The position numbers and the translations under genes are program-made. A DNA stretch of 64,000 nucleotides from Moniliella sp. 'wahieum' (Eukaryota): the NCBI GenBank assembly GCA_003971905.1, contig RSEE01000109.1, positions 1 to 64,000 of the forward strand. The letters run 5' to 3'. Of the stretch, positions 1-64,000 are shown piece by piece (within the stretch, counting starts at the first letter, position 1; each line of letters begins with the position of its first letter). Below the pieces are notes generated by a model. The model made no database searches and was not told the DNA's origin. It saw only the letters and a program-made list of their open reading frames with translations.

Positions 1-2698
1 TCCCGCTCGCCCAAGGCGCTGGGCGACCTGCTCATGCGCTGGGTCGACGACTCGACCCGCCCTACGCCCGCTTCTTGGCTGCCTTCACTGCGCCCCTCGA
101 TGCGCTGCCTGGCGTCGCGGACACCCCAAGCTCGCGTCCCTCTTGGCCCAGATGCGCCCCTCCTGCCCGCCTCGCTCGACGCAGCATTTGCCCTCCCGCT
201 CACCCGGCTGGGGTACTACAAGCGCCTCTATGCGCGTCTGCTCCGCCACCCAGCCGGGCCGCTCGGACCACCGCCCTCCTGGTCACCGCCAACGGCAAGC
301 TGGATGCGCTGTTGGCACAGGCGGACCAGGCGCGCCAGTCCCAGCCTGGCCCCAGCGCCAGCCCAACCCCAATTCCAACCCCAACCCAACCCCAACCCCG
401 CTCCAGGTCCTGGTGTTGGCGCTGCGCCCCGGCCCGCTGGCCAAGACGACGACGGATGAGCAATGCCCTCGAGCCACTCGGCCGCGTCAGCAAGCAGCAG
501 CCAAGCCTTTGTCTTCCGCCCGTCAGTGCGACGCACAGCAGTGCCAGTTCGCTTTCGCCGCCGCTGTTGCCACCCTCGGGTGGGGTGGCCGGTCTGTCGC
601 TCAAGGGTGGGCTGGCCGAGTCCAACGGCGCTCCGTCACCTTCTTTCTCAAGTGCGGAACCGGGACTTGATCTGCGCACCGCGCCTTCCGGTACCTCTGT
701 TCCAGCTCGCACCCACTCTCCCGACCTATCTTCTCCGCATCTAGGTCCGCTGCCCAAGTTCGGAGCTTTATCGCTGGACACCTTTCGCCCGCTCCCAACG
801 CTGTGGCGCGGACCGAGTCGCCCGCGGCGCTCGCTGCGCGTCTGCAAGCGGAACTAGACACGAGTCACACCTTGGACCTGTCACGCTCCAGCCCAAAGCG
901 TGCGCACTCCATCTGGCTCGGCCGGACTACCTTTTGAACGTCGTCTGCGCGCCGCGAGCAATGTGACGATCCGGCTGCTCCCGCGTGCGGGTTCGGCCGC
1001 CGCAGGAGGGGCAAGGTGCCGTATGGTCCGATGGGCATGCCGTGCTACTCACCGACCTTCCTCTTAGCGCTCAACCTGCCGCGTGAGGGACACCCGCCGC
1101 CGCCACCCCAGCAGGTCCAGGGCAGCGTAGCGCGATCCGGTCTCTACTCTTCCCCCGCTGACAGGCAAACATCTTACCCTTGCCCCCCTGCCGCCGCAGG
1201 CGCAGCAGTCGGAAGCCGTTGGCTCACGGTGCTAGGCAAAGAACGTTGTTGCTTACGTTTGGTCCGCGTGGCGACCCGGTTGCGGCTGAGAACGCGGCGC
1301 TTTGGCGCGCTCAGATCCAAGATTGTCACCAGTTTGCTTCGGGCTGTACGTCGCTCCTTTCGCTTGCGTGTGTGTATGTGTGTGTGGGGGTGGCACTAAC
1401 TTAGTCTACTTTTTCTGTATCGTAGTGGCAGGGGGTCGTCCCCCGCCCGGTCCTGCTGCTGCGGCTGCGCCTGCGGCTGCCATGGCCGCTCTGGGTCGCA
1501 GTACGCCCAATGGACCGCGGCAGCTGGACCCGTCAGCGTCGGCGTCGGGGCCTGTGCGTGGACAGCCTTTGGAACCGGTACCGATGCCGTCGATTTCGGT
1601 CGATGGGAGGCAAGGATTTCTTCTCCGTCGCCTGTGCACGGCACGCCCGCTTCGGGCAGTTTCCATGGCTGGGACCAAGATGCTCGTCCTAGCAGCAGCA
1701 GCATTCGCCCACTCGTTCGTTCTAGCTCCCCAAGGCCAAGGTGCAGGTCAAGGTCAAGGCCAAGGCCAAGGTCCACTGCCCCCTCGACTTCCTAGTCCTC
1801 TTCTTCCCGCGTCGCCCAACGGTTCGCACACGCTCTCTCCCTCGCCGCACAGTCCCGTGCCTACGCCCGGCTTCCCTACGGGGAGGGCATGGTACCTGTA
1901 CCTGGTGCGCCGGGCATGGCACCGATCGCCAGTCCTACCAGTTTAGCACCATCGTTCCCGCCTGCGCTTGCTCCTGCGCTCGCTGCGCACTCGGCCGTCC
2001 AGTCCGGCCGTGCGGCCGCAGCCTGGTCCACTGGGTGCGAGGGTGGTGGTTCGGCCATGGCGCACCCGGCAGGCGCTCGACCGGGCCGTTACCGCGTTCG
2101 GCATCGTACTCGGCTGACGGGACGGGAGCGGCTGCTGGCCCCGTGCCGGGTGGCGCTGGTGCAACCACGAGCGAAAGTGGGGGTAGCGATGCCGTCTGCG
2201 TTGCTCAAGTCGGGGCAGCTTGCCGAGCGCGGAGTGGCGAGTCGGAACGATATGTTGGCCGCTGCGTCGGACGAGTTGTTACCTGGGGAGACGGTATCGA
2301 GTTCCGTGGCGGAAGATACGGCGGTCGGTCGGGTGGGGGGCGGGTGAAAGCGACGCGTCTAGTGGCGCAGATGCGGTCCAAGGTATTTCTGCGTTCTGGG
2401 TCGGGGTGGAAACCATTGGGCGCGGCACAGGTACAGTTGTATGCGCTGGTGCCGCGCAGTGGGATCCGACGGGAACACCAGGCGCGCCAGCTGGTCGCGC
2501 AGGGTAAGTCGAAAACGTTGATTTCGACACTGGTCTTGACGGATGGCGGGGCGCATCGGATGGGGCGCACGGGGGTGGCAGTGGAATGCTCCTACGACGG
2601 ATTGCGTAGGCGTCGTCTACCTCCTCCAGCTCCGGAGCGAGGCCAGTGCCGATGGACTGTACGCGGCCATCATGGAGGATGCGGGCAAGACGGCGTAG
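1..2698 (+). CDS. Conserved fungal protein with N-terminal DH(RhoGEF)-like helical domain and C-terminal PH-like domain (5'-partial, frameshifted, probable intron near 1.37-1.43 kb)
   Basis: LDAAFALPLTRLGYYKRLYARLL..GRSDH..LLVTANGKLDALL resembles the end of a DH domain. C-terminal segment VAQMRSKVFLRSGSGWKPLG..KTLISTLVLTDG..RMGRTGVAVE..VYLLQLRSEASADGLY ends at TAG 2696-2698. Proline-rich middle. Confidence 0.5.
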
Positions 2699-3457
2699 CT
2701 GGCTTCTGGATTTATTTTTTGGCTTCTGCTTGTGCTCGCCCCCGGTTCTCGCTTGCATGATCCGACCTTTGTTCCCCCATTTCGCCATCGCCATCGCCAT
2801 CGCCAGTTCGCCATGAACCTTCTCTCTCTTCTCTCTATCTCTCTCGCTCTCGCTCTATCAATCTCTATCCCTATCCCCCCTCTCTCCCTGGTTTCTCTTC
2901 TCGCCCTCTCTCGCACCCCCACTTGCCTTTGCCTTGCTGCGCTGGCTTCTCGCATCGTTTCCCCTTTCCCCCTGGCATCCACACTGTATCGCATACCATC
3001 CCCCCTCCCACCTTCTCACCTTCCCACCCTCCCACTTTCCCACCTTGCAAGGCACCAAGGCAGGGCGATGCGAGCTTGTTTGCGGCGCTTTCGAACAGTT
3101 CGGTCCAGTTCAGTTCGGTTCGATTAGGATCACTTTGCTCGCTCCTTGACCCAATCTCGCTTTCGCTTTTCCCCCTTATTGTCCGTTGGGCAACCACGCC
3201 CCGCATTTTTTCTCTCTTCCGTCGCAATCACGTTCCCTCGTGCTCTCCCTCTTGCTCTTCCTCTTGCTCTTCCCTTTGCTCTTCCTCTTGCTCTTTCTTC
3301 CTCTTGCTCTTCCCTTTGCTCTTCCTCTTTCCTCTTTCCTCATCTTGCTTTCTTTTTTCGTCAGCTTCGTTTTCCCCCTCTTTACCTCTTACTCTTCACT
3401 CGTTTGGTTTCTTGTTTCCCTGTCCTGCTACTTGCTTTTGTTTCGGCTTTGGGCTTT

Positions 3458-3630
3458 CCTTTGGTTTTTGCCTTTGGTTTTTGCCTTTGGTTTTTGCCTT
3501 TGGTTTTTGCCTTTGGTTTTTGCCTTTGGTTTTTGCCTTTGGTTTTTGCCTTTGGTTTTTGCCTTTGGTTTTGCCTTTTTGGTTTTGCCTTTTTGGTTTT
3601 GGTTTTGGTTTGGTTTTGGTTTGGTTTTGG
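3458..3630. repeat. Tandem 13-mer (CCTTTGGTTTTTG)n decaying into (TTTTGG)n
   Basis: About 9 near-perfect copies read directly. It lies in a pyrimidine-rich tract that also carries CTCTTGCTCTTC repeats at about 3240-3330. Confidence 0.9.
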
Positions 3631-4699
3631 CTTCTAATGAGGAAGAGGAGGGCTGCACAAAAAATGGCATGGGTTCTCTGCAGTGCGTGCACGTTGACGT
3701 TGATGTTGACGTTGACGTTGGTTGGGAGCCAGTGGTCCGTTTCGTTTGGCTATACAGCTACTAGTAGTACCAGCCAGTACCCGTCGCAGTACCATCTACT
3801 ACCGTCCCAACCATCGGGTACCATCGCGTACCGTCTCCGACCGGAACGTCTCCGACCGCTCGCTATTCGCTCCCCCAACCCATGCCCATTGCCATCACAA
3901 GGCGCACCGACCCAACACTGAACACGATGAAAGATGTCGATGATCGCATGCGACTCCCCGGCGAGGAATTGAATCCTGCCCGGCCCAGATGCGCGTAGGA
4001 CCAACCTATGTGTACAGAGGTGTGGGAACGTAGACTCCCACCAAGTTTCAAGCGTAAGCCGATACGCGACCAGCCAACGGGTGGTGGGTTGGATGCTACG
4101 ACATGACGCTACCCTACCTCTTTGCCTAGGCGCAGTACCCTTTTTCTCAGGGCGGCTACAGAAGCCCTGTACGCGGACCGGACAACCAGTCCAACCCAAC
4201 GCATCTGATCTGGGGTGCCTCTCCCCCGCTCCGTCTCTATCTCCATCTCCATCTCCATCTGCCTCGGTACGGCCGCGTCTCCATACTGGTGAGACCGGAC
4301 CCCGGTGCCAAGCGAGACAGCAATAAAGAACTGGAGGTCAATAGACGATAGGGATGGATTGTTGGTGAGCGATAGTAGAGAGTAACGGAGAGGGAGGAGG
4401 GAGTGGAAAAGAGGCAAGACTAAGAGCTACGACGGCCAAGGCTTCTAGAGGGAGACTCGCCGGACAACTCCCCAGCCACGCTTCCGTCTGAGCGGAACTA
4501 GCGACACTACCTTGCTGGATAGAAGTGGCTGGGAGCGCCAGAGTGCGGCTATGCCCTTGGCACACTGCACTAGTGTCCCAACACTGGTCTGCTACTCGTG
4601 TCATAAAGAAGAGACGGATAGTCCACTGGTCTGCTCCTCGAGCCACTAGTCAATATCACAGAAGAGACAGTCAGGTAAGCCATCGAGACAGACTTAAGT

Positions 4700-6317
4700 T
4701 TATCGCTGCGCGCGGGCATTGGCAATGAGCTGGTCCATGGTCCAGAGCGTGAGCAGACGCGCATGCTGGGCCTCAGCAACCGAGAGGACCGGTTGGATCT
4801 GTGGCCTGGGCGGCGGGTCGAGCGGGCCATAGGCAACGACAAGCTGACAAGCATCAGGTTCGGACGTGCCCGTGCTGCTGCTGCTGACACTGCTTGTGCC
4901 GGTGGTGCTGCCGGTGCTGGTGGTGCCGTTGCTGGTGGTGCATTGGCCGCGTGGCCCAGAGGGAGGTGAATGCGGTAAAACGCATACCGACGTTCCGGTA
5001 CGCCCTTGAGACAAAGCACCGCATCCCCATCCGCATCTCCATCCGCCTCTGCCTCCGCATGCGCATCCCAAGCCCCGCGCGACCGTGGTGGGTCACTATG
5101 GGACGAAACAGAAGCCGAAGCCGAAGCCGAAGCAGAAGTGGAAGCAGAATGAGGAGCCGCGTGCGGAGGGTCAGGGGCCAACCAGGCGGAAAGTTGGATC
5201 TGGGCAAAATCAAACCCGAGTCCGACGCCGAAATTCTTGGTGAGGGCTTCCTTGTGGGTCCAGAGGGTAAACAGGCGTGCGAGGGTTCGGGTTTCAGCAG
5301 GGGTCAAGGGTGCGCGCGGGCGAGCCTGCTCAGCGCGGAGAGGATGCCCGTTGAACCGGCCTGATCCCGATCGGACGGGCACTCATGGGAGGGGAGGGAT
5401 TGTGACGACGCAGGTGGGACGGGAGTTGAGCCACTCATTATCCACGCGCGCTCCTTCGGGGTCAAAGTCAACTCCATAGCCTGGACAAACGAGGTGACAG
5501 AACGTTCGTACCGCGGCAGCGCGACGCGCATTACGTCCACGCCCACCCTGGTCCGCTGGGGGGGAGCGGTAGGACATGCAGCCAAGGCGACCCAGTCGCC
5601 ATCGTGGGTCACGTTGTAGTCCCACTCTGATGCGGCTGCGCTAACGGGGCTGCTCTGTATCCGGCACACGTCAGCGCTCGGCCTGGGTCGGCGGGGAGGC
5701 GGTCGAGCTCAGGAGGGAGGGGAGGGAGCGGTCGAGCTCGTGCGGGAGGGGGGGGGGGAGGGGGCGGTTGAGCTCGTGAGGGAGAGGAGATGAGGAGATG
5801 AGATTACGAGATGGGGTAGAGGGCGAGGGATGGGAGGGGAGGGGAGGGGAGGAACGTGAACGTGAACGTACTAGGAACGGACGCCCTTCGCGCGTAGTAG
5901 CGAACTGGAGCTTCTCCACGCCCGCCGAGGTGGGAAGAGTAGAGCAGGCGCGGGAGTAGTTGGCCAGCCAGCGCGCCTGGGTGGAAAGCAAGCGCCGCAA
6001 CACAACACAACACAAACAACACAACACAACACACACAAAGTCAGTCCGAGTGCAAGTAACGATGGGGGTGGGGAGATGAAGGGCGAAGAAATGAGAGGAA
6101 GAGGAAAGAAGAGGAACGGTTGCTACGTACGGATCTGGTCGGGGACGCGGTAAAAGGCGCGTACTTTGCGGCTAGCGGGGGAGTCGGGGCCGAGCAGCTC
6201 GTCAGCCAGCGCGGCGAGCTCGGAGGCGGAGGTGCGGTCGAGCCAGGCGGACACGTCGACGGCCCAGACGAGCAGCGGCGGCGGCGACAACAGCGGAGGC
6301 GACAGGGGCGACGGCAT
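4700..6317 (-). CDS. LYS5: Sfp/Lys5-type 4'-phosphopantetheinyl transferase (spliced, frameshifted)
   Basis: Motifs VWAVDV, RALAGQLLPRLL, TREGRPFL, YNVTHDGDWV, VGVDVM, LWTHKEALTKNFGVGLGFDF. Introns at about 5977-6128 and 5630-5870. Confidence 0.85.
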
Positions 6318-6597
6318 TGCTTGCGCGGCGGCCAGCAGCCGTGGCGAGCGCGGGGAGCTCGGCGTCGGCGTCGGCGTCGGCGTTGGGCTCAGCCTCAGCG
6401 GTACTCGCCGGGCGCGAATAAGCGGCGCAGCGGAACGCCGGTTCCGCCACGCGGCGCCGGCGGGCTTCTTGGGCCGGAAGCGGGAAGAAGCGGGAAGGAA
6501 GGCAGGAAGGAAGGAAGCCGTGCGGAGGCAAAGTGCGCTGTGGGGAAACCAACACGGCCACGCCACCCCTACCCCCACCCCCACCGCCGTCTGCGCC

Positions 6598-7714
6598 ATG
6601 GCTGCTCCCTCGCCCTTCCCGCCGCTCGGAGTGCCTGGGCATGCGCCTGGCGAGCCGCTGGCTGAGCAGCTGCATCTTCCGCCGCAGCGGTCGACGGTGG
6701 CAGTGCCAGTGCGGCCGAGGGTGCCGCGGCGCGCTACGGGTTCTTCACCCCGCTCATCCAAGCTGCTGGCCGGGTACATGCTGCTCGGCATCGTCTCGAT
6801 CTGCCGAACCCCGGGACGATTGAGCATTGCAGCGGGAAGTCAAGGCGACGCATTTGACCAATCACTTTTTCGATGGTGCGCGCGCCGATTTGACCAAGGT
6901 GTTTTCTGTCAACCCTGTGTTCCAGGTGACGCATGCGTTTAGTATGCCCGTGGCGCCCAATCCGCCAAGCTACAACTTTGGTGCGGTGTTGGGTGACCAT
7001 CGGCACTTTCTCCAGGGTGGGGTGGACGATTCGGGGTCGGTGACGATGCGTGCGAATCGCGGGTGGGGGGGTACGGCCACATTTCGAAAGTGCAAGCGCA
7101 GTTGGTGAGTGGGTCAGGATCGTTTGTGCAGCTAGAGCATGACTACCAAGGTGGGGACCACAGTTTGAACCTCAAAGCGCTCAATCCATCGGTGACAAAT
7201 GGCACGGGGATCTTTATGGCGAGTTACTTGCAATCGCTTACGCGTACCTTTGCCTGTGGGCTTGAGACGGTCGTCCAACGTCCCTCGCCCGAGGTGCAAG
7301 AAGCCACGACGGGCTACCACGCCAAGTTGACGGGTACGGAGAAGGAATGGATTGCGACCTTGTCGGCCCAAGGGATGGGGGTACTGCAAGCGTCGTACTG
7401 GCACAAGTTGGCCGAGCGGGTAGAGGTGGCGGCGGATCTGCTCTTGTTGCGGTAGGACCAAAGCGGGAAGCAACAGCCACGTTGGGTGCCAAATGGGACT
7501 TTCACATGTCCACCCTGCGTACGCAGATTGACTCGGCGGGCAAGTTGGCGACGCAACTGGAGCAGCGCTTGGCGCCTACTTTTTCGTTTACCGTCGGCGG
7601 GGAGATTGACCATGCCAAGGGGGCGTCGCGGTTTGGTGTTGGGCTCAACATGAGTCGGGCGCCGAGATGGACCCGAATGCGCCACCGCCAACGCCGCCTT
7701 CTCTGCCTCTGTAG
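6598..7714 (+). CDS. TOM40: Mitochondrial outer membrane translocase channel Tom40 (frameshifted)
   Basis: REVKATHLTNHFFDGARADLTKVFSVNPVFQVTHAF, FLQGGVDDSG, QLEHDYQG.D.SLNLKALNPS, ASYLQSLT, ATLGAKWDFHMSTLRTQIDSAGK, GEIDH. Confidence 0.95.
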
Positions 7715-9174
7715 AGCGGGCACCCGTCATTCATTTCGACGCGTCGCGCAACGAGGAGTTTTGCTCCCCAAAAAAAGAAAAAAGAGGGCAGAAGCCGAGC
7801 ATGGCCAAGGGGGCGGGGGGGGGGCAGGAGCAATACATTGCATCGGCGTCTCGCCAGCTCGCGCGAGGACAAGAGAGAGAAGTTGCTTGCTGAAGCGAAG
7901 GGCTCTGTAGTTGCGATGTGAATATGGCGACTTTGGGGCGTAGAGTGCGAGGGCAACGGTCAACGGTCAACATTCAACTTGAACGGCTGGGCGTCACATG
8001 ACGGTGCGATGGATGCGGGAAGAATGGCGCATAACCGGGAACCGCCGCCTCTGGCCGGCTGTCTGGACACTTGAGCGACTGGATCGATCTGATGGATGAT
8101 CGAGATGGATGAGGTTGGCGACGTCACTCGCGTCACTTGCTAGTCCCTCAGCAGCTGGGCAGCTGAACAGTGATCGTAGTGATCTTAGTGATCCTGAACT
8201 GGCTCCTCGGTTGAACGTGGTGAACGCAAACGATGGGTAGAGTAGGTTGACGTTGAACTTGAACGTTGCGATTACTCACTAGTCACTAGCTACTAGTCAC
8301 TACTGCCTCAGCGGCGCAAGCACTGAAGTTCGACTGGCGACAGTCTGTTTCCAAGATTGCGCCCAAACGGGGATGGTTTGGTTATACGTAGGCAGATGGG
8401 CTCATGCGCTCCAGCGCTGCTGGCCGCGAGCCTGCTCTCTGGCACTCAGAACTCAGAACCCGCCGGGAGCGCGGGTGGGTACGTAGCAGCCATGTTGAAC
8501 GGTACGATAGATACGTTGACAGGGGGGGATGCCTTGTTCTTTTCTGTCGTCCCTGGAAGCTTGAGCTTGCCGTCGAAAGCTGGACGCTTGAATTTGCTGC
8601 TGCCGTCGCAGCGTGGCGAAGGAGATGCCAATCAAGATCAATCTTACTCGGCCACCCGACGAATCGGACGACACGGGCGGCGCCAAACCCAGCAGGTAGC
8701 CAACAAGGCAAGCATCAGTGTGCGAAATGCATCGACCAAATATTGCATTTGCATTTTGCGCGCACGTTGGCGCTCCGCATGCTCAGCCCGATCGCCAGTG
8801 TAGCTTGTGGTGCGGCCTCAGCGTCAGCCTGAGGATGGGCTCGCCTCAGCACCACGCACGCATCACGTCGAGATCTAACCAGTAACTAGTAACCCCAGAG
8901 TGGGACGAGGCTGGGAGGAATTTGGCAGCCGACAGGCAAGGTTTGGTTTGCGCCGGGCACGGACCACGCCAGTTGCGCGCCGCTGCCCCCGTGCCTGTGC
9001 TGGTCACGTGCGGCAGGCGGTCGTGCCACGTCCTGCGTGGGGGGTTTAAGTGTTGGTGCAGCGGCACGGCGGCAGTCTCCGTCCCGCCCAGCACAGCAAG
9101 CACCTCGACCGGGCTGATGTATGTGTACTGACTGATGTACCGAGTACTTCGGATTACGGACGCCCGCCGCGATG

Positions 9175-9181
9175 TATATAA
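9175..9181 (+). promoter_or_regulatory. Probable TATA box of pyruvate kinase
   Basis: TATATAA about 95 nt upstream of ATG 9276, followed by a pyrimidine-rich leader. Confidence 0.6.
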
Positions 9182-9275
9182 CCCGCCCAGCTGCCCTGGC
9201 CGCCCCCCGCTCTTTCCCCCATCTTTCCGATCCCACCCCCCCCTTCCCACCGTCCTCAACTCCACCAGAAGCACC

Positions 9276-10960
9276 ATGGCTCTCGCTCCCAACGCCCGCA
9301 TGACGCAGATCGAGTGGCTGGCCCACCTCAACCCGCTCGGCTTCCAGCAGACCGCGTCCAACCCCAACAACCGCAAGACAGCCATCGTCTGCACCATTGG
9401 TCCCAAGAGCAACAATGTGCCTACGCTCAAGGCGCTGCGTGACGCCGGCATGAACGTCGTCCGTCTCAATGCGTCGCACGGCACGCACGAGTACTTCCAG
9501 TCGGTCATTGACAATGCTCGTGAGGTCGAGGCCAAGTACCCTGGCCGTCCGTTGGCCATTGCTCTGGACACCAAGGGTCCCGAGATGCGCACGGGCATGA
9601 TGGTCAATGGGGAAGATGCGCCGATCGAGGCTGGCCACGTATTTTACGTGACGACCGACGATGCGTACGCTGAAAAGTCCAGCCCGAGTCACCTGTACAT
9701 TGACTACAAGAACCTGCCCAAGATGATTGACGTGGGCAAGAAGATTTACATTGACGATGGTATTCTTGCGCTGGAGGTGCTTGCGATTGAGTCGCCTACG
9801 CTCGTCAAGGTGCGCGCTGTCAACGCCGGTGTGCTGAGCAACAAGAAGGGTGTCAACCTTCCCATGACAGAGATTGACTTGCCCGCTCTGTCGGCCAAGG
9901 ACGAGGCGGACATTCGTTTTGCCGTTTCGCAAAACCTCGACTACGTCTTTGCCTCTTTCATCCGTACCCCGCAGGACGTGCAGCACATCCGCCGCGTCCT
10001 CGGCGAGGACGGCGCCCACATCAAGATCATCTCCAAGATCGAGTCCCACCAGGGTGTGCAGAACTTCACCGACATTCTCAAGGAGACCGACGGTATCATG
10101 GTCGCCCGTGGTGACCTTGGTATTGAGATCCCGGCCGAGGCTGTCGCTGTGAGCCAGGTGCGTTTTCTCTCCCGTCTTCCATTTTGTGCTTTGGTGTAGG
10201 TTTTTCTCTATGGATGTACTGACACGGGGTTGGTTGTTTTCCTCTTTTCGTCTGCAGAAAATGATGATCGCTCAATGCAACTTGGCTGGCAAGCCTGTGA
10301 TTTGCGCTACGCAGATGCTCGAGTCGATGATCAAGAACAACCGTCCTACGCGTGCCGAGGTGTCGGACGTGTTCAACGCCGTGTTGGACGGTGCGGACTG
10401 TGTCATGTTGTCGGGTGAGACGGCCAAGGGTCTGTACCCCGTGGAGGCAGTGACGACAATGGCGCAGACTGCTCGTCTTGCCGAATCGGCACTTGCCTAC
10501 CCTGCGATCTTCAATGAGATGCGGCAAGTTGTGCAGACGCCTACGCACACCGAGGAGACTGTTGCTATGGCTGCTGTGGCCGCTGCGCTTGAGCAGAAGG
10601 CCGGTGCGATCCTGCTCATGTCTACTTCGGGTAACACCGCCCGCTGGTGAGCAAGTACCGTCCCTCGTGCCCCGTGCTGGTGATTACGCGTAACGACCAG
10701 ACTGTGCGTGCGTGCCACCTGTACCGCGGCACTTACCCGTTCTACTACCCGCACCCGCGTCCCGCCGTGGGCAAGTGGCAAGAGGACGTCGACAACCGGA
10801 TCAAGTTTGGCTTCTCGGAAGCTTTGGCCCTGGGCATCCTCAAGCCCGGCGCTACCGTCGTTGCCCTCCAGGGCTGGCGCGCCGGTAAGGGCGCCAACTC
10901 GATGCGCATCCTCTCTGTCCCACGCACGAGTCGGGTCTCGAGCTCGAGTCGGCCCAGTAA
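9276..10960 (+). CDS. PYK1: Pyruvate kinase (intron 10158-10257; indels near 10648 and 10920)
   Basis: [114 protein letters not shown] intron. Confidence 0.97.
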
Positions 10961-12239
10961 ACAGATGCGCTCGCCACCGCTAACGCCAACGCCAACGCGA
11001 ACGTGAACGCACTGCTTACTAGTCGATGAACCACTGTGCTCGCCCACGTTTTTTTTTTTTCTTCGGGGTCCACCGTGCTTGTCTTCCACGCCCCCCATCG
11101 TTACGTCTTTGATGCTATGACAAATGAAAACTGTGCTCTTGCCATTCTGCCTTGCCTGCTGTTGTGGTAGTTGTAGTCTAGTCTTGTGTGCGCGGTACAC
11201 GATCCCGGTGTCGTCGTTAACATTGGGATCGCCTTGTATGCATACTATAGTGGATGATATATATCCGCGCATGGGGCGCAAATGGGAGAAAGCCTAACCG
11301 GTAACCCGATTGATTGCACGAGTACCGGGGGGGAGGTGCCGGATGCTGGGGAAGAAGGCGTACCAGCGATCTGGAGCTGGAGCCAAATCAATCTGCCGAC
11401 GACTCGACGAGTGTGGCCTGTGACCGACTGGGAGAGGGAGAGGGATGGAGGCATGGAGGGATGGAGGGATGGGGAGCCTCATGATGGATGGCATGAGGAC
11501 GATGGATGAGTAGAGGGGCAAGGTGTGCAGTGAGCAGCATCGAGCACCGCACACAGCACACAGCACCGAACACCAAGCACCGAGCAAAGAGCATATTTGC
11601 AACCAAAAGGGTACCCGGGGTACGAGAGAGAGGCAAGCTAAGTAAAGTAAGATTGGTGGATGATCGAGATGATCGAAGATGATGCAAAAGTGGGCAACAA
11701 AAAGCAAAGTGCATATGTGGGGTACCTCATTATGTCGTGCGAAAAAAGGAGTATTGGGCGGAGAGCAGAGCGGAGGAGAGGGGAGGGGGAGAGAGGGAGG
11801 AGAGGGGAGAAAGGGACAGAGGAGAAGGAATGGGACGAAAGTAGAGGAGATAAAGGGAAGGAGAGATGAGAAGATGAGATGAGATAAGATGAGAAAAGGA
11901 AACCAACCCTTCTTCCTACAACGAAAACGCAAAATGCGAAATGCGAAATGCGAAAGGCAAAAGCAAATGGCAAAGAGCAAAGGGCAAAGAGCAAAAAGGC
12001 AAAAAGCGCATGCATGCCAGCAGCAACCTCACCCGCCTCACCCGCCTCACCGCCTCACCCGCCTCACCCGCCTCACCCACCTCGCCATCCAACGTAGCTT
12101 GGGACGGAGGGAAGGGAAGGGAAGGGGGGGTGGACGCCCTCCCTTCTCCTCCTTCCTCCTTCCTCCTTCCACCGCCCTGCACGTGCACCTCCCCCCGCGC
12201 TCCGTACGCTCCTCCCGCAGCTCCCGCAGCTCCCGCAGC

Positions 12240-14912
12240 TCACGCATAACCATACGGCTCGTACTTATCCGATCGCCACGCAGGCGGAGCGGGACCAACG
12301 TTACTAACGTTAGCATTAGCGGTAGCGTTAACGTTCGAGTTCGGGGTGGCGTTGGGGTTCGGGGGCAAGCTGTAGGACGCAGGGTAGTACGCAGCTTGGG
12401 CCAAGGGAGCGGCCGAACTGGGCGGGTGGGATGAGCATGCGGTGAGCATGAGCATGAGCATGAGTATGCGGGTGAGGGTGAGGGTGAGGGTGAGCATGCG
12501 GATGAGCGTGTTGGGGGTGGGGGTAGGTGTGTGGGTGAGAAGCTGTGTCGGGGTGTGGGCTGGAGGAAGGTGGGGGCTGTGCCTGGTGGGGGAAGCGGGG
12601 CGAGTGAGGCTGGTGTGCCAGTGCCAGTGCCAGTGCCAGTTCCAGTGCCCGAGGCGGAAGCGGAAGCGGAAGAAGAAGTAGAGGTAAGCGGGGGTGGGGA
12701 GGGAAGAGCGCCAAGCCGGTTCAGGGAGGTAATATCCCCTGCGGGGGCGGGGGTCCAGGGTGCGACGGGAGGGTAGGTAGAAGTGGACGTGGAACCGGAA
12801 GCGGGATTGGGATTGGAGACGGGATTGGGATTGGGAGGGGAGTGGAAGTGGCGGGGTCGGAGTGAGGTGGAACGTAGCTGGGCCAGGGGGCACGAAGGAG
12901 CGTAGTGGGCCCGAGGTGGAGGTGGAAAGGGGGGAGGAGGGGACGGCAGGTGGGCCCACGGGATCGGATAGCGGCACCGAGTACCGCGCAGGGTCCGAGG
13001 GGTTACAGCGTCTGGCCCTGGTTCGGGTTCGGGGTCTGGTTCTGGGTCTGGGTCTGGGTGTCGTGGGACAAGGTGGGAGCTGCGGAGCTGGGACCGGAGC
13101 GAGGAAGACAGTGCCAGGCGGATGAAACGGGATGTGGAAGAAGAAGAAGGTGGGGTAGGGTGGAGCTGGGGTTGTCGAGGTCGGACGAGATGAGGAAGCA
13201 GCCAGTGATGGGGCTACGACAGCCAAGACGTGAGCGGGGAAATTTTTGTCCGTCTTGGTTTTAGGCAAGCGGGTAGCCAAGTCGGCACCGACAGAACGAA
13301 CGACCTGTTCTCCGCATTTCCTCCCATCTTCGCCCACCACATCTTCCACCACCGCAATTGCTGTCCCGTCCAAAAGAGATTGTTTGGCATGCGCCACATT
13401 CTCATCCTCCTGCATCAACTCGGCCGCACTCTTCAACAGATAGCCCAGCTCATTGTCCTTGGTGCGCGAAGAAATCACATGCGTCTTGTAATGTGAAGAC
13501 TGTTGTCCTGCCGCGAAAAGCGCGAGTTGCAGCCAGGAAAGGTACATACGTACGGCCGCGCCCCGGTCCCGTCTGAAGGCAAAGAAGACAGACAAGCCGC
13601 AAAAGAGTCAGCAAAGCCCATCAACAAAGACAAATAAATATGGTCAACCAGTCAACCAGTCAACAGATCAACCAGTCCACAGGTCAACAGGTCAACCAGT
13701 CAACAGATCAACCAGTCAACAGGCCAACCAGTCAACAGATCAACCAGCCAAGAGGACACGAGGGGGGGGGGTACGATAAGGACTTACCCTTGTGCACCCG
13801 GCTGTGCCGAGCGGCGTGGCCGGAAGTGGAAAATGTGTGGGAACAAATTCCACAGGGGAAGCGTTTTTGACCATCGATCATGACGGGGCCCGGACGGGTC
13901 GAGGGGCGGAAGGTGCCGCGATGTCGTTTCGAGGGGTGCGCAGCGTCGTCGGTACTGCCCCCCGCGGGAGCCGGGGCGGGTACAGTACCTTCGGAAGCAG
14001 TCGCAGTCGTAGCCGTAGCTCCAGCCGCAGTAGCAGGCGTAGCAGTAGCAGTACCCGAAGAGGTAGTGGACTGATGCGCAGCCAGAGGTCGAGGTGCAGA
14101 TTCGGTTTTGGTGGGGTCGGTCTCATCGTCTCGACCCGTGTCGGGCAGAGCGGTAGCGGTAGCGGTAGTGGTAGTGGATGCGCCAGGCTCGGTGGGGCTG
14201 TCGGGCAGTTCGGTGCGGGAGGAAGCACGTCGTCTTGCGGATCCTTCGAGGTCGCGACGGCGTTTGGCGCGGGGCTTGAGGAAAGGCGCAAGGAGGCGCT
14301 CAGCCTGGGGCGTGAGCATGCCTCCGCCGGGACTAGAAGAAGGGTGGGAGAACGAGGGGCGTTGCGGGCCGAGGGGAGCAAAGGGGGGAGGGAAGGCAGG
14401 GGTAGGAGCAGTAGTAGCAGCGGTCGGGAGGCCCGAGACAACAGTGGGGGAGGAGTGGGAGGCAGGGCCAAAGGAGGCTGTGGGGTCGCGACGGAGCAGA
14501 TCGGGCGGAGGAGGGGCGAGGAGGGGAAGTGAGTCGGGCGTGGCCGACACTGGGCCGGAGGCAGGAGGAGCAAAGCTGCTGGGAGCGGGGCGCTCAGCGG
14601 CGGAGCGGGGTTGGGGCAGGTGGGAGCGGGTGAGGGATGGTGAGGGCGGCGCGGTGCTGGTGCTGCTGGTGCTGCTGGTGCTGCTGGTGCTGCTGGTGCT
14701 GCTGGTGCTGGTACTGGAGGGGGTGGAGGAGGTGCGGGGGGGGGGCGGGGGGCGGCTGGAACTGGGGGGCGGGGGGGCAGCGGGGCGGCGCGCTGGAGGG
14801 CACTGGTGCCGGCGCCCACACCGGGGGCAGGGAAGGCGAGGTGCTTGAGCGGGGGCGGGGGGCGGGTGTCGCGCAGCGGGGAGGGCGCCGGGAGCGGCTC
14901 GAGACGCGCCAT
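12240..14912 (-). CDS. NRG1: Two-finger C2H2 transcription factor, Nrg1/Nrg2-like (intron 13573-13787; ends uncertain)
   Basis: Spliced fingers FPCGICSHTFSTSGHAARHSRVH and YVCTFPGCNSRFSRQDNSL(Q)HYKTH match the Nrg1 TTSGHLARH / RFSRHDN pattern. Low-complexity Pro/His/Ala flanks. Confidence 0.7.
13643..13748. repeat. Degenerate (GTCAACCA / GATCAACCA / GTCAACAG) tandem repeat inside the Nrg1-like intron
   Basis: Read directly; about 12 units of 8-9 nt. Confidence 0.85.
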
Positions 14913-17346
14913 GGGCAAGTGTGGTGGTGGATGGGAAGGTGGTAGTGGATGGGAGCGCGGGGGGGGCCAGGGCTTTGGATGCGGGCGCGGCGGCAGCAGG
15001 CGGCTGCTCGGGCGGGTGGCACGCGGCGAGTGTGGGCGGCGCGCGGCACAGACACTGCGCGTGTGCCGAGCGTGCGCCGAGAGGGAGAGCGAGTGCTGGT
15101 CACCCGTCGCTAGTCACTACAGTCGCTGGTAGCCACGGGGACGCACTCGGCTGCCGGCGGCCCTGCGGGCTGGGCACGCCACCAGTCTCAGGCGGATTGG
15201 GCCGGCACGGCACGGCGCCTGTGTTGGACGGTGCTGCGCCCATGTAAGCCACAGGGCCACTGTGTGCTGCTGCGCCCAGCTGCGCGCATCACCGGTGTGT
15301 CACGCCCCTGTCACATGTCACCATGCATGTCACACCGCGTGTCATGCAAGTCACGTGTCACAGCAGCGTCCGACCGCTTTTGGTGCGCAGCAGCGCTCAA
15401 GCTTCAAGCTTTCAAGAGAGAGGGGGGTTGAGTTCAACTGAACGTTACGTTCAACGTGCACTGTTCTTACCTTTGTCAACATCTCAGATGTGAGTCCCAC
15501 ATCCCACCTGTCACAACCATGTCAACCCCGACGCGGGGTCTCACGATTGTCGGAGCCGCCATGCACCGTTCGGGTCGAGGCAGCGGAGAGGAGTGCTAGT
15601 GGCACCGTATGTGACGAGTTGGAGGAGAGGGAGGAGGGGGAGAACGAACGCAAGGGACCAGCCGAAGAGGCCATTTATCGCGTGCCGTGTGGTGGGGCCA
15701 GGCGAGCGTGTGTGTGAAGGCGGGGTATTGGATGTGCCCCTGGCTGGGTGCCACCATTCTGTCACCTGTGGTCCGTGCCGTCACACCAAAAACGGGATTT
15801 GGTCACACTAGTGCCGGATGTGCGCGGGCGGATGTAGACACGCCGAGGGGCCGCCGCTTTACAGCGCACTAGGCTGCTGCACTTGAAGCTTGAAGCTTCG
15901 GCTTGAGCGTTTCAGCGCTTCAGCTTCCCATGTCACATGCAGTATCACATGTCACACGAAAAAACCAGCGCTCGGCGCCACCTCGGGCAACAGCACCAAG
16001 AGCAACTGTGCGTATGCGGCCGCAACGCGCCACCACCAGTTACACCTGTCACATGTCACCTGCATCACATGTCACATGTCACAAAAGGAGGTCAGACTCC
16101 AGGCCCCAGGAGAAGGAGGAGGAGTGGCACTACTCAGTCAGTACTCACACCAGAGGATAGGGAGGGATATACATCCTGTGTGGCATATATGGTGTTGCAT
16201 GCGAAGGAATTACTCATCCTGGTTACCCAGCGATGTCCTAAGTGAAGTTATGCAGGCAGAGAGAAGACGGGAGCTGGGTTGAACGTTGAACGTTGAACGT
16301 TGAACCCATTGCAGACTGTGGATCAGAAGAAGAAAAAGAGTGGCCCAAGGCCAGAGGATAGTGACACAACTGGGTTAGTTCCCCGATATGTAAGAGGATC
16401 GGCCGGACAGGGTGATCTTGGAGGTGGCTGGCCCTTAAGACCCTCAGTGGTCAACAGGAATGAAGAAGATTAGACTGTTAGAGGAATCTTTCGGCTGTCA
16501 TCTAACATCGTTTAGCTGATCTCGCTCCTATTTCCAATTCCGTCTTCGTTTCGAGCGTCTCGCTCCTTTTTCCTTTTTCTTCCACTTCGCACCATGTCCT
16601 CTGCTCTTGCTTCTTCCCCAATACTACGAACGATTGCTACACCCCTTAGGGTTTGGCCTAGTCTCGAGTCTGGTCTTCCTCGCCTTAACCCCGACGGTAA
16701 CATTGGCGGTGGAGGTTGTTTAGCCCTCAAACCCGTGGTGGTGGCCAACGTGCAACAGCCCATAACCCCCAGCCCACAGCCCACAGTCCAGCGATGCATC
16801 ATGGGAAAGGGAGGGGAGGCTATTATGGGGCGAAGAGTCGGGGGGAGTATCGGGGTGGGACCTGATATTGATATGGGGACTCGTCGATGTGTATACGTAT
16901 ACCTTTGAATCCAGTCTACTATACAGTTTTGTAATTCTACTAAGAGGTGCAGAACCACCTTTTGGACGGACCGTCACAGCGACGCGGGAACGGTCCACCG
17001 AGGACGGCTTGCGATTGTGGTAGACCTCAGCGGGAGTAGGAGAGAGACAGATCCGCAGTCACGGTTGGGGGTGCGTCAAATGACGGTGTGCGCGCAGATA
17101 TAGATCAGGGAAAGCGAGTGTCCCGATTGCAGAGGAAGTGGTACTCCGACGGGAACACCGTTTCTGTCCAATCTGACTGTGGTATTGTGGCCGCCCATCT
17201 CTCCACGATGCCGCCGTCGTAGGCAGACTCGGACCGAGTCCTTTAGTGGAAGAGCAATCGCTATCTGAAGTAACCGTAGAGTGGCAGGGTGGAACGAGAG
17301 ACGTGATTAGTCAATTCGTAAGCATAAGCGTGGAATAGTCGGTAGA

Positions 17347-17404
17347 GGGAGAAGGGAGAAGGGAGAAGGGAGAAGGGAGAAGGGAGAAGGGAGAAGGGAG
17401 AAGG
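17347..17404. repeat. (GGGAGAA)8 microsatellite
   Basis: Perfect heptamer copies. Confidence 0.95.
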
Positions 17405-18704
17405 TGGAATCAGGTGAATGACCGGGGCAAAGTGCAAACAAATCCGGGGTGTAGAGTGAGGGTTGGTATATAGAGTAATACACAACAGCAGGATACCTAT
17501 CTATTCCATACGAGCAGCACAACTAACCAGAGGCCTTATATTAGGCAGGCATGCTGGTCCTAGAGTCTCTATACTGCACTACGCATTGCATAACATTGAC
17601 GGAGCGTAAGGCGGGGACGAAGAAACGCTGCGCCTATGTATACAGCGACGCGTTGATCCGGCGTGTGGTGTGCTTGCGCCAAAACCCCGTTTTAAGCAAC
17701 CAGGGGATCGTCAGGAGGTCAGGTCCCTCTAGTACCCCCTATCCGGTCCCATCCCCGACGAGGTGCGTGTGTGGATACGTATGAACATGGTAGACTGGGC
17801 GGTGCCCGGTGAACCATCTCCCTTGAGACTCCGTAATCAATTCCTTCCGGTTCCCAAGCATTTCACCCGCGGTCTTGGTGGCATCGTAAGCTCGCGTCGT
17901 CCAAACCAAGGGGAAAAAAGCGGGTCTCGAGTAGGTCCTTGGTACTGGATGACGTTCATGTCGCATTCTGTTTGCTCCAGCACAGCCAAAAAGCTGCTGC
18001 TTTTCCCCAAAGGTGTCAGGCTTTCATGTACCGCCAGTTTTGGGGTACGCGTCGTGCGCGTCCTGCGTTCCCGCGTGGCGTATCTGAGCGTGAGGTCCAC
18101 CTCCATTCCTGATTCTCCTATTGCATCAGGTTCCATCACGCGGTAGACAGTGCGCAGTGCCTTCCTCCCACGCCTTGCCCTTTCATCTTTCTCCACGGGC
18201 GGCTCGTTGTATCTGTGGGTAGGTGCAATATACAAGAGGTGACCCTGTTCCAGCCTTAAGCTCTGTCAATGATATGGATTCAAGAGGTGACGTTGTTGGT
18301 TACATACGGTTGGATCATGATGCCACCGGGTATGCGTCCGGTGCTCATCTCCCGCAGGTGCAGGTGGTTGTGCTGGGCCGCCGTCAGTACTCAGTGGGCG
18401 CGATTGTTGGACGGTTGCAATCGTGGCGTGTTCCACGCTGGCGAGGCAAAGTGCGGTGGCCAAAGATAATCGATAATGGTGGCAACGGGGTGAGCAACTA
18501 GCTAGCAACTGCGTAGTCAGTACGCGCGTCGCTCCGAGCATCACGCGTCGGGGGCGAGTCAGCGCTAGTACTACTAGTCCCCACCAGCGCGCCGCCACCG
18601 CTTACCTAACCGCGTGTGCGTACTGGGTGAGGCTGGTGGGGGTGGCTGTTGGCTGGCGTGCGTGCGTGCGCTCTTCTCCACCGTGGCTGGGTCGTCGTCG
18701 CACC

Positions 18705-20613
18705 ATGTCCAACAAGTATGTCGAGGTGGCCACCGAGGAGCGAGCTGCCCGAGATGCAGGAGCTGGCGCGCTCCCACTCCATCCAGTCCTTCGACGCCGA
18801 GTCTGGTCCGGGCCCGGGCAAGCGCCAGCGCCACGTGTCTGACGGTCAGGCCGCGGGCGAGGGCCAAGGTCAAGGCCAAGGCGAGGAGGACACGTTGCCG
18901 CTGCCTATTGGTTTGGCCAGGGCACCTGAGCGACTCGAGCACAGCGCAGAGCGTACGGTGGCCAAGTTCTTTCATACCCGGCGCATTCGCTGGGTGTTGC
19001 TCGGGCTGGCACTCATCTTGCTTTTGCTCCTCGTTTCCGCCGGCCGCACGTCGTCGGCCCAGCTGTTGCGCGCAAAGCTCAAGGGTGCCGCTCAAGGGTG
19101 GGGGTACACCATCCCCCCCGACGCTCGCATTTATGCACATACCAAGCCCCAGTACGACGACCCGTTCAACCCCGACGACCTCACCTTTACCGAAGAGGAG
19201 TGCGATGCCTACTTTCCCGGGCTGTGGAAGGACGTGGACCGGAGCGTGGCTTACTACACTGAGCACCCGTACGTTTGTTCACCCTCCTCCTCTACGCCTT
19301 ACGCCTTGCGCCTTACGCCTTACGCCTTACCCCTCCCCCGCTGCGCACAGACGGTACTGACACTCCAGCAGGATGACCAGAGAGTACCTCGAGACGTCGT
19401 GTGACGATCCAGACATGACGCATATGCGCGTGAAAGTGTACAACAACCGACTGTACATTCTGTCCTACAAGCAATCGGACTTTACGCGTACGCAAGCGAC
19501 GTTGGCTCTGCTACAACAATCGATCATTACGGCGCGGGAGCCCTTGCCCAACGTGGAGTTCTGCATTGGGGTACAAGACTGGCCTGGGTCCGGCAAGTTT
19601 GGGTTGGACCGCGCTCCCGAGGTGGAAGATGTATGGCTTATGCCTGATTACGCGTTCCTGACCTGGCCCGAGCACGTGGGCACGTACCACGATGTGCGCC
19701 GTCGGATCGAGCAAGTGGAGCAGGCTACGCCCTGGGAGAAGAAGACCCCACGACTCTGTGGCGCGGCGCAATGGGCGTCGGCACGGCCGATCGAGAGGCG
19801 ATGGTCAAGGCCGCTCAGGGGTACCCTTGGAACGACATTAAGGCCGTCAATTGGGCCACAGGCGAAAACAGTATCAAGATGGAAGACCATTGCAAGTGGA
19901 AGTACCAAGGTTTTGCTGATGGAAACTCCTACAGGTACGTCGTCCTTTTTACTCGCTTGTCCTTTTCCCCGTAGTTTTTTTTCTTTGTTCGCCACCGCGC
20001 CGTTGGGGTCACACCCGCACGACGGGGCCTACGTCGCTTGGTCTGGTCCAAACTAGTGGTACTGACACACGTTTGATGGCACGCAACGCAGTGGTCGACT
20101 GCGGTACCTGCAAAACTGCAAGACGGTGATTGTCACGCACCGTCCTCGCTGGCTGCAGCACTGGACGCACCTGTACAACAGCGACTGGACATCAGCGGAG
20201 CAAAACATCGTGCTGATTCCGGAGCCGGAGGGATGCGCCTGCGCTGACGGAGGACGGCAAGTTGGCCGACGACCACGACCGGTTGTGGGAGCGGTTACCC
20301 GAGACGATGGGCGCGCTGCTACAGGACGATGAACGTGCAAAGCGGATCGCAGAGAACCAGTGGAACTTTTTCCGCAACCGCTATGTCTCCCCAGCGGGCG
20401 GCGTGTTACTGGCGCAAGGCGCTCAAGGGCTATGGCTCGGTACAGAACTTTACCGTCTCGATGGCCGGGACGGAAACGTCGTACGAGTCGTGGGTCACGC
20501 GCGGCGGGCTGCGCGACGCAACTTGGCGCGAAGGCATCCAGCGCCGCGCGGAGCGTGTGAACCTGCAGAGCAGGGATCTGGCAACTGGGAGCTGGCAACG
20601 TATGAACATGTGA
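18705..20613 (+). CDS. Glycosyltransferase family 90 (CAP10/KDELC-like) type II membrane protein (introns about 19269-19367 and 19935-20090)
   Basis: N-terminal TM (WVLLGLALILLLLLVSA), EEECDAYFPGLW, PLPNVEFC, WLMPDYAF, PWEKK..WRGA, MEDHCKWKY, YSGRLRYLQNC, WLQHWTHL, AKRIAEN..FFRNRY..CYWR. Confidence 0.85.
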
Positions 20614-21190
20614 ACACTGTGTTTTTTTGTTTGGGTGTGTGCGTCTGCCCATGCTGGTGGGGACGCGAGGTTGGGGCGGCGGTGGGCATGGCGTGCTCTC
20701 GAGCGCAGTGATAGGCACACGACAAGCGATAGTGTGGTGGGGGGCAGTGGTACCACTAGTGAGCAATCCTCAATCCAGCCAGCTGAGGGATTAAATCGAA
20801 CGCCAGAATACATCTCACAGGGGTGGTATGTGGGAAGGAATGGCCACACGCCCACTAAGGATTGCGTGGTGAAAAGGTATCACGACAGATTGTGGCTTCA
20901 CGATCGCACAGCTTCACTGGCTCTGTTATTCTCAGTTCGATTCTGGGCGCAGTCACTTTTTTGTGGGATGCAGCAATGCGGCACTGCTAGTTTGAAATTG
21001 CAGGCCCCCACAACCCGTCCCGCTTGCTCTTCGGTTCGTCCCGTCTGGGGCACCCAAGCCACATCGTCATCAACACAGCAGCACACAGGCATCCTCCTTT
21101 TTCTTCTTCTTTTTCCTTCTTCTTCTTCTTCTCCTCCTTCTCCATCTCCTTTTCATTCCCCCCCCCTCCTCCTTCTCCCCCCTCTGCGCC

Positions 21191-22594
21191 ATGCCACCGT
21201 GCGCGTGCTCGCCGGCGGCTCACGCGACACGCTCTTTCCCGTGGCGGTGAACACGACCTGCACCGCTGCCCATCCGCAGTAGCCAATTCGATGGTCTGGT
21301 CACTGTGCGCATCAAGAACTACCCTGTCCCATCCGCCACTGACGAGTCCAAGTCCGACGCGCTCTACTTCCACCTCGGCTACGGCACCCACGTCACCTGC
21401 AGCATCCAATTCCAAGGCCGCTTCCTCACCCCCGTCTCTGCCGACGACCTGCTCTGGGGCATCGAATTTGATGCCCCCATCCGTGTACGCTCTCTCTTTC
21501 ACCTTCTTCTTCTTCCTCTTCACCATCACCATCTTCTTCTTCTTCCTCCTCTTCCTCTCTTCTTCCTCTCCCTCCCTCCTCCCCCCCCCCCCCCCCCCCC
21601 CCCTCCCGCCTGCGCGCACTGGAACTAACCTAATCCGGGCTACCACAGGACAAGCTACCCTCTGGCACGTCCTTATCCCTAGCGGTCAAGTCAGTGAGCA
21701 TGATGGAGCCCAACCTAGCGCAAGGGTTGTACTCCGACACGCCCTGGGCATTTGCGCCTTAGTCACGGCCATGTCGCGGTTACGCGTCGCAATCCTCCCG
21801 AGTCAGAGTCAGAAGAAGCAGCGTGCTGGCCTCCGTTCCCTAGCCCGCTCAACGGAACGGCAATTGAGGACGACGTAGATGCCCTCCTGCCCCGCACCCG
21901 CACAGACGACACGCAACGTGTACGTTGCCAATTGGCTGAGCCTACCTGCTCACCTACCTCTCAGCTCTCTTCTACTTCTGCCTCTGGCTCTACCTGTACT
22001 TCTGCGTCTGCCTGTGGGTCTGGTTCTGCTCTGCCTGTGGGTCTGGCTCTGGCTCTTCCTCCGTCCCGGCATCAGCTTCTAGCTGTACATCTACTAATCT
22101 TGCAGCATCGGCACGTACTGTGGCTGGCTGCTCATACCGCCAATCGGGATTACAGGGGACCGGATCCGTCCATGGTGGAAGGTGCGCCTGCAGCGGCCAA
22201 AGCGCGTGTGGCCTACTTTTCCAGTCCGTCGCACCGGCAAGCCTGTACGTTTAAGCCCGAGATGCTAGTCACAGGCGACTTTGCCCATGGGATGGTGGAT
22301 GTGGCTGGGCTAACGTTGGAGGTACCTACGTTTGGCTTGGCGGCTCCGTGGGCATTGACGTTTGACTTGGCCCAGCACTGGTGCAACGTACCGCTATACT
22401 TTGTTGTGCGGCACAAAGCTCGGCCTGGTGCTCAAGGTTTTTTTTTCTGGTCCAGTACGTTGGGCTTGCCTTGCCGTGCTCCCCTAACACCTTCTCTTCC
22501 TCTTCCCACCTTCCCCCTCTGACCCCGTCCGAACCCTCAATACTAACCTACTTCTCCACCTAGGTTCACCCTCGTCGAAACATGTTTGAGCTAA
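21191..22594 (+). CDS. DUF1769 family protein (introns about 21485-21648 and near 22455-22563; frameshifted)
   Basis: RVLAG, RIKNY, TCSIQFQGRFLTPVSADDLLWGIEFDAPIR, AKARVAYFSSPSHRQACTFKPE..GDFAHG, W..PLYFV match the DUF1769 pattern as I recall it. Confidence 0.7.
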
Positions 22595-22628
22595 GGCACA
22601 ATCCGAAGGGGCGGTAGCGTGTTGTAGT

Positions 22629-22800
22629 GGACAGGCCAGGACAGACCAGGACAGACCAGGACAGACCAGGACAGACCAGGACAGACCAGGACAGACCAGG
22701 ACAGACCAGGACAGACCAACAACAAAGGCAAAAAAACGAGAAATGCAATGCAATGCACACAACGCAACGCAACGCAACGCAACGCAACGCAACGCAACGC
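22629..22800. repeat. (GGACAGACCA)9 followed by (AACGC)8 in a convergent intergenic gap
   Basis: 10-mer at 22629-22718, pentamer at 22761-22800. Confidence 0.95.
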
Positions 22801-22925
22801 AACCAAAACAAAGCAACCCCGAGCAAACCTGGTACCCAGCAGGGTGTGAGACTAGACTACCCATTCTGCTCGCGCGGGAAGGTATCATATATCAGGGGGC
22901 CAGGTCAGCCAGCATGGCATAGGGG

Positions 22926-25069
22926 TCAGTCTCGGTCTATTCGGTGCGAGACGCTCGGGATCAGGTTGGGCACGAGCCGAGGCCGAGGCAGGCGAAGGTA
23001 AAGCAGCTCCGCGCACGGGCGCAGGCGAGTCAGGGTCGGTCGAAACCAACTCCATAGGGGTGCACGAGGAGTAGCTGAGACCGAGGTACGGTCTCGCCAG
23101 CTCCCACTCACGCTCCCGCTCCCACTCCCACTCCCGTCCCCAGTTCCAGTTCCATTTGCGGCCGCGTTTCCTGTAGCCGTTGTTGTGGTCGTTGAAAGCC
23201 GGGTGGCGCTCCTGTTCTCGAGCTTGGGTGGGTTAGGCTTGGAATACAAGTGTGCGCCGGCGGACTTGCGAGCTACCTCGTCCAACGCGGGCGAGTCGGG
23301 AAGGCAGCGTGGGCGTGCGCCGCGATGAAGGTTTGAGGCGGGCGGTGGAAGATGGATCCGAGGGTGGCGGCGTGGAGGAGGAGTTGGTCCAGTAGGGCGC
23401 GGTCCATGCGGTCGGTTTCGGTGTTGATGGCTGGTTTGGGGGCTAGGACAACTTGTTTTGCCGCGCTTGGGTCGGTGGAGAGCATACGCCAGTACATGAA
23501 TCCTCGGTCGCGTACGTCAGGGTTTTCCACTTGCTCCGTAGCTGCTTTGAGAAGCTTGGGTACCATTTCCGATGCCACTGCGGGTCGTTTGAGGAAGAGC
23601 TTGACGGTAGCTGTGAGCAGGGCCAACTGAACCTCTGCCGGTTCGTCCAGGAAACCAAACAAAAAGTCCTCTAGCAACTCGTCGGCATTTTCAATCCGTT
23701 CCGCATACTCGCCCAAGATCCAGATCATGGCTGCCTTGGCCTCCATTTGGTCGAGCAAGTCGAGGTGGGCACAGAGACGTGGGATGGCGCCCTCGATTGG
23801 TTGGGGTACTTTCGGAAAATGTCCTTGAGCACCACGACGGCCTCTTGTACTACGTAGCTCACACCCGTCTCGACGAGTTGGAGCAGAGTGTGGACACAGG
23901 CATCGGCGCCTGCTGCGATTGATGGCCAACCGGCCAATGGACCGAACGGCCTTGCGAACAAAATCAATGTCCACCTCGGTAGCGTACTCGTGCAGTTCCA
24001 CGAGCACTTGACGAATGTTGGCCTCGGTGGTGAGGCGGTAGATGATTTCGAGCTTGGCCATCTTGACGTAAATCGGGTCATTGTATTTACAGAAAAAGAT
24101 ACGCACCTCGTTACGGAGGACGAGTGGGCGGCGTTGGATGATGAGAAGAATGTTGCGCAAGGCGACATACTGTACCTCGGGACCGCGGTTGAGCAGGGTC
24201 ATGAGTGGCGGACTCATTTTGCGCGCTAGCGCCTCCTTGACCTCGGCCGAGGCAATGTAATTCATCAGGTACAGCACTACCTTGGCTGCTGTCAGCACCA
24301 CGGCCGAGTTGGCCGAGCTGAGCCGGACTGCGACGCGTTCCGCCAAGATTTCCGCGTCGGCCACGTCGGTAGGCACAAAGAACAGCAGCGACTCGAGGAT
24401 GTACACTTGGCCCCACTCGGACGTGTCGGGGAGCGCCGAGACGAGTTTGGAGGCGACAGTGAGGTTGAGTTTGAGCTGGATGTTGTCGCTGCGCTCGGAG
24501 ATCTCGGTAAGCGCGGCGACCGCATTGGCCACGACGGTTGCGTTCGAGTCGGCGAGCAGATCGCGCAGGCGCGCAATGAGGTGGTGCTTGTCGGCCAGCT
24601 TGCGGTCGGCCATGTAACCTTGGCGACGGCGATGGCGGTGTCTTGCGCACGTAGGGGTCGGCGTCGCGGAGGGGTCTGGAGGGGGTCGATGAGCGCGTCG
24701 GTGATGACGGGCACCTGGATGGAGGACATGGTGCGGATGGCGAGGGCGCGGATGAGCGGGTTGCGGTCGTGGCAGTCGCTGAGGAAGGCGGGCACGGCGG
24801 AGTGGGCGAGCTCGTGGCGCGGGCGGGCGTAGTTGATGAGGTAGAGGTAGACCATCTTCTTGATGTCGAGCACCTGGATGTTCATGCAGGCGACGACGGC
24901 GGCAAAGAGGGAGCTCATGTCGTTGCCCATGGTCATGTTGGCGACGATCTTCTTGAGGCGGCCTTGCGGCGCGCCCAGGCCTTGTCCTTTTGTCGTCGGT
25001 GAGCTCGGCCTTGAGGTCGGCGGCGCGCTCGCGGACGAAGAACTTGGCGTCGCGCGCGGACTCGGCCAT
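22926..25069 (-). CDS. APL1: Adaptor protein complex beta subunit, probably AP-2 beta (frameshifted)
   Basis: DAKFF, LKKIVANMTMGNDMS, IKKMVYLYLINY, DRNPLIRALAIRTM, VVANAVAALTEI, EWGQVYILE, PEVQYVALRNI, FFCKYNDPIYVK, EYATEVDIDFVRKAVRSIG, NPDVRDRGFMYWR. Short C-terminus typical of fungal Apl1. Confidence 0.85.
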
Positions 25070-25265
25070 GGGGGTGGTGGGGGTATTGTGGGGGTATGTT
25101 GTGGGGGCTGCGCAGGCGGTGGAGTCGGGCGGCGGCGGGCGGAAATCGCAGGGCGGAACGGGGCGGCGGGGCGGGCGGGTTTCTGTTGTCGGCGAAGAAG
25201 AATTAAGAAGACGCATTTCTCGCGCCTCCTCGCCTCCTCCGTCCCCGCCGCTTCGTTCGTCCACG

Positions 25266-27785
25266 ATGGCTGGAGCTGTGCTGCGTGCTGCCGCGCCGCG
25301 TCCGCCGCCCGCCCGCCGCCGCCGCCACGCGCGCCCTCGCCACCGCCGCCACCGCCGCCCCACCACCGCCGCCGCGCCCGCCTACCCCGCCCTGCTCGCC
25401 CAGCTCGAGCGCGTCCGCGCCATCCTCGGCCGCCCCTCACCCTGTCCGAGAAGATCCTCTATGCGCATGTCCGCGACCCCGTCGCCGCCTTCGAGGGCGC
25501 CGGCCCCGACCCCAGCGCCGTCCGCGGCTCCCGCTACCTCCAGCTCAGCATCGACCGCCTCGCCATGCAGGGTGCGTTCTCTCCCTCCCTCCTTCCCCGA
25601 TCTGACTCCCCCCTCCGCTGCTGCCCATACTGACTCCCCCCGCCGCCCGCCGCAGACGCCTCGGCCCAGATGGCCCTGCTCCAGTTCATGACGTGCGGCC
25701 TGGAGCGCGTCGCGATCCCCTCGTCGGTGCACTGCGACCACTGATCCAGGCCTACCAGGGCGCCGACGCTGACCTGGCTCGTGCCCAGGAGACCAACGCC
25801 GAGGTGTTTGCCTTTTTGCGCTCGGCCTGCGCCAAGTACGGCATCGAATTCTGGCCGCCCGGATCGGGCATCATCCACCAGATGTCCTTGAGAACTATGC
25901 TGCGCCCGGTATGCTCATGCTCGGCACCGACAGCCACACGCCCAACGCCTCGGGTCTCGGCGGCTTGGCCATCGGCGTGGGTGGTGCAGATGCAGTGGAC
26001 GCCATGACGAATACCCCCTGGGAACTCATGGCGCCAAGGTGCTCAATGTGCACCTGACGGGCGAGCTGAGCCCATGGTGCTCGCCCAAGGACGTCATTCT
26101 CACCCTGGCCGGCCTACTTACCGTGCGCGGCGGCACGGGCAAAATCCTCGAGTACGGGGCCTGGGCTCCTGAACATGCCCGCTACAGGTCTGGCAAACCA
26201 TGTCCAACATGGGTGCCGAGGTGGGCGCACGACATCGGCCTTCCCCTACTCGGCCAAGATGGGCGAGTACCTCCGCGCGACGGCCGCGAGCACGTGGCCA
26301 GCCAAGCGGAGCAAGCTGCTGCCCAGGCTACCTTTCCGCCGACCAAGATGCGCAGTACGACGACGAGGTGCACATTGACCTGTCGAAGCTGGAGCCTACG
26401 CTCAACGGTCCTTTCACCCCGGACCTGTCCACTCCGCTCTCGCAATTTGTCGCGCGCGCCAAGGAGGACAGCCGGCCTCACCCGGTCGAGCTGACCGCCG
26501 CCCAGATTGGTTCGTGCACCAACAGCTCGTATGCTGATCTGGCGCGGTGCGCGTCGCTTGCGCGTCAGGCTACCGCGGCGGGCCTCAAGGCCAAGGTACC
26601 ATTTGATGTGACTCCGGGATCGGAGCGTGTGCGCGCGACAATTGAGCGCGATGGTTTGAGGGGGACTTGACCGCGGCCGGTGCGCGTGTTGGCCAATGCG
26701 TGTGGACCCTGCATTGGCCAGTGGAAGCGTACGGACCACCAGGGCGAGCAGAACGTGATCCTCACCTCGTTCAACCGGTAACTTCAAAGGTCGCAACGAC
26801 GGTAACGTCCAGACGTGGAACATGCTTACTTCGCCCGAACTTGTTACCGCCATGGCGTTTGCCGGACGTGTGGATTTCAATCCGATGACCGACTCGCTTC
26901 CCACTCCCGAGGGGAAGCAGTTCCGCTTCGCCCCGCCCGAGGGGGACGTGCTGCCGACCAAAGGGTACGACTGGGTGACCAATCTCTGACTCCGGCTGCC
27001 AACCCTGCGCCTCAGCCGAAGTGGCAATTGCCATCTCGCCCGAATCGGAACGGCTCGAGGTACTGCAACCGTTCTCGTCGCCGTTTAAGAATGGGCAGTG
27101 GGAGTTACCGCCCATGCGTACTTTGCTGCGCATCCGCGGCAAGTGCACCACCGACCACATTTCCGCGCCGGGCCTTGGCTCAAGTACAAGGGCCACCTGT
27201 CGAACTTGGCGGAGAACACGCTGATTGGCGCGTCGAACGACCAGACGGGCAACGTCAACTCGGCGGTGTGGACTACCAGACGGCGAGGAGGCGACATTCC
27301 ACAATTGCCAAGCGGTACCGCGACCGTGGCCAGGCATGGGTCTTGGTTGCGGACCACAACTACGGTGAAGGTTAGCGCGGGAACACGCTGCGCTCCAACC
27401 GCGTTTCTTTGGGTGCAACCTGGTTGTGGCTCGGTCGATTGCTCGGATTGCGAGACGAACCTGCGAAGCAAGGTGTTCTCACGCGCTCTTTGCCAACGAG
27501 GACGATTACCTCAAGATTGGGCAGGGGGATCTGGTCGAGACGGTCAACCTCAAGGACCTGATTGACCCGGTGAAGGGTTGCTCGATACCCAGGTGCGACT
27601 CAAGGTGACCAAGTTTCGCCCTCGGGCGAGGTGAAGGAAACGCTAGAGATTCCTACCAAGCACTCGCTCTCTGCCACCACCTTGCCTGGATCCGTGCCGG
27701 TTCGGCATTGAACTTGATCCGTGAGGCGGAGGCCAAGAAGTCGGTTCCGCTACTGCTGCGGTGCCCACGGGCGCGCGGGCGATGA
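25266..27785 (+). CDS. ACO2: Mitochondrial aconitase paralogue, Aco2/homocitrate dehydratase type (intron about 25572-25654; frameshifted); probably continues into mL40
   Basis: [33 protein letters not shown], Fe-S ligands GSCTN and [18 protein letters not shown]. Aco2-type residues WLKYKGHL and GEGSAREH (Aco1 has KFRGHL, GSSREH, DAT). C-terminal WIRAGSALN. Confidence 0.9.
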
Positions 27786-28459
27786 GCACGTTTGCGCGTG
27801 CGATGGGTACGCGCGGTCTGCACAACGTCGGCCGCTACGCGTTCCGGCACAAACGCGAGACGCGGGTCAGTCGCTGAACCCTTCTGACCCACGGTACGTG
27901 GCGCCGAGACGGATTCGCGGAGCAGAGCATTGTCGACCTTACCTTCCGCTTGTGCCGAAGGAGAAGAACAACATTGCGCATGACCCGTATGCCAAGCGCT
28001 TGGCCGTCGCCGAGGAGAAGCTGCCCTATGGTCCCGAAGTGCACGTGACGATCGTGCGTGCCTACCTGCTCCACCAGAGCGTGAGGGAGAAGCTGCAGGC
28101 GGACCTGCTGACCAAGTACCATGCTATGAAAGCGGGTGCGATGACCTCAAGACGTCCTTCCGCTCTTGCACCAGGCGCGAGCAACGTACCGGCCCACCCC
28201 ACAAGCCCGACGAGGTGGCCCGGTTGAAGCGGTACGGTCTGACGCCCGGTGCGCAGCTGATTCCCGAGTCGGAATGGAACGAGGAGACCAAGGCAACGCC
28301 CACCGTCTGCGTCCGATCTGGTCGTCCCCCTTCGGCACGGTCAAGGTGGTGCAGCAGGGCGGACGCCGTCGTCGGTCTCTTCCCGCGCGAATGGCGCCTC
28401 CCACCAAGACGCCTCGCCGCGAAGGCTGGCCGTCCTTCTCGGAGCCGGACCAGTTTTGA
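27782..28459 (+). CDS. MRPL28: Mitochondrial ribosomal protein mL40 (MRP-L28 family) domain abutting or fused to aconitase
   Basis: Frame-stitched EVHVTIVRAYLLHQ..REKLQADLLTKYHAMKA.CDDLKTSF.LLHQA and GLFPREMAPPTKTPRREGW align by eye with yeast Mrpl28 (HQTIEKCW..RERRNLQLELQYKSI..FPMEMKVPTDFPP..W, recalled). Preceded by an Arg/Ala/Ser/Thr-rich presequence-like segment. Confidence 0.75.
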
Positions 28460-28830
28460 GGTCAGACGCCGGGGAGTGGGCCCCGAAAAGAGACGGAATC
28501 GATCGATGCGCTCGTTATGTGTTGTGGTGTGGGTGGGTGGAAGAGGGTGGAGGGCAGGTAGGTAGATGGATAGTGGATGGATAGATGGATGGATGGAGGA
28601 GGGTACACAGGCGGGAGGGTGCTTTGCTTTTGGGTAGGTTGTAGCACGTGATGAAGATGATTCATGCATCATGCATCATCCATCATCCATGGCGCAAGAA
28701 CAAGAACGTCGGCCGGGCGAACCGACGAGCCATAGCGCCAACCCATCGCCATCGCCATCGCCATCGCCAGCTGCGGTGGGCCATCGATGCTTGGGCGCGT
28801 GTGTCGTGTGGCGACGAGGTCAGCGGTGCG

Positions 28831-31763
28831 TTACGAGTGTATCCAGCGACAACGGAGCATGAGCCACAGCCTCGTTATCGCACGCGTTCGACACGGGCAT
28901 CCACCTCGCGGCGCAAGTGAGCTCGAGACGCCCGGGCTGACCGGGCAGGGACTGACGGGACACTGTGTGCCGTGCACCGCTGGAGCGCCCGCGCTCGGCA
29001 CCGAGGAGACCACACGTTGTTCCGTGAGCTCAACCATCTCAGTGCGGGGCTGGGCTACGGCACCCAGCCGCCCCCAAGACCAAGAGTGGGAAACTGTCCA
29101 CGCGTCCGCGGACCGAGGCTGCATGGCGGATCCTGCCGCGCCCAGGCCCAGGCGGACCCTACGGCAGCCTACTTTGACCCGCTTGCCCTGGCTACCGAGG
29201 GGGAGGGCGCGACGTTCCCCCTGCTCAGCAAACAGTTTACTTTAAGAACTACGTGGCGACCATTGCGTTTACCAATGCTCTGCCGTCCTGGCCGAGGAGA
29301 ATGGGTCACCATCCGCAGCTCGTGGTCGAGTGGGGCCATGTGGGCGTGGCGTGGTGGACGCATGCGGTGGGCGGGGTACGTGCATTCCGGTGTTGCTAAG
29401 ATCGCCCAGAGGGTGTGGGAGAAGGCGGGGAGGGGAGGGGAGGCAAATGGAACAGAGGACTGAGTTTTACTGACCCTCTTCTATCTAACCTCGATCTGGC
29501 GTAGCTGCATAAAAACGATTTCATCATGGCGGCCAAGACAGACCAACTGGGTCAACATGTGGAGGGCATTCGGCTTGAGAATCTAAAATCCATCTCTGTC
29601 TCTTCATTTCTCGGTGCTCGACAGACAGGGTGGGTGGGGGTTAGGGGTTGGGGATTGGAAGTTGGACGTTGGGAAGAGGCGGGGAAGAGGGGCGTGGTCT
29701 TCCAGCGACTCAGCGCGCCGGACCAGGAGCAGGGGGGAGGAGAGGGCCGGTGGGCACGGTGCTCATGGCCTGGGACAGACGGAAAGCTTCGGCGACTTGG
29801 ACGCTTCCGGGACCCAATCCGCCTCAAACGTTCGCTCCTCGCGTAGTCGCGTCCCATGCCACTTGCCGCACTGCTGGCGCCGAGTGCGCGCGGACCGACC
29901 AAGCGCTCGAGATCGCGCGCACTACTCGCCACACACTCCTCCAACGTCGTCCCTGGGTCCGAGGCGAACCGGATCAAAAAGTCTCGGATCGACGCATGGT
30001 TCCGCACCGAGGCCGCCATGCCGGCAATCTGGTAAGTCAGTACCACAAGTAACGAGAGCAGGCGCAAAAAGTGGGCTGGGGGAGGGGGGAAGGGGAGGAG
30101 GGGAAGGAGAGAGAGGAAGAGGAAGAAGGAGAATCAACAACGTACCCGTTCGTCGATCTCGGCAATTTCCCGCGACGCAATCGACTGGGCATCAAAGCCA
30201 GCATACACATCGTGTGCCCGACGGAGGTAGTCGAGGTTGTCCAGATCCATCTCAAGGTCGTAGGCATGTTCCGCTCGTGGCCGGCACATCGGTCCGGATC
30301 CAGTACTCGATCACCAAGGGGGGCACGGGCTGGAGGAGACGAATGATCATCTCGGGCAGATGATGGAAGGAGACTTTGGCCGTTTGAAACAGCTGCTGGA
30401 GCGCCTCGTCGCACTTGACCATTCTCCGATCTTGTTCGTCCAAGAGTTGTGGTCGCGGATGTAGGCCCAAAGTGCTTCCATCACCTCGGTCCGCGTGCCC
30501 TGGCGCAGATCCAAAAGCTTGGCAAACGGCGGATGCAGAGCAAACTCTTCCCGATTCGAGGCGGGTAGAGATGCACCTTGGCCTTGACGGGTGCATCCCC
30601 ATTGCGCGTAATCTCAAACCCGTCCACGCCGGGCTGACCAAGCCCCTCGGGCGTCTGCTCCCACTTGATCACATTGCCCCCGTCGTTGTACAGCGTCGCA
30701 TCCCGCTCTAGCTCTACCACCACCATCTTGACCAGCTTGGAGAACTTGGGGGGCTCCGCTTCGCTTACCCCTTCCTGCCCCTCCGGGGGGAGGAGACGGC
30801 CTTGGATCTTCAGCGTCCAAGAAGGCGCAGCGGGGGGCGGGACCTGGTCTGGTTTTTGACCCGGAGCGTCCTCTCTTCAATCGGCTCTTGAGGCTGCTGT
30901 GGGGGTTGGTCCTGGGGTTGCTCCTGGGGCGGGTGGTCCTGAGGCGGCTCTTGGGGCTGATCTTGAGCCTGCTCCTGAACTGCTCCTGCGGTGTTTTGAG
31001 TCTGCTCCTGCGCCTTCTCCTGATCCTTTTCTTGTGCCTGCTCTTGTGCCTGCTCTTGGGCCTGCTCTTGGCCTGCTCTTGGGCCTGCTCCTGCTCCTGC
31101 TCCTCTCCTTGCCCGATGGCTGAGGCTGAGGCTGAGGCTGGACCTGCCACGCCTGGCCAGCCACAGTGTTAGAGAGAAGAGACGGAGAGTGCGTCGGATA
31201 TGAGGAGTGCCTGGCGCTGCTGCAAGCTCTGGAGCAGTTCAGCGCGTTTGCGCGCGACAGTCCAGTCGAGCTGGCGTTCCAGTGTACGCAGTTGAGCGTG
31301 CAGCTCACTTTCAGGCACGTACCCACGCACTGCACGGCAACGACCGGTCGGTTGTCCGGCCGCGCTTGGCTACGCGCAACCCTTCGCCCATGAGACTTTC
31401 GAGCGCACTGCGCTTGAGCACCTGTGCCGTACGTGCTTCTGCTCGGCGGCCAGTTGCTGCGCCGCCGCCGCCCGGTTGGCCGCCTCGTTGCGGAGCCTGG
31501 TGGGGCCACGGCGCGCGCCGGCTGGGCTTGGGCGTGGGATCGAGCTTGTGCTGTGCCTGGGCTTGGGCTTGGGCTTGGGCTTGAGCCTGAGCTTGGGCTT
31601 GGGCTTGAGCTTGAGCTTGGGCTGGGCCTGGGCTTGGATGGCCATGGCGCGTTGGGCATGCTGTGCGGGGTGGGCTTGGGCTTGGGCCTGGGCATGTGCC
31701 TGAGCCTGCGCCTGGGCCTGTGCCGGGCTGGGCCTGGTATGCTGGGCCCTGCATGGCGTTCAT
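28831..31763 (-). CDS. SNF12: SWI/SNF-RSC SWIB-domain subunit (Snf12/Rsc6/BAF60 family); 3' end uncertain
   Basis: LERQLDWTVARKRAEL, WTLKIQGRL, KFSKLVKMVVVELERD, DGFEITRNGD, SWIDEQDRR(M)VKCDEALQQLF, VIEYWI, IRDFLIRFASDP..VASSARDLE. Q/A-rich N-terminus. Confidence 0.8.
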
Positions 31764-32080
31764 GGTGGCCAGCACGGCGAGGACGGTTGTGGAGGTGGCG
31801 GGGACGAGGGTGGAGACGGCCAGCGAGCGCGTCGCGCTGCTCGCGACGGGCAGACTAATTCCGCCCTGCCTTCCGCTTGGGACGCCTCCGGCTGTAACCC
31901 TATGGCCTAGTCCCATCATTCGAAGGGTGATAGTATGTGACCGCACGCATCACCGCTGTGTCACAGTGCATTGGGGGCTGTGGGGCACTCAGAATCACCT
32001 GGCCGTCTGCGGCTCCCACTTGTCCTTCGCATCGCCTCGCTCTCGTCATCACCATCATCATCGTCGTCGTCGTCGTCACG

Positions 32081-34290
32081 TCAGTCGTCGCCGAGAGTGT
32101 GTTGTCTCGCCCAAGTGCTGGCCCGGCACGGACGCCGGCGCATCGTACGCTCCGCCGTCGTACTCTGCGCCTGCATCCTCCAGCTCCATCTCGGTCGCCA
32201 CTCCTGCGTAGCCGTCGGTCGTGGCGCGCCAGCGGATGGGCCAGCAGCTGCCGCCGCCCGCTGGGTAATCCAGTACATGGGCACGCCAGCCAAGACAAAC
32301 GCGAACGCCGCTAGCGCCTCGAGCGGGGCAGCAAAGATGGGCATCAGTAAGAGGAAGAGCGCGACGCTGAATAGGATGGGTGTGGTGAGCCACGTCTGCA
32401 CAAAACACCGTAGGTAGTAGGTAGGTTAGGTGGCGCAACCCGCATGCAAGGCAGAGGGAAGCAGGAGAGAAAAGAGAGAAAAGAGAAAAGAGACAGAGAC
32501 CGAGGTGGACGACATACCTTGTACGGCCGCTCCCATGCCGACTCTTTGACGCGCAGCACCAACAGTCCCATCACCGTAGCAAAGTACCCGCCCCAGGAAC
32601 AGACGCCATAAAAGTTGACCATCGAACTGAACCCGTCGCCGACCAAGACAAAGATGCACATCAGTGTCATTTCCAGTAGGATGGCGCGAATGGCTGTCTT
32701 GCGCCGTGGGTGAACCGCGGCAAAGAACGGTCCGCCAGGCAGGTACCCTTCGGAGGGGCGGTGGAAATGAGCCGGGCGGTGGTGATGAAGGACGCGTTGA
32801 GTGCGCCAAAGCACGAGAAGGCGACGAGCGAAGCGAAAACACGCCCCCGACACCACCTAGCACCGTTCGTCCGAAATCCAGAGCGACAGTATTGGTCTTG
32901 GCTACCGCAGCGGCGGCAGGACGAGAAAGTACGAGGTGACAGTTAGGAGGGAAGAAGACCAAGACGACCGAGAGGGACCAGTGGATGACGCGGGGCAAGT
33001 CCCGCTTGACATTCTTCATTTCGCCCGCAATGTAGCACACTTGGTCCCACCCGTCAAACGCCCAGAGACCACTGTAAAGCGCAAGAGCATACGAGCCCCA
33101 CGAGGTACTGCTCCCGGAAACAAGTTGTGGACACTGGAGAAGGCCACGCGCGACTCTTGTGGCATCTGGCCACGTGCGACCTGGACAATCGCAAAGATTG
33201 GGATGGCCGCCAAGGCAAGCAGCTTCAAGGTCGTAGTGAGGTTCTGCAAGCGCGTGCCCAAGCGGGCCGAGAAGCAATGAACAATGGCGAGGAGGATGAT
33301 CAGCGATACGGCAATCACTTTGGACATCCAAACAGGCAGTTCCTCCACTGCCAACGCCTGCGCGTGCACCCCAGCGGAGGCGGAAGTAGCAGCAGATGCA
33401 GAACCAGAGGCAGAACCAGAACCAGAGTGCGAAAGTGGGGGTTGGTCGTGCTTGCGGAAATGGAGGACGATGCGAGCAATGTACTCGCCAAAGATGATGG
33501 CAATGATCGCACCGCCGCCCGGCTTGAGGGCGGTAATGGCGGTCCAGCTAAAGAGGTAGGAAGGCAGGGCGCCCAAACTGAAGAAAAGGTAGCTCTGTGC
33601 GCCGCCGTTGGGGGATCATGGCGCCTAGCTCGGCAAAGGAAGCTGCGCCGGTCCAGGCCAGGAAGCCACTTAGGATCCAGACACACAGCGACGCACCCAC
33701 CGATCCAGCACGCAGCGTAAGCACCCGGGCGAACTAAAAATGCCCGAGCCCACTTGCATTCCGATGGTCAGCGCAATGCCATCAAACAGGTTGATGCGCT
33801 TGGAGGCGGTGGGAGGAGGGGTGAACTCGGTGGGGGCAAAGCGGAGGTTGGGGCCGGCGCGTGCGGATGCAGGGAAGGAGGAGGAGGAGCCATGGGGATT
33901 CGGGGAGGAAATGAGCCGGTCCGAGGCGTACGTCCTGCCGCCGTCCTCCAAGGATTCGTCGGCAGCCGACAGGGATAATGGCAGGAGATGGTCGCGGAAA
34001 TTGAAGCTGAGTGCATCGACACTGGCCCTGCCCAAGGCGGTGGCGGCATGGAGGACGTGGCTGTTGGAGGCGGGGGGGTGGGAGGCGGAGGCGCCGGGGG
34101 GCGGCGCTGGTGCGGACTGGGAGGCTGCTGGTGGGGCGGGAGGGGCGGATGGATCGGGCGCGTCAAAGACGACGAGGCTGTAGGCGGCGGGAGGGGCGTC
34201 GAAGGCGTGGGGGGCAGCGCCGGCGAGGGAGGGCGTGTTGGGTATGTTGGCGTGTGCGATTGCCTCGCCCACCTCGTCGCGCGGGGGCAT
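32081..34290 (-). CDS. APC-superfamily LAT-type amino acid transporter (intron about 32397-32517)
   Basis: GIALTIGMQVGSGIFSSPG, YLFSWT..LKPG..AIIAIIFGEY, ALYSGLWAFDGWDQVCYIAGEMKN.KRDLPR, GLLVLRVKE..ERPYK/TWLTTPILF. Confidence 0.9.
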
Positions 34291-34299
34291 GTCTGGGTT

Positions 34300-34385
34300 G
34301 GTGGAGGTGGTGGTGGTGGTGGTGGAGGTGGTGGTGGAGGAGGAGGAGGAGGAGGAGGAGGAGGAGGAGAGGAGAAGGAGGAGGC
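34300..34385. repeat. (GGT)n/(GGA)n trinucleotide tract in the transporter 5' leader
   Basis: Read directly. Confidence 0.9.
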
Positions 34386-34567
34386 CAGAGGCGGCGCGGC
34401 GCGGAATTGGCGGGCGTCTTCGTTAACCCCCACAGGCCGGTGGTGTGCTCCACGCTGTCCCAGTCACACGTGCGAGCAGGCGAGCGAGGGGCGTGACGTG
34501 GCCGCCGCTGCCTTCTTCTTCCAGCTCAACACGGCGCGTGCACGCCATCCCCACCGCCTCGCCCGCC

Positions 34568-37500
34568 ATGCCGCCCTCGCCGCCGACGCTCGCCCGGCCC
34601 TCGGCTCAGCCGCGGCGGCCGCAGCGCGCCATCGCTCGCCTCGTCTGGGCACCCTCGCCGCCCTCGTCTTCGTCCTGCTCGTCGTCCGCCCCACCCGCGC
34701 CGCCTCGCCCTTCTCCTTCGACGACGACGACGACGACGCTGGGACGACGACGACGACGGCCCCCACGTGCCGCCCCCCGCCGGGCGCCCACACCGCGTCC
34801 GCCGCCGCCGCCCACACGCGCAAGCAGCTCCTCTGGGGCCTACCGCCCCCAAAACTACTTTGGCTTCCGCGCGCCTGCCCGAGTCGCTCTTCATGGGCCT
34901 GGCCTGGACCGACGCCAGCTCGTACCAGGGCCTCGGCCAGCTCCGCCACGCCACACAACGACCAGCAGCAAGTCCGCTACGCCTGGACGCGCCACGACGG
35001 CCGTACCTTTGGCGAGGAGCGCATCATCGACCCCGCGACCAACATGGCTTCAACGTCTCCTTTGTCAAGCAGCTGCTCGATGCCGATCACCTCCCGGTGG
35101 CGGATCTGGGCCGTGCGCGTCAAGGGCAAAGCCATCGATCCTCTCGGCCCGCTCAGGCTTCCTTCTTCTCTTACTTTGGCACCGAATCTCCCGACATCAT
35201 CCTCGACTTTAATCCCGACACGGCCACCGCGCCCTCGCGCGGGTTCCCTCTGCACCAGCCCATCCAGCTCACCGGTACTTCCCCTGAACTGGGCGAGTTT
35301 GGCTCCGGATTGTCCACCCCACCGCTGCAGACCTCAACGAGGACAACAATGTCGTGCTCAACAAGGGCGTCACGGGCCCCGGGGCCGACCTCAAGCCGAC
35401 CAAGGTCGAAGAGACGGCCTACTTTTCTGCGCCCTTGCCCCATGCCGAAACGTGGCGCGTGACAAGTGTGCTCCAGAACAGCCTGGCGATGGCCATGCAA
35501 GGTGCTTTGGAAGCTGCCATTCCTGGTCTGGGGCAACAGGCTCGGGAGGAACAAGCGCGTGCGATGATTGAGTGGGACACCCATGGCCTACCGCATCCGG
35601 GCGTCGCGGGGCGCCTGCCCCAACTGGTCGCACCAGGCGAACACAACCTTGACTGCGCTGCAGACGTACGAGCTCAACCCTTCCAAAGCCCGGGGCGCCA
35701 CGACGCACGATGCCGACGCCGACGCTGACGCCGACGCGCAGCACGTGTTTGCCTTTGACATTTTCTTTGATTCGCCCACGTCGGGGCCCAAGTTGACCTC
35801 TGCCCAACTTACGCGCGCATTGGACGATGCGGGGAGAGCTTTGACCGGTCCTTTGCCACTGCGCTCCCGCTTCACCACATCTCCGACTCGGAGGAGGCCA
35901 AGGCAGTGGATCAGGCTTTGCGCGCGAACTTGTCTCGTCCGTCTTGGGTGGGGTGGGATACTTTTATGGAACGGCGGTGGGGACCGATCGCTCAGCGTGT
36001 CGGAAAGTGATACGGGCGATGAGGCTGCTGTGAGGGCGATGGCCAGCCCATCGACCTGGATGCTGTGGACAACCTTCGTGCGTCCGCAAGGCCGAGGCGG
36101 AGGAGGAAGATGAAGACGATTCCCATCCGGCGCGAGGGGCCTTACTCACTCACCTCCGGCACCCCAGGACGCAGTTTCTTCCCACGTGGTTTCTACTGGG
36201 ACGAAGGTTCCACCTCCCGGCCATTAGCGTGTTGGACCCCGAGTTGGGCCTCGAGATCCTCCACGACTGGTTCTCGGCCGCCGATGACGACGGTTGGATC
36301 CCTCGTGAGATGGCGCTCGGGACCGAGTCCGAGTCGCGTGTGCCTGCCGAATTCTTGCGCCAAGACCGGCCCACGCTAACCCGCCTACCCCGATCCTTGC
36401 GCTGCGTCTTGTGATTGACCGGCTCGGCCTGGGGCTCGACGCGAGCGTGGGCGGCGACGACACCAGACGACGGTTCCTGTGCCGCACGCTGCGTGGGACT
36501 GGGACGCATCATCCCAAGTCCCTCTGGGCCAGACGGGCAACGCATGCGACGACGCCGAGACGGACAAGTGCGTCGCGCCGCGCTAGAACGGCTGGCCGAG
36601 TTCTACCCTACGCTCAAGCGGCATTACGGCTGGTTCTGTCGGTCGCAGTTTGGCCTTGCCACTGCCGGTGGACGCACGCCCACGTCCGAGCTGCCCACAC
36701 GGGCTCAGGCGAACCGGGGCAGTGCGCTGCCGCGTTCCGCTGGCGTGGCCCGCTCACGTTCGGGCCATGTGTTTGCGTCGGGACTGGACGATTACCCACG
36801 TGCGTCGGTGCCGCACAGGGCGAACTGCATGTGGACTTGCACGCTTGGATGGCCGCGTTTGCGCGCAAACATGGCCTACGTGGCCAACGTCTTGGCGCAC
36901 CATGCTGTCCCCGTGCCGGGGGAGGCGCGGCGAAGGATGCACCGGCCTTTGCGACCGACTTGAGCGCCTGCAGAAGAACTTGGATGGTACGTGTCTTGTT
37001 CCCTTTTTGTGTTTGCCTCGGGGCAGGGGGTGGTGCGTGCGAGCGGGACGTGGACGAGGATGCTAACGCTGAGCTTCTGTGTGCTGCCGACAGCGCTGCA
37101 CTGGTCGGAGGCGCACCAGGCGTACTGCGACCTGACCATCACGGGCGGGCAGAGCGTGGCCGAGTGCCACGAGGGCTACGTGCCGCTGCTGCCGCTGTTC
37201 CTCGGCATCCTCGACCCGGCGAGCGAGCGTGTGGGGGCGCTGCTGGAGGTGCTGGGGGACGAGAAGGCGGGTGGTCGGCGCACGGCGTGCGCAGCCTTTC
37301 CAAGCGCGACGCGGCGTACGGCACGGGCGAGGACTACTGGCGCGGGCCCGTGTGGATGCCGCTCAACTACCTGCGCTGGGCGCGCTGAAGCGCTACGCGT
37401 CCGTCGCGGGGCCGCACCAGGCGCGTGCGGCCGACCTGTACGCGCGGCTGCGCTCCAACGTCGTGCGCACCGTCCAGACCGAGTATGCGCGCACCGGCTA

Positions 37501-37612
37501 CACCTGGGAACAGTACCACCCCGACACGGGCCATGGCCAGCGCTCCCACCCGTTCACCGGCTGGACCGCCCTGGTCGCCCTCGCGCTCGGCGAGGTGTAC
37601 TTTAGCACCTGA
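34568..37612 (+). CDS. CWH41: Mannosyl-oligosaccharide glucosidase (ER glucosidase I, GH63); intron about 36988-37092
   Basis: LLWGAYRPQNYFGFRA, YAWTRHDGR, WAVRVKG, TPGRSFFPRGFYWDEG, GWIPREMALG.E..SRVP.EF, SGLDDYPR, ELHVDL, CHEGY, YWRGPVWMPLNYL, WEQYHPDTGHGQRSHPFTGWT. Confidence 0.93.
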
Positions 37613-37937
37613 GCAATCCATCCATCATCCTGCCCATCGCCCTCGGCGGCCCTCCTGCTCGTGCCCCGCGCTTGTCCCGCTGCTGTAGATGCTAGACCCG
37701 CCCCATGGCCCCGGCGCCACCGAGGACGGTGCTGACGTAGTTCCCCCGATGATCGCACGCTTGCACGAAGAGGGCCGAGCGCCCGTCGCGTGACGTGTGA
37801 GGTGTGAGGCGAGGCGTGAGGGTGTCCCAGATCAAAAATTTACCAGCCACCGCCAGAAGACGCCGACGCCACTGCCACCCCACCGCCACCAAACTACCAC
37901 CACCACCACCACCACCACCCGGCCGGCCCCGACCACC

Positions 37938-40900
37938 ATGGCCGCCGTCGCGCCGCTCTCCGCCACCGACCCCAGCCCATCTACCCCGCCCTCCCTCCGC
38001 CCGGGCCCGCCGCCCCGGACCACGTTCTTTGCCCACACCTTCCCCCGCCTCTGCCCTCACCTCGTCCCGCACCTCGTCCCTGATCCTCCACCTGCACCAG
38101 CGCCTCCGCCACCCGTATCTCCGCCTCCTCAAGCAGATCAGCCACCGCCTTCTTCTGCCGGCCTCAAGCGCAAAAGGTCCACTGCCGCCACCAAGAAGCC
38201 ACGAGCCAGGCTCCACCTGTGCCTCCGCCGCCGCCCCCGCCGCCGCCAAGGACGAGCGAGATGTGATGCTGGCCCACGTCCAGGCGCTTTGGCACCTCCC
38301 ACCATGCCATGCCTGGAACGATGGTCTTGAGCCTCGCGCCCTCGCCTCCTGGCGGACGAGGGGATAGAGGTGAGGTGGCGTTGGCCAGCTTGGACCCGGT
38401 CCAGGTTGATGGCGACCGCACCTCCCGTCCCATCACCAACACCTTTATTTGTACAACCGGCGATGCGCCTTCGTTATCGCCTCCCTCACTCTCTTCCATT
38501 GGACCCTACAGGTCCCGGATCCAGCAGACCCAATGGTCCTTAGCTCCACTCTGCGCCCGTCTGGCCCGATCGCGGCATATTTCCCTCCAGGCTCAGCTGC
38601 GCATCGAGCGTCTCCCACCAGACGAGAACCCGGTACCACCCAGTGTGCCTTGCATTGCCGACCGTGCTCTGGCTCCTTCCTTTCAGCTGCGGCTCCAACT
38701 TTGTATCCACCTTGCCAGTCCAGCTTTCCATCCATCTTACCATGTCCACACGGCCAGCGACTTTGCCGAGCTGCTCCGCTTCGCCTCGCCCTCTCCCCCA
38801 CGAGGTCGAAGAGGCCGACCCGGCGCAGGCGGCCACGGCTGACGAGTTCCTTGCCCTTCTCCGCTCGCAGGGAAACAGGTTACGCCAAATGCGGCCGGAC
38901 GCGTCCTGGGTCTATCGTGCGCTGCGACATCCCCAGCCGCAAGAGGGGATCATCTTCTCGCCACACACCCCTTGTCCGACGCTGCCTTACTTCCTTACCA
39001 GCAGCGTACCCTTAGCTTTTTGTTGGGGAGAGAGGGGATGCGTGTCCGCCCCCGCCCGATGCAAGCATGTCCCGCCCAAGATGGAAGACATCGCCCTTCC
39101 TTCTGGTGACCTTGCCCCACCTTCCGAGTCCGAGCGAGTCATATCTGCGCCCACTGTGGACGCAGAGACGGGGGGTGCGGGCTGTTGGTTCCGTTGGCCG
39201 CAGACGCTTCCGATCGCAGGTAATGACTACCTATGGCCCTAATCGTCTGGGCATGTGGTGGGACGAGGTGGGGTTGGATTCCTTGCGGAGCCCCCTGTAC
39301 TTTAACACTGTCTATGGCTATTTCACCTTGGACCCAACCAGTGCCGCGGGGCAAGACGTCAAGGCCAGTCTGCTAGCCGAGGAGATGGGGTTGGGCAAGA
39401 CGGTGGAACTGTTATCGTTGATTCTATGGCACGCAGCTCCGCGCGCGTGGCGGGACCAACCAGCGTACCACAGCGACCGGTTGCAAGCGACTGTGACGCC
39501 GTCCAAGGCGACGCTCATCGTGGTCCCCGAGACGTTGCGGGACAGTGGTTGGATGAGGTGAGGCGACACGCTCCGGCATTGAAGGTCTACTCGTTTGAAA
39601 CCAGTGTCCAAGCGGAGAAGGTGGCGCAGCAGATCGGGTACACCCCCCTTAGCCTGAACGATGGAACACACAAAGTGCTTGGGACCAGTACGCCAGACGC
39701 TGGATGTGGTGATCACCACTTTCCACAAACTCAGTGCTGAGATTCACAAGGCGCGTGCTGAGCGGCCGCGCAGCCGCCGGACCGAGCGGAAGTACCCCCG
39801 CCCGCTCGGGTTGGTCACAGTACGGTGGTGGCGTGTGGCCGTGGACGAGGTGCAGTTGCTGGGCGGCACGAGCCAGGCGTTCGCGACGGCCGCTCTGTTA
39901 CCACGAGAGATGGGCGTGTGTGCGGGCACGCCGGTGCAGTCGATCAAAGACCTAGAGGCCTGCTTGACCTTTCTGCGTGTTCCGGGCCTTGCCTGGCCCG
40001 AGGAAGGCGATACGACGCAACTCGGCCCCGTGACGGGCGCTGCTTCGTGGGTGTTGGATCGGCGGATGAAGCCACAGCTTATGCGGTTGCTCGCTTGGAT
40101 TGGTGTTCGTCACACTAAGAAGGACGTGCACGCCGAGATGGTCCTGCCACCTCAAACGCGGCGATTGATGCCGGTAGAATGACCCGGGTCGAACGGGCAT
40201 TTTACCACGACATGTTTCGACGAAGTAAGTGGTTCGCTAGTAGCATGTCGACTGTCTGTACTGACTGTTGCCCTCCCTGAAGCGATGGAAGACCTGGGCC
40301 TGGCGGATCTGGGGATGGACGAAACTCTGGCGCGTGTCTGGTCCGGAGAAGAGTCGTGACGTTGAACTAAGTGACTTGGTGCGTCGCTTGCGACAGGCAT
40401 GCACCCACCCCCAAGCGGTGGCCCGACCTAACCTGGGAGCATTGTGGAACCTACGACTGCGGAGCATCGATGATGTGTTGGTGCTCATGGTTGAGCAGGG
40501 GCACAATGAGCGAATCAATGCCACCCTGCTCAACTTCCAAAGGAAGATCACCCGAGCCTCTCTCATCCTCCAGAACGTGGAGAACGAAAACCGTCTATTG
40601 GAAGCCCAAGGACTTTTGGGTGACGTGGCGGACCAGCTGACAGAGTCGATTGAGGGTCTGGTGCACGAGGCCCATCGAGCTCATTTGGTCGGGCCGTTGT
40701 ACAAGTTTACAGAGGAGACATTGGCGCATGCCTTGCGTGCCCAAAAGGTGAACGGACCAGGAGGGAAACGAAATGATTGGGAACGAGGAAGAGCATCATA
40801 TGGCCGATCAGCTCAAGGCACGCTCACATTACCTCAGTACCACTCGGGATCGCATCCTACGCTATCGTGAGCAGCTTCATCGTGTCTACCAGTTCCTGGG

Positions 40901-43182
40901 CAACACGTACTTCCAGCTCGGCGAAGCTTGGCACAAGAAACAGCAGTCTCAGGGGGTAGGAGGCTCAGTCGATCACAACCCGTGGAACTAAGAGTGAGGG
41001 ACAGACAGCTCAGATCCACCTGTCGAAGTCGCTGCAGGACTGGACTGGTGGCACAGACCCGTCTGCGGAAGCGGCCCAATCAAGTCGGATCGCTTCCCCC
41101 GCACGCAATGGAGAACGCGAATCCGTACAAGGCTGACGAGGATTATATGTACCAACAAGCCGAACAGATCCGCCGCATTTTGCTCAGCGAGGCGAGTGAC
41201 TTGGTCGACAAGGCAGTCGAGACATTTTCCCAGCGTCGCATGGACACGGCAACAGGCGTCGTCGGCACCGTACCAACGAATGGCTTGTGGCCGAGGTGGA
41301 GGCAACGCAAGCAGTGCCCATGATGGGGCGGGCATGGGTCACGATGTACCATCGGTGGATTGGCGTGGCGAACAAGCAAGCCAAATGTCTCCTCCGTTGG
41401 CGGCAGGAGATTTACCATCGGATCAGCCAGGCGGTCAATCGCGAGGTCGATCTCGAAAATCAAGACGATGACCAATTTGCCGAGAACTTGGATCGACAAC
41501 ACGAGGCCGAGGCCTACCTCGATATGTACCGCGTCTTGTGGCTGAACGCGAGTACCTGCTCACGGGGGTGGATGTGTGGGAGCACGCGACCGTCCCTTAC
41601 TCTTCCACCAGCTTGAGACGAAAGTGTTTCAACAACGTTGGGCGCGCCTGAACCAGCCGGAGATGACTGAGGCGAGGAAGCCGAGGGCGAAGCTGCCCGA
41701 CAGCAGTTGCGCGTTTTTCCAACGCCTCGACGCGGAGCTAAAGGAGGTTATTCTTCCCCCGATGATTCGCCCTCTTCGCCACATTGGAAGTGAGTTGCGC
41801 GGGCAATGACCGCTCTCTGGCGTCCATGGATGCCCAGCTGATTGCTTCTGTTCAATCATCCATTCGCACCGTGCTGGCAGATCAGGGTAAGCTAGTGGAG
41901 CGAGCCAAGCGAGATTCAGCGCTCTTGATGGCCATTTACAATGCCCGCTCGACGTACTTCAAGCGGATCCAACAGCTGTCTGATACCGTGGCGGATGTGG
42001 CGGTGAAAGATGTGCCGCGGGCGATCCAGGCGAGCATAAGGGAAAACGGGTAGCAGCCAAAGAATTGGCCGGCCTCATCGCCCGCGTTCGCTACCTCGAG
42101 CACCTATTGTCTGCCCAAACGAGTGGTACGCACCAAGGAGGATCCTCCCACGTACCCGAGTGCATTGTCTGTACCGAACGGATTTTCAATGGTGTTCTGC
42201 TACAAGCGTGCGGCCACGTTTTCTGTGAAGACTGTTTCCACGAATGGACCAAACGGAGGTGGACATGCCCAGTATGCGTACGAAGCTTGGCCGTGGGTCG
42301 GATCAGCTGCATCGCGTCTCGTATCATGTCGAGGAAAACGAGGAAGGAGCGTCCGGGCCCATGTCAAAAGTTCTGGACCAGACTCGGTTGTGCTCGGGTT
42401 GAACCGTTCCAGGGGCGCGCAAGCCCCGGTTCCGGGTTCTCGACTACCATTCTGCCAGGCGCACGGCATGTTAACCTGGATACGATGAACGTCATTACCG
42501 CCTCGCAACGGTTTGATATTCTGGAGACGTCGGTGGTGGGCAGCCAAGGAAGCAAAATTGACCTGTTGGTCCGTCACCTACGACACATCATCCTCCACTC
42601 TACGGACAAGGCACTGGTGTTTAGTAACTTTGCACGGGGCCTGGATATGGTGGGGGATGCGTTGGCCCAGAACCAGATCCCCTTTGTTCGCTCGGATGTG
42701 GCAGGGGGTACGAGGCGTGGGGGTGCCCGTACACTTGCTCGCCAAGGCGCCCGAGGGGGGACCAAACATTGTGCCTCGGTCTTTCAGAACGACGCGACGG
42801 TGCGTGTGTTTCTTTGCATGCCGACTCGCAAGCGAGCGGACTCAACTTGACTGCTGCCACGCATGTCTTCCTCCTGGCTCCCTTGGCCAATAAGGGCATG
42901 GAGATGCAGGCCATCGGACGGGTGCATCGCATCGGCCAGACCAAGCCCACCCACGTGTGGGGGTACTTTGTCCTAGACTCGGTCGAAGAGACTCGCTTCA
43001 CCTACGCTCAGCAAGGCCACTCGATTTTTTCCAAAGACCCCGACCTGGCAACCGCGACGGAAGAGGAGAGCGGCGCGGGCACAGTTGTCATGCCGGCTAG
43101 GAAAGATAAAGGCGGCGACTTGGTAACTTCACGGGACGATTTGATCGCTTGCCTCTTCCCTCGTTCCTTGCCAGAATCGTGA
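37938..43182 (+). CDS. IRC20: SNF2-family helicase with RING E3 ligase, Irc20/SHPRH-like (spliced, frameshifted)
   Basis: Walker A LLAEEMGLGKT, KATLIVVP, WWRVAVDEVQ, LRQACTHPQ, RING CIVC..CGHVFCEDC..CPVC, GSKIDLLVRHL, GLNLTAATHVFL, QAIGRVHRIGQTKPTHV. Confidence 0.85.
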
Positions 43183-46100
43183 GGAATGGCTATTTTATCA
43201 ATTGCTTCTAGTATTATCGTATGGGATGCATGGAGATAGGCCACAGTGACAGAAAACGAGATGGATGGGGGTCCATTTTATTGAGGCAGGGAGGAAAGAA
43301 GGGCAGGCATGATCGTGCAAATTCGGATTGATGATATGAACTACTAAAAGAGAGGAACGCCGATAGCGGGGGTGTTATGGGGCGCTCCGGTCATCTCTCC
43401 GGACACCGAGCCCCGCATGTCGTAGAACCCTCATCGACGCACACACGCCATTCCCACGAATCTTGTGATAAGAGCCACACGGACCACTTGCCGCGGATGT
43501 TTTCCGCGGAGAGCCAGGAGAGGACCGGACTTAACGGTACGAAGCTTCGTATCCGCGGCATCCGGTCTTGTTGAACTCCACATCGACTGCGGCCCACCGG
43601 ATCGCAGTCTGGGCAGAACAGGCCGCCCTTTGCCTTTTACTACTGTAGATTCCCCTTCTTCTGTTGATGCCTGTTCTGATGTTACGATATAAAAGCAGCC
43701 CGGTCTGAGGCTTGCTGGCGGTGATCCTCACCGCCAACCTTTCCCTTTCCCCCCTCGTCAACCTCGTCTATACTCCCGACTTCACTCTTCACTCTTCACC
43801 CTTATACGCTTACGAATTTACGACTTACGTCGAGTACTCTGCAAGTCGCGGTTACTATCAGTAGCACTTGCTCTTCTTTAGGACTCTGTCTGTTCCCGCC
43901 AACTATAGCGTGCCAACGTGGTAACGCCGCGAGGAACGGAGTAACTCCGGAGATCCTGGACCCCTTCAATTGGTCTTACGACTTGCGAACACGGCTCCTA
44001 CCTCGGAGGGTCTGAGCTGCGGCCTTTGCACGCAGGCAGCCACCCAAACTAGAGGGTCTCTCCCTTGCCTCTACACCCGCTCGGTTCAACCAGGATCTGA
44101 AGCAGGACCTAACGTACGTAACTCTAATGCCATGTCCAAGGGCTTTCACCCCTAAATTCCGGGGTCGAGCTCCGTCTCGGGGCTCGCCCCATGACAGGGG
44201 GAGGGGTCAAGTTTCTTCCCTTGCAATCCCCCCCATCCGGTCGGGGGAGCCTCAGGGACGAGAAACCTTCCAAAGCCTCAGTAGCCACAATGGTCGCCTG
44301 CAGCTCGATGCGACAGCAACTGGGCCCTAGTAAACCTGCTAGTAAGGCAGACGGAAACCGAGCCAGACTGCCGCCTGTGGGGTACTGGGTTAATCAGGGC
44401 CGAATAGCGCAGCTGGCCTGTCGGCTCTGGTGCCTGCATCTAGCCGACCGGTCCTGCACTCTGGTGCTTCCCTCAGAGAGACGCCTGGACCCTTGTGCTC
44501 ACGCTTAGTTGGCCACTGTACTGCCGAGCTCGTCTGCTCTCTGGCGCTTCGCACTGAGATCCCCCCTGCCCCATCACCCCGTCCCCCTTTCACTGTCCGT
44601 GCATTGCTTCTGCCGTACGTGCTCATTCTATTCTCTCTTGCGCAACAGCGCGCCGTTGCTGACCTGGCCCTGCTGCCTGTATATACAGACCCCTCGCGGG
44701 CCATCTTGTCCTCGTTTGATCTGGTCCGCTTGCTCAGCATTGCCCTCACTTCTGCTGATCTTGTGGGTCGCATACGTGATAAGAATGCGCCCTCTCACTC
44801 GCCTTCGACCCACCCTTGTCCGTCTGCTCACTTTGGCTGTCTTTTGCTCACATGGTTTGCCTCGCCTCTGGCCCTCTCGCATGGCTGGGTCTGCCTTGCC
44901 ATCATACGTCCCCCGTACTTCGGGGTTGGAGTTGTCCCACCGCTGATACTGGGCCCAGCTGCTGCATGCACGGAATCCCACGGTTGGGTCGTCTCGCCTT
45001 GTTCGCCTCGACTCATCTGACCTGTTTCGCCGTCGTACGCCATCTGTCATATGCCGACGCTGTTTCTGACCTCGTCGGCCCTACCCGTGTACATTCCGAC
45101 TTCATCCCGCTTGTCCTCGCTACTGGCTGACTTGATCGCCTGGCCCCTGAGTCTGTCGCACATCTTCTGTACTAATATCTCGCTAGCCCTCTGTGCTGCT
45201 GCTGACTTGGCCAGCTTCTCCCTAGTGCGCGCTCCCCTAACACTAACCTACCACTTGCTGTGCAGCTCACTGCTCTACCACGTTGTGGTGCTTCCGTCTT
45301 ACGTCGCACCTAACCGTGGTTACCGTGTAATCGCCTTCCCAGCGATCTTCGAATGCATTCTATTTCTACAAAAATAACTGCCCTGCCTGTAAATTTCTAT
45401 ACTATATAGGTCTGCATCGATGCCAGCCCCAACCACAGCCAGCAGATTAGAGAGCCTACAAGCACGCATCCAATCAACAGTTCAGCGACTGAGCGCATGT
45501 GGCCAAAGGGCTTAAAATGAGGTGGCCAAAGTGTCCAAACCTCCATCGGGAGAGAGTTAATTAATTTTTGGCTGATGAAACAACATAGTATAACTTTTCA
45601 TGACCGCCCGTGGATGATTCATCTGGCTACTCCAATATATCTGCAGTCATGCAGTGGTCTCCAACAGACCACAGTTTGTCCACTTACATTGCATGGTTCG
45701 CAGGCCTAGTGGTAGTTTGCCTGTCTAAGTATATACTAAAGACCCTTCTGTACTAAGTAAGAATGTATTGGAGGAAAGCGACCAAACGTCTTGTCCTACT
45801 ACTATGTCCCCGCTCAACTTCGGCCTCGTTTGGACTCTCGACTTGGAAACGCTATTCCACAGGCAAAGCAGAGGGGCGACGACTCTTTATTTGGTACGAA
45901 AAGCGACGCCTCAGACCGACGTCTGGTCCCCTTTTGCCCGACGAGCCAGAGGACGGGCTCCCTCACGGCCCTCGCTCAGGCAAGGCTGTCTTCGTCCAGG
46001 ACGCTACACCGGTACACGTTCCACCTTTATCACTGGTGGGTGGACATGCCGCGACAATTGTGTCTTTGCAGTTGCCCCCCCAAATCACACCATCCAACCC

Positions 46101-47278
46101 CAACCCCATCTCTCCTTGATATCTGCGGTTTCACCGTAAGGTAACTAGTATGGCCGCCCAGCAGCTCCATGCGAAAACTGAGAGTTTGCCGTTCCCTAGA
46201 TCATGTCCATTTCATTGACAGAGCTTAAGGCTGGGACAGGGGGAACGCTACGTCTAAACCTAACCGTTCATCTTTTGCGGGGGTTACTTGGGGGCGCCAC
46301 TAAGGTCAAGGAACCAGGGGGATCGCCAGGATATCAGGACCCTCCGGCTCACGCCATCCGGTCCCGTGCCCTAGGAAGCGCGTGTGGACACGGATGAACG
46401 TGGTTGACATCCGAGCGAGGAACCATTTCCACTGAGACTTAGTAGCCAACTCCTTCCAATGCGCAAACAACTTGCCCGCCGTCTTGGTGCCGTAGTGTCC
46501 TCGCGTCGTCAAAAAACCAGGGGGAAAAGGCTCTTGAGTGCGTCCCTGGTACTTGGCGTTCTTGTAGCATTCTGCTTGTTCAATCATCCGAAGCAGCTCC
46601 TTCTCCTGCGTTCTAAGGGAGTTGCGGTCCTCTCATGCACCACCCTCCGGGACGCGCTCTGCGCCTCCAGCGATCCCGTGTTCCGTTCCCTATGAAAACA
46701 GGGTGGTGCACTTGTCATGTTTTTCGGAAGGTCTCCGTTCAATCCCCACAGCCACCTGGCCCCGTGTCCCAGACGAGATCCTGGCGGTTTCAGGCTTGGA
46801 CACTCATTCTGACGAGCTACAGCCCGTGGCGAACAGGGATATATCGATCTTCGGCGTTTCTCTATCGCACGCTGTGGATGCTACGCACGTGAGTACGGGG
46901 ATGGGTGTCTGAGACACCTCGGAACCATGGCCAGAACGGCACAGCGCCAGTGTGGTTCCGCTAGGGTTCGCCCCGGTTGCCGCAGCAGCCAGGCAACCCT
47001 AGCGCTGCTGGAGCGCGGCGCCGGCTGCCGCCCGCCACGCCCTATGGCGAACGCAGCGTCGCCGTCGCCGCTGCCACACCAAGACCGCAATCGTTGAGGT
47101 ACGCAGGATGCTCCTTCCCCTCTCTGTGCCCTCTCCCTCGCCCTCTCCCCGTCTTCCCGCGCCGGTTCGCGCTGCGAGGGGCACGGCTATTTGCGAGGGA
47201 TGGTGTGCGGGCGGCCCGCGCAACAGTTGGGACCAAGGAAGGAGCCGTACTGACAGCTGCAGGTAGTGTTGATTCAAG

Positions 47279-48051
47279 ATGGCGATTGGCAAGAATAAGA
47301 AGCTGGGCAAGAAGGGGATGAAGAAGAAGACGGTGGACCCCATGTCGCGCAAGGTGTGGCACGATATTCGTGCGCCGACCTTTTTTGACAACCGGACGGT
47401 GGGCAAGACGATTGTCAACAAGTCGCAGGGCTTGGTCAATGCCAACGATTCGCTCAAGGGGCGGATTGTCGAGGCCTCCTTGGCCGATCTCAACAAGGAT
47501 GAGGAACAGTCGTTTCGGAAATTCTCGTTGCGCGTGGACGAGGTGCAGGCCGGTCGTGCCTGACCAACTTTCACTCTATGAACTTCACCACGGACAAGAT
47601 CCGTTCGTTGGTGCGCAGTGGCAGACGACGATCGAGGCCCCCAAGACGTCAAGTTGACGGATGGGTATGTGGTGCGTCTCTTTGTGATTGCGTTCACCAA
47701 GCGCCGTTCCAACCGTGAGCAAGACGACCTATGCCCAGTCGGCCCAGGTGCGCGCGATCCGGCAAAAGATGTTCCAGATCATCAAGCGCGAATCGAAACG
47801 TGCGACATTAAGGAGCTGGTTCAAAAACTCATTCCCGAAGTCATTGGCCGTGAGATTGAAAAGTCCACCCGGGGCATTACCCGCTCAAGGACGTGTTTGT
47901 TCACAAGGTCAAGATCATCAAGAAGCCCAAGTTTGACGTGTCGCGTCTCGTTGAGCTCCACGGCGTGCGGCCAACGTGGTGGGCGCCGAGGACTTGGTGC
48001 CAAGGTCAGAGCGCCGAGTTTGTCGAACCCACGCCTCTCGCTAGTGTCTAA
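47279..48051 (+). CDS. RPS1: 40S ribosomal protein eS1 (S1/S3a); 5'-UTR intron 47099-47262
   Basis: [90 protein letters not shown]. Confidence 0.97.
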
Positions 48052-48282
48052 GTGCATTGGGCTCGGTTCACTCTCTTCCTCCTTCCCAAAATAGCGCGAC
48101 CCCTCTCCCGAATCGAGAATGGGCTCGCGACGGCACTGAGTGCCCACACTTGCTCCTCCCACCTCCTCCTCCCCCCATGCTCCATGCTGCGCTATACATA
48201 TCCTTCGCTTTCCTCTGGACATAGACCTATGGAAATCCACCTCCCTAAATGGGCATGTAGGGACCAAAGGAAGGTGCAATCT

Positions 48283-49992
48283 TCAAAACAGTTCACCTGC
48301 CAAGTGGTAGTCGTCAATACGAAGCAGGAGCGAAACCGTCTCGGTCGCCAGCTCAATGGCCGATGTGTTGACAGCAAAGGCTGCAGCACATTTTCTTCGA
48401 GAATGTTGGTGATGGTACCCTTGCGCACGTTGATCCCAGCGGTCGTCTCGCCCTGGCGTGCCGGTGCGCACTCGGTGACAATCGATCGGGTTGAGCCCTG
48501 CATTTTCGGCAAGCGTGGTGGGGATGATCTCCAACGCGTCGGCAAATGCTTCGAAGCAAAAGGCTTCCATGCCCTGAAGCGTTTGCGCATACTTGGCCAG
48601 TTGGCGGGAAACGTGCACCTCGGGTGCGCCACCACCAGCGATCAACGCACGTTTCTTGACCAGAGAACGCACCACACAGAGTGCAAATCTGGAGCGACCG
48701 CTCGCTCTCCTCCAATACAAGGCTGTTGGCACCCGTGCACAACACACTCACCGTATTGCCCATGTCCTTGATGCCCGACACCTTGACCACACGCGTGCCG
48801 GCCAGCTGCACCTCCTCACCAAGTCGGCATACGCCAGCTTGTCCTCGGTAAATGCATCAATGTCGGCGATGGGGGTGGTGTGCAGCGTCTTGCAGACAAA
48901 CTCCATTTCGTCGGCTCAATGTCCTTGATGACAAGGATCTTGAGCTTAGCGAGGAAATGAAGCGCAAGGTCGTTGACCCGCGTCGCGCAAGATGGACTTT
49001 TGCAACAGCAGACGTTGCATCCAGCCTTTTTGATCTTCTTGCACATGTTGAGCAAGTACTGCCGCTCCTCCCTTTTGAGAATCTTGTCCATCTGGCGATA
49101 ATCGTTGACCCGATTTGGTTGTCCATATCGGGTTTGGGGCTGGACAGCTGGAATTGACACACGCCAATCTTGGCCTTCTCCATGTGCGTCGGCCCCCGAG
49201 TTGGCCACTGCGTTCTGCTCCAACACCAGCCCATCCATCATCTGTATCTTCAATGGTACCACCCACCTTTTTGACCAAGCGAATGTCACGCAGGTCCACC
49301 GACGGTTCATCGCTCGTCCCGTCCCGGCTGGCTCGACGGTACCCCGGGCGGTCTCCTGGGCTGCGCCGGTAGGTAGAGGTGATGGGCAGGGCCGAGACTG
49401 GTGCAGGAGCAGTGGGGGACTTGTTGTGCAACAGGCGCAGCACCGCATTGACAGCGATCGGGGCCAGCGTCGACGAGTACTGCGACACAATCTTGGAATT
49501 GAGACTGGTGTGGGCGGCGCGGAGGAGAGCCTCCTTGTCGCTCAAGTCGATCGGAGTGCTGATCTCAGTCAGGTACTCGACCGCTTTGGTGGATGCCTTG
49601 ACAAACGACTCGGCAATCACTGTGGGGTGGATGCCCTTGTTCAGCATCTTTTCCGCCGCGCCAGCAATGCGCCGGCCACAACAACCACCGAGGTGGTGCC
49701 GTCGCCGGTCTCAATGTCCTGGGCCTGGGAGAGCTCGACCAGCATGCGCGCGGCGGGGTGCATGACAGCCATGTGCTTGAGAATGGTAGCGCCGCGTTGG
49801 TGATCACCACCTCGCCGGGCGGTCTGGATCATCTTGTCCATGCCTTGGGGCCGAGGGAGGTGCGGACGGCATCGCTGACGGCCTTGGCGGCGCCATGTTG
49901 GAGCGGCGGGACCTCGTCGGGCTTGTCGGCATTCTAAAGGCCTTGTTGGCGCCGGACGCGCCGGCGGGGGCGGGCGCAGCAGCAGCGGGCAT
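48283..49992 (-). CDS. CCT4: Chaperonin CCT/TRiC delta subunit (frameshifted)
   Basis: [108 protein letters not shown]. Confidence 0.95.
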
Positions 49993-51422
49993 GGTGGCGG
50001 GTGGCGGTGGGGGCGCGAGGGCCCAGAAGGCCAAGCAAGAAAGGCCGGCCGAGGCGAGGCGGCCGAGGCGCGAGTGTGCGGCACCACACCAGTCTTCCCG
50101 CCATCCTTCCCTCGACTTCGGCCGCGCCCGCGGCGCCTTCCGCCCATTCCGCCCCCTGCCGCTGGGTAAATACGAGTGGCCCTTTGGACGGCCAAACGCT
50201 TCTCGTTTCTTCGTTCCCTTCGCGGGCGCCCCTCCTCGCTCCCCAGCAGCTTCTAGCACATGGCCCATCGTGACGTGGATCAATGAGGACGGCGGTGTAC
50301 TGATTCAACGCGGGACCAGGCTCACGCACAGGTAGGGCGAAGCGATGACCACGCTTTGAGTCGGACGGGGCCACTGTGTGGGTCAAGGCAATATCCGAAA
50401 TCATGTCTTCTTGTTGGGTCCGCCGAACTCTCCAATTCTATACCCCCGCCTTCCATCGAGGCTACTAGACAATAGCAGAGAGCCCATTGGTTTGCTGATA
50501 AAGTAGGCTATTGCCGCGCCACATGCCACCGCCTGATCGCAAGCCTGTGTGACAGCCCCAAGAGCAGCAACCAGAGAACTCAGAGAACAGAGAAGAGCAA
50601 ACAATAAACAGTAAGCAGGGGAAAAGGATACTAAGACGCACCGAGATCACAAAGGGGTACGCAACGAGCGGATCCTACATTGAACCAGCCAAGATGGTCA
50701 TCCACATGGAACCTGGGATGGAGAACGCTTCGGTGAACTAAGGACAAAGACAAACGTCCAGCAAACAAGCAGGCGACCACTGTAGTAGGCTGCTTAGTAT
50801 ACTTGAACACACTATACCTGAGGGGATGGAGGATGAGTTGCATCAGATCATCAAACGACAGGACCGCGGCACGACGAAACTTGCTTTTTCCTCCTCTCGA
50901 GCGGCAGGAGACACATCCATAGTCCGAGTCTGAGGCCCTGGGGCCGAGTGGGGGGTAGAGGTCCCGCGCCGCCGGCTGTGAGCTCCGGAACTGGTACCAT
51001 AAGTGGTCCATCACTGTTGGCGGCTCACTCGAACACGGATGATAGCATGACTTCGGCCGACACTGTCCTTAAGCCAGCACTAGGCCACTGCTCTGTTCGT
51101 GCACGTGCGCCTTCTTTGTGTCCCGTGTTCGCTTGGCTTCTCTCCACTGCACAGCCGACACCGCTTCCACTCGATACTTGTACACTCCCCGTGCTCCCTA
51201 GCCCTTCAGTCAGTAGGCGCCATCTAATGACCGCTAATTGCGGCCAATAGGTCACGAGTAGGTCACGACGCAACCGTTCCATTTGCCCACGCCCGTGGTC
51301 TCTTGCCTCTTCTTCCCTTAACCCTGCTCCCACTACATGACGCTGTCATTAGAGCAGATCTGGACAATTCATTTGTCTGCCGTGCACATCGCATGGCGAG
51401 AAGCAAGCCAGCGGCGAGGATC

Positions 51423-52872
51423 TTACACGGAAAGCTCCGCTTCTCCGACTTGTTCACCGCGTCCTGGTAGGGCTGCAGCGCCGGCTTCACCCACTTAGCC
51501 ACAAAGCGTTCCACCTGCTGCTGCTGCGGGCCGGTAAAGGTGCTGGGGTCCAGCAGCTCCGGCAGGCGCGGCACAACGGGGGCAAAGTAAGGGTTCGTTC
51601 TTGATGCGCTCAATCAAGTCGTTGTCCCCACCCTGTTGCTTGACCACGGCGGCAGCCTGGTGCGAAAGCACACGAATGTGTTCGTGGCACTCTTGCCGGT
51701 CTCCGCCGGCGTCCTTGACCATGGCCATAATCACGTTCTCCGTCGCCATAAACGGCAGCTCGGCCGCAATGTGCTTCTTGATCACCGCCGGGTAGACGAC
51801 GGCCCTCAGAGATGTTTGGAGCGTGGTGAGGATTACATCGGCCGTCAGGAAGGCTTCCGGGATGGACAGGCGGCGGTTGGCACTGTCGTCCAGCGTGCGT
51901 TCCATCCACTGACCGCCCGCCGTCTCGCGCGTGTTGTTCAGCACGTTTCCGAGCCAGCGAGACAGGGCACAGACACGCTCACTGCGCATCGGGTTGCGCT
52001 TGTATGCCATGGCACTGCTGCCAATCTGGTCCTTCTCAAACGGCTCCTCAGCTCCTTGAGGTGGCAGAGCAGACGAATGTCCGTGGCCAATTTAAGTGCC
52101 GACGCACTGAAACTGGCCAACGCCGCGCCAACGCATCAAAGTCACCTTGCGGCTGTACGTCTGGCCCGTAACGGGCATGGCGTACGGAAAGCCAAACTTG
52201 GCAGTCACCATCTCGTCCAGCTCCTCCACCTTGTCGTGGTCGCCCTCAAAGAGAGCAAGGAACGAGGCCTGGGTACCGGTCGTACCTTGACACCCCGGAA
52301 CCCAATGTCGTTACGGGCGCGCTCAAAGTTGCGCAGGTCCCAGAGCAGTTCCTGGATCCAAAGAGTGGCACGCTTGCCCACGGTGGTCAGCTGCGCGGGC
52401 TGCATGTGGGTAAAGCCGAGCGTGGGCAGTGCCTTGTACTCCTCCCAAAGGCCGACAGACGCGCAATGACCGTGGCGAGCTTGGGAAGGAGCAGGTCAAA
52501 GCCCTTGCGGAGGAAGATGAGGTCGGCATTGTCCGTCACGTAGCAGCTGGTTGCGCCGAGGTGGATGTGGGCGCTGCGGCCGGGCCACGTGGCCAAAGGT
52601 GTGCACATGCCCATGACGTCGTGGCGACGCTTCTTCTCTCCTGGGCAGCCAGGGCCATCTGCTCATCGTCGAGAGTGAGGTGGGCCTTCATCTGGGCAAT
52701 GGCCTCGTCGGGATGTCGAGGCCGAGCGCCTTCTCGGACTCGGCGAGGGCAGCCAGAGCTGGCGCCACGTGCCGAAGCGGGTGGCATTGGAGAAGAGGTT
52801 GGACATCTCCTTGGACGAATAGCGGCCAGCCAGGGGCGAGGCCCACTGCTCGTAGGACGGCGAGAGACTCAT
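51423..52872 (-). CDS. ADE13: Adenylosuccinate lyase (frameshifted)
   Basis: [64 protein letters not shown], signature [42 protein letters not shown]. Confidence 0.96.
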
Positions 52873-53733
52873 AGGGAAGTGGTGGTGGGGGGTGGGCGCG
52901 GGAGAGAGGGGGGGGAACCGCACGGACAAAGTCGGGAACAATCGAACGCAGAAGCGTTCTGGGGCTTTTTTCTCTTTTTCTTTCTCCGCACAGACCGGCT
53001 GGCTGGCTGTGGCGAAGATCACCAGTCGGGCGCAATCGCATCGCTGATCCTCGGGCGGAATACATGGGCCCACTGATGGAGAGCCTCACCGGTCAGCACA
53101 GCGGCATGGATGATCCGGGGGGATGTGTGGTCGTAGATAAAGATGGGCGCCGCCCTTGTCGTCTCGGCGCTTGCCTTGCCCCGTGGGCCCCCCACACCCC
53201 GCCGCTCCCTTCTCAGCGGCCCCCCGACCGGCTGTGGCTGGCCATCACTCTCCAATCGGGCCCACGCATCGCCACGCCTTGGCGAACAGCAAGCTACAAA
53301 CCCTCCGCCCCCTCTTTCCTCTCGACTGGCCAATGAAAGCTATATGCTTCATGCCGCCAAGGCTGCTGGGGGTACCTCGGCGCCACCTTTTCCCTTTCTC
53401 TGTTCTGCCCCCCCCGCCTTTATTGTACGCTGGTCCGTGGAACGAACGAGCTGGACCCGCATTTTTGACCCTCGGCCTGATTAACCCCGCCCTAGTTCAT
53501 GGTTCAATGAACGAACAATTACATCCCTATTGCACTCAGTGGAGGGGGGCACGCTGCCCTCGCAGGCGAGGGAAGGGCAGGGGAGGGCAGGTCGTGTTCT
53601 TCGAGGTCGCGCAGTGGTCCTGTCCCACAGTGTGCTGTGCTATGCGCGAGTCGGGGCTTCCTTCTGCACTTGTTTCGCCAACGTTGCTCCAGCAAACAAG
53701 GGCCATGCATTTCTGGCACCCTATCTGCTGCAC

Positions 53734-54167
53734 TTAGTTGCCTCCGCGCAGGGCAAGCACCAACTAGAGAAGATGTAGGAGGGCAGTGGTCAGTCGGGCA
53801 ACTGGGGAACGAGTGTACGAGGTAGGAGCTAAGCAGAGGTCGATACGTACATGAAGCGTGGTGCCTCCTCCACATCATCTCTTTGGCCGTCTTGTCGTCC
53901 GGCCTTGGAAAAGGTCAGCGATCCATAATCGAACAAGCAGGGGAGAGGACGTACATTGCTTGCCGCTGAGATGAGGCGTTGCTGAACGGGCGGAATGCCT
54001 TCTTTCTCTTCTACCTTTTCCTTGATACGGCTGATCTTGTGCTGTTGGCTCAATGTCCAGTTCAATCACTGCCAAGCACCAGCGTGTCAGTAGGGGTGTA
54101 TGTGAGTGTGTGGGGGGGGGGGCAAAACAACGTACTGCGGCCAGTGAGCGTCTTGATTGATGAGCAT
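53734..54167 (-). CDS. RUB1: Ubiquitin-like modifier NEDD8/Rub1 (several short introns)
   Basis: MLI..KTLTG, IELDIEP, ISRIKEKVEEKEGIPPVQQRLI, DDKTA, VLALRGGN-stop. Confidence 0.92.
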
Positions 54168-54572
54168 CGGGCCAGCGCTGGAGATGGTGGGGGGGGCGGT
54201 GCGCGCACATCTCATGGCTGCTCGATGACCCCCTGGCCGAGCCAATCGACAAGGCGGGAATGTGAATGTTTCAGACGACGCTGCTTCGTGTCGCTCGCCT
54301 GGGACTCTGACTCTGCAACTACTCCAGTCTGTAAGAGCCGCTCTGCTGCTCGTCTACGCGCAACTCGGGCCGATGCACGACCTTACTAGGCGGCATTCCT
54401 CCACTTTCCTTCCTTCCTTCCTTCTGTATGTTGGCTCGATGTCCGCTTTCAGCCGGCACCCCCCTCCCAAATAACTGAATCTTCAATCCGATTGGCACCA
54501 CCGCTTCCTGCAAGTCAGAGCGAACGCAGCGTCTACGCACCATACGGTCGCGGGTGTACCCCCCGCAGGGCG

Positions 54573-55837
54573 CTACGCATGCTCCTGCGCAAACTGGGTC
54601 ATGACCTGAGCCACCTTCTCTGCCTGCGCCACCGACACAGCATTGTAAGCGACGCGCGGCACCACCCCACGGAACGGTGGCCAGCAATCTGCACAATGCC
54701 CTGTTCTTGCACGCCTCGATAAACTGCTTCTCCAACTCGGGGCTGGGCTGACCACCGCACACCACACGGAACGTCACGTTCATCAACGACCGAACGTCTT
54801 TTGCCGAACCGTAGAACAAAGGTACCGCCCGAAGCCTCGATGGCAGCGTAGAGCAACCCAGCCTTTTTCTGGCTGCGTTCTTGCGCACCGGCCACGCCCG
54901 CCGTAGCGAGTAGATGGGCAAACCAGACCAGAAACGTAAATGGCGGCATGGGCGGCGTGTTGAACAACTTCCATTCCGCCTGGTTCTTGTAGACCAACGT
55001 TTGACGGGAGGGTGGTGCGCCAAGGCGACCAACGCTCATCATCTGGTTGACCAGCAACTCCTTCTTGACCAGCACGATCGTCACTCCTGGTGGGCCGACA
55101 TTTTTTCTGCGCACCGAAAAGACGATGCCATGCTGGTCAAGATGGGCAATAGGGCGGGAGAGGATGTTGGAGGACATATCGGCAACGATGGGTACCTTGG
55201 CGCGGTACTCTTCCGGGAGCTCGTGAGCGGGAACCCGTATTGGCCAGTGGGCGAGGCCGTGTTGTACTCCACCCCATCACCGTCTCGTTATCGCAGTAAT
55301 ACAGGAAAGCGGGCGGGACGCCCGTGGTGGGCGACAGATCCCATTTCTCGACCGGCGGAATCAACCCAAACTTGCCCTCTGCCAGGGAGCTTGCGCGCAT
55401 CGAATACAGCATGGGCATTGCACGCAGGCGCGTGGCCTCCTTGAACGCCTTGGCACTCCAAGTACCAGACACGGCATAGTCGCACGCACCGCACCTGGCC
55501 CTGAGTCCAGCCCTGCGGGTACACACTCGCGTGCCGATTCAGCAGGTTGAGCACCGTAGCTGCGAATTGCTCCGTGCCGCCGCCCTGAGAGAACAGTACA
55601 GCCCACTGTCTCCCAAGCCAAGGAGCGAACGCAGGTCTGCTTCGGCCTTCTCGATAATGGCTTTGAACGGGGCACTGCGGTGCGACATCTCCGTCACGCC
55701 CATGCCCAACCCTTCGTATTCCAACACTGCCTTGGCTGACTCGAGCAGCACATTCGTAGGCAATGGGAAGGGCCGGCGCCGACGTTGATCGTGGCATCGC
55801 GCGCAGAAAGGTCGACTTGCAGCGTTGTGGGAGCCAT
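54573..55837 (-). CDS. SER1: Phosphoserine aminotransferase (frameshifted)
   Basis: GMGVTEMSHRS, FSQGGGTEQFAA, DYAVSGTWSAKAFKEA, YYCDNETV, DMSSNILSRPI, KNVGPPGVTIV, LFNTPP, RSLMNVTFRV, GHRSVG. Confidence 0.95.
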
Positions 55838-56361
55838 TGTAGGGTGGAGAAGATGGAGAAACCGCGTTGACTGTTACTCGCCTTTTCTCTTTCCCGCCCT
55901 CTTTTCTCCGGCTGGGAATTTGAAACGTAAGTAAACGATGGAAGGAACAAGGGGCACGCGCGGCGTTGCAACCTGCAACTGCAACCTACTTGGTCTGGTG
56001 CCAGTGACTCTACCAGTGACTGCCAGGGCAGCTGGATGAGCTCATCGACCTACGTCCTCCTGCGCCACTCTGCATTTTCGTGCGAAGGGAGAAAACGGAT
56101 GGTTTAGCTGTGGACGGTACAACTATGCGCTACTATGAGCCGCGAGCTGTGAGCCATGAGCCCCTGACAGTCCAAGGACAAGCACGGAGAAAACTACGGC
56201 ACAACAAACTTCAGGCAATGCGCATGGGATTGGCATGTTTTTTGGCGACAGACACAAGTGTCCATCAAGGGACTTAGGGACATAAAGGGCCCCCACCCCT
56301 CGGCGAGGGTAAGAGGAAACAAGCAGGTCGACGGAAAAATCAAACACAGCTGGCAACCAAC

Positions 56362-56978
56362 TTAGGCGTGCTTGTTCTTGGTCGAGCGGAGACGACGAAC
56401 GTAGTGCTCCAACTCGTCGCCCTCGAGAATGTATCCGTCGGCGCGACCCGACTGGCCGGGGCGGGACGAGATGCAGGCGTACAGACGGCCAGCACCAAAC
56501 TGTTGCCAGAATGGGCGAGATGGCAGGCAGTCTGCTGGCGCTCAGCCAGCTTCTTCTGCACCTTCCGCGACTGCTTCACCGGCTCCGACTCGTCCTTGGC
56601 AAACGACTTCTTGGTCGTGACCGGCACGCCTAGTGCTTCTCGTACGCCTGGCGGAAAGGGGTCGCATCGACCTGGATGATGGCGTTCTTGACGAGCGTGT
56701 TGGTACGGACCAACTCGTTGTTCGACGCATTGAAGACGACACCGAGAATGCGGGTCTTGGAGGTAATGTGCTCCGAGCCCCAGGCAAAGTTGCCCGACTC
56801 AGCCTGAGCGCACGCTGCTTGATGTTGCCGCCACGCACACGGACAGGGTGGATGCGCTTGGGGCCATACGCGTGTTGGCCGACTGGCGACCGAGCTGGTG
56901 CGCACGCTTCTTGGCCGGCACCACGCGGCGGGCACCAGTGTGCGAACGCTTGTACCAGGAAGCACGAGTAAGACCCAT
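56362..56978 (-). CDS. RPS8: 40S ribosomal protein eS8; 5'-UTR intron 56979-57181 ending directly at the ATG
   Basis: [88 protein letters not shown]. Confidence 0.97.
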
Positions 56979-57660
56979 CTGCACCGCCCACCGTCACAGC
57001 CAAACGCCCAAGCAACCGTCAGCGTCCGTTCCAAGCAATCTCGCGCAGGAAGTTCGCCTCGCTGCGCCGACGCCCACCGCTCTCCTCGGCTGCCCGCACG
57101 GGGTGTGCACAGGCAAGAAAGGGCAGTGCCAGCGGCAGCGGCGGCGCCCAAGGCCGGGAGCAAGGCGCAACGCAAACTTACCTTGAAGAAACTGGCTGAA
57201 CGGGAGGTGGTTTCGAGCCAGGCGACTCGTCTCCATCGCCAGACGACCAGGCAAGAGAAGCACGTGCAACCCTATTCTTTTTCTAGGGTTGGGATCGCTG
57301 CGGCATATTCGAGTACACTGCCCAGACGCAGGTTGGGATCGGCGCAGGCCTGCTTTCTTCAGCCGTGGGAAGGGCACGTGACACGCCCTTGCACCGAAGC
57401 GAGGCCCATTTGTGGGGCGCTTGTGGCACGTGACGGTCCCGCGTGACGCGTGACGGGTTCTCCTCGCCTGTACAACTTGGCCAGAAACCTTGGTCCTCCG
57501 CAGATGGCCTCTTCCCACTTGCTATGTATACGGCACGCACTATCGCAGTTGAACTCTCCAATTGGGATGTAGGAAGGTGGATTTCATGAGGAAACAGCAA
57601 TTCCCGGCGACAACACTCCTTGCTTCCTTGCTCGTGGGAGAGAGATGCCTCCTGGTTCGA

Positions 57661-59561
57661 TTAGGTGCGCAACAGGGCACTGTAACACTCCTCGTCGTGT
57701 GCCTTCCCGCATGCTCAAAGAACCGTTCGCCCTCAAACACCGAATCGCACCCAGCGCACTTGAAGCATTCTGCATGCCACGTCTTGCCCAGCGCCATCAA
57801 CTGTGGTCCGACAATGGGTCGACGGCACCCTCGGCACTTGGGTCGATGGAGGGCAATGTGGCATCGTTCGCAGTAGGGTAGCCCTTGACGGTAAAGAAAG
57901 GTTTGGATCCGACCACCGGTTCGTCCTCTCGGTCTTCCAACTCGCCCTGCCCTGGTGCCGACGCTGACTTGCTCGGGTCCACAAACGGATCGCCGCAGTT
58001 GGCACAGAAAAATGCAGGTCATGGTAGTAACGCAGCTGGGCGCCGGCCAAGTTGGGATCATCAATGGCAATGTACGCGCATCGACAATGGGCGTTTGGCA
58101 ATGAAAGCAACGTTGGCTAAACATTCGTGGTAGTCCACATGGCAATACGCCGCGCCCGCATGAACGTAAAACGATACGTGTTCCAGCCGAGTATGGCAAT
58201 GCTCGCACCGGAAACATTTCGGATGCCACAACCGACCCCACCGCACGGATCACTTTGCCCCCCGTTAGGATCTTGTCGCAGCCCCCACAAAACCCACCCA
58301 GCGCATCGTGCTCGCTACCGGCACGCTGCGCCGGTACCGAGCCAGGCTCGGTATCAGTACTGGCCTGCTGCTCTTTCCCAGAGTGAGTGGGAGTGGGGGT
58401 GGAAGCGGAAGTGTGGGGGTGGCTGTGACTGTGGCCGTGGTCGTGGGAAGAGCAAGGGTGAGACGGGCCGCGCTGCCTCCCTCCGCCTCGTACTTCTTGT
58501 TCTTCTGTTCCTCCTCATCGTCGTCCCCGAAGGAGATCCTGGGAATGGTCGGGACATTTTCCTCCTCCTCCTCCTCGTCACCAAACGAGATGGTAGGCAC
58601 AACAGGGCGAGGGACGTCCGTATCCTCCTCCTCCGGCGCATCAAACGAAAACGAAGGCACGACCGGTGCGCGACCCGTGGGTTCATTTTCGTCGAACCCA
58701 CCGAGATGGTAGGGACGACGATCGAACTAGGTTCCTCCTCTTCCTCGTCCTTCTTTCTCTTCCTCTTCCTCGTCGGGACCCGCAAAGGAGAAGGTTTGGT
58801 ACGGCCATGGGCGCCCTGCGCACCGCATCCGTCTTGGTCTGGACCTCATCGGCCGACGCAGCGTCGTCAGGGGGGACGCAGGTACCGCCCTAGTATCTTC
58901 CTGTGCACCGCTGGTGACGATGGGCGAAGAAAAAGTAGGAGTGGCAGAGTTCGGAGGCGGGGAAAAGGGATCGGGGCCAGTAGCCGGGACAGGAAGGGAA
59001 GGGAGCGGCCGACGTCCGCTATCGGTCCGACGGTGCCGCGGGCCCATCTGCCGCGCAAGAGGAGATAGTGGCGAGTCGTGGGTAGGAGGGTGGGTAGATC
59101 GTGCGCTGTTGGGCGTGTGGATGGGGGCGGCAGGGGCGGGGTGGGTGATGTGGGGGGAGGGGTGGCGCGAGGCCAGGCGAGACGCAAAGACCGAGCGAGA
59201 AGTGGGCCAGGAAGGCATGCTGGGCAGCGGAGGAGAGGCAACCGAGGGAGGCAAGGGTGGGACGGCGGGCGAGGCGACAGGGGAACAGGGGGCGTAGCGA
59301 GCGGGGGCTGGGGCAGCGTGCGGCGCGCAGGCCGGGACGAGGCCCGACACTCTTGAGCGCGGGAGGTGGAGTGGGTCGTCCATCGCGCTGCGTGCCGTCG
59401 TCGTCTGGGGCGGATTGGATGTCTCGCGGAGAGGCGTGGGCGTCATGGGCAGTGGTGGGGACGGGGTGGGGTTGTGGGGGTAGGAGGCGCGGCGGAGGAG
59501 GGGCGGCGGAGGAGGATGGGTCGAAACGCACCCCGGCAACTGCCCGTGGATGGATTGCCAT
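57661..59561 (-). CDS. Proline-rich protein with three C-terminal LIM domains (paxillin-like)
   Basis: WHPKCFRCEHC..YCHVDYHE, CFHCQTPIVD..YYHDLHF.CANCGDPF, PYCERCH, PKCRGCRRPI..LGKTWHAECFKCAGC. Repeated P.ISFG-acidic motifs upstream. Confidence 0.85.
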
Positions 59562-60591
59562 CAACACGGGTTACGGGACCGGTGATCGGCGATCGATGAT
59601 CGATGATCGCGGGGGGTAGAGTGTCGGTGTGCCCCTTGCTTTGCAGCCTTCCGCTGCCAGCCATTCCGCCCGGCGGGCGCAGTGCACCAGGGTGCACGTG
59701 CGGGCGGCAGTGTGCCCAGGTGCCATGCATCCACATCGTATATCACTAGATCACTGTGGTACACAGGCGCACTTGCGCCCTGGCCATCTCGTCCACTGAC
59801 CAACGCTGTGCAAACGCCAGCCGCATCCTGCGTGTTGGGGGTATCGCACACCTCTTCTCTCCCTCCACACGTTAACGATTGTCTCTGTTGAGAAGCAAGA
59901 GGCATCGAATGCGAGATGATCAAGACGCCAGGACTAGACTGCAACGCGACAAGAGAGGTGGACAGGAAAGCTGAGCCGCGGTATCAAGAAGTGCTTCCGT
60001 GGAGGCGGTGGGCATATAGATGGTTTGTACGACAATCAATACGCCCACTGCACAGCTGCCAGATCTACTATCAATCAAAGTTCGATCAGACCTATCGACG
60101 GGACCCGCCTGAATCCACAACCATCAGGAATATGGGAGTGGGAAGCCAAGGTGGTAAAAGGCAGTATATGTAACTAGATAGGGACCCTTTGGATGAGAGC
60201 GTTATGACCTTGCGATTATCATCATGCAACGGAACAAGAGCAAGAATAAAGCAAAGTCATTCATCGTAATAGTCGTCAAAAAGCTCGTCCCCATGTGGGA
60301 ACGAAAAGAGCGCCGTGTGCACATCCTGGCTTGGACCGTAGGGGCAATGCGAGGGGAGACATCAGGAGGCACATTCCACCTCCAGGTACAAGTAGTAGGA
60401 TAAGATATCCCGAGAGCCAAACGTGGGGGGAGGGGGTCATGAAGCACGTCTCTGAGAATCGTACAGCAGAATGTACAGAGAATGGGGGGGGGGGATACAG
60501 AGAAGTATAGACGGTATATATGGTGTTAGTGCTCGGTGGGGGACCAGCAGGAGAGAGCTAGTAGGGAGAGAGACGAAAGGCAGGACACCCT

Positions 60592-63070
60592 TTAGAAGAA
60601 GAAGCTCCAGAATTTCTTTACGAACGGTTGGTGCCGTGCTTCCTCGCGCTCTTGTCGGAGAACGTCAAGAGGGATGAGACGCCGGCCGGTGGTAATGTCA
60701 ATGTCTTCGATCCGGCGGAACTTGGAGTCGGCCCAGACCTTGGTCGGCCATGCCCACACGGGCACGGGGCCAACATACGTCACGTTCCAAGCTGTGCGGA
60801 ACACGCTGTCCCAGTCCAGCAAACCAACAAAGAGAAGAGCATGACGACCGGGATGGCGAGGCAGTCTTGGAAAAACACAATCGCACGGTCCGAAGGAGTG
60901 GCGGTCGAGTCCGACGCGATTGGCCAGGCGCCAATGATGATCTCAAAAATGACCTGGAGGAGGACGATCAACGACCCGAAGAGGAAAGATAGAGATGATG
61001 GAGTCAGTACGACTGTCGTCACTTTTCTTGGACTCGCATATTGTACTGGGCGATTGTTGGGCCGAAGCACAATCACTGAACAATTATCAACGTACCACCA
61101 AAGTACAGAAGGATGTGCCCCAAATGGATCCAAACATGCCGGTAGGTGCCTTCCATGGAAGTTCCTCTAACGTGTGTCCATGATACGCCCACGCTTGGCG
61201 GAAACGGAAATGGCAAAACGTGACGGATCCCCCTGTGGAACAAGACAGAGACGCAAAAAACGCCAGTTAGCTGCAACTCTGGCCTGTACTATGACCGTGC
61301 GCAAACACTCAAGAAGCAAGGAAGAGGAGGAAGGAACTAACAAGAAATGGTCGACAGTCCACTGAGAGCCAGCAGCCACGTAAACACATCACTTTGCGAT
61401 GCCGAGTAAATCAAGAACGAGAGGAAGCCCATGGCCAAACTGAGGATGACGGCTGGCAACGGACGACCTTTACGGTCAATGTACTTGAACAGCGGTGGCG
61501 CCTGGCCCATCTGAGCCAGCGCCGTCAAAGTACGCGACGCTCCGTACACAGCCGAATTGCCCACCGACAAGACCGAAACCAAAATCACCGCATTGAACAC
61601 CGACGGCAACGCATGAATCTTACCAATCTGGATCGCAATCACAAAGGGGCTAGCGCGCGCATCGTATGACGAAGTGCCCGTCAACCGTGGGTTGTCGGGA
61701 TCGACAATGAGCGTGACGACCAACAGCGAGGCCACGTAAAACAGCATGATACGGAAGAAGACTTGTTTGGCCGCTTTGGGCATGTCCTTCCGTGGGTTCT
61801 GCGACTCGGCAGCGGCAAGACCGATCAGTTCGGTCCCTGCATGTGGGGCAGACGGGTTTCTAGTTAGCATTGAATCCGTGCCAAGGATTCGAGGAGGGTG
61901 AGGTGGTGGTGGTGGGGGACTGGATCCACATACCGGCAAAGGCAAACGCGGCCGACGTAAATACCGAGCAGAACCCCTGGAAGCCATTTTTGAAGGCAGC
62001 CGAGGGTGGCGACCAGTATCGGTTGCCAATGTTTTCGTGCGACGGAGCTCCACCGGCCGAGATGACACTGCCACAAACTAATAACAAACAGACACAGAAA
62101 AAAAAGTTAGGCCATCCATCTCCAAACATCTTTAGCCCACCCTAACGAAAAGAGATTCGTACTAATGAAGCCCAACACGGCGCTGTGGTAAGAGAGAGGA
62201 AAGAGTCAGTGTCCGAAGGCGATGAGTCAAGCAAGACGTATTGCACCCAAAAGCCAAGGGATGCAAAGGAAAAAGGGAGGAAGGAGACATACATGATCTT
62301 GATGATGGACGCAAAGCTCTCAAACTCGCCATAGCCTCGAACACCAAAGAAATTGATGATTCCAATGACGACGATGAAAATCACGAGCCACACACCTGGG
62401 CTGATGTTCTCGTTGGGATCCCAAAAGCGAATGACGATCGTGGCGGCGGTCAGTTCAAGAGGAAGGACAATGAACCATTGCATCCAGTAGTTCCACCCCA
62501 TAGCAAACCCCACGCAGGGAGATGAACCTAGTGGAATAAGCAGCAAAAGAACCAGAGATGGGAAAGAGCGTTCCCATTTCGCCCAGGTCGAGCACCACAC
62601 AGAGCAACATGCTAGCGATCAACAGGTAGTCTAGCATCAGGAACCCAGGACCACCCGTTTGATACACTCCGCCGGACCCGATGAACAGACCGGTGCCAAT
62701 ACTTCATGCCCAATCCGACAGAGGAAAAGGTTTAGTACAAACCCTCTTAACGAGCGCGGTGGCAAAACAAGAGAATAACAGAAAAGGAGACTACGCACCT
62801 GCCGCCAAAGGCAATCATCTGCATGTGGCGCTGATTGAGGTGGCGCTGCAGCTTGGGCGCTTCGGGAGCTCCGTCAGCATCGCCACGAGGAGGGAGTCGA
62901 CAGAGGCAATGCCTTGGACGGCATCGCCCTCCAGATCGTACTTGTGCAACGACGTCTTTTCGGCGTCGCTGCTGGGGCTGTCGTTACCCCGCCTTGGCTG
63001 GTGCCAGGCATGCCGGGGCGGTTTCCATGGGCTTGAAGCCATCGATGAAGCTGTGGAAGAGATGGGACAT
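60592..63070 (-). CDS. Yeast amino acid permease (YAT/AAP family, Gap1-like), multi-intron
   Basis: RHMQMIAFGG/IGTGLFIGSG, LGEMGTLFPISGSF..Y, GFAMGWNYWMQW..PLELTAA, GVRGYGEFE, AAFAFAGTELIGLAAAESQNPRKDMPKA, SPFVIAI, YIDRKGRP, FTWLLALSGLS, DIDITTGRR. Confidence 0.93.
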
Positions 63071-63185
63071 GGTGGCGAGGAGGGGTGGGTGGGGTGGTGG
63101 TGGCAATTAAGCGCTCGTTATCCAAGCAGCCAGCAGTAGCGTTGACCAAGTCCTAAGTAGTAGTAGGGGGCCAATGCACACGATG

Positions 63186-63193
63186 TATATATA
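63186..63193 (-). promoter_or_regulatory. Probable TATA box of the permease gene
   Basis: TATATATA about 115 nt upstream of the ATG at 63070. Confidence 0.5.
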
Positions 63194-64000
63194 TGCAGCG
63201 TGATGCCCCCGCTGTGGGATGGGGGGGTGTGGCGTGACTAGTGGGTGGGAGACGGGTGCGGAGTAGGGGCTGTATCGAGCGAGTATAATAGTGCGGCTGA
63301 TGGCAGTGGCGAGTGAGTAGTGACTGACGAAGGGGTGCGTGCCCCAGGGACTGTGCGGGGGGCAACGCGAGGCGAGGTGCTCGGGCGCGGGGCGATTGAT
63401 GATACGGATGGGGTGGCTAGGTTGCTGGGTATCTGCCTACTCTGCGCGACTTATCAACGAATCAACGACCATCGATCAACAATCGCGTGCCGCCCAACCC
63501 ACCGCCTCACCGCCACGCGCGGCACTGGCCCAGTGGAAGCGCTGTGCATGTGATGCTGCATGCGCCCGGAGATAGTCGCCAGTCGCCAGTCGATAGCCCC
63601 GGCAGTGCCCCCGCGCCAAGCCTGGCCCTGCCCCCCCGCGCGCCACACACTCGCCCACTGCCGCCGTGCGAGCGCTGGACAGCGTTGCACACGATGCACC
63701 CTGTGCACCCTGGTCCAGGCACACGCACCGCAGGCACAGCGCCCGTGTGCCCGTGCTCGCCTGTGCCTTCTCCATGGCTCAGGCACCAGCACTGCGTCAG
63801 CCTTCCGCCCCTCCCCTCCTCCCACGCTCCCGGGTGGTGGAATCCCATTGCGTAGCCGCCAAGAAGAGAGGGCCAGGCGACAGGCTCTGGCCCCAGTTCC
63901 TAAAGCATCCCATCACAAGCTGATGCTGGCGGCGCTGAGGGCCAGCAAAAGCGGGCGGCATGTGCACCTCTCTGCCTCTCCCATCTCCCCCTTCCCTTCC

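What the first reader, a model, noticed from the sequence alone, without database searches (positions are those of the whole stretch)
25266..28459. Probable Aco2 aconitase-mL40 (MRP-L28) tandem mitochondrial precursor
Seen: after the aconitase C-terminus ([18 protein letters not shown]) there is no 3'UTR, terminator or promoter. As assembled, the aconitase TGA (27783-27785) overlaps an ATG (27782-27784), and codon-like sequence continues to 28459, encoding a domain that matches mL40 (H.TI.RAY, LLTKYHAM, LFPREM.PPT.TP..EGW). One inserted base near 27743, the error type seen throughout this assembly, joins aconitase to the linker. Known: S. pombe Aco2 is fused to mitoribosomal bL21 (Mrpl49), and tandem mitochondrial precursors such as Arg5,6 and Rsm22-Cox11 are split after import. 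Inference: this lineage independently fused the same Aco2 paralogue to a different large-subunit protein, which suggests recurring selection to couple an Fe-S lysine-pathway enzyme to mitoribosome supply. I cannot confirm whether this fusion has already been reported.
Basis: partly seen in the sequence, partly recalled or inferred. Interest (0 to 1): 0.8.

Follow-up and report, generated by a model that had tools for sequence, protein, structure and literature searches.

The report
Aconitase–mitoribosomal protein fusion in smut fungi
In smut fungi and their relatives (including Malassezia), one gene makes both a mitochondrial aconitase and a mitochondrial ribosome protein as a single chain that is probably cut in two after import, which parallels an unrelated fusion of the same aconitase to a different ribosome protein in fission yeast.

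Summary
The window holds one Aco2-type aconitase gene (Lys at the yeast K610 site) that runs through a presequence-like linker into mitoribosomal mL40. The overlapping TGA/ATG comes from an indel in this copy: it carries 38 frameshifts, a second copy in the assembly breaks differently, and a close relative is one open 944-aa frame. Among 120 listed homologues, 53 have the same architecture; every named one is Ustilaginomycotina (Ustilago, Malassezia, Tilletia, Exobasidium, others), and the sampled ones form one clade. Homologues from other fungi are unfused. A profile of the C-terminal domain finds solved mL40 chains. The linker is 28% conserved, yet 53 of 55 linkers keep an R-x-[FY]-[SA]-[TS] peptidase-type site (shuffles 0.9), and 33 of 55 have no Met. 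Best reading: an obligate tandem precursor split by MPP (inferred, not shown). A lysine-pathway role and selection for coupling are untested. Ten literature searches found no report, but two key papers could not be read. The scan had not noted this fusion before. It is a new variant of a known kind, convergent with S. pombe Aco2-bL21.

The parts
25266..25344 (+). Start codon and predicted N-terminal mitochondrial presequence ([10 protein letters not shown]...), ending in an R-A-L-A-T MPP-type site at 25330-25344; frameshifted as assembled
   Evidence: Sequence. RALAT fits the yeast consensus R[AFR][FLY][AKLS][HSTQ] quoted in PMC5063612. Targeting is inferred; no predictor was run.
25266..25571 (+). 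Exon 1 (presequence and start of aconitase)
   Evidence: tblastn with P0003 and P0006 matches 25439-25741 across the intron
25572..25655 (+). Single 84-nt phase-1 intron (GTGCGT...CTGAC...CGCAG) between MQ-G and D-ASAQ
   Evidence: Sequence. The unspliced gene call P0281 has an insert at the same place.
25656..27740 (+). Aconitase body, Aco2 type (PF00330 + PF00694)
   Evidence: Pfam; 609 of 663 aligned residues identical to P0284, no in-frame stop on the best path; model of relative P0001 matches mitochondrial aconitase 7ACN, E 2e-67
27188..27190 (+). Lys codon in WLKY-K-GH, taken as the equivalent of yeast Aco2 K610 (Arg in Aco1)
   Evidence: PMC3556520 passage. The mapping of this motif to residue 610 is recalled; it agrees with the K/R split in the tree.
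27741..27873 (+). Linker: internal presequence-like stretch (basic, Ser/Thr/Ala-rich, almost no acidic residues, disordered). One base is missing near 27750 as assembled, which creates the apparent TGA at 27783-27785.
   Evidence: pLDDT below 50 over residues 700-746 of P0001
27776..27790 (+). First candidate internal MPP site, R-A-M-S-T; its ATG (27782) could also start a stand-alone mL40 precursor
   Evidence: The same R-x-M-S-T occurs in Acaromyces, Parajaminaea and Ceraceosorus linkers, where others have R-x-[FY]-S-T. Cleavage is inferred.
27812..27826 (+). Second candidate internal site, R-G-L-H-(T-T-S in the second copy), aligned with the RGYAT site of other Ustilaginomycotina
   Evidence: Non-canonical in this lineage (relative P0001 is one of 2 of 55 that miss the strict motif).
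27874..28459 (+). Mitoribosomal large-subunit protein mL40 (MRP-L28 / yeast Mrpl28) domain with a basidiomycete-type insert; stop at 28457-28459
   Evidence: Profile A3 hits mL40 chains 6ywe_2 (E 2.8e-9), 5mrc_2, 3j6b_2 and mammalian mL40; the Jaminaea pallidilutea domain finds Rhizoctonia mL40 at E 1.5e-14; Pfam on homologues

Best explanation
One gene, ancestral in Ustilaginomycotina, encodes a precursor of about 1,030-1,050 residues: N-terminal presequence, Aco2-type Fe-S aconitase, internal presequence-like linker, mL40. Shown: the architecture, its spread, the Aco2 and mL40 identities, and the conserved linker motif. Inferred: the chain is imported into the matrix on the N-terminal presequence; MPP removes that presequence and cuts again in the linker (once, or twice where two sites exist, cutting the linker out as in Atp25), and Icp55 or Oct1 trims the new end; free Aco2 takes up its 4Fe-4S cluster and free mL40 joins the large subunit. 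The linker is most simply the old mL40 presequence, so an in-frame joining of two mitochondrial precursors worked at once. Because this seems to be the only mL40 gene and most linkers have no start codon, the fusion is then hard to undo. The frameshifts in the window, including the one at the junction, are most likely assembly errors.
For: Continuous frame in close relatives: P0001, P0283, P0284 and P0286, 944-950 aa, one cluster. 53 of the 120 listed homologues carry a tail of at least 200 aa after the aconitase end, and all named ones are Ustilaginomycotina. Of the 63 lower-ranked others, none exceeds 826 aa or has PF09812, and the 33 with a locatable aconitase end have tails of 6-17 aa. MRP-L28 is found at E up to 0.1 in 44 of 48 scanned. 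The domain profile gives 11 PDB matches at E up to 1, the top 9 all mL40. The 22 Ustilaginomycotina rows form one clade (SH-aLRT 100) inside the Lys-type Aco2 clade (quick tree). A metagenome contig holds the fusion as one intron-free 1,166-codon frame, while 27 of 28 mL40 loci (26 closer to Rhizoctonia mL40 than to the Ustilago domain by E-value; L064 likewise) show no aconitase in the DNA held. Linker: mean identity 28% against 76% (aconitase) and 43% (mL40), but the Arg column is 100% filled. R.[FY][SA][TS] is in 53 of 55 linkers (shuffles mean 0.9, max 7; 0 of 570 aconitase windows). Acidic residues are 3% against 12%. 33 of 55 linkers have no Met and 15 of 55 have two or more sites. RSY and RGY were the predicted internal sites of Arg5,6, with RSY the one used (PMC8734313 passages). 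The linker is disordered in the model. Error pattern: 35 of 38 frameshifts are deletions, with no in-frame stop; the second copy has 9, with the opposite offset at the junction.
Against: No processing, transcript or proteomic data. The window's own lineage has the least canonical sites (RAMST, RGLHT) and an in-frame Met that could start a separate mL40 precursor. The published yeast consensus taken literally matches only 17 of 55 linkers (shuffles 0.7); 53 of 55 with its second position freed (shuffles 2.4; 19 of 570 aconitase windows). The wider motif that gave 55 of 55 was widened after seeing the data. Only 1 of the 48 proteins passes Pfam's MRP-L28 cut-off. S. pombe Aco2-Mrpl49 is treated as a fusion protein that purifies with large-subunit proteins (PMC8258696 passages), so cleavage is not a given for an Aco2 fusion. 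The window copy has more indels in this gene (24 in 2.1 kb; 17 in 0.7 kb) than in neighbouring beta-adaptin (11 in 2.1 kb). One stand-alone mL40 gene call from the window's lineage exists (P0232).
Confidence: 0.72

Rival explanations
1. The fusion is real but stays uncut, or largely uncut: mL40 tethers Aco2 to the large subunit through a flexible linker, and the motif is a leftover or only a partial-cleavage site.
For: S. pombe Aco2-Mrpl49-FLAG pulls down large-subunit proteins (PMC8258696). The disordered linker of 35-96 aa could act as a tether. An Aco2-mitoribosome interaction in S. cerevisiae is cited in bioRxiv 10.1101/2019.12.16.879015.
Against: A leftover motif would not be kept in 53 of 55 linkers that share only 28% identity. 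The linker composition is that of a presequence, and internal MPP sites of this type are cut in Arg5,6 and Atp25.
Confidence: 0.12
2. The two products come mainly from RNA-level routes rather than proteolysis: internal polyadenylation gives Aco2 alone, as in S. pombe, and/or an internal start site gives mL40 from the Met at 27782. In the extreme, this species has two overlapping genes.
For: Internal polyadenylation is described for S. pombe aco2. The Met at 27782 begins a good presequence ([14 protein letters not shown]...). Gene calls starting at this Met (P0285) and a stand-alone mL40 (P0232) exist in this lineage.
Against: 33 of 55 linkers have no Met. The conserved position holds Tyr, Phe, Met or Leu, so no UAU/UAC codon is kept for a UA+poly(A) stop. 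The TGA is specific to this copy, and relatives are open through the junction. P0285 lies on a 1.5-kb contig and is probably a fragment.
Confidence: 0.08
3. The fusion is real in the clade, but the window's copy is a decaying duplicate, and the C160 copy is the working gene.
For: 38 frameshifts against 9 in the C160 copy; indel density is 2-4 times that in the window's beta-adaptin; the assembly holds paired loci about 95% identical, so a spare copy exists.
Against: Indels equal or outnumber substitutions, 35 of 38 are deletions, and there is no nonsense codon. Codon differences between the copies away from indels are 17 synonymous and 10 non-synonymous, most of the latter clustered beside misaligned stretches. 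The C160 copy, beta-adaptin and most other aconitase loci are frameshifted too. Three short near-identical contigs of run X1 (depth 2-4, so weak) differ from the window by indels at several of these places.
Confidence: 0.08

Closest known systems
Schizosaccharomyces Aco2-bL21 (Aco2-Mrpl49) fusion (bioRxiv 10.1101/2019.12.16.879015, whole text read; PMC8258696, passages; Jung et al. 2015, not available, known through these)
   Same: The same aconitase paralogue (Aco2) is N-terminal, a mitoribosomal large-subunit protein is C-terminal, and a fast-evolving linker joins them.
   Different: The partner is mL40, not bL21; a different phylum and an independent origin. The S. pombe fusion is confined to one genus, this one spans the sampled subphylum. 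S. pombe uses internal polyadenylation; here the conserved linker feature is a peptidase-type motif. Whether the S. pombe linker has such a motif was not tested.
Mitochondrial tandem precursors split by MPP: Arg5,6, Atp25 (Rsf + M domain), S. pombe Rsm22-Cox11 and Etp1, rice RPS14 fusion (PMC8734313 and PMC5063612, passages)
   Same: An N-terminal presequence plus an internal presequence-like linker with an R-x-aromatic site (RSY/RGY in Arg5,6); often two internal sites (Atp25); often one partner belongs to the mitoribosome.
   Different: A new pair of partners, not found in PMC8734313 (no occurrence of aconitase, Aco2 or Ustilago in its main text). Cleavage here is predicted, not shown.
Fungal Aco2 clade (S. 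cerevisiae Aco2, homocitrate dehydratase; Aspergillus AcoB) (PMC3556520, abstract and one passage)
   Same: Lys at the K610-equivalent site, conserved Fe-S and catalytic motifs, and grouping with proteins named homocitrate dehydratase.
   Different: A C-terminal extension of 200-310 aa. Substrate unknown: yeast Aco2 serves lysine synthesis, filamentous AcoB was inactive, and a Cryptococcus protein called Aco2 showed aconitase activity (bioRxiv 10.64898/2026.08.26.747313, passages; its orthology was not tested here).
Stand-alone fungal mL40 (MRP-L28, PF09812; yeast Mrpl28; Rhizoctonia P0123)
   Same: Long helix with H-x-T-I-x-R-A-W and the C-terminal FPRE-x-R-x-P-T motif; the position of RGYAT matches the end of the Rhizoctonia N-terminal extension.
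   Different: Encoded behind aconitase instead of by its own gene; an insert of about 55 residues relative to yeast between helix and FPRE motif.

Membership tests
Aco2 clade of fungal mitochondrial aconitases | PF00330 + PF00694 with Fe-S cysteine and catalytic motifs | tested here: met
   ACGPCIGQW in 53 of 55 and GEGSAREHA in 55 of 55 fused homologues
Aco2 clade of fungal mitochondrial aconitases | Lys in place of Aco1 Arg604 (Aco2 K610) and grouping apart from Aco1 | tested here: met
   WLKYKGH in the window and C160, WLKYRGH in nine other loci; tree splits K from R rows with support 100 (quick search, midpoint root). S. cerevisiae and S. pombe proteins were not in the tree; Trichomonascus and Diutina proteins named homocitrate dehydratase stood in.
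Aco2 clade of fungal mitochondrial aconitases | Homocitrate dehydratase activity / role in lysine synthesis | not testable with these tools
   Not general within the clade (PMC3556520 abstract)
mL40 (MRP-L28, PF09812) | Pfam MRP-L28 score above the curated cut-off (28.4 bits) | tested here: inconclusive
   None on raw window frames; 18.7 bits on the C160 frame; hits in 44 of 48 homologues, 1 over the cut-off; P0165, P0200, P0201 and P0281 over the cut-off, P0068 at it
mL40 (MRP-L28, PF09812) | Homology to solved mL40 chains and to a named stand-alone mL40 | tested here: met
   Top 9 of 11 PDB matches are mL40 (the profile held 8 fused domains plus Rhizoctonia mL40); a fused domain alone finds Rhizoctonia mL40 at E 1.5e-14
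mL40 (MRP-L28, PF09812) | Incorporation into the mitoribosomal large subunit | not testable with these tools
   Inferred from it being the only mL40 found in the assembly
Mitochondrial tandem (composite) precursors | One open reading frame for two unrelated matrix proteins | tested here: met
   Open in relatives and in contig L039; not open in either copy of this assembly as it stands
Mitochondrial tandem (composite) precursors | Internal presequence-like stretch with an MPP motif at the junction | tested here: met
   53 of 55 by pattern against shuffles and body windows; composition. TargetP and MitoFates were not available; the window's lineage has non-canonical sites.
Mitochondrial tandem (composite) precursors | Actual cleavage into two mature proteins after import | not testable with these tools
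   Needs import assays or proteomics
Schizosaccharomyces Aco2-bL21 fusion (as an orthologous fusion) | bL21 (Mrpl49) as C-terminal partner | tested here: not met
   The partner is mL40; analogous, not the same fusion
Schizosaccharomyces Aco2-bL21 fusion (as an orthologous fusion) | Internal polyadenylation that yields aconitase alone | not testable with these tools
   No RNA data were at hand

The most novel reading that the evidence does not exclude
Fungal Aco2 has a conserved, possibly non-catalytic job in building or running the mitochondrial large ribosomal subunit (for example chaperoning, RNA binding or Fe-S/iron-linked control of assembly). That is why the same paralogue was fused independently to two different large-subunit proteins (bL21 in fission yeasts, mL40 in smut fungi) and why it persists in fungi where it has no clear enzymatic role. 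The fusion would act as a one-to-one co-import device, cut by MPP, and a lineage with a duplicated genome may have split it again by complementary loss (P0002 and P0232).
Probability: 0.25. Interest if true: 0.82.

Novelty: new variant of a known kind. Interest (0 to 1): 0.62.

Why it matters
It adds a subphylum-wide case to the short list of mitochondrial tandem precursors, and it is a second, independent fusion of the same aconitase paralogue to a mitoribosomal large-subunit protein. That repeat makes two open questions testable: what fungal Aco2 does outside budding yeast, and why tandem precursors so often contain a mitoribosomal protein (coupling, shielding from cytosolic ribosomes, or chance lock-in). 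It has practical effects too. The named public records call these proteins only aconitate hydratase, homoaconitase or hypothetical, so mL40 looks missing from Ustilago and Malassezia gene lists, and a deletion of 'aco2' there would also remove a ribosomal protein. The fusion is also a candidate shared derived character for Ustilaginomycotina.

Tried and rejected
Pfam on the raw window frames: no MRP-L28 hit, put down to frameshifts and the weak fit of this model to basidiomycetes. A homologue search with the window's 94-aa mixed-frame piece among longer proteins found nothing. Sequencing runs: one small-share holder, no RNA holder listed. Laying it gave 23 short contigs, mostly other organisms' aconitases, with no cover of 27520-28274, so the junction could not be polished. 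The bacterial promoter/terminator scan does not apply to a fungus and showed nothing above shuffles. The fold search of the whole model returned only aconitase-family folds as significant and did not test mL40. Long mL40 hits were checked for other fusions: P0173 is a bacterial repeat protein (false hit); P0217 (mL40 + SH3) and P0257 (Nup188 + a short mL40-like end) are single gene calls, probably merged, and were not pursued. Five of six Ustilaginomycotina-like short mL40 hits were rejected as stand-alone genes: P0165, P0200 and P0201 carry aconitase sequence, P0172 clusters with a 1,092-aa member, and P0218 starts inside the Moesziomyces-type linker and looks frameshifted. The likeness of the P0232 N-terminus to the window's Aco2 start ranks first of 291 but only just (24 against 22), so it is not counted. 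The careful tree did not finish; the quick tree is used. Literature: ten full-text searches found no description of an aconitase-mL40 fusion. Jung et al. 2015 and Leonard and Richards 2012 (a survey of fungal gene fusions, whose supplement may list it) are not held. Two look-ups in the scan's own notes found nothing on this fusion. No complex prediction was run, since no binding is claimed.
Full report
Observation. The gene starts at 25266, has one 84-nt intron (25572-25655), and its aconitase part ends at about 27740. In the assembled aconitase frame a TGA at 27783-27785 overlaps an ATG at 27782-27784, and coding-like sequence runs on in changing frames to a TGA at 28457-28459. Pfam finds Aconitase and Aconitase_C on the upstream pieces but no MRP-L28 on any of the 15 raw frames given.

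The break is an indel, most likely an assembly error. A frameshift-aware alignment of exon 2 to the relative P0284 needs 38 shifts, 35 of them deletions, and meets no in-frame stop; the junction event is a one-base deletion at about 27751. The assembly (69.5 Mb, 223 contigs) holds a second copy on contig C160, 94-95% identical with gaps counted. It has 9 shifts, and at the junction it is off by +1 where the window is off by -1, so its aconitase frame stops elsewhere. A shared programmed frameshift or a shared stop/start overlap is therefore excluded. Three events lie within three codons in both copies; the one with the same position and sign involves different missing bases. Between the copies, away from indels, 561 codons are the same, 17 differ synonymously and 10 non-synonymously. 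Against this, the window copy has more gaps in this gene than in neighbouring beta-adaptin (24 in 2.1 kb and 17 in 0.7 kb, against 11 in 2.1 kb), so decay of this one copy is not fully excluded.

The fusion is shared across Ustilaginomycotina. A search with a 135-aa aconitase piece listed the best 120 of 7,497 hits. Ranks 1-56 and 68 hold 53 proteins with a tail of 203-311 aa after the aconitase end, one truncated relative (P0002) and three fragments without that end. All named ones are Ustilaginomycotina: Tilletiaria, Pseudozyma, Violaceomyces, Thecaphora, Acaromyces, Malassezia, Ustilago, Testicularia, Moesziomyces, Kalmanozyma, Jaminaea, Parajaminaea, Sympodiomycopsis, Tilletia, Exobasidium and Ceraceosorus; cluster look-ups add U. 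maydis, Sporisorium, Melanopsichium and Tilletiopsis. The other 63 (Agaricomycotina, Rhodosporidiobolus, budding yeasts, Rhizopus, unnamed) are at most 826 aa; the 33 whose aconitase end my pattern located have tails of 6-17 aa. The closest full-length relative, P0001 (944 aa from an internal Met after the intron), is open through the junction and ends in the same FSEPDQF. In a quick maximum-likelihood tree of 51 aconitase domains, the 22 Ustilaginomycotina rows (21 fused plus P0002) form one clade with support 100, and the window's relatives sit next to Tilletiaria (98) on a long branch. The genus was not determined. One origin in the ancestor of the subphylum is the simplest reading; only the top of the hit list was seen, so unfused members cannot be ruled out.

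Identity of the parts. The aconitase has Lys in WLKY-K-GH, as do all fused homologues in which the motif was found; nine other loci of this assembly have Arg, and the tree separates K from R rows. Fazius et al. (PMC3556520; abstract and one passage read) give K610 against R604 as the one catalytic-site difference between yeast Aco2 and Aco1. That this motif is that residue is recalled. The C-terminal domain hits MRP-L28 in 44 of 48 homologues scanned (E up to 0.1), but only one passes the curated cut-off. A fused domain finds Rhizoctonia stand-alone mL40 at E 1.5e-14. A profile of eight fused domains plus that protein matches mL40 chains of Neurospora, yeast, human and pig as the top 9 of 11 PDB hits, best E 2.8e-9. 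The AlphaFold model of P0001 shows the aconitase fold (7ACN, E 2e-67), a disordered stretch at 700-746 and the long mL40 helix at 797-839. In the assembly, searches by family, DNA and two proteins found mL40 only at C109 and C160, both behind Aco2; one further match on C66 at E 2.3 is not significant. These searches score only the best candidates, so a very divergent copy could be missed. Of 28 metagenome mL40 loci, one (Tilletia-like) is a single 1,166-codon fusion frame, and 27 show no aconitase in the DNA held, though several have short flanks.

Mechanism. The linker (35-96 aa) is 28% identical on average, against 76% for aconitase and 43% for mL40. It has 3% acidic residues against 12% in aconitase, and is rich in Ser, Thr, Ala, Gly and Arg. 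Yet 53 of 55 linkers hold R-x-[FY]-[SA]-[TS], mostly RGYAT or RAFST; 1,000 shuffles give a mean of 0.9 (max 7), and 0 of 570 aconitase windows have it. The 55 are related sequences, so the counts are not independent. A wider pattern, widened after seeing the data, gives 55 of 55. The yeast consensus quoted by Woellhaf et al. (PMC5063612, passages) matches 17 of 55 literally and 53 of 55 with its second position freed. Friedl et al. (PMC8734313, passages) found RSY and RGY as candidate internal sites in Arg5,6 and showed cleavage at RSY. In Atp25 two internal cuts remove the linker, and 15 of 55 linkers here have two or more sites. 33 of 55 linkers contain no Met, so in most species mL40 cannot be made with its own presequence. 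The site aligns with the end of the N-terminal extension of Rhizoctonia mL40, which suggests the linker is the former mL40 presequence. I infer import on the N-terminal presequence, internal cleavage by MPP and trimming, giving free Aco2 and free mL40. The window's lineage is the weakest case: its sites read RAMST and RGLHT(T-S), the second fitting the MPP-plus-Oct1 pattern as I recall it, and its Met could start a separate precursor.

Why Aco2? Sun, Roy and Anderson (bioRxiv 10.1101/2019.12.16.879015, whole text read) confine Aco2-L21 to Schizosaccharomyces, cite an interaction of yeast Aco2 with the mitoribosome, and note that Aco2 of filamentous fungi is not needed for lysine synthesis; they do not mention basidiomycetes. 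A Cryptococcus protein called Aco2 converts isocitrate to citrate in vitro (bioRxiv 10.64898/2026.08.26.747313, passages; orthology not checked). So 'lysine-pathway enzyme' is not established here. Three accounts remain: functional coupling of Aco2 to the large subunit; shielding of a ribosomal protein from cytosolic ribosomes (proposed in PMC5063612); and chance fusion locked in by an essential partner. The recurrence of the same paralogue in two phyla favours, but does not prove, the first.

A lead against strict coupling. P0232 (260 aa, 76% identical to the mL40 part of P0001) is a stand-alone mL40 with its own presequence, and P0002 (90% identical in aconitase) stops just after the linker; their linker ends are alike. 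If they come from one species with a duplicated genome, the fusion has been split again by complementary loss. Both are single unnamed gene calls without DNA context, so this is unverified.

Novelty and verdict. The architecture already sits in public protein sets, some with PF09812 precomputed, but the names given there mention only aconitase or nothing. Ten full-text searches found no description. Jung et al. 2015 and Leonard and Richards 2012 were not available, and their text or supplements could hold a mention; no supplementary files were read. PMC8258696 was read in passages; other papers were seen only as search listings. The scan's earlier notes hold nothing on this fusion. Verdict: a real, subphylum-wide Aco2-mL40 fusion (about 0.95), probably an MPP-split tandem precursor (about 0.72 overall); a new variant of a known kind; interest 0.62.

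Noticed in passing
G000 contigs C119, C59, C20, C109 (171 kb), C12, C97, C31, C56, C95 (L030-L038): Nine Arg-type (Aco1) aconitase loci, 84-95% identical in DNA, several in pairs of about 95% with matching flanks (C119/C31, C59/C56, C97/C95), against two Aco2-mL40 loci: a large Aco1 expansion on top of a duplicated or hybrid genome.
   Followed up: partly
window 19555-29414 against G000:C160:36000-45999 (L029): A collinear second copy of the whole region, 92% identical with gaps counted; the assembly looks like a hybrid or polyploid with unpolished long-read indels.
   Followed up: partly
proteins P0232 and P0002 (unnamed public records): A stand-alone mL40 with its own presequence and an Aco2 that stops after the linker, both from the window's lineage; possible secondary fission by complementary loss. 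DNA context was not available.
   Followed up: partly
window about 23,000-25,070, minus strand: Beta-adaptin (AP complex) gene, frameshifted, head to head with the fusion gene across about 195 bp, so probably a shared bidirectional promoter.
   Followed up: no
window about 29,500-31,200, minus strand: SWIB/MDM2-domain gene (Snf12/BAF60-like), convergent with the fusion gene, next to a Gln/Glu-rich repeat stretch at about 30,900-31,100.
   Followed up: no
alignment A3, profile positions 104-162; window about 28,170-28,370: Basidiomycete mL40 has an insert of about 55 residues between the long helix and the FPRE motif, where yeast has a few; it is longest in the window's lineage and Tilletia.
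   Followed up: no
proteins P0217 (378 aa) and P0257 (1,608 aa): Gene calls joining mL40 to an SH3 domain, and a Nup188-like protein to a short mL40-like end; probably merged predictions.
   Followed up: no
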